Below, piece after piece: positions 1 to 47,486 of a stretch of DNA of 47,486 nucleotides; the stretch's first letter is position 1; each line of letters begins with the position of its first letter. This stretch comes from an uncultured archaeon. Its GTDB lineage: Archaea; Asgardarchaeota; Lokiarchaeia; Sigyniarchaeales; SOKP01. The position numbers and the translations under genes are program-made. Under the pieces are notes generated by a model, which was not told where the DNA came from, made no database searches, and saw only the letters and a program-made list of their open reading frames with translations. The stretch is from NCBI GenBank assembly GCA_964632315.1, contig CAZWEM010000021.1:16564-64049 (forward strand), given 5' to 3'.

Positions 1-23
1 GAAAATATATAGCACAAAATCAT

Positions 24-95
24 GGGCTCATGGTCTAGTCGTATGACGTCCGCTTGACGTGCGGAAGGTCGGGAGTTCAAATCTCCCTGGGCCCA
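24..95 (+). tRNA. tRNA-Val(GAC)
   Basis: Cloverleaf: acceptor GGGCTCA/TGGGCCC, anticodon stem TCCGC/GCGGA with loop TTGACGT, T-arm GGGAG-TTCAAAT-CTCCC; discriminator A, no encoded CCA. Confidence 0.96.
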
Positions 96-122
96 TTTAA
101 TTATTGAATAAAGGAAGTAAAC

Positions 123-602
123 ATGCCATTAAAAATACGTTGGACTTCGAAAGAATATATCCCTTTCGCAATTTTGCTTTTTTCTGCTTGTGGATTTTTT
201 CAAGTATTGTATATTTATCTCGGACAATACGTCCTTGATGTTGGAAACTACCTTATCGTTATCTTAATTCCAACAGGTGTTGTTGTGGCATTATTTTTTG
301 CTTCAATTATAATTTTTGAAGCATATGCTCAAGTTGAACGAAATCAAAGATTAAGAAAACAATTTAAAAAATCTAAAGGATATTCTTCTCGCATAAAAAG
401 TTTCTTGTACTTTCCGATTGTAAGACCCTTGCTTATAACTTTTATCTTTTTTACCGTGTTCTTCTTTGTGATCTATTCTATAAGCTTAATTTTTGTAAGT
501 CCTCAAGATTCATATTTAATTGCAGAAGTTAGCTCGGCAATAGTGTGTTTATTAATAGCTAATCTGTTTGAAAAAAATTATGCTAAAGTTCGTCGTTTCT
601 AA
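123..602 (+). CDS. hypothetical membrane protein (about 4 TM helices, basic central loop)
   Basis: 159-aa ORF with four hydrophobic segments; starts 27 nt after tRNA-Val; no recognisable motif. Confidence 0.75.
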   Translation: MPLKIRWTSKEYIPFAILLFSACGFFQVLYIYLGQYVLDVGNYLIVILIPTGVVVALFFASIIIFEAYAQVERNQRLRKQFKKSKGYSSRIKSFLYFPIVRPLLITFIFFTVFFFVIYSISLIFVSPQDSYLIAEVSSAIVCLLIANLFEKNYAKVRRF

Positions 603-736
603 TTGATAACAAAAATAATAAATATCCCCCCTTTTTATGAATCTATTATAGACTAATTCAAGCGATAACTCAATATTTAAATAATGCTTTATCTCTAAAT
701 TATTCAATGAGAAAGAAATAGGTAAAATATTTCATC

Positions 737-1576
737 ATGGTAAAAGTTGAGGTTCGTTGTCCAAAGTGTTCAAAACGAAATAAAATTGAAGTTTTAGAAG
801 AAGAAGTAAAAAATACAACGAGAGGCTTATACGCGGTAAATGTTTCTGAAGGAATTGTATGTGAACATTCCTTTGTTGCATATTTAGACAAGAATTTAGT
901 GGTAAGAGACACATTTATTGCAGATTTTCAGATAACTCTACCAGACACACCTGAATCGCAGAAAGAAGATGAACCTAAACTAACAGATAATATAGATATA
1001 GATCTCATAAAAATTAATCTCACTGCCTCTACGATTGCTTTTATCCTCAGAGCGATGTTATTTAAGAAAAAGATCATCATAATTTCTGACAAGGAGTTCT
1101 TAGGGGATCATCTGTTAAATCTATTCAAATTTGTGACCTCTGAAGCATTTGATGTTGACTTATCACTGATCCCTATGGATCAATATAATATTTCCAATTA
1201 TGGTGATCACATTGCTATCAAGGGTATTGAGATCATAAAAGATGATGACAAGATCATTGATCCTAAAAAGTTAAAGATGGAAAGAACAATTACTCAAGCA
1301 TTTTTAAATGAGGTGGATCCAAAGTCTAGCATGTTGAACTTAAAAAAAGAAATTAAGCAAATATATGATTTATCTTCCTCGATTGCAGATATAGTAAACA
1401 ACTTAAAGAAGAGTGAAAAACTTTATTCAAAAACTCTAATCGAAAAATTAAAGGATAGCCATAACGTTAAAGTTCAAATGCCTTATTTGGATTACTTGAT
1501 AGGAGTTGCGGAACATTATTTTAATGTAAAAGTCCCACTTTCTTCAAATATCTCTAATTTTCTTGGAACACTATAA
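737..1576 (+). CDS. Zn-ribbon (CPxC...CxH) protein with possible DENN-like C-terminal domain
   Basis: N-terminal CPKC...CEHSFVAYLDKN; segment ILRAMLFKKKIIIISD resembles the cDENN helix-strand pattern (by eye only). Confidence 0.6.
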   Translation: MVKVEVRCPKCSKRNKIEVLEEEVKNTTRGLYAVNVSEGIVCEHSFVAYLDKNLVVRDTFIADFQITLPDTPESQKEDEPKLTDNIDIDLIKINLTASTIAFILRAMLFKKKIIIISDKEFLGDHLLNLFKFVTSEAFDVDLSLIPMDQYNISNYGDHIAIKGIEIIKDDDKIIDPKKLKMERTITQAFLNEVDPKSSMLNLKKEIKQIYDLSSSIADIVNNLKKSEKLYSKTLIEKLKDSHNVKVQMPYLDYLIGVAEHYFNVKVPLSSNISNFLGTL

Positions 1577-1633
1577 CATTTAAATATAAGATTTTCATTA
1601 TAAAACTCAAAAGATAAAACTAGATTTGAAGCT

Positions 1634-2440
1634 ATGAATAGTAGTGAGATAAATAAAGATCACCATAAAGAAGAAAATCAAAAAATAGGGGATCTTCAAA
1701 AAAGTGATAAAAGAGCCATCATTAATTTATTTAAATATCCCCTTTTTCTTATCGGGTTAGTTATCACGGCATTATTTATCATTATCTCCATTTTTCCTAA
1801 CATAATGACTCCTTATTCGATTGATGAAACTTTAAGTGTATATACTGGATCGTGGAATCCTCCAAGTAATGATCATCCTTTAGGAACTGCTAAATTTGGA
1901 AGGGATGTGCTTGCTTTATTAATATATGGTCTTCGGCCTTCATTGCTAGTGCCAATTTTTATCACTCTCATCGCATTTATTGGAGGGTTCTTTTTTTGGT
2001 ATCTCGATACACAACGAAAATTGATTAGAAATATGGTTATTTGTGCATTCTTAATTCTATTTTTTGTTGCATATTGGATTATACAATTTTTTTGGGGATT
2101 TAATATTGTATTTACTGAGATAATGATTTTAGGGTTTCTATTCATGTTCTTAGTCTTCTTTTTAATATTTAATAGAAATAAGGATTTGAAGTCAATATTA
2201 AAAGAATTCCTCATTTACTTCCCATTAGTGCTTGTTATAACAATTCTGATTATAGAGTTTCAAGCATTTCTTGGAAATGATGATGGTTTAATTCACCTGG
2301 GGAGTCAGATTTCTGACGGTCGAGTATATATAGATTCAAATCCTTTTGCTTTTGTTTCTCCCCTGCTTACCTTGATTATTATGATATTAGGATTTTTATT
2401 CTTATACTTAGGATTAAAAAAGTACATTCCAGCAAAATAA
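1634..2440 (+). CDS. OppC/DppC-like peptide ABC permease, degenerate and orphan
   Basis: PPSNDHPLGTAKFGRDVLALLIYGLRPSL and FLG...LGSQISDGRVYI...P match OppC patterns; EAA loop not visible; no partner ABC genes nearby. Confidence 0.75.
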   Translation: MNSSEINKDHHKEENQKIGDLQKSDKRAIINLFKYPLFLIGLVITALFIIISIFPNIMTPYSIDETLSVYTGSWNPPSNDHPLGTAKFGRDVLALLIYGLRPSLLVPIFITLIAFIGGFFFWYLDTQRKLIRNMVICAFLILFFVAYWIIQFFWGFNIVFTEIMILGFLFMFLVFFLIFNRNKDLKSILKEFLIYFPLVLVITILIIEFQAFLGNDDGLIHLGSQISDGRVYIDSNPFAFVSPLLTLIIMILGFLFLYLGLKKYIPAK

Positions 2441-2502
2441 GAATCTTTAAATTAGAATTTCGTGAAATCTACCTTTCACGAACTTTCATCATATTGCATT
2501 TC

Positions 2503-3345
2503 TTATTTATTAAGTGATTTTACTAAATTCTCTACGTTTTCTCTGCCCATAACGTTTTTTTCAAAGTCTCCCTCAATTGGATTAAACCCAAGGAATAATA
2601 ATTTTAATTTATTTAACTTTTCGAGACCTCTAATTTCAGTAATTTGATTCGAATCTAAATATAACGATTCGAGATTGACCAAATTCTCCAAACCTTCGAT
2701 CTTAGTAATTTTATTATCCTCGAGTTTTAAATGTTCAAGATTTACTAAGTTATCTAAACCTTTAATTTCGGCTATCAAATTGTGATCTAAATGTAACATT
2801 GTAAGATTAATTGACTTATTTAGACCAGTAATTTCTTTAATTTGATTACGACTAAAAATTAGCACTTGAAGATTGTGTAATTTGTCTAAACCTCTAATAT
2901 TTTCAATTTGATTCCCTCTAAGATCTAAACGGAGGAGATTTAATAATGAGTCTAATCCTTTAAGCTCGGATATCTTATTCTCATTAAGTTCCAACCAGAT
3001 TAGATTAGTTAGATAATCCAATCCATTGAGTTCTGTGATTTCACATCTATTTAGAAATAATCTATCAAGATTCTTGAATGATTCCAGACCTCCCAAATCC
3101 TTGATATGATTGTTATTAGCAAATAATTGCTGGATCTGAGGAATTACATCCAAACCATTTAAATCTGTCAATATATTGTTCGAAAGATCGATGCTCTCGA
3201 CTTTTTTTAACTTCTCTAAGCCTTTAATCTCGGATATTTCCTTAATTTCTAAATCTGTAAGATTTAACCTTAAAAGACCAATGGCTTCTTTTACTTCATA
3301 TTTTTTACCATTAACCTTTACTGATCCATATCCCATTTTATGCAC
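2503..3345 (-). CDS. leucine-rich repeat protein, SDS22-like 22-residue repeats
   Basis: About 10 tandem LxxLxLxxNxIxxIxGLxxLxx repeats; ATG at 3336 is a plausible true start. Confidence 0.92.
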   Translation of the reverse strand: MHKMGYGSVKVNGKKYEVKEAIGLLRLNLTDLEIKEISEIKGLEKLKKVESIDLSNNILTDLNGLDVIPQIQQLFANNNHIKDLGGLESFKNLDRLFLNRCEITELNGLDYLTNLIWLELNENKISELKGLDSLLNLLRLDLRGNQIENIRGLDKLHNLQVLIFSRNQIKEITGLNKSINLTMLHLDHNLIAEIKGLDNLVNLEHLKLEDNKITKIEGLENLVNLESLYLDSNQITEIRGLEKLNKLKLLFLGFNPIEGDFEKNVMGRENVENLVKSLNK

Positions 3346-3473
3346 TTCCTTAAGAAGAATATAATTTACAATCTGTCTTAATATTTGAATGCTTGTTATT
3401 GGCCTTATAATTTGTAACTTGATTAAAAAAAGGAATATTAAACTTTAAAAATACTAAGCTTTAAATTTGTAAT

Positions 3474-4307
3474 ATGGAGTTCAATCAATTAATTTATGAA
3501 GAGAAAGAAAATGTTGCTTGGATAACTTTAAACAGACCACAAGTAATGAACGCATTAAGCATGAGACTATCAGATGAGTTGGTACTTGCTATCGAAGAAG
3601 TACGAAAATCCACTAAATTAAAGTTTCTCGTGATAAAGGGAGCTGGAGGTAATTTTTGTGTCGGTGATGACATAAAAGAGATGATAAATTGGGGGGACGC
3701 AAATGATATTATGCGCCGAGTGAGATTTTATCAGAATATGGCTAACCAACTAGAGGAATTAGATAAAATTACGATTGCTGCGGTAGATGGATATACTGTA
3801 GGTGGGGGTCTTGAAATTACGATGGTCTGTGATTTCGTGATAGCAACTGAACGAGCAAAATGGGGAATGCCAGAGGTAGATGTAGGAATAACTCCTGGAT
3901 GGGGTGGTACGACTCGTTTGGCTCGATTAATCGGTCGGAGGAGAGTAAAAGAAATAAACCTCATTGGAGCCTTACATCCTGCAAAAAAAGCTGTTGATTG
4001 GGATCTCTGGAATCGTGTAGTTCCTAATGATGAATTGGATTCAGAAGTAAATAAATTATTGGAAGTATTGAAGTCTAAAAATCAACAAGGGTTAAGACAG
4101 TTAAAATTTATAATTAATCGAGGAATTGAAGCAGATCTTTATACATCTCAAGGATTTGAAGTATTATCAGGAGGATTGATAGGAGCTGTTAATGGAATGT
4201 GGCAAGTTAAGGATGCTGACAAAGGGGATGGGATCCAGGCATTTGCATCGAAAAGTAAATTATGGGATATACGAAGAAAGCTCGCAAAGAATTTCTGGAC
4301 TGACTAA
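3474..4307 (+). CDS. enoyl-CoA hydratase/isomerase (crotonase family)
   Basis: ITLNRPQVMNAL, FCVGDDI, GGGLE and GMPE (both catalytic Glu), PGWGGT. Confidence 0.93.
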   Translation: MEFNQLIYEEKENVAWITLNRPQVMNALSMRLSDELVLAIEEVRKSTKLKFLVIKGAGGNFCVGDDIKEMINWGDANDIMRRVRFYQNMANQLEELDKITIAAVDGYTVGGGLEITMVCDFVIATERAKWGMPEVDVGITPGWGGTTRLARLIGRRRVKEINLIGALHPAKKAVDWDLWNRVVPNDELDSEVNKLLEVLKSKNQQGLRQLKFIINRGIEADLYTSQGFEVLSGGLIGAVNGMWQVKDADKGDGIQAFASKSKLWDIRRKLAKNFWTD

Positions 4308-4352
4308 AAAAAACGAGTTAACATATAATTTTAAATATATATCAAATCTTAA

Positions 4353-4997
4353 ATGAGAATAACTATGGATTTTATAGAAGAAATTGTAGAGTTAAATGAA
4401 AATAGGGTAAATGAATTAGTAAAAGAACGTCTTCATAATAATGAGGATCCACTCAAGATTATGGATGATGTTAGAGAAGCGATGAAAATTATTGGAGAAA
4501 AGTTCAGTAAAAAAGAGTATTTTTTACCTGAATTAATTATGTCTGGGGAAATTTTACGACAAGTTTTTGAAGAAATAGGACCAAAACTAAAGGAATCACA
4601 GATGAGTGAAGGCAAGAAAGGAAAAATAGTAATAGGAACGGTATTTGGTGATATTCATGACATTGGAAAGGATGTTGTTAAATTTATGTTAGATGCAAAT
4701 GGATTTGAAGTGATCGATTTAGGAGTGGATGTTCCAGCTAATAAGTTTATAGACAGTTTAAAGGAGTATAAGCCAAATGTATTAGCTCTGAGTGGATTTT
4801 TAACACTCGCTTTCGATTCTATGAAGGAAATTATCGATAAGTTAAAAACAGTTGGCTTGAGAGAAAGCATAAAAATTATGATTGGTGGAGGTACTATTGA
4901 TGAAAGAATCTTGGATTATGTCGGAGCAGATGCATACGGACAGAGTGCAGTTGATGCCGTAAATATAGCAACTAAATGGATGGAGGGTAGAACATAA
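4353..4997 (+). CDS. corrinoid (B12-binding) methyl-acceptor protein, MtaC/MtbC-like
   Basis: Cap domain (EYFLPELIMSGE) plus GDIHDIGK (DxHxxG), DLGVDVP, LSG, IGGG. Confidence 0.94.
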   Translation: MRITMDFIEEIVELNENRVNELVKERLHNNEDPLKIMDDVREAMKIIGEKFSKKEYFLPELIMSGEILRQVFEEIGPKLKESQMSEGKKGKIVIGTVFGDIHDIGKDVVKFMLDANGFEVIDLGVDVPANKFIDSLKEYKPNVLALSGFLTLAFDSMKEIIDKLKTVGLRESIKIMIGGGTIDERILDYVGADAYGQSAVDAVNIATKWMEGRT

Positions 4998-6295
4998 TGA
5001 ATGTAGAAAAATTATATGAAGAAAGAGTTCAAAGAGTGAGAGATACAGTAGCATTAAAAGAACCCGATCGCGTACCGATTGCACCATGGACGGATATATT
5101 TTTTCCAGCAATACAAGTAGGCATGAATCATAAGCAAGCGATGTATAAAGGCAAGAAATATGCTAAAGCTTGTACTAAAGTATATAGTAGATATGATTGG
5201 GATCTTTATCCCCCGTTACTTGTAGCAGGTTTAGGTAAATTGTTTGATGGAATAGGACATACTATGATAAAATGGCCGGGAGCAGCAAATCCAGAACTTC
5301 GTTTAGGGGATAATCAGCCTTATCAATATATAGAAAAAGCATGGATGGAAGCAAGTGACTACGAAGAATTGTTAAAAGATCCTACAGGATTTTTACTTCG
5401 AAACACTATTCCTGCCCAGAATACATCTCTAAGTATTTTCAAAAAATTTCCTCAAATCTCAGATATGGCCATGATGTTTAATGGAGCCCTCTTCTTCTTT
5501 TTTTTCATTGATAAAGATCTAAAGAAGTTAATTAAAAGATATAAGAGGACATTATTGAAAATGATTGGTGGATTAATAGGAATGGGAAGTTACGTTAAAA
5601 AAATGAAAAAAATGGGAAATCCTGTTTCGGGAGAATGTGTTTTAGGACAAGCACCATTTGACATGGTATCTGATAGCTTAAGAGGGATGCGGGGAGCTAT
5701 GATGGATATGTATCGAAATCCTGAGGAATTAAAAGCAACATGTGATCGTTTAGTTGAACCAAGTTTATCAGCAATGGAGACCTCACCTTTAAAAATCGGA
5801 AGTCCCGATGAAAATACAGTTGCTCTATCCTTTATACCATTACATAGGGGTGCCGATGGATTCATGTCGAATGATCAATTTGAAGAGTTTTACTGGCCTT
5901 CTTTAAGTAAGCTCATGGATGGGATGATTAAAAAGAATATAATTCCCATGCCCTTTTTTGAGGGTAGATATAATGATCGCTTAGAATTTCTAGCTGAATT
6001 TGCTAAAAAACATAGAGCTAAAGCAGTTTACTGGTTCCATGATACTGACATTATTAAAGTTAAAGAAATCATGGGTGACTACGTAACTATTAAAGGAAAT
6101 GTTCCCGCTTCTTTATTAGTTGGAGGACCCCCTTCAGCTGTTGAAGAATACGTAAAAAAGTCAATTGAAGGATGCATGGAAGGTGGAGGGTATATAGTAG
6201 ACGGTGGAGTTTCTGGTATACCCAATGAAGCTACTCATGAGAACGTGAAAGCCATGACGGATGCAGTACATAAATATGGGGTTTACCGAAAATAA
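4997..6295 (+). CDS. uroporphyrinogen decarboxylase-fold protein, probable corrinoid-dependent methyltransferase
   Basis: EPDRVP N-terminus, MMDMYRNPEEL, FMSNDQFEEFYWP, GNVP, GGGYI; start overlaps the stop of the corrinoid gene. Confidence 0.85.
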   Translation: MNVEKLYEERVQRVRDTVALKEPDRVPIAPWTDIFFPAIQVGMNHKQAMYKGKKYAKACTKVYSRYDWDLYPPLLVAGLGKLFDGIGHTMIKWPGAANPELRLGDNQPYQYIEKAWMEASDYEELLKDPTGFLLRNTIPAQNTSLSIFKKFPQISDMAMMFNGALFFFFFIDKDLKKLIKRYKRTLLKMIGGLIGMGSYVKKMKKMGNPVSGECVLGQAPFDMVSDSLRGMRGAMMDMYRNPEELKATCDRLVEPSLSAMETSPLKIGSPDENTVALSFIPLHRGADGFMSNDQFEEFYWPSLSKLMDGMIKKNIIPMPFFEGRYNDRLEFLAEFAKKHRAKAVYWFHDTDIIKVKEIMGDYVTIKGNVPASLLVGGPPSAVEEYVKKSIEGCMEGGGYIVDGGVSGIPNEATHENVKAMTDAVHKYGVYRK

Positions 6296-6566
6296 ATTTT
6301 TTTAAGAATAAAATTCCTTTTCTTATCTTTAAACCTTGAAATAAAAATTAGATTTTCATTACCATGAAAAAAAATGCTTTTTTTTATATTTGGACATCTC
6401 GCGAGAAAGCAATATCTTATTTTGTTATCGATCGTGCAAAATAATTATAATCAACCGAATTCTTTATTATGGAGGCAATAACGAACAATGAATCACTTCC
6501 TTTCATTTCAGGTGATACATTTGTAGATATAACTCATAAGGCACAAAATCCTCTTGATTTATGTGA

Positions 6567-7517
6567 TTACACATAAGTAAGAGTCACATTTAGCGTAATA
6601 ACCGATATGATTAAAAATAATATAACGATCGCGAGGGGTAATATCATAATAGTATAACCATACTTTGTTTGATCTAAATGCGTCCTTTTGTGAATGTAGT
6701 AATAAAGCAACGAACTGAATCCAATACCGAAAACAACGAATAATACAAACACAACGATTAAACCAATTTTATTTCCATATCTGTCGGGAGTAAAGTTATA
6801 ACCAAAGTGAAGTGGAATTATTTGTGGTAATTGAAAGTATACAACTAAGAAATAGATTAAACCTATGAGGGAAAGAACAATTGAAACAATAAATAAAGAT
6901 AAAGCAAATTTTATGTCTCTAGTTGAACTTTTTGATGATTTAAATGGTATTTTATCTGTTGTTATCTGTAGTGCCATTTTTTCATTTAAATTTTTAAAAG
7001 CATTCAAAAACTCTTCCTCCTCACTTGGAGAGATTCCATAGAATTTTTTATTCCCATGATTGGTTTCAACAAACAAAAGATGATCTAACTTAGTCACATA
7101 TAAGGAAACGGTTTCAAAATTACCTTCGATCAAGTATTTAAATTTTCCCATTAAATATCCCGGCAATCCTACACCTCCTATTCTAATACCTTCGTAATCA
7201 TTAGTTTCAGGTCTAATTATTCTTTTAACGTTATTAATGGGGATTTTTGTAGTTTTTAATCCCCACTTGATTAAAAGAAATTCATTTGATAAGAGATATT
7301 CCATTTCATAATAGGCATAGATTAAATATACGAAGATAGCTATTATCGCTACAAAAATCCCTAGTAGAAGTATTGAAATGTGAATACTATTAATGCTAGG
7401 ATAGGTAAAAACTGAAATTATGATTAATAGAATAGCCATTCCTATAGTTGTACCAATTAGAAACTTACCACCATTTGATTTTGCTGTTTTAAATACTAAA
7501 TATTCTGACATTATCAT
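6567..7517 (-). CDS. membrane protein with bacterial PH-like domain and DUF1648-like domain
   Basis: Two TM helices, GIRIGGVGLPGYLMGKF (bPH-type), then LPQIIPLHFG...PDRYGNK (DUF1648 pattern) within three further TM helices. Confidence 0.78.
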   Translation of the reverse strand: MIMSEYLVFKTAKSNGGKFLIGTTIGMAILLIIISVFTYPSINSIHISILLLGIFVAIIAIFVYLIYAYYEMEYLLSNEFLLIKWGLKTTKIPINNVKRIIRPETNDYEGIRIGGVGLPGYLMGKFKYLIEGNFETVSLYVTKLDHLLFVETNHGNKKFYGISPSEEEEFLNAFKNLNEKMALQITTDKIPFKSSKSSTRDIKFALSLFIVSIVLSLIGLIYFLVVYFQLPQIIPLHFGYNFTPDRYGNKIGLIVVFVLFVVFGIGFSSLLYYYIHKRTHLDQTKYGYTIMILPLAIVILFLIISVITLNVTLTYV

Positions 7518-7847
7518 TCAACGTTAGATCTTAATTTTATAAGTTCTAATTAACATAGAAAAATTGGAATATTAAAGCGGAACTACTTTAAATTGAAAGA
7601 AAATTGAAGATAATTTAATATCTTGAATTAAAATATCAAAAATTAAGCTAATTTTTATTAATATATTTCAGATAGTGGATTATCTCATCAGCTTTAATAA
7701 TTACGTTCTATTTTACTTATTTGCTTAAATTAACTAATTCAAAGTATAACTTCTAAACGCATTCAACGAAAATGAAGTTTTTTTTAATATTGATCATTGT
7801 ATGATCGAAAGCAAACATTTTTATGATCGTTTTTCTTATTATTATTT

Positions 7848-8042
7848 ATGGAATCAAAAAGTAGAATAAAACCAAATTGGTTTATTACTCGTGAGGAAGA
7901 GTCATCTACAAAGATTTGCCCTGATTGCGGGGAAATAATGAATAAGGTCCTTCATACTCCTAAAAATAAGCCAGTTCTTTATCAATGTTCGAAATGTGGT
8001 AAAATTTCACCAGGTTATTATTTCGGATTATCAGATCTTTAG
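7848..8042 (+). CDS. small Zn-ribbon protein
   Basis: 64 aa with CPDCG and CSKCG; TATA-like TTTTTATG about 30 nt upstream, consistent with a leaderless transcript. Confidence 0.7.
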   Translation: MESKSRIKPNWFITREEESSTKICPDCGEIMNKVLHTPKNKPVLYQCSKCGKISPGYYFGLSDL

Positions 8043-8183
8043 TTATTATGCTGATCCATTAATTGATTCTTTTTCAGAGAGAAGTATTATAAGCATACTT
8101 CATAAACGATTCCCTTAAACATCCTTAAAGCTATAAATCGATAATAAAAAAGAAAAATTTTTTTTAGATATATAGTTTAGTTT

Positions 8184-8822
8184 TTATGTTTTTTCTAGTT
8201 TTCCAAGTAGAAAGAGTATTAATAAGATTGTTCCAACTATTGCTGCAATAATTGCCATCCATATTATGCCAGTAAGGTAAGCTATAACGAAATAGCCAAG
8301 ATTTAAATCTCCAAATAGTGTCCACCAATTACCATTTACAAACACAATGATTAGGAAGGCAATAATCGTTAGAAAACTAAAGCCTCCACCACCCCCACTT
8401 CTTTTCATTCGTTTCTTTCGATGTTCTTTCCTATCTTCTTGTTTCATCCAGATTTTTAATGTACTTTTTTCATCATTGGATAAGATTTTCCACCAAGAAA
8501 CACCAGCAATTATCCCAAAGTAGCCCACAGTTGGAAGGACTACTATAAGTAGCATCCAGAGAATCAAAAGAACTGCGATTAAAACCACGGTACCTACTGA
8601 AAATTGGTCAAAAGTCCACGTTGCAATGGCACCCGATGACGGAGTTCCCGTGTTGTCGATAAATGTCAGAATTACAAGGATAAATCCAATGAAAGCCCCC
8701 ACTACTCCTATAATCACTAATACAAGCAAGTACCAATATTTTTTTATAAGACCATAAAAAAACTGCTTGACATTATCCACTACATTTTGAGCTGTTTTTT
8801 CTATATCTTCAATATCACTCAT
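8184..8822 (-). CDS. hypothetical 4-TM membrane protein with poly-Gly linker (paralogue 1)
   Basis: Start moved to MSDIEDIEK (ATG 8822) to match paralogue 2; basic stretch followed by SGGGGG. Confidence 0.85.
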   Translation of the reverse strand: MSDIEDIEKTAQNVVDNVKQFFYGLIKKYWYLLVLVIIGVVGAFIGFILVILTFIDNTGTPSSGAIATWTFDQFSVGTVVLIAVLLILWMLLIVVLPTVGYFGIIAGVSWWKILSNDEKSTLKIWMKQEDRKEHRKKRMKRSGGGGGFSFLTIIAFLIIVFVNGNWWTLFGDLNLGYFVIAYLTGIIWMAIIAAIVGTILLILFLLGKLEKT

Positions 8823-9100
8823 TATACAATATCTCTTGTATATTTTATTTTTAATTCGAAAAAACATAAGGTTAGGTAATTATAAAAAGATTAGCTTTAT
8901 AATTAATTATCTAACTCATTAGAAAATTACAGATTTATGAGAAATAAATTGATATCAATTAAGAGGAGCAAAAGAAAAAGAATGTACTATTAAATTCTTT
9001 TAGAATTAAATTTAAAATATAACCAAATTAGTTTATTGCGTCAGAAAGAGATCTACGTATAACAATAAAAAAATATAATAAAAAAATAAATAATTTAATA

Positions 9101-9742
9101 TTATTTTTGCTTCCATATTTTTCCTGTAAGAAAAAGGATTAAAAATACGACACCAACTATTGCAGCGATTATAGCTAGCCAGATAAAGATCCATAGATAT
9201 ATAGTTACGAAATAAATAACATTTAAATCTCCAAATGGTGTCCACCAGTTCCCTTGAGCTAGTACAACAAGCAGGAAAATAATGTTGATGAAGAAGCTAA
9301 ATCCTCCGCCTCCACCTCCATGTTTCATCCGCTTCTTTCGCTTCTCTTTTCTATCTTCTCGTTTCATCCAGACCTTTAAAGTTGCTTTCTCATCAGCAGA
9401 TAATACTACCCACCAAAAAATTCCTACAATTGTCCCGAAATATCCTACTGTGGGGAGAATTACTAATAGCAAAATCCACGCAATCAAGAGTAAGCAGATT
9501 AATACTACGGCACCAACGGAAAAGTCATTAAAAGTCCATATTGCAATGACACCCAATGAGGGTATTCCATTGTTATTCAAAAATGTTAAAATGACGAGTA
9601 TTATGCCTATAAATGCACCTGCCAGCCCAATTGCTAAAAGGATAAGTAAATACCAATGCTTTCGCAAAAATCCTTGAAAAAATTCTTTAACATTATCCAC
9701 GACATCTTGAGCTGCTTTTTCTACATCCTCTATATCACTCAT
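9101..9742 (-). CDS. hypothetical 4-TM membrane protein with poly-Gly linker (paralogue 2)
   Basis: Aligns over full length with 8184..8822 (MSDIED, WTF, LPTVGYFG, GGGGGFSF, GNWWT.FGDLN). Confidence 0.87.
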   Translation of the reverse strand: MSDIEDVEKAAQDVVDNVKEFFQGFLRKHWYLLILLAIGLAGAFIGIILVILTFLNNNGIPSLGVIAIWTFNDFSVGAVVLICLLLIAWILLLVILPTVGYFGTIVGIFWWVVLSADEKATLKVWMKREDRKEKRKKRMKHGGGGGGFSFFINIIFLLVVLAQGNWWTPFGDLNVIYFVTIYLWIFIWLAIIAAIVGVVFLILFLTGKIWKQK

Positions 9743-9913
9743 GATATCAATTCTCTTGTTTGTTTTAATTTGATTTCAATATTTCAATACCTACAAGATT
9801 TGGAACCAATAAAAACGTTTCTATATACCTATCAAAATATTGAATATCAATTCGATACACGAATTTTAATAAAACATAAAATAAATTCTAAGCGTGAAAG
9901 ACGAGAAAATAAG

Positions 9914-10015
9914 TGCGTCGCCCGGGAATCGAACCCGGGTCGCCAAGTTGGCAACCTGGCATACTGACCAGACTACTCTTGCCAAGAAGCTTAGCAAGGT
10001 CTATACTAGCAACGC
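9914..10015 (-). tRNA. tRNA-Gly(GCC) with a 28-nt D-loop intron
   Basis: Minus strand: GCGTTGC/GCGACGC acceptor, CCAGG-TTGCCAA-CTTGG anticodon arm, CCGGG-TTCGATT-CCCGG T-arm; 102 nt total, 74 nt after removing the insert. Confidence 0.92.
9972..9999 (-). other. non-canonical tRNA intron, best fit at position 16/17
   Basis: CCTTGCTAAGCTTCTTGGCAAGAGTAGT contains a 9-bp hairpin; flanks give relaxed bulge-helix-bulge spacing. Exact boundaries could shift by a few nt. Confidence 0.72.
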
Positions 10016-10131
10016 AACTGATATCAATGATAATTTACTAACTAATTAAAATTTTTTGTTTGGGGAAGTGAAATTAAATCTGCAACTCGAATTCCGGCTA
10101 GACTCATTAATTTTAGCACCTAAATTTAAAC

Positions 10132-11157
10132 TCAATCGGAAAACTCAGAAAAAATTTGCTCTAATTTATGTGATTGGATAAATTTTTCAACTTCGTTAAA
10201 ATCTGATGGAATTCCTTCTCTCACTCCCGTTTTCATTGATTCAAATGAAGACATTGCTGAAGCTATTTTAGACATTTTCTCGAGAGGATATCCATTTAGT
10301 TTGGATAGTAGCAATCCACTTAAAAATGCATCTCCAGCACCAGTTGTATCAATTACATCTACATCATAAATACCATTTCTTACCATTTTCTTGCCATCGC
10401 TGACTATGGAACCATTTGCACCATCGGTTATTGAAACTAACTTTGGCCCCAGTTGGTGGATTTTTCTTGCTGCATAATTACGTTCTTTTTCTTGGGTGAA
10501 TTCCTCAGCTTCTTCAGTATTCATTGATACGATATCTGACCGTGATATTAACTTCTTTGCCCATTCAGGGTTATGTTTAATAATTGACATGCTTGGGGCA
10601 GCACAAACTAATCCGTTATGTTGTTTAGTTAAACTTATTGCTTTATCAATAGCTTGGCAACCATTTTCGGATGTTAATGAAGTCCACGCAAATGCTGCAA
10701 TATCATTGAATAATTCATCTTTCACATGCTCTGGCTTGAGTAGATTATTAGCACCTTTATATGCCAAAATACTGCGGTCTTTTCCCCACTCTGTTTTCAA
10801 GATTACAGAAAAAGCCGTACGGTCCTCGTCTGTCTGGATTAAATCAGATAAATCTACTCCGCGATTTTTTAAATCATTGATGCAGATTTCAGCGGAAAAA
10901 TCGTTGCCTATGATCCCTACATAGATGGCATGAAATCCTAGCATGGCGCAATTAGCTGCTATATTCGCTCCTGAACCCCCTGGAAAAAATCTTATTGACT
11001 CAACGTTTAACTTGCGACTATATTCAATAGCTGTATATTTTTTAACAATTTCTTTATCAAATAATTCGAATCTAAGAATATCATTTACTTGGATTAATGC
11101 ATCCAAGGTATTACTACCAATTGTTATTACTTTCTTTTTATTATCCATTATTAACAC
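10132..11157 (-). CDS. PfkB-family carbohydrate kinase
   Basis: GGSGANIA, NTEEA, TDGANG, DTTGAGDAF signature; ATG 11148 probable start. Confidence 0.94.
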   Translation of the reverse strand: MLIMDNKKKVITIGSNTLDALIQVNDILRFELFDKEIVKKYTAIEYSRKLNVESIRFFPGGSGANIAANCAMLGFHAIYVGIIGNDFSAEICINDLKNRGVDLSDLIQTDEDRTAFSVILKTEWGKDRSILAYKGANNLLKPEHVKDELFNDIAAFAWTSLTSENGCQAIDKAISLTKQHNGLVCAAPSMSIIKHNPEWAKKLISRSDIVSMNTEEAEEFTQEKERNYAARKIHQLGPKLVSITDGANGSIVSDGKKMVRNGIYDVDVIDTTGAGDAFLSGLLLSKLNGYPLEKMSKIASAMSSFESMKTGVREGIPSDFNEVEKFIQSHKLEQIFSEFSD

Positions 11158-11249
11158 TGAATATTCAGTTTAAAAATTAAGATAAGAATGATGCTAAGTT
11201 TTAAAAAATTTTGCCCTAAAAAAGTTATACCAAAAGAAAGAGCTTAAAA

Positions 11250-11876
11250 TTAGTCTCTAGATTTTAATTTGTTTAATTCATCTTCTAATTCTTTTACTTT
11301 ACCATCAGGTTCTACCGTAGGTAATGCCCCACCAACTTCAACTTGTATTTCAGCATCGATTTCTCCTAAAGCTTCTTTCACCTGGTCATCTGTAACTGAT
11401 GTATCAACCATCATATCGCCAATGCCATCCGAGGTGATTTCTTCAGTCAAGCTAAAATCTTCCATATCAATCCCAATTTGATCCATTAAATCAGTTAATT
11501 GAGGTATAGATAATTGACTTTTTAATATCCCTAAACTAGTAGCAATTCCTTGCATGATGTCTGCTACGTCTTTTACGGCATTTGCTTGTTCTAATTTGAA
11601 GACCATGCCCTCTAAATTAGTTCTAAAATGATCAATCGCTCTTGCTTGTTTTTTAATCTGTAGATGATTTCGAACATGAAAAGCAGATCCTTCCATATCT
11701 CCTGCTTTTCTAAGATTGACTGCTTTATCTCTTGCTAATTTCGATTTCATTTCCATATTTTTAACTTGTCTCATTAAACGTTTATTGAACACTTTCAATT
11801 TTACGGTAGCTGAACGAACAGTATCTTTCTTCTTTCCTCCGCTGAGCCATCCGCTTAAATCCTTCAGAAAACCCAT
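11250..11876 (-). CDS. ESCRT-III (Snf7 family), Vps2/24/46-like
   Basis: N-terminal amphipathic MGFLKDLSGWL, basic helical hairpin, acidic C-terminal half, C-terminal MIM-like helix; divergent from vps4. Confidence 0.9.
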   Translation of the reverse strand: MGFLKDLSGWLSGGKKKDTVRSATVKLKVFNKRLMRQVKNMEMKSKLARDKAVNLRKAGDMEGSAFHVRNHLQIKKQARAIDHFRTNLEGMVFKLEQANAVKDVADIMQGIATSLGILKSQLSIPQLTDLMDQIGIDMEDFSLTEEITSDGIGDMMVDTSVTDDQVKEALGEIDAEIQVEVGGALPTVEPDGKVKELEDELNKLKSRD

Positions 11877-11929
11877 TTCACATCAACCAATACAAATACT
11901 TGTTTTATATTATGATATTATTATTCTCG

Positions 11930-11961
11930 TTATATAATTTTTTGGAGTCCAATACTTAAGA
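11930..11961 (-). promoter_or_regulatory. ESCRT-III promoter: TATA box (11930-11937) preceded by palindrome TTGGACTCCAA and shared flank
   Basis: Minus strand reads TCTTAAGTATTGGACTCCAAAAAATTATATAA, about 55-60 nt upstream of the ATG; near-identical element at 18788-18809. Confidence 0.6.
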
Positions 11962-12015
11962 GACAAGAGTTTAGAAAATTTGATATATTTACAAATGTTA
12001 AATAATAAAACAACG

Positions 12016-12039
12016 ATTGAACTCAGTTACCTATAAATA
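12016..12039 (+). promoter_or_regulatory. vps4 promoter: TATAAATA box preceded by ATTGAACTC (degenerate copy of ATTGGACTC)
   Basis: ATTGAACTCAGTTACCTATAAATA, TATA about 50 nt upstream of ATG 12084; same spacing to TATA as in the ESCRT-III promoter. Confidence 0.4.
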
Positions 12040-12083
12040 ATAAGAATTTCATAATAGAAATAATTACTTCGAAAGGTTTTCAC

Positions 12084-13304
12084 ATGAGTAGTGTTGATTC
12101 AAAATTATATCAAGTTGCTGTACGTGAAGCTCAAGCAGCAGTAGAGCTTGATGAGAAGGGGCAATATCGTCAAGCTATAAATAAGTATCAGAGAGCCGCT
12201 GATATCTTAATAAAGTTCATGAAATATAATAAAAATCCTCAAATGAGAATGCTCTGTCAAGATAAGGTGGAGAATTTTTTAGAACGAGTGAAAGTTTTGA
12301 AAGCACATTTAAGTGGACCTCGTGCAAGAAGAACGCATCCTACTCCTAAAATGGATGATTCCAAGGGAGATAAACCTTCTAATGGAAGTGAAAGCGAATA
12401 TTCTGCTGAAGAGCAAGAACTCATTGATTCAATTACAGGTACTATACTCACAGAATCTCCAAATGTCCGATGGACTGATATTGCGGGCTTGGAAATTTCT
12501 AAACAATCACTTCGTGAAGCAATAGTTTTACCTATCCTGAAGCCTCAGCTTTTTACTGGAGCTCGCAAACCATGGTCAGGAATTCTATTATTTGGGCCCC
12601 CAGGATGCGGAAAAACATTACTAGCTAAGGCTGCAGCTACAGAATGTAAAGCTACCTTTTTTAGTGTATCATCAGCTGATCTATTAAGCAAGTGGTTAGG
12701 CGAGAGTGAAAAATTGATCAGCTCTCTATTCAAGCTTGCTCGAATTAAAGCTCCAAGTTTAATCTTTATGGATGAAATTGATTCGGTTGCAACTAGAAGA
12801 GGTGAAGGTAGTGAGGGGGGAGGTGAAAGAAGAGTAAAAACCCAATTATTGAGTGAAATTCAAGGGGTAAAATCCACCCATGATAAAACAATGCTAGTGT
12901 TAGGTGCAACGAATCGTCCTTGGGATATTGATACTGCCATGCTTAGTAGATTTGAAAAAAAGGTGTACGTTCCACTTCCAGATATGCCTGCAAGAGCAGG
13001 AATTTTTAAAATTCACACTGCAGGAATTAATTCAGATCTATCTGATGAAGATTATGTTGAGTTAGCTGTAAGATCTGAAGGATATTCTGGAAGAGATATT
13101 TCTAATGTTTGTCGAGAAGTGATAATGATTCCAGTAAGAGAACTTGATATGGGAGGCTTACTTTCCGATGAGAACAATGAAGTTATTGTAAGGAATATCA
13201 ATTTAAATGATTTTAAGAAAACTTTGAAGAAAGTGAAACCAATGACTACAGGAAAGGAACTAAGACATTATGAAGAGTGGGCTGAAGAGTTTGGTGAATA
13301 TTAA
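12084..13304 (+). CDS. vps4: Vps4 AAA+ ATPase with N-terminal MIT domain
   Basis: MIT three-helix N-terminus (AVELDEKGQY), Walker A GPPGCGKT, pore loop SKWLGESE, Walker B IFMDE, ATNRPW, C-terminal helix ending EEFG; ESCRT context. Confidence 0.95.
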   Translation: MSSVDSKLYQVAVREAQAAVELDEKGQYRQAINKYQRAADILIKFMKYNKNPQMRMLCQDKVENFLERVKVLKAHLSGPRARRTHPTPKMDDSKGDKPSNGSESEYSAEEQELIDSITGTILTESPNVRWTDIAGLEISKQSLREAIVLPILKPQLFTGARKPWSGILLFGPPGCGKTLLAKAAATECKATFFSVSSADLLSKWLGESEKLISSLFKLARIKAPSLIFMDEIDSVATRRGEGSEGGGERRVKTQLLSEIQGVKSTHDKTMLVLGATNRPWDIDTAMLSRFEKKVYVPLPDMPARAGIFKIHTAGINSDLSDEDYVELAVRSEGYSGRDISNVCREVIMIPVRELDMGGLLSDENNEVIVRNINLNDFKKTLKKVKPMTTGKELRHYEEWAEEFGEY

Positions 13305-13325
13305 TTAAAAAGACGATGAATTAGC

Positions 13326-14204
13326 ATGGAAAGACAAAAACCAAAAGAAATACCCAAAGAAGTCAAGGAAAAGACAGATCGAGAACTGGAAGAATTACGA
13401 AGAGAATTAGCTCGCTTAAAACAATTAAAAAAACAAAAACAACTTCTCGAAATTCAAGAAGAGGATATTTCTCAAGAAGAACCATTAACTGAGGCCAAAC
13501 AAGAGAATATTGAGAAACGATTGAATAAAATTGAGGACTTTCTTACATCTAAATTAGGAGAGATTGATACTAAAGCATATGAACAAAACGCTGAAGAAAT
13601 TGAAAAAGAATTAGAGTTAATAGAAAAGGAAATTATCGGCGAGAAAGCGGTTGTTGCTAAAGAAATATCTACTTATGAACTATTATTAAGTGATTATCCA
13701 TGGTTAGAGGAACAACGTTATATATTCATGTTTTCTATTCCAAATAAAAAGAAAAATACTTCTGATTATGAATCATGGAAAAATGAATGGTCAAAGGTGT
13801 TATTTGATTATGCAAGATACGCAATTTTACACATTCTTTATTTAAGAAAGTTACATGGCATCAAACCTTTCTCTAAATTTGAGAATAGAGAAGAGGCATT
13901 GAGAGAAATTGCGGATGAACTAGTAGAAAGAGAACAAGCGGAATGGTTATCAAAGAGTAAGGAAAAACTAAGAGTTTATTGGAAGACTTTAGATAACTGG
14001 GCGGAAGAAATTTATGAGTGGGCAAAGGAAATATCTCCACTTGAACCGATCTTAATTTTTGAAATAAGAGAATCAAATCAAGAGTTTAGTACATTACCAA
14101 AAGAAGATATCGAGCAGATTTTCAAGTTATTAGAAAAAGAGAATCGTGGTAAAATCATTAAATTAGAGGATGGGCAGATCTCTTTTAAAATTACAGTGGA
14201 ATAA
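13326..14204 (+). CDS. vps25: ESCRT-II Vps25-like protein with long N-terminal coiled-coil extension
   Basis: C-terminal double winged-helix pattern W...W, AEW, VYWKTLDNWAEEIYEWA; directly downstream of vps4. Confidence 0.85.
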   Translation: MERQKPKEIPKEVKEKTDRELEELRRELARLKQLKKQKQLLEIQEEDISQEEPLTEAKQENIEKRLNKIEDFLTSKLGEIDTKAYEQNAEEIEKELELIEKEIIGEKAVVAKEISTYELLLSDYPWLEEQRYIFMFSIPNKKKNTSDYESWKNEWSKVLFDYARYAILHILYLRKLHGIKPFSKFENREEALREIADELVEREQAEWLSKSKEKLRVYWKTLDNWAEEIYEWAKEISPLEPILIFEIRESNQEFSTLPKEDIEQIFKLLEKENRGKIIKLEDGQISFKITVE

Positions 14205-14211
14205 CCTGAAC

Positions 14212-14937
14212 TTATAAAGATGGAAAAAACCACTGCTTTCCCTTCAAAATCGATGCAGTATATTTTGCTACTCCACTGTGCTCTAATGATTCAAGAGTTT
14301 TTAAGGCACGATCTTGGGACCAATCGAGTGCAGAACATACATCTTCTAAAGATATATAACCCTTTTCTCTCGCAACTCCTATAACTTGAACTTCATCTGA
14401 AGTATATTCAACTGGGAAGAACCGAATCATGACAATTCCTGAGTCATATTCTAGTAAATCATCAATCACATGCTTTTTCTTAAGAATTTTTAATGCCTTT
14501 AGTAAATCTTTAAGCTCTATGTTCCCTTTCAAAATAGCAGTATTTACTAAATCAAAAACATCTTGCATTGGGACCAAGCCTGCTCCTATCTCTTCTTTTT
14601 GCAATAATTGCCTTTGATAAGCTAATAATCCTAATTTTTCGTGATCAATTTTATTTCTTTTTACCAATACATCATGTTCGGTTATTTGCTCGGTTATAAT
14701 TTTCGAAGAAGGGATATTATATTTTTTTTGTAATTCTCTTACTTCCTCTTTTAATTCAGGGGTTAAAGCTAAAATTATTCCATGTTTTTTAGCTAAATCC
14801 CTCAACTTTTCCTTAGTAAGATTTTCTGTAGATGCTTTTTCTTGTAATTCTTTTATTTTTAATTCTGCGGCTTTCTTGCGAATTGCTTCCTTTAGATCGA
14901 TTTCATCTTCAATTTTTCTTATGCCCAAAAAAATCAC
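14212..14937 (-). CDS. ESCRT-II Vps22/36-like (EAP30 domain) protein
   Basis: LGIRKI N-terminus, GLVPMQDV, DLLKALKIL, C-terminal winged helix LDWSQDRALKTLESL...WFFPSL; TTG at 14928 after GTGAT is a plausible start. Confidence 0.85.
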   Translation of the reverse strand: MIFLGIRKIEDEIDLKEAIRKKAAELKIKELQEKASTENLTKEKLRDLAKKHGIILALTPELKEEVRELQKKYNIPSSKIITEQITEHDVLVKRNKIDHEKLGLLAYQRQLLQKEEIGAGLVPMQDVFDLVNTAILKGNIELKDLLKALKILKKKHVIDDLLEYDSGIVMIRFFPVEYTSDEVQVIGVAREKGYISLEDVCSALDWSQDRALKTLESLEHSGVAKYTASILKGKQWFFPSL

Positions 14938-14981
14938 TTAATTTTTAATCGCTAATATATCCCTAATTTTTTATACCTTAA

Positions 14982-15599
14982 ATGTCTAATATATACACAA
15001 ATTCTTATTTCTTTTTATTATCATTAATAATGATTCCTATGAATTTTAGAGCTTTGAAAAATAGTGAGTTTGAGTTTATTCAGGCAGCATTAATTCAAAT
15101 ATCTCCAAGACTTGTTTCATATGTGCAAATTCGAAGATCATTTTTATTTACTTCGATATCTGGTAAAAGGAATAAGAATTTGGTTTATATGATTACTGAA
15201 AACATCAAAAATATACAAAAAAAGCTTCAGAAAAAAGTAGATCTCATTTCAGCAGGGACATATCTAGGATTTTTAAGAATGCAAAAATTCTTTTTAAGTT
15301 TGGAAGGAGCAGAATATTTTTTTAAGGAAAAACTAATACCAGATCAAATCATTATTAGAGTTTCTAAGGAAGGAGAAAAATCTATTCTCTATGGAAATCC
15401 AATAGAAAGAAGAATGATTCTAGATAACAATTATAATGTAAAAAAGGGTTCGATTGTATTAATATTAAACCAGTTCAATGAATTAGTAGCTCTTGGTCAT
15501 GCAGAAGTGGCCCTTAATAATCTAAAATCATTTAAAGAGAGAGAAATTCTTATTTCAAATTTGATTGATAAAGGTTATTACCTAAGGAGAGCCCAATGA
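14982..15599 (+). CDS. nip7: Nip7-like large-subunit biogenesis protein (PUA domain)
   Basis: GTYLG, LSLEGA, EKSILYG, VALG, DKGYYLR; ATG 15039 probable start. Confidence 0.85.
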   Translation: MSNIYTNSYFFLLSLIMIPMNFRALKNSEFEFIQAALIQISPRLVSYVQIRRSFLFTSISGKRNKNLVYMITENIKNIQKKLQKKVDLISAGTYLGFLRMQKFFLSLEGAEYFFKEKLIPDQIIIRVSKEGEKSILYGNPIERRMILDNNYNVKKGSIVLILNQFNELVALGHAEVALNNLKSFKEREILISNLIDKGYYLRRAQ

Positions 15600-16798
15600 T
15601 CAAAGCTCAATCAAGAAGTCATATTTGGATCATTTGGATTATAACATTCTTTAATGGACTAATTTTTTACATTCCAATTTTTGCTCTATACCTACAACAA
15701 CAACTTCTAGATTTTACTGAAGTCGCATTAATTATGGCATTTCAATCAATTTTCATAATTATCTTTGAGATCCCTTCTGGAGCTTTTGCAGACCTATTTG
15801 GAAGAAAGAAATCCTTAGTTATTGGAGCTTCTCTCAATTTACTGAGTTTATTCTTTCTATATTTTGGGTCTAATTTTTTTATTCTAACACTTTTTGCAAT
15901 TACTAGTGCATTATTTCAGAGTTTAAATAGTGGCACCATTGAAGCAATAATTTATGACACCCTTAAAGAAAATGATAAAGATGAAATGAAGAATAATCAC
16001 ACAGGAAAAAAGACAACATTCAAGCAATTTATAGCAGTAAATGGTGCGATATGGCCAATATCTGCAAGTATTGCATCATTATTGGGAAGCCTCTTAAGTG
16101 TGCATGGCTATAAAATCACCATTTTAGTGACATTTTTACCTGTAATTGTTAGACTACTGCTTATCCTCAAAATTAGAGACCCTACTCAGATTAACCCCGA
16201 TAGAAAGAATATCCTGGCCCAAATAAAAGTCTCTATGAAATATATTCACATAGATAAACAAATTAAGTTGTTGTTACTATCGGGTTTTTTAGTTTATTCC
16301 TTCGCAGAAGTTGCATTTCAGATGAAACCAATTTATTTTAGCGCAATTGATTTGCCAATTGAGTATTTTGGAATTATTTATACCCTTTCTTTTGCTTTTA
16401 GTTTCCTCGGTTCAATATTCTCTGAAAGAATATCACTTTATTTTTCTTACAAAACATTATTAATTTCTGCTCAAGTCTCGATAGGACTTTTCTTTTTTGC
16501 TCCAAGTTTTATTCCTTTTGCTTTTATCAATGCAACTATTATGAGTATTGAATCGTTCTTCTGGGGGCTAAGGTGGCCAATTCAAATAGACTGGATTAAT
16601 TCAAGAATCAATTCAAAGGAAAGAGCAACGATTAATTCAGCAACAAATCTAATGAATAATCTAGGTTTTACTATCTTCGTGATTCTTGCTGGTATAAGTT
16701 TAGAAATAATAGATCCGATTTGGTTAATTAGGTTTATTGGAATTTTTCAAATATTTACGATTTTTTTACTTTTTGGGTTAAAAAATCAAATCAATTGA
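15596..16798 (+). CDS. MFS transporter
   Basis: About 12 TM helices, FEIPSGAFADLFGRKKS motif A, ERATINS; ATGA overlap with nip7. Confidence 0.93.
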   Translation: MIKAQSRSHIWIIWIITFFNGLIFYIPIFALYLQQQLLDFTEVALIMAFQSIFIIIFEIPSGAFADLFGRKKSLVIGASLNLLSLFFLYFGSNFFILTLFAITSALFQSLNSGTIEAIIYDTLKENDKDEMKNNHTGKKTTFKQFIAVNGAIWPISASIASLLGSLLSVHGYKITILVTFLPVIVRLLLILKIRDPTQINPDRKNILAQIKVSMKYIHIDKQIKLLLLSGFLVYSFAEVAFQMKPIYFSAIDLPIEYFGIIYTLSFAFSFLGSIFSERISLYFSYKTLLISAQVSIGLFFFAPSFIPFAFINATIMSIESFFWGLRWPIQIDWINSRINSKERATINSATNLMNNLGFTIFVILAGISLEIIDPIWLIRFIGIFQIFTIFLLFGLKNQIN

Positions 16799-16803
16799 AT
16801 AGA

Positions 16804-17775
16804 TTAGTAATTCTTTTGGATGAGACAAATAAAAAATCCAATTGTATCGTCAACATGAGGATAAAGGCGTAATGAATTAATCAAATCTTTCCTTAAATTT
16901 CGATTAAACACATTATTATAGCCCGGTACCCCATAATTTAAATTAATTTTAAGAATCGAGAACTTATCATTCTCTCTAAGAACATCATTTATTACAAATT
17001 CATTTTCTTCAGGTGCGATTGAACATGTACAATACACTAACCTGCCTCCCGGTTTTAACGTTTTTAAACCAGCTTTTAAAAGTTGTTTTTGGATATTTGC
17101 CAACTTTTCGATATCAGAAAGCTTTTTCGTTTTTTTTCTTTTTGGATCCTTACGGATTAAACCTTCTCCTGTACAAGGCGCATCTAATAATATCCCATCT
17201 GCCTTTAAAGTTAATGCACTTAAATTTTTAGCGTCTAAGTTGATAAGAATATAGTTATTTATTGATAATCTTCTTAGATTATACTCTAATTTAGGAATTC
17301 GATTTGCATTGCGTTCAATCAATACTAAAGATCCTTGATTATTCATTTCTTGTGCAATTTGAGTTGCCTTACTCCCAGGAGCTGCACACATATCTATAAT
17401 GAGTTCAGAAGATTTGGGAGATAGAATAAAAGCTGGTAACATGGATGCTTCATTTTGTACATAGTAATAACCTTGAAGAAATTCATGAGTAGCACCAATG
17501 CTATATCTTGATTTTAAGATCTTGAATCCATAAGGAATTTGATCAATTTGTTGAAACTCTAATCCTTTCTTCTCCAATCGAGATAATAATTTCTGAATTT
17601 CTGTTTTAATAGTATTTACCCTGATACACGGTTTTAACGGTTTTTCATTTGCTTTCAAGAGTTCTTTAGTTTCTTCTGTTCCAAGCATCTTTAAATAGCG
17701 ATCAATCATATACGGTAAGTAATCATATTTATTTGCTAGTTTAGAAATTATTGCATTATTTGGAGAGAAGTTCAA
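16804..17775 (-). CDS. Nop2/NOL1/RsmB-family RNA m5C methyltransferase
   Basis: RVNTIK, DMCAAPGSKA, DAPCTGEG, VYCTCS, EENE, GFFI. Confidence 0.95.
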   Translation of the reverse strand: MNFSPNNAIISKLANKYDYLPYMIDRYLKMLGTEETKELLKANEKPLKPCIRVNTIKTEIQKLLSRLEKKGLEFQQIDQIPYGFKILKSRYSIGATHEFLQGYYYVQNEASMLPAFILSPKSSELIIDMCAAPGSKATQIAQEMNNQGSLVLIERNANRIPKLEYNLRRLSINNYILINLDAKNLSALTLKADGILLDAPCTGEGLIRKDPKRKKTKKLSDIEKLANIQKQLLKAGLKTLKPGGRLVYCTCSIAPEENEFVINDVLRENDKFSILKINLNYGVPGYNNVFNRNLRKDLINSLRLYPHVDDTIGFFICLIQKNY

Positions 17776-17865
17776 AATCCTAACATTCCTAAAGATCTTT
17801 AGTATTATTTAATATATATTTAAGAAATCATTATATTTCTTAGCAACAATCGTAAAATCAAAAAC

Positions 17866-18468
17866 ATGTTTGAAGTAGAAATTAAAGTTAAAATTCCAGA
17901 TCCGGATATATTAAAGCAAAAGATTCGTACTCTTAACGGAGTTTATAAAACTTCACTATATCATGAAGACACTTACTTTAACATGCCTAAGGGATTGAGA
18001 GACTTCACAATTACAGATGAAGCTCTTAGATTACGAAAATCAGAAGAATTCATTGAGAATTCTGAAGAAATGGCCCATAAATCAAGCTATTTCTTGACTT
18101 ATAAAGGTAATAAACTAGATCTTAGTACTAAAACTAGAGAAGAAATCGAAGTAAGAGTGAATAACTTTGAAAAAATGTTTAAAATTATGAATGTCTTAGG
18201 GTTCCAAGAGGTTTTAACAATTCAAAAAGAAAGAGAGTTGTATGAAATAACATATTTGGATAAAAAAATTGAGCTTTTAGTGGATTATATCCCAAAATTA
18301 CAAGGCTTTTATATGGAATTAGAGATGATAGTAAATTCTATTGAAGAAATAGATGAAGCACGTGATTTTTTATTTGATTTCTTAGAGAATTTAGATATTT
18401 CTGCTAAAAATTCAATAAGAAAGTCTTACTTGGAATTGATAATAGAACAAGAAAAAGAGTTAAAATAA
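17866..18468 (+). CDS. cyaB: CYTH-domain protein (class IV adenylate cyclase-like)
   Basis: EVEIK, DTYF, ALRLR, LTYKG, REEIE, KERE, ELE, KSYLEL. Actual activity may be triphosphatase. Confidence 0.88.
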   Translation: MFEVEIKVKIPDPDILKQKIRTLNGVYKTSLYHEDTYFNMPKGLRDFTITDEALRLRKSEEFIENSEEMAHKSSYFLTYKGNKLDLSTKTREEIEVRVNNFEKMFKIMNVLGFQEVLTIQKERELYEITYLDKKIELLVDYIPKLQGFYMELEMIVNSIEEIDEARDFLFDFLENLDISAKNSIRKSYLELIIEQEKELK

Positions 18469-18508
18469 ATAAAAATTTTTTAGAAAAAATCTAAACTGAT
18501 ATAAAATG

Positions 18509-18715
18509 TTAACATAGATCAGATTCTTGCTGAGATATTAATTGATCTATCATTTTTATCTCTTTATCTAGCTTTTTTTTACAAACCTCAATGTTAAAGT
18601 TGTCATATATAATCCGAGTGTTATTTTTTTGTATAGATATTAACTTTCCACATAATTTCTGAACTACATTCAAATACTCATAATATTCTGATGCAGATTT
18701 AACTTCAGCAGCCAT
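18509..18715 (-). CDS. small hypothetical protein, predicted two-helix hairpin
   Basis: 68-aa ATG ORF filling an intergenic gap, with its own TATA-like box and the shared palindrome upstream. Confidence 0.6.
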   Translation of the reverse strand: MAAEVKSASEYYEYLNVVQKLCGKLISIQKNNTRIIYDNFNIEVCKKKLDKEIKMIDQLISQQESDLC

Positions 18716-18777
18716 AATTTATCATTAATTATTTTTATTTCTACTTTATTTCTTAAATTATGAATATTAGAATCACC

Positions 18778-18809
18778 TAATAAAAGATTTGGAGTCCAGT
18801 ATTCTAAGA
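18778..18809 (-). promoter_or_regulatory. promoter of the 68-aa gene: TTTTATTA box preceded by TGGACTCCA palindrome
   Basis: Minus strand TCTTAGAATACTGGACTCCAAATCTTTTATTAG; 19 of 22 aligned columns match 11941-11961. Confidence 0.58.
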
Positions 18810-18915
18810 ATCATTGAATTGTAAATAATTTAATTTATAATAGATTTAATTCTTAATATATAAAAAAAGTGTTAGAATAACTTACGAAAAATGAAAATTA
18901 TTCATAATAAGTTAA

Positions 18916-20406
18916 TTAAATCTCAATTTTTACCTCTGATAAGACTAGATCATTTGATTTACTTTCATCAAGTGATTTTATATCCTGTAAATTAATCAAA
19001 GTTTTAGAAAAATTAAATCCTCTCATTAATCTTCCAAACATATTTTTTTTTACATTAGAAAATATATTAAAATCAAAATTCATTAACTTTTTAGCTTTCT
19101 CATTTCTGAATTGCATGGACCAAGTGAACTCGTCGAGTTGAAAATATATCTCATCTAATAGGGAGATTTTTTGGAATTCAGTGGTAAAGTAAGTATCTTG
19201 GACTTGTATTGGAATAGGACGCCCCCATTCTTGGAGTTCATCAATCAACATTAAGAAAAAAGTAAGTGGTTGGATATCGAAATTGTGCTCCGGTAACTTA
19301 ATTTTGAAGTTATGCAATGCTATAGACTGAGCAGCTAAAACATAACCATTATATTCGTCATTAGATCTTATTTCTTCTGGTGCTCCTAAACCCTTTAATA
19401 AAGAAAGTGCGGAGAGTACCCCATGATCTAATTCAATTTTTGGGGTGTAGACGAATTCCGGATGCCCTTTATTCTGCTGTAAAAATGTTTTTGGATCTAA
19501 AGAGGGTAGTTGGGGACCTTCAATTCCTGATCCCCTTCGAATGAGCACTTTTGCTTCCTTAGAAAGTCCTTCTTCAATTATTTTTAGGTATTCTTTTTGA
19601 TCTGATTTCCATGATAAATTGATTTCAAAAGGAACGCATTCTAAATCTAAAGAAGGATAACATTTCAAAAGTTGATTTAATAAGGAAAAATTGACTGATG
19701 TCGAGATTTTACCTAATGGATACCCAATATCATGAAGTAAACTCGTGATCCACCAAATCTTTTCTTTAATTTCTACTTTATCAATATCTAACATATCAGA
19801 GAGAATACTTATTAGCTTTCCTTGGCCAATATCTTGCTCTAGTAAAAAATCTCCTAGAATGGCAACTCTAAGGGTATGTTCAGTATGATCTCTATAATAT
19901 TTTTGAACGCTTGTGCTGTATAAAAATGCCTCGAGGTCGGGAAGAGATTTTATTAAATATAATAAACCCTCGTTTTGAATACCTTTTTCTTTAGTGACTT
20001 CAAGCAATGCAGATGATAACGTCTTTCTTTTTCCCGTTAAAAATTCTAGATTTAAATCGTCATCGCCCCTGATTTTATCTAAATTAGGTAACTTTTTTTG
20101 AAATTCTTTATCAATTAGATTCGAAACCCAGTTTATAGCTTTTCCACCTAAATTTGATTCTGTTGAACCAAAATCTAAAGCCGCCAGCTCTTTTTTGGCA
20201 GTAGAAAGTTCATTTTTAGTTTTGACCATTTGTTTCTCAAATTTGCTATAGTCATTTTGGCCCATCCCAGAAACATTAATTTTTTCTATTACATTTTCGA
20301 CACTATGAATCAGTCCCGAGATCCAATTACTAAAACTTGTACTCTGAGAAGAAATTCTATCCATGATCCATTTGTCATTAATGATAAAATCGGGCATCTT
20401 ATTCAA
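18916..20406 (-). CDS. HD-superfamily metal-dependent phosphohydrolase with N-terminal helical region
   Basis: RDHTEHTLRV, LLHDIGYP, DHGVLSA, IALHN, IDELQEWGR. Confidence 0.8.
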   Translation of the reverse strand: MNKMPDFIINDKWIMDRISSQSTSFSNWISGLIHSVENVIEKINVSGMGQNDYSKFEKQMVKTKNELSTAKKELAALDFGSTESNLGGKAINWVSNLIDKEFQKKLPNLDKIRGDDDLNLEFLTGKRKTLSSALLEVTKEKGIQNEGLLYLIKSLPDLEAFLYSTSVQKYYRDHTEHTLRVAILGDFLLEQDIGQGKLISILSDMLDIDKVEIKEKIWWITSLLHDIGYPLGKISTSVNFSLLNQLLKCYPSLDLECVPFEINLSWKSDQKEYLKIIEEGLSKEAKVLIRRGSGIEGPQLPSLDPKTFLQQNKGHPEFVYTPKIELDHGVLSALSLLKGLGAPEEIRSNDEYNGYVLAAQSIALHNFKIKLPEHNFDIQPLTFFLMLIDELQEWGRPIPIQVQDTYFTTEFQKISLLDEIYFQLDEFTWSMQFRNEKAKKLMNFDFNIFSNVKKNMFGRLMRGFNFSKTLINLQDIKSLDESKSNDLVLSEVKIEI

Positions 20407-20474
20407 CTTCTGTATGTTTTTAATTAATATATTATAGTAGGAAAGTTAATGTTTTTCCAATTTGTAGTTAATAT

Positions 20475-21341
20475 ATGGAATTCTCAAAATCAATAATTGA
20501 TTTAATTAAGAAACGTACTTCTTGGAGAACGTACTCTCTCGAGTTATTAAGTGAAGAAACTAGGTTAGAACTAAAACAAATTCTCAAGCTTACTGATACC
20601 AAAAGTCCAATCGATAGCGGTAAAAAAAACTGCCGATTCGAGTTGATAACAATTCCAGAGGTAGAACCAGATAAACGAAAACAATTAGGAACATATGGAA
20701 TGATATCGGGTGCTCAAGAATTTATTGTTGGGCTCTCTCAAAAATCAGAATTTTACAAAACGAATTTTGGTTATTTTTTTGAAACTATAATCTTAAAAGC
20801 TACAGATTTAGAGTTGGGTACATGCTGGTTGGGAGGAACTTTTAATCGAAGCAATTTTTCGCAGCTAGCTGAATGTCAAGATGAAGAAGTTGTTCCCGCT
20901 ATTACTCCAATTGGATATCCTAAAAAAAGGAGAGCTAAAGAAAAAATAATTCGTAGAATGGTTGGGGCAAAAAACCGCAAAGCTGGGGAAAAACTATTTT
21001 TTCAAAATGATTTTGATACTCCTCTTTCTTTTAAGGATATCGGGGATTATAGCACGCTTTTAGAGATGGTTCGATTAGCACCTTCCGCAGGAAATAGACA
21101 ACCTTGGAGGATCCTTAAGGAAGATGAAAGTGAAACATATCACTTTTATGTTAAATATCCTGAAGGAAAACTAGCATCAAATTATAGGGCTTTTGTTAAA
21201 ATTGACATTGGAATTGCGATATGCCATTTTGATTTAACTGCAAAAGAACTTTCACTTTCAGGAAATTGGATTTTTGATGACCCAAGAGTTTTAATCTCTA
21301 AAGAAGATTTAAAATATATCATAACATGGAAGGGTACCTGA
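20475..21341 (+). CDS. nitroreductase-family protein (tandem-domain type)
   Basis: RTSWRTY, LGTCWLGGTF, LAPSAGNRQPW, IDIGIAICHF. Confidence 0.92.
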   Translation: MEFSKSIIDLIKKRTSWRTYSLELLSEETRLELKQILKLTDTKSPIDSGKKNCRFELITIPEVEPDKRKQLGTYGMISGAQEFIVGLSQKSEFYKTNFGYFFETIILKATDLELGTCWLGGTFNRSNFSQLAECQDEEVVPAITPIGYPKKRRAKEKIIRRMVGAKNRKAGEKLFFQNDFDTPLSFKDIGDYSTLLEMVRLAPSAGNRQPWRILKEDESETYHFYVKYPEGKLASNYRAFVKIDIGIAICHFDLTAKELSLSGNWIFDDPRVLISKEDLKYIITWKGT

Positions 21342-21481
21342 GTTATTCATCTTTTTCGAAAGATATAATAATCCAAATATGATGATTTTGATAAGAATTA
21401 AAATTCGAGTAATTTTAACTAAGTCCTATATATCAAGGTTAAATAAAATATTTAAGTTTACAATGAATCCAAATAATTAGG

Positions 21482-22501
21482 TTGAAAAAATGCTATATCA
21501 CATTTAAAAGGTCTAATTCACTCATGGAAACCTCTAATATTAGGATTTTATTTACTATATTTTTCTTGATACTCCTCCAGTTTAGCTTTATCCCCCTTAA
21601 CTTCGATAAGAATTATTATTCGCAATATAAACTGAATATATTGCAAGGAAGTAATGATTTTGGGCAGATTGATTCATTAGATCTGACAGTAATATGCGAT
21701 AATTATCCTAGTGAAGGTCTTACAAATGAATGGGGTTTATCGATCTTAATTGAAACAAAAGATGCTAAAATATTATTTGATACGGGGCAATCGTATTCAG
21801 GATTAAGAGATAATTCACTCGCTTTAAATAAGGATTTAAGTCAAATTGATTTTGTTGTTATTTCGCACGAACATTGGGATCATGTTGGCGGTTTGACATA
21901 CATCGAAGAAGTGAATCCAAATGTAACAGTATACGTCCCAAATCATCTTGATAGTCAATTATTCAATACCATAAATGAATCAGATCTGAATGTCATCAAA
22001 ATTAGCGACACAACAATTATACAGCAGGGTATTGCAATTATTGGAGAAATATTTGGGCCTCCTTATGAACAAGCATTAGTCGTTAATATAGAAGATGTAG
22101 GGCTTGTGGGTATCGTGGGTTGTAGTCACCCAGGAGTTGAGAGCCTTAATGAAAAAGCAATTATCGATTTAGGGATCAATGCATATATGGTTATAGGAGG
22201 TTTCCATTTAGTAAGCGCAAGTGAAGAAACAGTTCAAAATGCGATTGATAGATTGGTTGCACTTAATGTAAAAAAGATATATCCTATTCATTGTAGTGGA
22301 GATCTATTTCGCCAATATTTGAAAGATAATTATCCTTTAAATTATGGTTTAGCACAAGTAGGATTTCAGATGAAAATTAATTTATTTACCATAAACTCTA
22401 CATTTTATTATATTTTGATCCCAGTACTGGTCTTTCCACTGATAATCATTATGGGATGGGTTATTAGACAAAAAATGAAACATTCTGAAATATCTTTTTA
22501 G
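21482..22501 (+). CDS. MBL-fold metallo-hydrolase (MJ0301-like) with N-terminal signal/TM and C-terminal TM anchor
   Basis: EWGLS, LFDTG, SHEHWDHVGG, GCSHPG, GGFHL, PIHCSG; hydrophobic segments at both ends; ATG 21524 probable start. Confidence 0.85.
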   Translation: MKKCYITFKRSNSLMETSNIRILFTIFFLILLQFSFIPLNFDKNYYSQYKLNILQGSNDFGQIDSLDLTVICDNYPSEGLTNEWGLSILIETKDAKILFDTGQSYSGLRDNSLALNKDLSQIDFVVISHEHWDHVGGLTYIEEVNPNVTVYVPNHLDSQLFNTINESDLNVIKISDTTIIQQGIAIIGEIFGPPYEQALVVNIEDVGLVGIVGCSHPGVESLNEKAIIDLGINAYMVIGGFHLVSASEETVQNAIDRLVALNVKKIYPIHCSGDLFRQYLKDNYPLNYGLAQVGFQMKINLFTINSTFYYILIPVLVFPLIIIMGWVIRQKMKHSEISF

Positions 22502-22604
22502 TAATAATTCTATTTCAAATAAGAGATGCTTGTTCGGAACTTAAATTATGAAATTGGAAAAGTTAATCAGTTTTTGACTTATCAAGAGGAGGCTTTTTCC
22601 TTTT

Positions 22605-22892
22605 TCATGTTAAATCTTTATATTCTCCATCTAAAATTTGAGCGATATACCGTCTTCCTTTAATAATCCACATAATGTGATGTCCCTCTCTTGCTTTTTT
22701 TCCCCATTCTGACTTTTTATTTCGATTTTGCTCAATATATCGATGACCAAAAAGATCGAGGTATTTCACGCCGCTTGAAAATTTCTCAATTTTATGTTCA
22801 GTCCCTTCGATTACTACCGATTTTTTTTTAGCAAAAATAGCATTATAAATTGCCATACCATACTCTTCTAAATTTTCCACATCCAAAACCAA
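22605..22892 (-). CDS. small hypothetical protein
   Basis: 95-aa ORF 23 nt downstream of ligA on the same strand; EQN...SEW...GH.IMW pattern looks like a conserved motif. Confidence 0.7.
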   Translation of the reverse strand: MVLDVENLEEYGMAIYNAIFAKKKSVVIEGTEHKIEKFSSGVKYLDLFGHRYIEQNRNKKSEWGKKAREGHHIMWIIKGRRYIAQILDGEYKDLT

Positions 22893-22915
22893 AGTCAGAT
22901 TTTTACTTAATAATG

Positions 22916-24898
22916 TTAATCAGAGATCAACTTTAAAAATTGTTCTTCAGTTATAATTTCAGTATCTTGTTCTTTAGCTTTTAGATATTTAGCTGTAGGG
23001 GTTGTTTCATTTGTTACTAAATAAGATAAATTCTTAGTTACACCACTTTTTGGTTCTCCTCCCTCTTTTAAAACTATATTTTCTGCTTCTGAACGTGTCA
23101 TTTCATTTAACTTTCCTGTAAAGCAAAAACTTAAACCTTTTAGCTTCCCCTCTTTTACTGAGTTTTGAATTGAGATATTTCCCGTTTCTAACACGTTGAT
23201 CATTTGGGGGTAAACCTTTTGAATCCCATCTAACAAGAATTTTGCCGTAGTTTCTGCAAAACCCTCAACCTTAGATATTTCTTGCACGCTTGCGTCCTTA
23301 ATTTTCTCCAAGGTGTCAAATCCGGCATCCACTACTTTTTTCACGAGTAATTCTCCAATATTTTCAATGTTAAATCCCGCAATAAACTTTGCTAAGGAGA
23401 CTTCTTTTACAGCAAATAGATTATCTAAAGCTTTTTTTGCAGAGGTTTCTTTTACTCCCTCAAATTTGGTTAAATCTGATACTTTAAGAGAGTACAAATC
23501 TGCTATGTATTTGACTTTCCTTGACTTGAATAATGGTTGAAGCATTAACTTTTCACTGAAATGCTTTACTCCTAAAATCCATATCCAACGTTGCAGTCTT
23601 TGATAATCTCTTTTGGGACAAGATTCATTTGGACAGTAAAGTCGAGTACCCTCATTGATTAATTTAGTTTTACAAGTTTCACATATTTCTGGTATTGCTA
23701 TTTCTCTTGCTATTTTAGGAGTATTTATTACATCTTCAATTTTAGGTATGATATCTCCTCTTTTACTTATTAAAACTTCAGAACCGATCTTTAATCGTAA
23801 TTCTTGTACTAAATTTGGATTTGCTAAACTAGCTCTACTAACTGTCGTACCAGCCAAACGAATAGGTTCTACAATAGCTACAGGAGTATAATTTGGGCCA
23901 CTAACGCTCCATTCAACATCAATAACAGTGGTTTTAGCCATTTCTGCTTGAAATTTGAATGCTACTTGTTTTGTAGGTTTTGTACGCTTCATATCTTCTA
24001 AATCTATCTCATTACTTTTAATTACTAAACCATCTATATCGTAATCCAATGTGTCTCTAAGATTATGCATGACATCTTCGCGTACTTCAATTACATCCTC
24101 AATAGATTTGAGAACTTTTGTTTTAATTGTTAGTATGTTCTCATCTTTCATCCATTTTAATTTTTCCATTTCATTCTTGAAGTGAACTTCATCATCTAAA
24201 CTAATTGCATCATAAAAAATCAAATTTAGGTCTTCACATCCTTCCCCATCTTTCCTTCTGACTATGCCAGCAGCAGCATTTCTACAATTTTGCTTGTCAG
24301 AATATTTTGATTCAAACACATCATGGAAGAGTAAAATCTCAGCGCGAAGTCCTCCAGTGAATCTTGATTTTAATTTAGGGATATAACCTTTCATTTTCAT
24401 TACATTAGCTGTTACATCATCGCCAATAACTCCATTACCTCTAGTAACAGCAGATTGAAAAATTCCACTTTTATATTGAAGTTCAATACTAATCCCATCT
24501 AATTTAAATTGAACGATATATTTTTCTTGAGATCGATTCTTTGCCCATTTTCTGAATTCTGCTGGTTTAGTTACTTTATCTTGAGAACCCATGGGGATAA
24601 TATGCTCCTTTTTTTCAAATAATTCTGAAGAATCTGCTCCTATCTGAAATAGGATTGGATTCTTTGGGTCTAATTTCCTTAATTGGTCTTCCAATATGTC
24701 ATACTCTGCATCTGCAATCTCCGGAGTTTTGTTATAATAAAGATCTCTATGTCTTAGAATTTTTTGTTCTAATTCTGCAATCTTCTTTTGGGTTTTTTTA
24801 GACTCAATTATCTGGTTTTCATTGAGATCATCTTTATTATTTCTATTCTTTAAGGAATCTTTTAAACTGGCTTGTCTTTTAGGCATTATAATCTTCAA
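22916..24898 (-). CDS. ligA: NAD+-dependent DNA ligase
   Basis: Domain Ia (YY...DAEYD), KLDG adenylation motif, RNAAAG, DGLVIK, AFKF, OB fold, C4 Zn finger, HhH repeats, BRCT (FTGKL); ATG 24886 probable start. Confidence 0.96.
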   Translation of the reverse strand: MKIIMPKRQASLKDSLKNRNNKDDLNENQIIESKKTQKKIAELEQKILRHRDLYYNKTPEIADAEYDILEDQLRKLDPKNPILFQIGADSSELFEKKEHIIPMGSQDKVTKPAEFRKWAKNRSQEKYIVQFKLDGISIELQYKSGIFQSAVTRGNGVIGDDVTANVMKMKGYIPKLKSRFTGGLRAEILLFHDVFESKYSDKQNCRNAAAGIVRRKDGEGCEDLNLIFYDAISLDDEVHFKNEMEKLKWMKDENILTIKTKVLKSIEDVIEVREDVMHNLRDTLDYDIDGLVIKSNEIDLEDMKRTKPTKQVAFKFQAEMAKTTVIDVEWSVSGPNYTPVAIVEPIRLAGTTVSRASLANPNLVQELRLKIGSEVLISKRGDIIPKIEDVINTPKIAREIAIPEICETCKTKLINEGTRLYCPNESCPKRDYQRLQRWIWILGVKHFSEKLMLQPLFKSRKVKYIADLYSLKVSDLTKFEGVKETSAKKALDNLFAVKEVSLAKFIAGFNIENIGELLVKKVVDAGFDTLEKIKDASVQEISKVEGFAETTAKFLLDGIQKVYPQMINVLETGNISIQNSVKEGKLKGLSFCFTGKLNEMTRSEAENIVLKEGGEPKSGVTKNLSYLVTNETTPTAKYLKAKEQDTEIITEEQFLKLISD

Positions 24899-24989
24899 AA
24901 ATTATAATTGATTATTAAATAAATTCAAATGCTCCAATATAAAACTTAAGTCTTAAATGATTTAATATTCTAGTTAAAATTTAGTTTGA

Positions 24990-26339
24990 TTAATTTAATT
25001 TCATAAAATCCAGACTTTTTATTGATTCGGGTATATTTTGAGAGTTCTTTCCTCTTAAATCCAATATCTTCAATTTGCTTAATTTTTTAATAGAATCTGG
25101 CACATAAAAAGATTGAATGTCATTCACATCAACATGCAAATCCATATATTCAAGATTTTGCATAAGTTCGATATTTTCTGGTATAGAGGTGATTTGATTA
25201 TTTGATAAGTTCAAGATCTTTAAATTTTTCAACTTAATCAAACAATCAGGAATTTCTATAAACTCTTGACCGACTAAATGCAATTCCTCAAGAGATTTTA
25301 GATTACATATTTGATCTGGAAAAATTCCCATCTTAGAAGGAAGATTAGCAATGAATATACCTAAAACACGTCCCATTTCATCCAATGTATAGTAACATGC
25401 AGATCTTAAATTTGGTTGCTCAAACTTATTTATAACTCTTAAAGATTGGCCAATTAATATTTCCATTAACGCTAATGTTCCCGCTTGGGAAGCATTAACA
25501 CCTCTTTCGATAAATTTTTTTACATTCCTTCTTTTATTTGCTACGATAAATACCCAATCAGGTAAATCATCTATTTGATTATTTGTAAATACCAATTGTT
25601 TTAAATTGTCTAATTTAATATTATCTAACTTAACTCCCTTGAAATTGCAATGATCTATAATCAACTTTTCTAGCTTGAGAAGTAAATTAATTGAAATGGG
25701 AATTAGGTTCAAATCATGTAAAGTCAGATGGATAATATGACCATCGATTTTTTTATCAATTCGACTAAGCCCCTTATTATTTAATGCAGTATTTTGTTGG
25801 AGTAAATCTCTCTGGTATTCAGGATCAACATCAAATTTGTCAATAAAATCTTGATATTGATTTAGAAATTTAATAGCATCAAGATAATCAAGATCCACAA
25901 TAAACTTCATGTCGTTGTAGGCCAAATCATATGTTTTAGTCAATTTATTAATTACTTGATTTTTAACTGGAGTTAAATGCCCTTGTAAATTTTGTTCTAT
26001 AAAATCTAATAAATGTTTATAAAAAAGAATTGAATTTTCATTTTCTATAGCCCATAATATTGGACTAAGATCTCGATCACTAAAGGAATTTAGAAGATTT
26101 TTTGCTGATTCGACTCTCACTAAGGGAGATTCGTCAGAGATCATGCTTTTTTCTAATAATTTGTATACATAATTGGTGTTTAAAGATAAGGCACCAATTG
26201 ATTGAATCGCCTCTTGTCGCTTAATTTCACTTTCGCTTTCGCCAAGTATAGATTCTAAAATTTTTATTGCTTCATTTTTAGAAAGTTGCCCAACCTTAAC
26301 CTTTTGAAGAATGGTAGCAGGTTCAATTAGATGTTTCAT
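24990..26339 (-). CDS. HEAT-like N-terminus plus leucine-rich repeat protein
   Basis: RQEAIQSIG and SDESPLVRVESA HEAT-like helices; two LRR blocks, e.g. LKNLKILNLSNNQITSIPENI. Confidence 0.85.
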   Translation of the reverse strand: MKHLIEPATILQKVKVGQLSKNEAIKILESILGESESEIKRQEAIQSIGALSLNTNYVYKLLEKSMISDESPLVRVESAKNLLNSFSDRDLSPILWAIENENSILFYKHLLDFIEQNLQGHLTPVKNQVINKLTKTYDLAYNDMKFIVDLDYLDAIKFLNQYQDFIDKFDVDPEYQRDLLQQNTALNNKGLSRIDKKIDGHIIHLTLHDLNLIPISINLLLKLEKLIIDHCNFKGVKLDNIKLDNLKQLVFTNNQIDDLPDWVFIVANKRRNVKKFIERGVNASQAGTLALMEILIGQSLRVINKFEQPNLRSACYYTLDEMGRVLGIFIANLPSKMGIFPDQICNLKSLEELHLVGQEFIEIPDCLIKLKNLKILNLSNNQITSIPENIELMQNLEYMDLHVDVNDIQSFYVPDSIKKLSKLKILDLRGKNSQNIPESIKSLDFMKLN

Positions 26340-26344
26340 CTTGT

Positions 26345-27481
26345 TTAATTAGCACTTTTCTCTAAATTTTCAGTAATGGTTTCATGATGACAAACTGAGA
26401 ATAATCTATCTTTTGGATCAATAATCCGTACTCCTTTTGAGACTTTGACATGTGATGCCAAGATAATCAAGTTTTCCTCTATTCCTTTGAGAATAACATC
26501 ATTATCCAAGAAGCAGTCATTTGATAAAATAGCTTTTTCAACTTTTACATTTTTTGAGATATGACTATTATTATAAATGATACAATCTTGCATCTTTGAA
26601 TTTTCATCAACGAATACATTATCCCCGAGGATTACATTCGGTCCAATTGTACAGTTTCTCTTAATGATCACTTTTTCTCCTATTACAGAGGGTTGAAGGA
26701 TTTTAGAACTTTTATCAATTAATAAATCATTCTTAAGGTGCAATTTTTGGCTAGCTAATAGTTCATTCATTAACAAAAAATTACCTTCGAGCAATTCGTA
26801 TGGTTTTCCAATATCCTTCCAAATCCCTTCAATTGGATAATGATAAAGAGATCTATTTTTAGCAAGTTTCGGAAAGATTTCTCTTTCTATCGAAACTTTC
26901 TTATTTTTTGGTATAATAGATAATATTTCTGGTTCAAGTAGGTATACTCCAGCATTGATCGGCATTTTAGACGCATTGTTTAACGAAGGGTGATAATTTT
27001 CTTTTTCTAAGAATTCTTTAATTTGATTCGTCTCCTCGTCTGCTATTAAAACCCCATATCTGGAAGGATCTTCAACTAATTTACTTGCTATTGTTCCAAT
27101 GCCTCCAGATTTTTTATGAAATTCCAACATTTTCGAAAAATCAAAGTTTAAAATGACATCTCCATTTAACATAAAGAAATTATCCCCTTTGAGATAATCT
27201 TCAGCTAGTTTCAAGGCACCTGCTGTCCCAGCAGGGAACTTTTCATCTGTATAATGAATTCTAACTCCTAACTTATTCCCTTCTCTGAAATAGTTTTGTA
27301 TCACATCAGACATAATACTAACAGCTAGAATAATCTCTCTAACTCCCGCATCTTTTAGTAATAAAATCTGACGTTCCATTACAGGTTTATTAACTACAGG
27401 TATTAGCGTTTTAGGGATCGTGCATGTCAGGGGTCTTAAACGGGTACCCCATCCTCCAGATAAAATTATGCCCTTAGTCAT
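26345..27481 (-). CDS. NDP-sugar pyrophosphorylase (mannose-1-phosphate guanylyltransferase-like)
   Basis: GGWGTRLRPLT..PK, GTAG, NGD, EK, INAGVY, WKDIG, C-terminal hexapeptide beta-helix. Confidence 0.93.
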   Translation of the reverse strand: MTKGIILSGGWGTRLRPLTCTIPKTLIPVVNKPVMERQILLLKDAGVREIILAVSIMSDVIQNYFREGNKLGVRIHYTDEKFPAGTAGALKLAEDYLKGDNFFMLNGDVILNFDFSKMLEFHKKSGGIGTIASKLVEDPSRYGVLIADEETNQIKEFLEKENYHPSLNNASKMPINAGVYLLEPEILSIIPKNKKVSIEREIFPKLAKNRSLYHYPIEGIWKDIGKPYELLEGNFLLMNELLASQKLHLKNDLLIDKSSKILQPSVIGEKVIIKRNCTIGPNVILGDNVFVDENSKMQDCIIYNNSHISKNVKVEKAILSNDCFLDNDVILKGIEENLIILASHVKVSKGVRIIDPKDRLFSVCHHETITENLEKSAN

Positions 27482-27618
27482 TTCTTAAGTCCTTTATAAA
27501 ATTACTTTTAGGTAATTAATATTTTCTAAAAAAAATTTAGGTTTCTTATGACAAATCATCCAGTTAAATTAAAATTAGAAAAGCAAATTTTTATTTTAAA
27601 ATAATGATTTCTTCTTTG

Positions 27619-28872
27619 TCATTCACCGTATACATATTCATATTTGACAGACCTAACATTCGTGAATAAGAGTGTAATAACAACTGTAACAGCAATTAAG
27701 GAAGCAAAGGTTAAATAGAGGGGAATAATCCCTATTAACGCCGCTAGGCTACCAGCTACTAAATTACCGGGAGGTATAACAAACCATGCCAAAGATACGA
27801 CAATAGACATAACTTTTCCTTGCTTTTCTGCTGGAACATGTAACTGGATGATTGTTAAAAAGTTGGTATTGATCAACGGAGTCATTGCTGCACGTATCAT
27901 CCCACCTATACCTATCATCGTAAAGAAACCTATAGGAGAAAGTGCAGATATGAAGTAACCAATAACTGAGATAAGAATACAGCTCGTAATCACTAACACC
28001 CTATTTTTATAATCTTTTTTAATAGTGGCAATTACCGCTCCTATAATCATTCCAACTTGCATTAATACGACCACAAAAGCATAAGAATATTGATTTCCAT
28101 GATGAATATCTCCTACAAATACAGGCAATAATGTACCAAAAGGAACACCTAAAAAATTAACAATTGAGATAAGTATTAATAAAATTACAAGACCAGGTAC
28201 TTTTTTAAGTCCTCTGAGGCCTTCGCTAAAATCTCTAATAAAAGAAAATTTTTCCTCTTTACTATTTTTTTGTTTAATTTTAGGGATTTTAATCAAGATG
28301 AGGGGTATTAAAGCAAAGAAGAAGGTAATAATATCAACCCACAAGATGTCTGAAATTGGAAAGAAACCATAAAGAACTGCTCCTACAGCTGGACCAGCAA
28401 TTTGAACTAGTCCATTGAATCCGTAGTCAATTGCATTCATTCTACTTAAATTTTTTTTAGGAATCATTATTGGCATTATAGCTTTTACTGTTGGAAAATG
28501 AAAAGCTTGACAAACTCCGCGAAGGCTATTTATCAGAATCACAAGCACTACATTTTCAGCTCCAAAAAAGAAAATCAGAATTATAAAGAATGTAATAAGA
28601 GCTTGCATGGAATCAGCGATCATTATAACGTATTTTCGATTCCATTTATCAATGAAAACACCTGCAATCGGACTCAGAACTATCATCGGCAACATGTTTA
28701 AGAAATTTGCAAAACCGAGTAAAAAACTCGCTAAATTCTCATCAGGAGTGATTACTTTAATCCACCAAACTAGTACAAAACCTACTATTGATGAACCTAG
28801 TATGGATATTAGTTGACCTCCCCAAAAAAAAAGATAATTCTTAAAAGTATTACTCGAAGCTATAGAATTCAT
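27619..28872 (-). CDS. MFS transporter (MefA/H+-antiporter-like)
   Basis: GQLISILGS, AGVFIDKWNRK, about 12 TM helices, QGKV. Confidence 0.92.
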   Translation of the reverse strand: MNSIASSNTFKNYLFFWGGQLISILGSSIVGFVLVWWIKVITPDENLASFLLGFANFLNMLPMIVLSPIAGVFIDKWNRKYVIMIADSMQALITFFIILIFFFGAENVVLVILINSLRGVCQAFHFPTVKAIMPIMIPKKNLSRMNAIDYGFNGLVQIAGPAVGAVLYGFFPISDILWVDIITFFFALIPLILIKIPKIKQKNSKEEKFSFIRDFSEGLRGLKKVPGLVILLILISIVNFLGVPFGTLLPVFVGDIHHGNQYSYAFVVVLMQVGMIIGAVIATIKKDYKNRVLVITSCILISVIGYFISALSPIGFFTMIGIGGMIRAAMTPLINTNFLTIIQLHVPAEKQGKVMSIVVSLAWFVIPPGNLVAGSLAALIGIIPLYLTFASLIAVTVVITLLFTNVRSVKYEYVYGE

Positions 28873-29001
28873 TTTGCTTTATTACTAATGGGTAATGATA
28901 ATTTCTAAAATAACTTCTTATTTATGTAGTTTTTCCACTTGCAGTATGAATTGATTTTGAAGTAAAAAAAAGAGAAATAATTGTTATCATTTGAAAAAAA
29001 T

Positions 29002-30774
29002 TTATTTATAAAGAGGATCAGCTTCTTGTAGAGTCCTTCTTTCAACTTTTCCCATAATATTTTTTGGGATTTCATCAATAAATTCAATGATCGCCGGACA
29101 CTTCCATTTTGTGAGATTTTCCTCAGTCCAAGATATTAATTCTTCTTCGGAAATCTTTCCAACATATTCTGGTTTCAAAGCAACCCAAGCTTTAGTAATT
29201 TCCCCAACTTTTCCTTCAGGATCTGGTAATCCTGCTACAGCTGCCTCTGAAACAGCCTCATTTTTCATTAACATAGTTTCTACTTCTGTGGGAAAAACTG
29301 AATGGCCAGCAAGCTTAATTAATTGTTTTTTTCTATCTCTCAAGGCCACTGTTCCGTCATCATTCATAAATCCGATATCACCCGTTCTTAACCAAATTCG
29401 TCCATCCCATTCTTGTAGGGTTTGCTTAGTTTCTTCTGGTTGATTAAGATATTCCTTCATTACTTGAGGACCACAAACACATAATTCTCCACTATGTTCT
29501 TCTCCATATTTAGAATTAGGAAGCCCGTCAGCAATTGGACCATCTTCTAAAGTTGGAGCATTAGTGTCAAAAATTGCCCAATCTGTCCCTGGTAAAGGCA
29601 TACCTATAGTCCCAATTGGACTCTCTTCAAACAAATTTCCTGCACTTACTACGGGGCTTGCTTCCGATAATCCATATCCTTCGACAATTCTTCCTCCAGT
29701 ATTTTTCTCGAAAGCATCTCTTACAGGAGCATGCAACGGTCCCGCCCCAGAAACATTTAACCTAAATTTTCCCATTAAATCTGGAAATTTATCTAATTGA
29801 GGAAAATCGGCAATTCTTTTAAATAATATCTCCGCTCCTGCATAAGCCAATCCCTTTGGAGCTTCAATTTTATCTACTTCTTTTAAGAATTCTTCCGTTG
29901 GTGGAGGTCTTGGAAATAACATCATCCAACCTCCAATACCAATCGCTACATTCATGACAGCAGTCATAGCAAATGAATGAAAGAGCGGTAACGCTCCAAT
30001 ATCACCCATTCCAGGTTGTTCTCCTCCAAAAATTTCAACTACTTGCCTCACATTTGATACCAAGTTAAAATGAGTTAAAACCGTTGCTTTGGGGACTCCA
30101 GTTGTTCCTCCTGTCATTATATATGTGGCTGGATGCGAGGTTGGATCAAATTTAACATCTGGAAGATTATCTTCAGTTCTGATTAAATCCTTAAATTTAT
30201 ATGAAGGTTCAAAATCTACTTTTCCTTTAGGGATTTTACCTAATAACTTTCCTAAAACTCTCTTAAAACCTAATCCTGTAGCTAAATCTGCTATGTTTGT
30301 AGATATTATAAACTCTAAATTTTTTTTTTCTATGATCGGAGCTACTAATTCTTCATACAAAGCATCAAGCACGATTAAAATTTTTGCATCAGTTACGTCT
30401 AAATGATGCAATACTTCTAAGGGTTTATACGTCGGATTAATTCCTGTTGCTATCGCCCCCAATTTTACACAAGCATAAAAAACTATGACATACTGGAAAC
30501 AATTAGGTAATAAAATTGCAATTACATCTCCTTCTCTGATTCCTAATTTATAGAGAGACGTGGCCATTACATCAATTAATTTGCCCGCTTCTTCATAAGT
30601 CATCCAAGTTTCAAGAAACCGCATTATATATTCATTAGGATACTTTTGACGTTGAGTTTCAAAAAATTCACTAAGACTGATTTCCTTGAAATCAACGTTA
30701 AATGGCACGCCTTTAGGCCACCATTTATGAAACCATGCTTTTCTTTCGTTAACTTGCCATTTCGTCATTTTCAT
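29002..30774 (-). CDS. long-chain fatty-acid--CoA ligase
   Basis: TGGTTGVPK, EGYGLSEASP, GPQVM, LRTGDIG, DRKK, GKV. Confidence 0.95.
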   Translation of the reverse strand: MKMTKWQVNERKAWFHKWWPKGVPFNVDFKEISLSEFFETQRQKYPNEYIMRFLETWMTYEEAGKLIDVMATSLYKLGIREGDVIAILLPNCFQYVIVFYACVKLGAIATGINPTYKPLEVLHHLDVTDAKILIVLDALYEELVAPIIEKKNLEFIISTNIADLATGLGFKRVLGKLLGKIPKGKVDFEPSYKFKDLIRTEDNLPDVKFDPTSHPATYIMTGGTTGVPKATVLTHFNLVSNVRQVVEIFGGEQPGMGDIGALPLFHSFAMTAVMNVAIGIGGWMMLFPRPPPTEEFLKEVDKIEAPKGLAYAGAEILFKRIADFPQLDKFPDLMGKFRLNVSGAGPLHAPVRDAFEKNTGGRIVEGYGLSEASPVVSAGNLFEESPIGTIGMPLPGTDWAIFDTNAPTLEDGPIADGLPNSKYGEEHSGELCVCGPQVMKEYLNQPEETKQTLQEWDGRIWLRTGDIGFMNDDGTVALRDRKKQLIKLAGHSVFPTEVETMLMKNEAVSEAAVAGLPDPEGKVGEITKAWVALKPEYVGKISEEELISWTEENLTKWKCPAIIEFIDEIPKNIMGKVERRTLQEADPLYK

Positions 30775-30876
30775 TACTTTTTTTATCTATTTTTATAAAG
30801 AATTCCGGTTTAAAGACTTTAAGTGACTCTGATTTAAAAACTTTATAATTATATTAAAGTATGATTCACCAAGTTT

Positions 30877-31986
30877 TTATAAATCTTTGGTGATTTTTGT
30901 AGAGAATTTAAATTTACCGGGTTCTATACCTTTTAATTCGGCAATTTTATAAAAAATAAGCTGCAAAATAATTATCTCATAAATTGGAGCTAAAAAAGAA
31001 TCTTTCACATCATAATAGTATCTCATAATCTTTTTCCCATCGTGCAAATTAACCAGATCTTCGTCAAAATCTTGGTTTGTTATGTGGAGCAATTTTTCAA
31101 AACTCCATTCTTTTAATTGTTGTATAAATTTGGCATTATAATCTAAATTCGCACCATCTGATGTAAGAAGAATAATTTTGGTATTATCCTTTAAGCATTC
31201 GATTCCACCGTGCCGGAAGTTTGATACTGATTGGGCTTCGGAATATGATTTGATAATTTCTTTACAATTTAAAGCTGCTTGATGAGCAGTTACGATTGAA
31301 GAACCCCTTGCTAAAATCTCTATGAATTCAAAATCCTCCCCAAAATTAGGAACTACATTTTCCCAAATTTCATTTATTTCTTTTTCATTCTCTAATAGTT
31401 TTTGTACTTTCTCAATTAAATTTCTTATATTTTGAACTTCACCTTCACTATTAAAGAATTCTCCAACAATAGTTTTAGACATAATATAAAGTATTAATAA
31501 GGTACATACATAGGTAGTTGTTGTTACTGATAATTCTTCGTCGATATTCATAAAAATTTGTAATTCTGTCATATAGGCTAAATAACTATCTGGATCATTT
31601 GTAATCCCTATTGTTAATGGCTTCACCTTGATAGAATTAATTTTTCTAAGTAATTCTCTTATTTCTCCTGACTTGCCGGATTGAGAAATGAGAATGATTC
31701 CAGTGTCTTTAAAAGATTCTTGCCTTGATTTTGGGAAAGTGTTAAAGAGGAATTCTCCTGCTTCTCGTATCTCTACGGCAATTCCATTTTGATTTAAGAA
31801 GTAATAAGGTAAATAGGATGCAATATAACTAGAACCCATCCCTGTAAATATGAGTTTGGTGACTCCACCCTTTTTGATGAAATCTTTGACTTTCAAAAAT
31901 TGTGGTTTTCCAGCTGAAAGTATATATTGAAAAGTGTTTTCGAGTGCTTTGACTTGAGACAAGATTTCTTTTAGAAACAAATTCAT
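30877..31986 (-). CDS. double-SIS-domain sugar-phosphate isomerase/deaminase (GlmS C-terminal-like)
   Basis: EILSQ, GMGSS, ISQSGKSGE, ALNCKE, FRHG, TKIT. Confidence 0.9.
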   Translation of the reverse strand: MNLFLKEILSQVKALENTFQYILSAGKPQFLKVKDFIKKGGVTKLIFTGMGSSYIASYLPYYFLNQNGIAVEIREAGEFLFNTFPKSRQESFKDTGIILISQSGKSGEIRELLRKINSIKVKPLTIGITNDPDSYLAYMTELQIFMNIDEELSVTTTTYVCTLLILYIMSKTIVGEFFNSEGEVQNIRNLIEKVQKLLENEKEINEIWENVVPNFGEDFEFIEILARGSSIVTAHQAALNCKEIIKSYSEAQSVSNFRHGGIECLKDNTKIILLTSDGANLDYNAKFIQQLKEWSFEKLLHITNQDFDEDLVNLHDGKKIMRYYYDVKDSFLAPIYEIIILQLIFYKIAELKGIEPGKFKFSTKITKDL

Positions 31987-32051
31987 AATTTATTATAAAA
32001 AGAAATAAAAGATAAAATTAATTTAATCAACTCAGATACGAGGAAAATATA

Positions 32052-32405
32052 ATGACATGTATACATGGTTTAGATGAAATTAATTGTCCCACTTGTCGAT
32101 TATTAAGATCTACAATGCCATTCAATGCAATTAATAAACTTGAACATAATGAAAATGATTTTAGGTCAAAAAACTACTTGTTTGAGAAAAATATATCATT
32201 AAAAGAGAATTTTTATAAAGATCTTAACAATAAAAAATTAAATAAACCAAACTTCCTTCAACAAATTCCTGAACTGACGAAATTCGGTGAGATTCCAAAC
32301 TATTCAAACTCTCTTTTTGATGAACGTTTAAGGGTGTCAAAATTTCACGAAAAAGCTCCTAAACCTAAGGTTGAAATTGATAAGCATGAAATAGAGTTAG
32401 ATTAG
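32052..32405 (+). CDS. hypothetical protein with N-terminal CxH-x6-CxxC metal-binding motif
   Basis: MTCIHGLDEINCPTCR; GAGG upstream of the ATG. Confidence 0.7.
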   Translation: MTCIHGLDEINCPTCRLLRSTMPFNAINKLEHNENDFRSKNYLFEKNISLKENFYKDLNNKKLNKPNFLQQIPELTKFGEIPNYSNSLFDERLRVSKFHEKAPKPKVEIDKHEIELD

Positions 32406-32486
32406 AAAAATCTCTTATAAAATTCTATCAAAAGATTCTTATAAATTTAAGAGTAATATTTTTAGTTGTATTTTGAATTATTATAA

Positions 32487-33128
32487 ATGATAAAAATGCA
32501 AATCACTTGGCTAAATCACGCAGCTTTTAAGATTAAAACTGATTCAGGTACCCTAATTTATTTAGATCCATATAAGATTAAAGAAGATGAAAAAGCAGAT
32601 GTAATTATCTCATCTCATACTCATGGGGACCACTTTTCGAAATCTGATATCAAGAAAATATGGAAAGAAAATACGATTTTAATTGGTCCTAAAAGCATAG
32701 AGAAGGATTTAAAAAAATTTAATGGAAAAGCTTTAAAGATTGGTGAAAAATTTTCATATAAAGACATTGAGATTGAACTATTTCCAGCTTATACTTTTAA
32801 AAAAAGTACTCATCCAAAAAGTAATGAATGGTCGGGCACAATAATAAAATCTGGAGGGAAAATCGTTTATCATGCCGGGGATACCGAGAGGATACCAGAG
32901 ATGAAAGATTTAGATAGTCGAAATATCACCGTGGCAATGTTACCTTGCGGAGGTACATATACCATGGATTTTGAAGAAGCAACAGATGCAGCTATGGATA
33001 TAAAACCAGAAATCTTAGTTCCAATGCATACTTGGGGAGCTGATTTAAACGAATTTAAAAAATTGATGAATAACAAGGATCCAAGTATAAAAGTAGAAAT
33101 TCTTGAAAAAAAATCTCTTGAGATATAA
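32487..33128 (+). CDS. MBL-fold metallo-hydrolase (UlaG-like), paralogue 1
   Basis: HAAF, LDPY, SHTHGDH, YHAGDT, GGTYTM, PMH. Confidence 0.92.
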   Translation: MIKMQITWLNHAAFKIKTDSGTLIYLDPYKIKEDEKADVIISSHTHGDHFSKSDIKKIWKENTILIGPKSIEKDLKKFNGKALKIGEKFSYKDIEIELFPAYTFKKSTHPKSNEWSGTIIKSGGKIVYHAGDTERIPEMKDLDSRNITVAMLPCGGTYTMDFEEATDAAMDIKPEILVPMHTWGADLNEFKKLMNNKDPSIKVEILEKKSLEI

Positions 33129-33350
33129 GGTGTAAATGTATGGTTGAAATTACATGGTTAAAACATGCTGCTTTCAAATTAAAGACAGAATCTGGTAAAA
33201 ATATTTATCTTGATCCGTATCAACTTCCTGACAATCTGGAGAAAGCTGATATAATCATTACTAGCCATGAACACGGAGATCACTTTTCGAAATCTGATAT
33301 CAAGAAAATATGGAAAGAAGACACGATTTTAATTGGTCCTAAAAGCATAG
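32631..33350 (+). repeat. near-identical 70-bp direct repeat shared by the tandem paralogues (32631-32700 and 33281-33350)
   Basis: 68 of 70 positions identical by direct comparison. Confidence 0.9.
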
Positions 33351-33799
33351 GGGAAAAATTGAAAGAATTTAACGGTAAGGGATTTGATCTATATAAATCA
33401 TTTGAGCTTCAAGGAATTAAATTTGAGTTTGTACCAGCATATAATATCAAAAGAATGAGACCGGGGACTAATGAAACATTTCATCCTCAAAATAACAAGT
33501 GGGCAGGTTCAATTATCGAGGTTGATGGAAAGATAATATATCACGCGGGAGATACAGAAAGAATTCCAGAAATGAAGGATTTGAGGAAAAGAAATATTGA
33601 TGTGGCAATGTTACCTTGCGGAGGCACATATACAATGGATTTTAATGAATCAAGCGATGTAGCGGTTGACATAAAGCCCAAAATCGTAATTCCAATGCAT
33701 AATTGGAAAGAAGATGTCAATAAATATATTAAAATCCTTGCCGATAAGGACCCAGAGATTAAAGTGGAAACTTTAGAGAATAAGATATTAAAAATTTAA
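33140..33799 (+). CDS. MBL-fold metallo-hydrolase (UlaG-like), paralogue 2
   Basis: HAAF, LDPY, SHEHGDH, YHAGDT, GGTYTM, PMH. Confidence 0.92.
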   Translation: MVEITWLKHAAFKLKTESGKNIYLDPYQLPDNLEKADIIITSHEHGDHFSKSDIKKIWKEDTILIGPKSIGEKLKEFNGKGFDLYKSFELQGIKFEFVPAYNIKRMRPGTNETFHPQNNKWAGSIIEVDGKIIYHAGDTERIPEMKDLRKRNIDVAMLPCGGTYTMDFNESSDVAVDIKPKIVIPMHNWKEDVNKYIKILADKDPEIKVETLENKILKI

Positions 33800-33891
33800 T
33801 GTTAAACTTTTTTTTATTTAAAAAGAATCTTTAATAATAGGAAGTATCATTAAAGTTATATAACTAGAAATTTAAAGAAGTGTGAAAAAGA

Positions 33892-35610
33892 ATGGAATTT
33901 AATGACGCACTAAAAGAAAACACATTAATTGCATATATCTCAATGGAAATTGGAGTAGAGAGTAATATCCCAACATATAGTGGAGGTTTAGGAGTCCTAT
34001 CAGGTGATACTGTAAGGTCAGCTGCAGATTTAGAAATCCCCATGGTAGCAATTTGCTTATGCTACAGTTCAGGTTATTTTTACCAATTATTTAATGAGAA
34101 GGGAGAGCAAAAAGAAAAGGAAATCGAATGGAACTTTTTTTATGAATTCGAAAAAGTAGATAATCCAATTAAGATAAAGATTGAGAACAAAGAAGTAATG
34201 GTAAGCGCTTGGAGATACCAAGTTATTGGGCAATCTGGTCATATCATTCCTGTATATCTACTAACGACTGATGTGGAAGGTAATGAAGAATGGATGAAGA
34301 AGATGACAGGCTCCTTATATGATTCAACATCTCGATGGAATCGAATTGTTCAAGAATTTATTTTAGGAATTGGAGGAGTCAAGTTATTAAAAGCCCAAGG
34401 GTACAATAATTTAGAAGTCTATCATCTCAATGAAGGTCATGGTTCTTTTTCGACAGTAGAACTTTATAATGAATTAGGAAATTTAGATGAAGTAAGAGAT
34501 AAGGTAGTTTTTACTACACATACTCCTGTCCCCGCGGGACACGATCGATTCGATGAAAAATTAGTCAAAAAAGTATTTGAAAATCGATTCCCTACTGAAT
34601 TGAGAAAACTTGCTGATGACAATGGTGTTCTCAATATGACATTTCTAGGAATGAATGCTTCACGCTATAGAAATGCTGTTTCAAAGAAGCACGGTGAAAT
34701 ATCTAAACAAATGTTTCCCAAAAATAATTTAGATTACATAACTAATGGAATTCATTTGCCATTCTGGATATCAAAACCTATAAGAAAAATGTTTGACAGA
34801 AAATGGCCAAATTGGAGAGCTAATCCAAAATTGCTTCAGAATGCCATTGAATTAGATGACTTAGAAGTTTTTGATGCTCACATAGAAAATAAATTCAATT
34901 TAATTAATTATCAGAAAGGACATTCATACAACTTGCTCGATGAAGAACTCATAACATTCGGATTTGCCCGTAGATTCGCAACTTATAAACGAGCTATATT
35001 AATCTTTCATGATATTGATAGATTGGGAAAAATTTGTCAAGGAGAAGCACAATTTATTTTTGCAGGCAAAGCTCATCCAAAAGATTTACAAGGTAAAGAA
35101 TATATTAAAAAAATTTATGAATCCGCAGAATATCTTTACGATAATTACAGAGTCAAAGTTGTTTTGATGGAAAACTATAACATGGATTTAGCTCACATGC
35201 TTGTTTCTGGTGTAGATGTTTGGTTAAATACCCCTGAAAGGTATCGGGAAGCAAGCGGAACAAGCGGTATGAAAGCTGCATTAAATGGCGTCTTAAATTG
35301 TAGCATTTTAGATGGGTGGTGGCTTGAAGGATATCGCATGAATCCTATGGCTGGTTGGGCTATTGGCCCCGATGACTCTAATCCAAAAGATCCTGGAGTA
35401 TCTAATGATTGGAAACTTGATTCCAACGCTTTTTATGATATATTGGAAAAAGAAATAATTCCGACATACATGAATCATGATGAGTGGCTCTTCCGCTCAA
35501 AGAATGCGATCTCATTAGCCAGCTACTTTAATTCCCACAGAATGGTGGAAGATTACGCTGAAAAAGCGTATTTGTTGAAAAAACAAAAACCATGGAAATT
35601 TGAAAAATAG
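33892..35610 (+). CDS. glgP: alpha-glucan (glycogen/maltodextrin) phosphorylase
   Basis: YSGGLGVL, HLNEGH, FTTHTPVPAGHD, ARRFATYKR, EASGTSGMK (PLP lysine). Confidence 0.96.
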   Translation: MEFNDALKENTLIAYISMEIGVESNIPTYSGGLGVLSGDTVRSAADLEIPMVAICLCYSSGYFYQLFNEKGEQKEKEIEWNFFYEFEKVDNPIKIKIENKEVMVSAWRYQVIGQSGHIIPVYLLTTDVEGNEEWMKKMTGSLYDSTSRWNRIVQEFILGIGGVKLLKAQGYNNLEVYHLNEGHGSFSTVELYNELGNLDEVRDKVVFTTHTPVPAGHDRFDEKLVKKVFENRFPTELRKLADDNGVLNMTFLGMNASRYRNAVSKKHGEISKQMFPKNNLDYITNGIHLPFWISKPIRKMFDRKWPNWRANPKLLQNAIELDDLEVFDAHIENKFNLINYQKGHSYNLLDEELITFGFARRFATYKRAILIFHDIDRLGKICQGEAQFIFAGKAHPKDLQGKEYIKKIYESAEYLYDNYRVKVVLMENYNMDLAHMLVSGVDVWLNTPERYREASGTSGMKAALNGVLNCSILDGWWLEGYRMNPMAGWAIGPDDSNPKDPGVSNDWKLDSNAFYDILEKEIIPTYMNHDEWLFRSKNAISLASYFNSHRMVEDYAEKAYLLKKQKPWKFEK

Positions 35611-35627
35611 CTTTTTGAATATCAAAA

Positions 35628-36131
35628 TTATTTTTTACAATCTAATGCAATAAATGGTCGAATTTTTACAAAATCTTCTTTATTTTGCTTCTTTAAGTAA
35701 TCTTCGAACACTTGTTTAAATATTGATTCCATCATATCAATTCCAGCAACCAATCCTTCGTTATCTTTAGTTAATAATAACATGTAGCTTGAAGTGGATT
35801 CTAAAAGGAAACATCCAGGTTTTAATTCAACATTTCGGTTATCACTTATAATTTTAGTTGCACCAGTGATCGTATTATTATCTGTGAACAAAATAATCAT
35901 AAATTCATTAGATAATTCTCCCGATAGATAAGAATCTCTTATCCCTGAGGCAAGGAGTGGTGTACCAGTATACTTCTGAAATAAGTACTGCAATCGGTTT
36001 AATTCCTTTCTGAATTTATTTTTATTATGAAAAAAGTTTAATTCATTGTTCAAAGCTAAGGGTTCTGCTTCAAGATACTTGATTGAATTTGGATCTTGGC
36101 TAAATTCGAATTTTTTTAAATATTCTGACAT
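35628..36131 (-). CDS. hypothetical protein resembling the non-catalytic N-terminal domain of GH20/GH84 hexosaminidases
   Basis: GCFLLE...MLLLTKDNEGLVAGIDMMESI...IRPFIALD parallels EGYxL...IxIxAxDxxGLFYGxQTLxQL...IPxxxIxD. Confidence 0.55.
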   Translation of the reverse strand: MSEYLKKFEFSQDPNSIKYLEAEPLALNNELNFFHNKNKFRKELNRLQYLFQKYTGTPLLASGIRDSYLSGELSNEFMIILFTDNNTITGATKIISDNRNVELKPGCFLLESTSSYMLLLTKDNEGLVAGIDMMESIFKQVFEDYLKKQNKEDFVKIRPFIALDCKK

Positions 36132-36239
36132 GCTAAATTTTTTCTCTTAACTATAATTTAAATTAATAAAACTAATGATAAGTCTGTTATTTAACAAAAA
36201 GACAGTTTTTATAAAAATTTCTTCTTTATAATAAAAAAT

Positions 36240-37259
36240 TTGATAGTTAAAAACATGAAGCTAGGTAATATTCGGTTAAATAATAATCTCATACTCGCGC
36301 CCATGCAAAATATATCTACTAGTCCTTTTAGGAGGTTTTGCAGGCATGTATCAAAAGAAATCGGATTAGTGTGCATACCAATGCTATATACTAAGAGGAT
36401 TGTACAGAAACCAGAATCGGTAGAAAGTGAATTAATAAAAATTGAAGAAGAACACCCCATTAGTTTACAATTAATTGGATCAGATGTAGTTGATTTAAAA
36501 AAGTCCATAGAATTTCTTGAAAGTTATAAGCACGATTTTCTTGACTTAAATGCTGGATGTCCTTCGAAAAGAGCATTAGTTGCTAAAGAAGGAGGATATT
36601 TAATGAAAGATTTTAAAACTTTAAATGCCTTGATTAGAACTGCTGTAAAATATTCATCAAAACCAGTGTCTATAAAAATAAGAACCGGTTATTCGGATAA
36701 TTTTGAAATCAATGATTTTGCTTCAATACTAAATGATAGTAATGTTCAATATATATCAATACATGGAAGAACAGTCAAAGAAAGATTTCAGAATTCCAAA
36801 ATAGATTACGAATTCATTAAAAAGCTAAAATGTGCATTGAAAATTCCACTCATAGGGAATGGAGATATTTTTTCTCCCTTAAATGCAAAATTCTTTATAG
36901 ATAACACCGGGGTTGATGGTCTAATGATTGGAAGGGGATGTATCGGGTTTCCAGAAATTTTTTCTCAAATTAATAAATATCTGAATAATATTGAAATTGA
37001 ACCTTTTCAAAATAATTTGATTAAAATGAAAAGAAATATAAATATTTATGAAGAAATACTCGATGAATTTCTGAATAATGGAGTAGATTTAGGATATCCA
37101 AATGATGTATTTAAATTCACTGAATTGTATAGGAATTCTATCTGGCTCTCAAAGGGAATTAAAAATTCTACAGAAATTCGGAAAAATTTATCTAAAACCA
37201 AAAATCTTAGAGAGTTAAAAAGAGAGTTTGAAAACATTTTTAATTCAAGTGTTTCGTAA
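36240..37259 (+). CDS. dus: tRNA-dihydrouridine synthase
   Basis: LAPM, LQLIG, LNAGCP (catalytic Cys), SIKIRTG, IHGRT, IGNGDI, MIGRG; ATG 36255 probable start. Confidence 0.93.
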   Translation: MIVKNMKLGNIRLNNNLILAPMQNISTSPFRRFCRHVSKEIGLVCIPMLYTKRIVQKPESVESELIKIEEEHPISLQLIGSDVVDLKKSIEFLESYKHDFLDLNAGCPSKRALVAKEGGYLMKDFKTLNALIRTAVKYSSKPVSIKIRTGYSDNFEINDFASILNDSNVQYISIHGRTVKERFQNSKIDYEFIKKLKCALKIPLIGNGDIFSPLNAKFFIDNTGVDGLMIGRGCIGFPEIFSQINKYLNNIEIEPFQNNLIKMKRNINIYEEILDEFLNNGVDLGYPNDVFKFTELYRNSIWLSKGIKNSTEIRKNLSKTKNLRELKREFENIFNSSVS

Positions 37260-37283
37260 TTAACCCTCAGATTTAATTAAATC

Positions 37284-38309
37284 TTAAAATTCTTTATATT
37301 TCTGTAATAATTTTTCAGGGGTAAAGACTCCATGTTCGGTTATAATCCCTGTAACTAATCGGAATGGTGTAATATCAAAGGCATAGTTCAAACACTCGAC
37401 TTCATTGGGTACTATTTGTACTTTTCCTAGTATATTACTTACTTCTGAACTATCACGTTGTTCAATAGTAACATCATCGATTGTTTCATTAAGAGATAGC
37501 GTGGAAGAGGGAACTGCAACGTAAAAAGGTATGTTATTGTCATGAGCCGCTAAGGCAACCAGATAAGTGCCAATTTTATTAAACACAGCATCAGAAGTAA
37601 CTCGATCAGCACCAACAATAACTATATTTATCTTTCCTAATCGCATTAAAAGTCCTGAAGATGTATCTGTAATTACCTTTACAGGAATTTTGTCATAATT
37701 CAATTCATAGGCGGTTAACCTAGCTCCTTGTAATCTAGGTCTAGTTTCATCTGCAATCACAGATATTTTTTTTCCTTCTTCTACAGCTGCCCTAATGGGG
37801 GCAAGAGCAGTACCGTATTGAACTGTTGCTAGCGAACCAGCATTGCAATGAGTTAATACAACATCTCCATCATATAATAGAGCAGAACCATATTTTCCGA
37901 GACTTTTATTAACGGTAATATCTTCTTGAGCCATTATTTTAGATTCTTCAATTACTAATTCGGAAATTTCTAGTGGATTATCGGGAGATTCACTTATTAT
38001 TTTCCAAATCCTATTTACTGCCCAAAATAAATTAGATGCTGTAGGTCTTGTATTTCTAATGATGTTTGCGGCTTCTTCCATTGACTTTAGGAATTCTGTT
38101 TTAGAGAGATCTTTATATTCAATTGTGGCTAAAGCCATTCCCATTGCAGCGGTCACGCCAATCGCAGGAGCTCCTCGTATTTTCATCACCTTAATTGAAT
38201 TTGCTACATCTCGAAAATCATCAAATTCCAAGAATTTTAATTCATGAGGTAATAAAGTCTGATCTATCATCTTGACTTTATTATTTATCCATTCAATCGA
38301 CGGAATCAT
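37284..38309 (-). CDS. mtnA: S-methyl-5-thioribose-1-phosphate isomerase
   Basis: DQTLLP, RGAPAIG, RPTA.NL, THCNAGSLAT, ETRPRLQGARLT, GADR, NKIGT, FDITP. Confidence 0.94.
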   Translation of the reverse strand: MIPSIEWINNKVKMIDQTLLPHELKFLEFDDFRDVANSIKVMKIRGAPAIGVTAAMGMALATIEYKDLSKTEFLKSMEEAANIIRNTRPTASNLFWAVNRIWKIISESPDNPLEISELVIEESKIMAQEDITVNKSLGKYGSALLYDGDVVLTHCNAGSLATVQYGTALAPIRAAVEEGKKISVIADETRPRLQGARLTAYELNYDKIPVKVITDTSSGLLMRLGKINIVIVGADRVTSDAVFNKIGTYLVALAAHDNNIPFYVAVPSSTLSLNETIDDVTIEQRDSSEVSNILGKVQIVPNEVECLNYAFDITPFRLVTGIITEHGVFTPEKLLQKYKEF

Positions 38310-38337
38310 AGAATATTAAATCTATCCTAGCTTAAAA

Positions 38338-40047
38338 ATGGTATTCAATACCTTTAAATTCAGAAAGGTTCCAAGTAAAAACACATCTTTTTATCATGTA
38401 AATTATTACGATCTATTGAAAGAACTCAATTTATATCGCATGACAAATAATAATTTAATTTCATATCTTCAAAAATCATTACCTTGGGAAAGCTTTTTAA
38501 ATTCAATGAAAGAGTTTGGGTTTTTCGTAATAACAAATACAGCAGAGTTAATTGAAGAAAAAGATGCTGAAAATAAAAATAAGCACGGATTTGGAATGAT
38601 AATTAGCAATTTAATTCATTCTGGTCCTCTGAGAGACGCTTCATTATTATATTTGTTGCCATACGTGATATTTCGCCCTTTCACAGAGGAACAATTAAAG
38701 ATTATAGTAAAACAAGCTCGAGATTATAAAATCCCCATCTCATTTTGTTCTGGAAAGACAGGATTATCTGGAGCATATGCTAATTATGCTATTTTAGTAG
38801 ATTTAATAAACTTACATTCCCTCAAAAATCCGATCACGTTAAATGTAGAGTCTGAAACAGTTACTGTTGAACAAGGCGTTCAGGTATCTGATTTAATCAA
38901 ACAAGTCCCATATAATACCAATGATGAGTTTATATTTCCGATCCAACCTTCAAGCGCTTATAAATTACCTGTTCGCATTGGAGGGATAATTTCTACAGAT
39001 GCTAGCGGGATCACTTCGGGCAAACTTGGATCTACCAAAGATTGGATTAAAAATATTAGAATTATGGATCCGGAAGGACATATTGAAGAAATTACACCAT
39101 TACATCCTCTTTACTCTAAAATCGTCGGAGGAAATGGTTTTTATGGGGTAGTTTTAACCGCGACAATTAAATTATATCGACCTGATAAAAATCTTAGAAG
39201 TGCGATAATTTATGGAACAGAAATAAACCAAGCATTTCAAAGCTTACAGAAAATTTTAGATAAAAAAATCTTCCCCTTGATTAGTGAATTCGTCGCATCG
39301 CTCGAATTTCTTCCCGGAAAATTTAAGGAATTATCAAACCACTCAATATCATCTCAATTCATTAGATGGGGTACTTTAATTAAAGGGGAAAATGAAACCG
39401 TGCAACAATTCATCGATATAATGCAGAAAAATTCAGAATCTTCTTTTATTAACCTAACAGAAGAAGAATTCCAGACATACTTGAAAGAAAGAACCAAATT
39501 TGGCTTACTCATTCAAACTGAAGATAATGAAGAATATCTAGGTTTTCCTGGATTTGAGGATATATTATCAGAACCAAAATATCTTCCCGAAATCATACAA
39601 AAAATTAATGATATTTTAAAAGAATATAGTTTTCATCCATTAATTTTCACTTATGGACACATTAATTTTCGAAGAGGAAAAGGGTTACTATTACACGTAC
39701 GACTTCCTGTACCAATCAAGTACTTTTATAGAGAAAATACTGAAAAATCAAAGATAATTTGTGAAACTGTATATGAAGTAATTAATACCTTAAATCTTCA
39801 ATTCAATATACGATATAAAGCAGAACACAGTGGAGGGCCCTTCAAAATATGGTTAGATCCAAAAGTAAGAACCCAATTAAGGAAGGATATTGAACAAGGT
39901 TCAGCATTTCTTAATCCGCATTTAATGATGATTGATCATTTAATAAGAGAAAAGTATAAAATTTCATCAGAGAAAGAATTAAATATTCTTAAAGATAGTA
40001 TAAAAAAAGATTTGTTTATTTCAGCAATGACATTATATCTTAATTAA
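38338..40047 (+). CDS. FAD-binding oxidoreductase (GlcD/PCMH family)
   Basis: SGKTGLSG, IGGIISTDASG, GGNGFYGVV, YGH, AEH; ATG 38440 more likely start. Confidence 0.82.
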   Translation: MVFNTFKFRKVPSKNTSFYHVNYYDLLKELNLYRMTNNNLISYLQKSLPWESFLNSMKEFGFFVITNTAELIEEKDAENKNKHGFGMIISNLIHSGPLRDASLLYLLPYVIFRPFTEEQLKIIVKQARDYKIPISFCSGKTGLSGAYANYAILVDLINLHSLKNPITLNVESETVTVEQGVQVSDLIKQVPYNTNDEFIFPIQPSSAYKLPVRIGGIISTDASGITSGKLGSTKDWIKNIRIMDPEGHIEEITPLHPLYSKIVGGNGFYGVVLTATIKLYRPDKNLRSAIIYGTEINQAFQSLQKILDKKIFPLISEFVASLEFLPGKFKELSNHSISSQFIRWGTLIKGENETVQQFIDIMQKNSESSFINLTEEEFQTYLKERTKFGLLIQTEDNEEYLGFPGFEDILSEPKYLPEIIQKINDILKEYSFHPLIFTYGHINFRRGKGLLLHVRLPVPIKYFYRENTEKSKIICETVYEVINTLNLQFNIRYKAEHSGGPFKIWLDPKVRTQLRKDIEQGSAFLNPHLMMIDHLIREKYKISSEKELNILKDSIKKDLFISAMTLYLN

Positions 40048-40129
40048 ATTATATTTATTATAAATTCAAGGTGTAAAAGCAACAATAAGATCTAAATTTT
40101 TTAAATCAATGTAGATTTTTCAATTAAAA

Positions 40130-41011
40130 ATGATTTCAAAAAAGTTAAAATTAGTTAAATCTCCAATAATTTCTTGTTCTCGACGAACTGACATCCCAGC
40201 ATTCTTAATGGAATGGATTATTAAGAGGATCCAAGATGGATTTGTCGATGTTGTTAATCCATTTAACAAAAAACAAGTATCTAGAGTCTCATTGAGCTCA
40301 GAACACGTCAAATGTGTTGTTTGGTGGAGTAAAAATTATAATGATTGGATTAGAGCGTATAATGATAATACAGCACTTTTTAATCGATACAAGACTCATG
40401 TATTTCACTTTACGATTAATTCTCCATCAGAATTGGAGAGATATGTAAAAATTTCTTTAGAAGAACGTTTTAAACAATTAAAATGGTTAATAGATAAATT
40501 TAGTGATAAAGCTATAAATTTTAGATATGACCCTATTATATTTTACAAAAAACAGGGAGAGAACCAGATCTTCAACAATTTAGAGAAATTTAGCGATATT
40601 ATTGAAAATGTTTCAGCATTAGGTGTAAAAGAAGTCATTTTTTCCTTTGCAACAATTTATCCTAAAGTTAAAAAACGCATGATTTCCAATGGATTTATTC
40701 CAATAGATCTCCCCCAGGGAAAAAAAGTAATAGTTCTAAAAAGTTTAATCAAAACTTGCCAAAAATACGACATGCAGATGAAAGCTTGCTGTCAACCAGA
40801 ATTACTTAGTATAGAAGGCATTGAACAAGCGCATTGTATTGACGCATACAAAATTCAGGATCTAATTGGAGAAGATATCTCTAAAAAGAGAGATACTGGC
40901 CAGAGAAAATTTTGTGGCTGTTATAAATCTAAGGATATAGGAGGATATTCTGGTATTTTTCTCTGTAAGCATAAGTGTTTATATTGTTACGCATCTCCTA
41001 TAAAATCTTAA
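40130..41011 (+). CDS. DUF1848-family protein
   Basis: IISCSRRTDIPAF, WSKN, RYDPI, C-terminal QR..CGC..S.DIG.Y and CKHKCLYCYA. Confidence 0.9.
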   Translation: MISKKLKLVKSPIISCSRRTDIPAFLMEWIIKRIQDGFVDVVNPFNKKQVSRVSLSSEHVKCVVWWSKNYNDWIRAYNDNTALFNRYKTHVFHFTINSPSELERYVKISLEERFKQLKWLIDKFSDKAINFRYDPIIFYKKQGENQIFNNLEKFSDIIENVSALGVKEVIFSFATIYPKVKKRMISNGFIPIDLPQGKKVIVLKSLIKTCQKYDMQMKACCQPELLSIEGIEQAHCIDAYKIQDLIGEDISKKRDTGQRKFCGCYKSKDIGGYSGIFLCKHKCLYCYASPIKS

Positions 41012-41146
41012 AATCTTGCTTCAATTAAGATTAGTTGAACTCTACATAAATAAAAAAACAATAGCTTTATTAAACAGTTTAATCAAAGTAGAATTGCAAA
41101 ATAAATTTAGGAGATTTTTATAAATCAAATAATTAGGTAGAATCTC

Positions 41147-41878
41147 ATGGCAATCGAATTACTTGATATGGTACATGGCATATTCACAATCGTATTTGTA
41201 ATTATTTCTATAATTACGGGTTTAATCATTGTCGTTAAATATTTTCAGCTAAGAAAAAGCCAATTTTTACTATTTGGATTATTTTGGATTGGTCTAACGA
41301 CTCCTTGGTGGCCCACAGTAATAATTTTCATACTTGCATTAGCAACTGGCACTTCTATTAGTATACAAGCTTTTATAGTGGTAGGAATTGCGTTTTTACC
41401 CATCACGATCACATTGGGATTGATTGCATTCTTGAAAGTCCTGCCAATGAAAAAGAGAAGTAAGAGAATTATACTAATAACTAATATTATCATAAACGCT
41501 GCTTATGAAATATACTTTTTTGCTTTTCTATTCATAGATATCTCAATGATCGCTGAAGCGTCAGAAACTTCTCCTTTTATGCTGAACTGGTCAATACCAA
41601 GTCAAATATATTTCATTATTAGTTTATTATTTTTCCTATATGTCGGTATTTCATTTTCAGTTGTTTCTATTAAATCAGAAGATAAAACAGTTAAGTTAAA
41701 AGGAAAATTTCTTTTGATCGCGTTCCTATCGTTTATAATTGGTACAGTAGTAGATTTTGCTATTCCAACCACTATTGTCTTTGTCATTGCAAGGTTAATC
41801 TTGTTAACTAGCACGATAGAATTCTATATCGGTTTAATGTTACCTAAATGGATCAAGGAACTTTTCATAAAATCCTAA
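41147..41878 (+). CDS. hypothetical 7-TM membrane protein
   Basis: Seven hydrophobic segments, PWWP, C-terminal PKW; no soluble domain. Confidence 0.8.
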   Translation: MAIELLDMVHGIFTIVFVIISIITGLIIVVKYFQLRKSQFLLFGLFWIGLTTPWWPTVIIFILALATGTSISIQAFIVVGIAFLPITITLGLIAFLKVLPMKKRSKRIILITNIIINAAYEIYFFAFLFIDISMIAEASETSPFMLNWSIPSQIYFIISLLFFLYVGISFSVVSIKSEDKTVKLKGKFLLIAFLSFIIGTVVDFAIPTTIVFVIARLILLTSTIEFYIGLMLPKWIKELFIKS

Positions 41879-41921
41879 TTAACCTTTTTTTATTTCATAA
41901 TTATCTAAGAGTTTTTTAATT

Positions 41922-43475
41922 ATGCTTGATCAAGATCTTCAAGAGTTTTATGATGTAGTGATTGTTGGTGCTGGAAATGGGGGTTTAACAGCAGCAACCC
42001 AACTTGCTTTAGAAGGAGTCAGAGTACTCCTTTTAGAACAACACAATTTGCCAGGGGGATTTGCTACTAGTTTTGTTAGAGGTAGGTTTGAATTTGAAGC
42101 AACTCTTCATGAATTATGTGATTTTGGACCTCGCGATAATAAGGGTTCAATACGGAAATTATTTGAGAACGACTTAAATCTCGATGTAGAGTTTGTAGAG
42201 ATACCAGAAGCATTTCGATTAATTTGTACGGATAAAGATAATCCAATTGATATTATTGTACCATTTGGTACCACAAATTTCGTAGAGGCTATTGAGAAAG
42301 CCGTTCCTGGAAGTAAAGTTTCACTATTGAACTATTTAAAACTATCTAATGAGATAAATAGAGCAATTTCTTATTTAACCGAATCTCAAGGTAATCCTGA
42401 AAAAGAAATTTTATTGAAGAAGTATAAGAATTTCTTAAAATCAGTTCCATACAGCTTAGATGAAGTCAATAATGCATTAAAAATACCTAAAAAAGCACAA
42501 GAGATTTTAAATGCTTATTGGATCTATATTGGAATTCCTACAAGTAGAGTAAATTTCACTTTTTATTCAGCAATGCACTATTACTTTCTCACTCGGAAAG
42601 CTTATTTTCCAAAATACAGATCACATGATTTTTCTACAGCGATGGAATCTAAAATACAAGAGCATGGTGGAAAAATCCTCTATAACACGAGAGTTGAAAA
42701 AGTCATAGTTAAAGATGGAAAAGTCATTGGAGTTCAAACTTCTAAGGGAGATAAGATAAGGACAAATCATGTAATATCAAATGCTTCTCCCACAATACTT
42801 TTCAATGATCTAATCTATCCTAAAGAAGAGGTTCCCGATATAGCTTATCAATTTGTTAATGCTCGAAGGCATGCAATTAGTTGTTTTACAGTATATTTGG
42901 GATTAAATGCTTCTGCAGAACAGTTAGGTATTTCAAACTATAGTTATCACTTATTTGATACAATGGATACAGAAGAAATCTACAGATCCTTTAACACGTT
43001 AAATCCACCTTTAGTACAAGCCACAACTTGTCTGAATAACATAATACCCGATTGTTCCCCTCCAAACACTTCAATGCTAATGATCACTACTTTCTTTTTA
43101 CCAGGAGTTTGGGATAATGTAAATCCTCAAGACTATTTCAAATTAAAATCTAGAATTGCGAATGATATAATTTCATCCTTTGAGAAGGCACTAGATACAT
43201 CGATTAAAAAAAATATTGAAGAAATTGAAATTGCAACGCCTCAAACTCTGGCTAGATATACGGGTGCGTTTCGTGGATCTGCTTATGGTTATGAAAGTGA
43301 TCCCTGGGATTCATTTATCCCGAGACTAATGGCAATGAACGAAGAAAAATATATCCAAGGTTTAGAGATATGTGGTGGTTATTCTTCACAAGGAGTGAGT
43401 TATACTAACTCTCTATTATCAGGACAGATATCTGCATTTTTAACTTTACAAAAGATTGAGGAGGAGAACAAATGA
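41922..43475 (+). CDS. FAD-dependent oxidoreductase, phytoene desaturase/CrtISO/retinol saturase family
   Basis: GAGNGGL, LLEQHNLPGG, RGRFEFE, FTVYLG, ATPQTLARYT...GSAYG. Confidence 0.9.
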   Translation: MLDQDLQEFYDVVIVGAGNGGLTAATQLALEGVRVLLLEQHNLPGGFATSFVRGRFEFEATLHELCDFGPRDNKGSIRKLFENDLNLDVEFVEIPEAFRLICTDKDNPIDIIVPFGTTNFVEAIEKAVPGSKVSLLNYLKLSNEINRAISYLTESQGNPEKEILLKKYKNFLKSVPYSLDEVNNALKIPKKAQEILNAYWIYIGIPTSRVNFTFYSAMHYYFLTRKAYFPKYRSHDFSTAMESKIQEHGGKILYNTRVEKVIVKDGKVIGVQTSKGDKIRTNHVISNASPTILFNDLIYPKEEVPDIAYQFVNARRHAISCFTVYLGLNASAEQLGISNYSYHLFDTMDTEEIYRSFNTLNPPLVQATTCLNNIIPDCSPPNTSMLMITTFFLPGVWDNVNPQDYFKLKSRIANDIISSFEKALDTSIKKNIEEIEIATPQTLARYTGAFRGSAYGYESDPWDSFIPRLMAMNEEKYIQGLEICGGYSSQGVSYTNSLLSGQISAFLTLQKIEEENK

Positions 43476-44695
43476 AAGAAGAAAATGAAGATTTTAATCT
43501 TAGTGTTAAAGGAAATATCAGAGATCTGCTTGCTTTTAAAAATTTAATTTCCAAGAGACGTAAACTGATTCATAAGGCATCAAGTGAACCCATAGAGGAA
43601 GATCAAATCAAGTTGCTTTCTAATAGTCTACATCCCTTAAAACAATCATTAGTAATAAGTGAAATTGAAGATGAAACTAAATCGACAAGGACATATCGCC
43701 TTATCTCAGACAAAGAAGGCGATTCATTAGCATATTTCAGAGCTGGTCAGTATTTGAGCTTAAAAGTTAAAATAAATGATGTAATTGTTACAAGGCCTTA
43801 TTCAATAAGCTCCTCTCCGTTAGACTGCTTGAATGGTTTTTATGAAATTACAATTAAAAAAACAGAAGATGGATTTGTAACAAATTATATCTGGGATACT
43901 TGGGAAGTAGGAACTAAAATTGAAAGCTCTGGTCCCGAAGGATCATTTTATTTCGAACCGTTAAGGGACGGAAATCATATAGTCGGAATAGCGGGTGGAT
44001 CGGGGATAACACCATTTAAATCAATAGCTATGGCAATAGTTCAAGGTTTAATTGATACAAAGTTAACGATTTTCTATGGGAGTAGCGAAGAAGAAGATAT
44101 TATCTTTTTCGATTATTTTAAGAATTTTGAAAGTCAAAATCCTGGTAAATTTAAGTTAATACATGTATTGAGTTGTGAAGAAGTTAATTTAGAGGGATGC
44201 GAAAAAGGATTCATTACAGCTGAAATAATTGAGAAATACTTGGATGTGAGTAATTGTTCCTTTTTTATATGTGGTCCTCAAGTAATGTATGATTTTCTCG
44301 ATGAAGAATTGGAAAAATTTGAGTTACCTCCTAAAAGTATTCGAAGAGAAGTGTACGGTCAAATAAAAGATATTAGCTCTTGTATCGGATATCCTCAAGA
44401 ATTAATTAACAAAACCTTTTCAATTAAAGTTGAAACTGGAAACTTAGAAACTGAAATTTTGGGTTTAGCTAATGAATCCATCCTTATAGCATTGGAGAAA
44501 GCAAAATTAGCACCACCGTCTAGTTGTAGATCGGGTTCATGTGGTTATTGCCGATCGCGATTAGTGTCAGGTGAGATATTTGTAAATCCTCGTGAAGATG
44601 GAAGGAGACTTGCTGATAAGAATCGAGGCTTCTTTCATCCTTGTTCTTCATATCCAATTTCAGACATTCATATAATAATGCCTAGATCACCATAA
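43472..44695 (+). CDS. FNR-type flavin reductase with C-terminal [2Fe-2S] ferredoxin
   Basis: AGQY, RPYSISS, GPEG, AGGSGITP, ICGP, CRSGSCGYC...C; ATGA overlap with the upstream gene. Confidence 0.93.
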   Translation: MKEENEDFNLSVKGNIRDLLAFKNLISKRRKLIHKASSEPIEEDQIKLLSNSLHPLKQSLVISEIEDETKSTRTYRLISDKEGDSLAYFRAGQYLSLKVKINDVIVTRPYSISSSPLDCLNGFYEITIKKTEDGFVTNYIWDTWEVGTKIESSGPEGSFYFEPLRDGNHIVGIAGGSGITPFKSIAMAIVQGLIDTKLTIFYGSSEEEDIIFFDYFKNFESQNPGKFKLIHVLSCEEVNLEGCEKGFITAEIIEKYLDVSNCSFFICGPQVMYDFLDEELEKFELPPKSIRREVYGQIKDISSCIGYPQELINKTFSIKVETGNLETEILGLANESILIALEKAKLAPPSSCRSGSCGYCRSRLVSGEIFVNPREDGRRLADKNRGFFHPCSSYPISDIHIIMPRSP

Positions 44696-44844
44696 GTAGA
44701 ACATTCTAAGAGAGAAAACAATATTAATAAATTTGAACCAGTAAAATGAGATTGGAAAAGCTCAAAGATATAAAGTTTATATATCTAACTATGAATATTT
44801 ACCTTAATTCAAGGAAAAGAGATTATCATTCCGCATTTTAAAAG

Positions 44845-45903
44845 ATGTCGAATAAACTAACGCCAAGAGATATTAATCGATATAAAAAGGAATATATCGG
44901 AAAGTTAGCTGTTGCAGCTAAAAAAGCAAGAGAGAGTGGTGATAAACCATTTATTTTTCATTTTCTTACCACACTAAAGTGTAACTGTGATTGTGAAACT
45001 TGTCTTTGGAAAGACAATACTGCGAGAGGAGAACTATCACTAAATGAGATTAAAAGAATTTATAAAGAAGCCAAAGATGCTGGGTTTATAATGACAGTTC
45101 TTTGGGGCGGAGAGCCAACCCTTCGAAAAGATTTATCAGATATCATTAATTTTATCAAATATGAGGCTGGATTTGCATTTATTGGAATGGTAACCAATGG
45201 GTTTTTAATACCAAAACAAATTCATGAGTATGGAAATGATCTAAACTTACTACTGATATCCTTAGATTCCCCATTGAGAGAAGAACATGATCAGATCCGT
45301 GGTTTGGATGGTCTTTATGACAAAGTGTTAGAGTCTGTAGACATTATTAAAAAGGAATATCCCCTCATATCTTTGCAATTTAGCTTCTCTATAAGTAAAT
45401 ATAATATACATCGAGTAAAAGAAATGATCGCATTAGGAGATAAACTTGAAGTCCCAGTTGCTTTTAACGTAATTAACACGATTCAGCATTATTCAGATGG
45501 TGATGTTGATAAAAAAGGATTACTCTCAGCTAAGGATGAAGAAATAAGTAAAGCCTTCAAAAAAATTTACAATGCTAAGAAAAATGGGTCAAAAATTTTG
45601 AACTCAGAAATGTATCTGAAACACTTCATTGATGGGAAAAAGCCATATAATTGTCATGCAAGAAAAGTTTTCATGTATGTTAACTATAATGGCGATATAG
45701 AAAACTGTTTGCAATTAGACAAACCAATTGCGAACTTGCGGAACGTATCTGTAAAAGAAGTATTGGAATTACCTCGATTTAAACAGTTTTTGAACCAAGC
45801 CGAAAAATGTCAAAGCTGTAATTCTCCAACAATGATTGATACTAGTTACTTTTGGGATGATTTTAGCTTATTAACCAAGTCTGGTGGAATTTCATTTGGT
45901 TAA
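44845..45903 (+). CDS. radical SAM protein with C-terminal SPASM/Twitch-like domain
   Basis: CNCDCETC, GGEP, VTNG, ISLDS, HDQIRG; C-terminal C...GDIENC...CQSC. Confidence 0.92.
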   Translation: MSNKLTPRDINRYKKEYIGKLAVAAKKARESGDKPFIFHFLTTLKCNCDCETCLWKDNTARGELSLNEIKRIYKEAKDAGFIMTVLWGGEPTLRKDLSDIINFIKYEAGFAFIGMVTNGFLIPKQIHEYGNDLNLLLISLDSPLREEHDQIRGLDGLYDKVLESVDIIKKEYPLISLQFSFSISKYNIHRVKEMIALGDKLEVPVAFNVINTIQHYSDGDVDKKGLLSAKDEEISKAFKKIYNAKKNGSKILNSEMYLKHFIDGKKPYNCHARKVFMYVNYNGDIENCLQLDKPIANLRNVSVKEVLELPRFKQFLNQAEKCQSCNSPTMIDTSYFWDDFSLLTKSGGISFG

Positions 45904-45952
45904 GTGAAGTTAAACTTTTTTAATAGGAAGAAAATCTATAAATAAAATGTGA

Positions 45953-47486
45953 ATGGAACTACATACAATTATAGCAAAATTGGTGATAAAAATCGCAAGA
46001 ATTTTGAGAGTAGATTTAGATACTAAAAACGTGCAGTTTGAAGATTATACCAGTGATGATGAACATAATCTAATTGGAGGCATGGGCTTAGCAACTGCTA
46101 TTTTCACTCGAGAGGTAGATCCTAATATAGATCCCTTTGATGCTGGTAACTTATTAATCTTTTCAGTTGGACCGTTTTGTGGTACGGCAATTCCCTTTTG
46201 TGGGAGGTTCTTTGTCACTTCAAAGTCACCATTAACAAAAATATTAGGAGAAGCGTCTTCTGGTGGATTTTTTGGGAAGGAACTTAAATCTGCAGGAATA
46301 GACCTATTAATCATTAAAGGTAAGAGCCAAAATCCAGTTTTTCTGTGGATTGATGACATGAAAGCGGAAATAAAAGACGCATCGGAATTTTGGGGTAAAG
46401 GAACACAAGATACAGATAAAGAAATTAAAAAAATTCTCAATAATGATAAAATTAAAGTAGCTTCAATCGGACCAGCTGGAGAAAATGTAGTAAAATATGC
46501 ATCGATCATCAATGACAAACATCACGTTGCTGGACGATGTGGAATGGGCGCCATAATGGGCAGTAAAAAATTAAAGGCTATCGCTATTTACGGATCCGGC
46601 AAAGCCCCCGTCCATAATAAGGAGCAAGTAAATGAAGCAGCTAAAGAGTTAAGAGAATTATTAAAAAAATCTGCATTAGGAATGGTAATGGCAGATTCAG
46701 GAACTCCAGTCCACATTGATTCCATGTATAGTGTAGGAGATGTTATAATTAAGAACTATACTGAAGGAAGATGGATTGGAATCAAACAAATTGGAGCAAA
46801 AGCATTACAAGCACGAGGAGAAGTTAAGATGCATGGCTGCTTTAATTGTCCGACGGCTTGTAGAGGATTTGTAGAATATGAGGGAGAGTGGGTAACTCGC
46901 CCCGAATATGAAACTTTGGGAATGTTGGGTTCTAATTTGATGGTCAATGATTTAGAGGCATTAATTAAATGGAATTTAATAGTGAATGATCTTGGATTAG
47001 ATTCTATTAGCTTAGGGGCTTCAATTGGATGTTTTCTTGAATCAATCGAGAGGAAATTGATAGATTTAAACTTAGAAGATTTTAGTTTCACTGAGGAGAA
47101 CATATGGGGAAATTTGGAATCAATAGAGAAGTTATTTCATAAAATTGCATATCGAGAAGGAATTGGAAATGATTTAGCTGAGGGAGTAAGAAATTTTTGT
47201 GAATTAAAGGGGTTACCTGAAGAAATGTCAATGCATGGTAAAGGATTAGAAATTCCTGCTCATGAACCTCGAGCAAATAATATGACCGCATTAGATTATG
47301 CTACGACCCCCCGTGGAGCATATCATTGTTATGAACCGATGCATTTGTCTTCCTACATGAATCAAAAAGAAGAAATTGGACTTACGGAAAGAGTGGATAA
47401 ATTTGGAACGGGGGATGACGTCGTAGAGGCCGTAATTAAGATTCAAGATGCAAGTGAAGCTTACGCTGCTTGTGGAGGGTGTATAT
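45953..47486 (+). CDS. aor: tungsten-dependent aldehyde:ferredoxin oxidoreductase family, truncated by window end (not in ORF track)
   Basis: My translation gives RILRVDL, IGGMGLA, KSPLT, SSGGFFGKELK, IGPAGE, GRCGMGAIMGSKKLKAI, CFNCPTAC, PEYET, GLDSIS, KGLE.PAH.PR. Confidence 0.94.
   Translation, partial: MELHTIIAKLVIKIARILRVDLDTKNVQFEDYTSDDEHNLIGGMGLATAIFTREVDPNIDPFDAGNLLIFSVGPFCGTAIPFCGRFFVTSKSPLTKILGEASSGGFFGKELKSAGIDLLIIKGKSQNPVFLWIDDMKAEIKDASEFWGKGTQDTDKEIKKILNNDKIKVASIGPAGENVVKYASIINDKHHVAGRCGMGAIMGSKKLKAIAIYGSGKAPVHNKEQVNEAAKELRELLKKSALGMVMADSGTPVHIDSMYSVGDVIIKNYTEGRWIGIKQIGAKALQARGEVKMHGCFNCPTACRGFVEYEGEWVTRPEYETLGMLGSNLMVNDLEALIKWNLIVNDLGLDSISLGASIGCFLESIERKLIDLNLEDFSFTEENIWGNLESIEKLFHKIAYREGIGNDLAEGVRNFCELKGLPEEMSMHGKGLEIPAHEPRANNMTALDYATTPRGAYHCYEPMHLSSYMNQKEEIGLTERVDKFGTGDDVVEAVIKIQDASEAYAACGGCI

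Follow-up and report, generated by a model that had tools for sequence, protein, structure and literature searches.

Background

Short upstream sites that abut the BRE are known from several archaea, and include the Ptr2 UAS of Methanocaldococcus, the TFB-RF1 site of Pyrococcus and the GvpE UAS of haloarchaea. The position directly upstream of BRE and TATA box is typical of factors that recruit TBP and TFB. With regard to ESCRT-type genes, the Sulfolobales have the 9-bp aCcr1-box (CCR-2 box), which is the site of an RHH repressor of cdvA (PMC9976878), and in Sulfolobus acidocaldarius TFB2 drives cdvB, cdvB1, cdvB2 and other division genes, its targets differing in BRE-TATA spacing (bioRxiv 10.64898/2026.09.06.749720). 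The bacterial protein PspA belongs to the ESCRT-III superfamily, and HAAS domains and Zn-ribbon membrane partners are found around it repeatedly (PMC11237479).

For Asgard archaea we found no published work on transcriptional control of ESCRT genes. The Asgard ESCRT papers that we searched argue from gene neighbourhoods, and promoters go unmentioned in the main survey. We discuss here a promoter element in a 47,486-nt stretch of DNA from an uncultured lokiarchaeon (the window), and in the genome that it comes from and its relatives. We found no publication that describes this motif.

The element and its two copies in the window

A sequence-only reading of the window had drawn attention to two matching stretches, TTTGGAGTCCAATACT-TAAGA (11941-11961) and TTTGGAGTCCAGTATTCTAAGA (18788-18809). 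The letters are exactly as it gave them, with 19 of 22 columns matching and 11 consecutive identities, and both copies are intergenic and oriented with their gene, each with a TATA box 5-6 nt downstream. Read in gene orientation, the sites give the consensus TAAnnATTGG[A/T]CT[A/C]C, after which come an A/T-rich spacer at the would-be BRE position and the TATA box. The element spans about 15-18 bp and is asymmetric, and every site points toward its gene. The spacer, from the 3' end of the core to the TATA box, is 5-9 nt long, which includes a 3-nt insertion within the genus, and the strong sites of this genome have their core 43-123 nt, mostly 64-80 nt, from the start codon. At several promoters there is a second T/A-rich block about 12-14 nt further downstream.

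Copy 1 (11944..11959, minus strand; TTAAGTATTGGACTCC in gene orientation, with the core TGGACTCC running from 11951 to 11944) lies upstream of the ESCRT-III gene and scores 21.7 bits on the position weight matrix (PWM), its core being 54-61 nt before the ATG at 11876. The rest of this promoter (11930..11943, minus strand) consists of an A-tract spacer, AAAAAA at 11938-11943, which is the probable BRE position, and the TATA box TTATATAA at 11930-11937. Spacer and TATA box are nearly invariant in the genus alignment, and over 58 distinct sequences their column identity is 0.7-0.9.

Copy 2 (18791..18806, minus strand; TTAGAATACTGGACTCC in gene orientation, core from 18798 to 18791) is upstream of a gene for a 68-aa protein and scores 22.5 bits. 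Its core is 63-70 nt before the ATG at 18715, and in the promoter that follows (18778..18790, minus strand) the spacer is AAATC and the TATA-like box is TTTTATTA (18778-18785). The sequence TTTTATTAGGTGA is kept in this promoter in the closest relatives. The TATA assignments, and likewise the co-expression of the targets, we infer from sequence.

The further copies that had been proposed did not hold up. The degenerate copy ATTGAACTC at vps4 scores below 8 bits and is not conserved beyond close relatives, and the variants TATTAGAC at the Vps22/36-like gene and TATTGGAG at ligA are each below 8 bits as against 21.7 and 22.5 for the real sites. Membership of vps4, the Vps22/36-like gene and ligA in the regulon is thus not supported. 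The vps4 promoter (12016..12039, plus strand) has a separate conserved element that is not a copy of the motif: the conserved word is (A/T)TAGATTAGC, which abuts TATAAATA (12032-12039) in more than 40 species. A second conserved block, AGAAAATTTGATATAT (11973..11988, plus strand), lies in the middle of the divergent region between ESCRT-III and vps4 and is conserved across genera; it has no clear association with promoters genome-wide.

The core had also been read as a palindrome, TGGA-n-TCCA, and hence as the site of a symmetric dimeric factor. Most species carry TGGTCTAC, the commonest forms at ESCRT-III among further species being TGGTCTAC (34) and TGGTCTCC (17), and dyad symmetry is not conserved. 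Only the variant in this genome, TGGA-C-TCCA, is symmetric, and the palindrome is evidently an accident of this genome. With the conserved site asymmetric and all sites facing their gene, the symmetric dimer drawn from it is not supported either.

Distribution in the genome

In the window, TGGACTCCAAA is the sole 11-mer with at least four G/C that is common to different intergenic regions. A shared 11-mer with at least five G/C arises in 10% of shuffles at this scale, so that the window alone is only suggestive, and for the 10-mer with one mismatch there are 5 occurrences against 2.45 expected.

The whole genome gives a clearer picture. Exact TTGGAGTCCA is present 13 times in 4.45 Mb, and all of the five intergenic occurrences face an ATG 43-77 nt downstream. 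The core TGGACTCC was observed 10 times in sense-oriented 200-nt upstream regions, with 1.3 expected from Markov simulation (maximum 6) and 1.0 analytically, and is the top-ranking non-repeat word among 41,728 G/C-containing 8-mers (P=1.2e-7, about 0.005 after Bonferroni correction). The genome-wide positional bias that had been named as support for a regulatory site is thus present, and is strict for both orientation and position. The element is found at about 11-20 of some 3,200 upstream regions, with about 11 strong sites, and on this sequence evidence we are dealing with a small regulon of about a dozen promoters.

It had been noted that the word could be just a lineage-specific BRE. A general BRE directly adjoins the TATA box and is found at most promoters, whereas this element is rare and stands 5-9 nt away from the TATA box. 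Upstream of 302 strong TATA boxes the nucleotide profile contains neither such an element nor GGACTCC, and all that it shows is a weak A/C bias between -3 and -7. Rarity and absence from the general promoter profile exclude the lineage BRE.

Members of the regulon

The conserved core comprises both ESCRT-III paralogs, a Zn-ribbon and coiled-coil protein, a single-helix protein of 58-71 aa, a transmembrane (TM) family with a C-terminal Zn-ribbon and a HAAS-domain membrane protein. Two are encoded in the window. The Vps4-adjacent ESCRT-III paralog (11250..11876, minus strand) is a Snf7 family protein of 208 aa (Pfam Snf7, E=6.8e-16). The 68-aa protein (18509..18715, minus strand) is a small conserved protein that matches no Pfam family and is predicted to be a coiled-coil former with a single long helix (residues 2-67 in the AlphaFold2 prediction, mean pLDDT 86.7). 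It has orthologs in 18 of 24 same-genus genomes, several kb from ESCRT-III and on the same contig where both can be placed.

Most members other than ESCRT-III are zinc-ribbon and membrane proteins, out of sight for a reading of a single window. The zinc-ribbon pattern CxxC-x(6-25)-CxxC is found in the proteins of 6 of the 11 strong targets, while its share in the proteome is 5.6% (P about 1e-5, a post hoc figure). Some members in this genome are recent recruits: the motif at Znr-LOR is present only here and in the closest relative, and that at the C25 gene in 4 of 12.

The name ESCRT regulon, as first proposed, is apt in part. The element is present at the two ESCRT-III (Snf7-family) genes and absent from those for Vps4, ESCRT-II and the Znr_CC_PH_SB adaptor. 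As the ESCRT-III genes are the only ones of the ESCRT machinery to carry it, the regulon is one of ESCRT-III subunits with Zn-ribbon and membrane partners and not of the whole machinery. It also suggests that the filament subunits, rather than the ATPase, are the regulated step.

Conservation at orthologous promoters

The sequence-only reading had made its case depend on conservation at orthologous ESCRT-III promoters, and the element is indeed kept there. In the case of the Vps4-adjacent gene, [AT]TGG[AT]CT[AC]C is at the orthologous position in 22 same-genus genomes and in 60 of 61 further species, and the element is also found in other genera and in a second family. It is conserved too in the promoter of the second ESCRT-III paralog, where in this genus the distance from site to start codon is about 140 nt and T replaces C as the last base. 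The 68-aa gene has kept TGGACTCC in 17 of 18 orthologous promoters, though the proteins are just 35-52% identical. Within the genus the element is present in all 21 promoters of the Zn-ribbon coiled-coil gene, which has variants of it in genus g18 and family f2, and in all 12 of the HAAS-TM gene; the TM Zn-ribbon family has it in 11 of 15 promoters, often as two tandem sites.

In the motif, columns have an identity of 0.9-1.0, as against 0.2-0.5 in the upstream flank, and in the alignments the flanking DNA is scrambled. Regulon promoters have lineage-specific sequence variants in common. In a closed genome from family f2, which serves as an independent replicate, GGWCTCCTA is present 8 times, and its only occurrences in promoter context are at the two ESCRT-III genes. 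The Zn-ribbon coiled-coil gene and the ESCRT-III genes have retained the site in at least two families of the order. At the core promoters it is, from these alignments, evidently under purifying selection across the genus.

What reads the element

Retention at the same promoters in many related species makes it very probable that a regulator of membrane-remodelling genes docks at the element. The explanation we prefer, with rather better than even confidence, is a regulator site upstream of BRE and TATA box that controls ESCRT-III and its partners. The most likely reader is a dedicated transcription factor that abuts the BRE, the main rival being a specialised TFB paralog. The putative sequence-specific DNA-binding protein would sit directly upstream of TFB and TBP and contact the pre-initiation complex in fixed geometry, and ESCRT-III and its putative membrane partners would be switched on together. 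We slightly favour activation, by recruitment of TFB/TBP, over blocking. There are points on the other side. The spacing variation of 5-9 nt is loose for a rigid protein-protein contact, and the perfect TATA box of the ESCRT-III promoter is as compatible with repression as with activation. The asymmetry of the site also counts against the proposal, since archaeal regulators usually bind symmetric sites as dimers.

In the main rival, which we consider rather unlikely, one of the TFB paralogs would itself read the element, as a displaced or extended BRE and with no separate factor, the abundance of that paralog setting expression of ESCRT-III and partners. The genome encodes seven TFB genes (14 cyclin repeats), the element is strictly oriented and next to the BRE position, and its 3' end ([A/C]C and the A-tract) is BRE-like. 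However the best-conserved bases (TTGG, CT and the upstream TAA) are 7-20 nt upstream of the TATA box, beyond the usual reach of TFB, whose core HTH usually contacts roughly 6-7 nt in TBP-TFBc-DNA structures. The variable spacing to the TATA box also argues against it, as does the ordinary length of all seven TFBs (open frames of 299-323 aa), which have no extra DNA-binding extension. The division-gene promoters of TFB2 in S. acidocaldarius are a precedent (bioRxiv 10.64898/2026.09.06.749720), but Sulfolobus tfb2 belongs to its own regulon, and we found no element upstream of the TFB genes that we examined, which exclude the C16 copy.

It is a special case of our preferred explanation, in that it names the factor, that the element is bound by a PadR-like winged-helix regulator with a C-terminal zinc ribbon (C32:44381-44902), with HAAS proteins as sensors in a Psp/Lia-like loop. 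The genome has only two HAAS genes, of which one is the core regulon member and the other is in an operon with this PadR-ZnR gene, 2.4 kb from the first, and the two HAAS loci are 1-3 kb apart in the five relatives where both were found (G002, G005, G008, G012 and G013). PadR dimers normally require longer symmetric operators, which counts against such a role, and the PadR promoter itself has palindromes of the ATGT...ACAT/AGTAT type and not the motif. HAAS invariably has a PadR-like wHTH factor as its partner, and it has links to PspA systems (PMC11237479). However we found no PadR-ZnR ortholog in five near-complete genomes that have the motif (G010, 93% complete; G069, 100%; G072, 97%; G068, 99%; G075, 95%), and clear orthologs occur in genus g14 and families f6 and f7, whose ESCRT-III promoter shows no motif. 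The candidate is weakened, and we regard it as improbable.

That the word is a chance repeat or neutral ancestral carry-over with no regulatory role, as the lack of significance at the scale of the window might indicate, is effectively refuted by the enrichment that holds after Bonferroni correction, the fully consistent orientation, the retention of the motif amid unalignable flanks and diverged proteins, its recurrence at six non-homologous gene families and the closed genome of another family with its promoter matches confined to ESCRT-III, and the flanks argue too against recent horizontal spread of one promoter cassette.

Implications

The conserved word yields a first candidate regulon around ESCRT-III for the lineage closest to eukaryotes. 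It singles out putatively co-regulated and uncharacterised candidates for ESCRT-III partners (the Zn-ribbon coiled-coil protein, the single-helix protein, the TM zinc-ribbon family and the HAAS sensor), and it provides a bait of 20-25 bp for the regulator, from cultured relatives or from panels of recombinant proteins.

With less assurance, the programme may be a membrane-remodelling or membrane-stress response like that of bacterial Psp/Lia and not purely a cell-division wave. A tentative extension, possible but on balance doubtful, makes the element the switch of an Asgard membrane-repair and remodelling programme, a counterpart of Psp/Lia in which both ESCRT-III subunits would be induced with hitherto unnoticed partners (the Zn-ribbon coiled-coil protein, the single-helix protein and the TM zinc-ribbon proteins), by a regulator that predates eukaryotic ESCRT control. 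The TM zinc-ribbon proteins would then recruit to the membrane like CdvA, LiaI or ESCRT-I, and the HAAS sensor would provide feedback. Co-regulation of ESCRT-III with such partners would give a lead to new factors for ESCRT-III recruitment in the archaea most closely related to eukaryotes.

Comparison with known systems

As with the archaeal UAS sites, we have a short conserved oriented element directly upstream of BRE and TATA box at a limited set of promoters. As expected of a UAS or operator, the word is fixed and promoter-proximal, is enriched at that set and is conserved amid diverging flanks, with the factor itself putative. Its sequence is unrelated to those sites and asymmetric rather than dyad, and with it come new targets (ESCRT-III and zinc-ribbon membrane proteins) and a new lineage (Promethearchaeota).

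The aCcr1-box is similar in being a short motif, often in one or two copies, that is kept at orthologous promoters of ESCRT-type genes across an order. However it targets cdvA, whereas the present element, which differs in sequence and position, is asymmetric and upstream of the TATA box at the ESCRT-III genes themselves. At the TFB2 promoters of S. acidocaldarius, too, ESCRT-III paralogs and genes of unknown function come under common control by way of a distinct architecture close to BRE and TATA box (bioRxiv 10.64898/2026.09.06.749720), and the present genome likewise has many TFB paralogs. Only changed BRE-TATA spacing is reported there, in contrast to the specific conserved word of 8-15 nt here, which no TFB gene examined carries in its own promoter.

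In the case of bacterial Psp/Lia, control is by sigma54/PspF or LiaRS and not at an archaeal TBP/TFB promoter, and the phyletic pattern does not support our PadR candidate. The effector here is a Snf7-type ESCRT-III that works with Vps4. In both, however, an ESCRT-III-superfamily effector (PspA/LiaH in bacteria) is controlled jointly with small membrane proteins, and a HAAS-domain sensor and zinc-ribbon partners also feature (PMC11237479). The two Snf7 genes, the TM zinc-ribbon proteins and the HAAS-TM gene that share the motif make up a Psp/Lia-like set of targets, a resemblance and not homology of the circuit.

The element and its distribution in the genome

A putative cis-regulatory element with both statistical and phylogenetic support defines an ESCRT-III-centred regulon in Promethearchaeia. 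In this the central claim of a sequence-only reading of the window holds, although its palindrome and dimer detail and its weaker copies do not. The window is C21:16564-64049 of a genome of 4.45 Mb in 119 contigs with 33% G+C, and in it the Vps4-adjacent ESCRT-III (Snf7) gene (11250-11876, minus strand) is divergent from vps4 (12084-13304), with a Vps25-like ESCRT-II gene (13326-14204), an EAP30 (Vps22/36-like) gene (14212-14937, minus) and, some 7 kb away from ESCRT-III, an ORF of 68 aa (18509-18715, minus) that matches no Pfam family. The two copies of 21-22 nt reported in that reading are present. Copy 1, in the ESCRT-III promoter (11944-11959, minus), reads ...TAAGTATTGGACTCC-AAAAAA-TTATATAA in the orientation of its gene, and copy 2, in the promoter of the 68-aa gene (18791-18806, minus), reads ...AGAATACTGGACTCC-AAATC-TTTTATTA. 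The 11-mer of the element is the sole intergenic 11-mer with at least four G/C that different regions of the window have in common, but as 10% of shuffles give a comparable shared 11-mer, the window alone proves nothing.

Across the whole genome the element is significant. Exact TTGGAGTCCA occurs 13 times, 5 of them intergenic, each of these being oriented toward an ATG at a distance of 43-77 nt. There are 20 intergenic occurrences of GGACTCC, about 11 being in the context (A/T)TTGGACTCC followed by T/A-rich or TATA sequence, and every one of these faces the downstream gene. Among some 3,200 sense-oriented upstream regions TGGACTCC is found 10 times against 1.0-1.3 expected, and it is the top non-repeat word (P=1.2e-7, Bonferroni about 0.005) when every 8-mer with at least four G/C is ranked without bias. 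That the element is simply the general BRE of the organism, a possibility raised from the start, can be rejected, since the base profile 5' of 302 strong TATA boxes includes nothing resembling it.

The consensus is TAAnnATTGG[A/T]CT[A/C]C-(A/T)5-9-TATA and is asymmetric. The palindrome is a property only of the A...C variant of this genome and the symmetry is not conserved, so we do not retain the dimeric factor that had been deduced from it.

Genes with the element

Eleven targets have strong sites, and there are two in tandem for one of them, a 175-aa TM and Zn-ribbon protein. The others are the Vps4-adjacent ESCRT-III gene, the 68-aa gene, and genes for a 285-aa protein with an N-terminal Zn-ribbon and coiled-coil (divergent from a 482-aa gene), a 253-aa multi-TM protein with a C-terminal Zn ribbon, a TM double-Zn-ribbon protein, a Zn-ribbon and LURP-one/scramblase-like protein (Zn-ribbon-LOR), a 534-aa Zn-ribbon multi-TM protein, a 73-aa protein, a small TM ORF and a 427-aa HAAS-domain membrane protein. 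One-mismatch sites (bactofilin, RadA, UPF0182, Znr-HEAT and others) were left out of the set. Six of these 11 proteins contain CxxC-x(6-25)-CxxC, a pattern found in 5.6% of the predicted proteins as a whole (P about 1e-5, in a test chosen post hoc).

Between the gene for the TM double-Zn-ribbon protein and its site lies, at C3:~68,600-68,750 (L002, minus), an unannotated 47-aa Zn-ribbon ORF (MPEKENK...CFACG...CPYCDTELK), which is probably the first gene of the operon. The 73-aa and 534-aa proteins, encoded at C11:80641-80862 and C25:20073-21677 (L071 and L007), are a motif-bearing pair, the former being homologous to the C-terminal domain of the latter (35% identity over 49 aa, E=8e-10) with a common ELAFL-K-Q segment; a HAAS-like match for the 73-aa entry is sub-threshold (E=0.015). 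A likeness of the Zn-ribbon coiled-coil protein to CdvA was set aside, being a weak lead in feature space only (score 0.84) with no Pfam CdvA match.

The second Snf7 gene, ESCRT-III B (C1:126092-126739, or L069:190-840, minus), carries ATTGGTCTAT, and its orthologs have TGGACT[A/C]T within the genus and, in a second family, f2, either TGGACTCC or TGGTCTAC. The gene seems to start with CTG in this genome, and with GTG or ATG in its relatives. The motif is in this genus about 140 nt upstream of the start, which implies either that the leader is long or that a nearer promoter has gone unrecognised, and it nearly abuts the start codon of a divergent 365-aa gene.

The 68-aa protein had been taken for an orphan and is a member of a conserved family of 58-71 aa with the motif EYYEFL...SIQKD...LDKL, and its gene is on the same contig as the ESCRT-III gene, several kb apart, wherever both can be placed. 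The predicted structure is a single long helix (pLDDT 86.7), with neither an RHH nor an HTH fold, and we therefore reject a role as a small DNA-binding regulator like aCcr1; as a helix the protein is rather a candidate for coiled-coil pairing with the co-regulated proteins.

Conservation at orthologous promoters

The ESCRT-III promoters of 22 genomes of the genus have an invariant block ATTGGTCT(ACA)ACAAAAAATTATATAA, and the DNA further upstream cannot be aligned. The expectation that the motif would be conserved upstream of orthologous ESCRT-III genes is borne out in 60 of 61 further species, where [AT]TGG[AT]CT[AC]C precedes the ATG by 58-81 nt, with all four A/T x A/C combinations found at this position. 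It is kept at this promoter in other genera of the family and in family f2, and most of family f1 has it. One of the two genomes of family f5 examined has a related word, ATTGGTCTAA, and in g14 (a genus) and the families f6 and f7 the motif was not seen at this promoter.

Several public MAGs titled Hodarchaeota, Hermodarchaeota, Thorarchaeota or Odinarchaeota (loci L170, L188, L189, L200, L201, L206, L207, L210, L215, L219 and L220) have an ESCRT-III 65-84% identical to that discussed here and the same promoter word, and the phylum labels of these records look to be at odds with their content.

The 68-aa gene has orthologs in 18 of 24 genomes of the genus, with proteins only 35-52% identical, and TGGACTCC is kept in 17 of the 18 promoters. 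In a site-anchored alignment column identity is 0.9-1.0 from the TAA seven bases 5' of TGG to the TATA box, against 0.2-0.5 in the flank. The motif is in all 21 promoters of the Zn-ribbon coiled-coil gene in the genus (with variants in genus g18 and family f2), in 12/12 for the HAAS-TM gene, 11/15 for the TM-Znr family and 4/12 for the C25 gene, and for the Zn-ribbon-LOR gene only in this genome and its nearest relative. By this pattern the putative regulon is divided into a core and recent recruits.

In genus g9 the ESCRT-III B promoter has CTGGCGCCC in G038 and G040 and CTGGGCTCT in G036, and the Zn-ribbon coiled-coil promoter of G038 has CTGGCTCCC, so that the two promoters have a shifted variant in common, which is to be expected if a factor and its sites evolve together. 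CTGGC[G/T]CCC in g9 is an example of such a variant specific to a lineage. A scan of G032, a closed f2 genome, with GGWCTCCTA, which is specific but narrow, gave 8 matches, with promoter context only at the two ESCRT-III genes. The TGGSKCYC scan of G038 (200 matches, 151 in the control) is too loose to inform.

ESCRT genes outside the regulon

The proposal of an ESCRT regulon stands for the ESCRT-III genes, but vps4, ESCRT-II and ESCRT-I-like genes lack the element, which among the ESCRT genes thus marks those of the ESCRT-III subunits. At the vps4 promoter (12020-12039) the supposed degenerate copy, ATTGAACTC, is not conserved beyond close relatives, and what is kept instead, in more than 40 species, is a distinct element, (A/T)TAGATTAGC abutting TATAAATA. 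Judged by its promoter sequence, the ATPase/ESCRT-II operon thus appears to be under a control of its own, apart from that of the ESCRT-III genes. The variants put forward for the Vps22/36-like gene (TATTAGAC) and ligA (TATTGGAG) score below 8 bits and have no CT[A/C]C half, and the gene for the ESCRT-I-like adaptor Znr_CC_PH_SB was rejected as a member as its upstream region has no motif.

As an 8-mer TATTGGAG is over-represented in the window, with 9 occurrences for 2.4 expected, and 0 of 100 shuffles reach that number; by their coordinates the sites (1978, 4490, 15820, 22039 and 24932 for example) are mostly inside ORFs, and the excess may be due to codon or dipeptide bias. Between the ESCRT-III and vps4 promoters there is also a mid-intergenic block at 11973-11988, AGAAAATTTGATATAT (AAATTTGATATA), kept across several genera as (G)TAAATTTGATATAT, which may be another regulator site. 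A genome-wide promoter pattern was sought for AAATTTGATATA and none was clear, and it was dropped as a second regulon word.

Candidate binding factors

A functionally coherent gene set has in common a conserved, oriented, promoter-proximal word, on which a putative sequence-specific protein would adjoin TFB/TBP. Archaeal activators usually sit immediately 5' of the BRE. However, the TATA box of ESCRT-III matches the consensus perfectly, which makes repression by TFB occlusion nearly as likely as activation.

The main alternative is that the element is read by a specialised TFB paralog. Seven TFBs are encoded in the genome (on C16, C20, C25, C3, C58, C24 and C34), and there is a precedent in Sulfolobus TFB2, which drives ESCRT-III division genes from promoters with altered BRE-TATA spacing (bioRxiv 10.64898/2026.09.06.749720). 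However the best-conserved bases are at a distance of 7-20 nt from TATA, the gap between element and TATA varies by up to 4 nt, the TFBs are of ordinary length, and the word is absent from every TFB promoter examined, on which ground TFB autoregulation was rejected too. One TFB gene (C34:~46,940-47,852) is about 450 nt upstream of the motif site that precedes the small TM ORF.

A PadR-ZnR regulator (PadR-like with a C-terminal Zn ribbon) is a weak candidate. The conserved locus at C32:40714-45923 comprises the motif-bearing HAAS membrane protein, an MFS transporter, a DUF998 protein, PadR-ZnR and then the only other HAAS protein of the genome, with PadR-ZnR 2.4 kb from the HAAS target, a linkage kept in five relatives. 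Attractive as this synteny is, the candidate is weakened by its phyletic distribution and by the promoter of its own gene: an ortholog was not found in five near-complete motif-bearing genomes, the gene is present in lineages without the motif, and its promoter has different palindromes (AGTAT/ATGT-type).

Relation to known systems

In full-text searches of the literature no account of a promoter motif or an ESCRT regulon in Asgard archaea was found, and the main Asgard ESCRT survey makes no mention of promoters. The element, as a putative regulator site abutting an archaeal core promoter, does belong to a known type of system. With regard to function, the regulon is made up of an ESCRT-III-superfamily effector, small or multi-TM zinc-ribbon proteins and a HAAS sensor, a set that mirrors the partners catalogued around bacterial PspA/LiaH (PMC11237479), and by this analogy a membrane-remodelling or membrane-stress programme is slightly favoured over a division-cycle wave of the Sulfolobus type.
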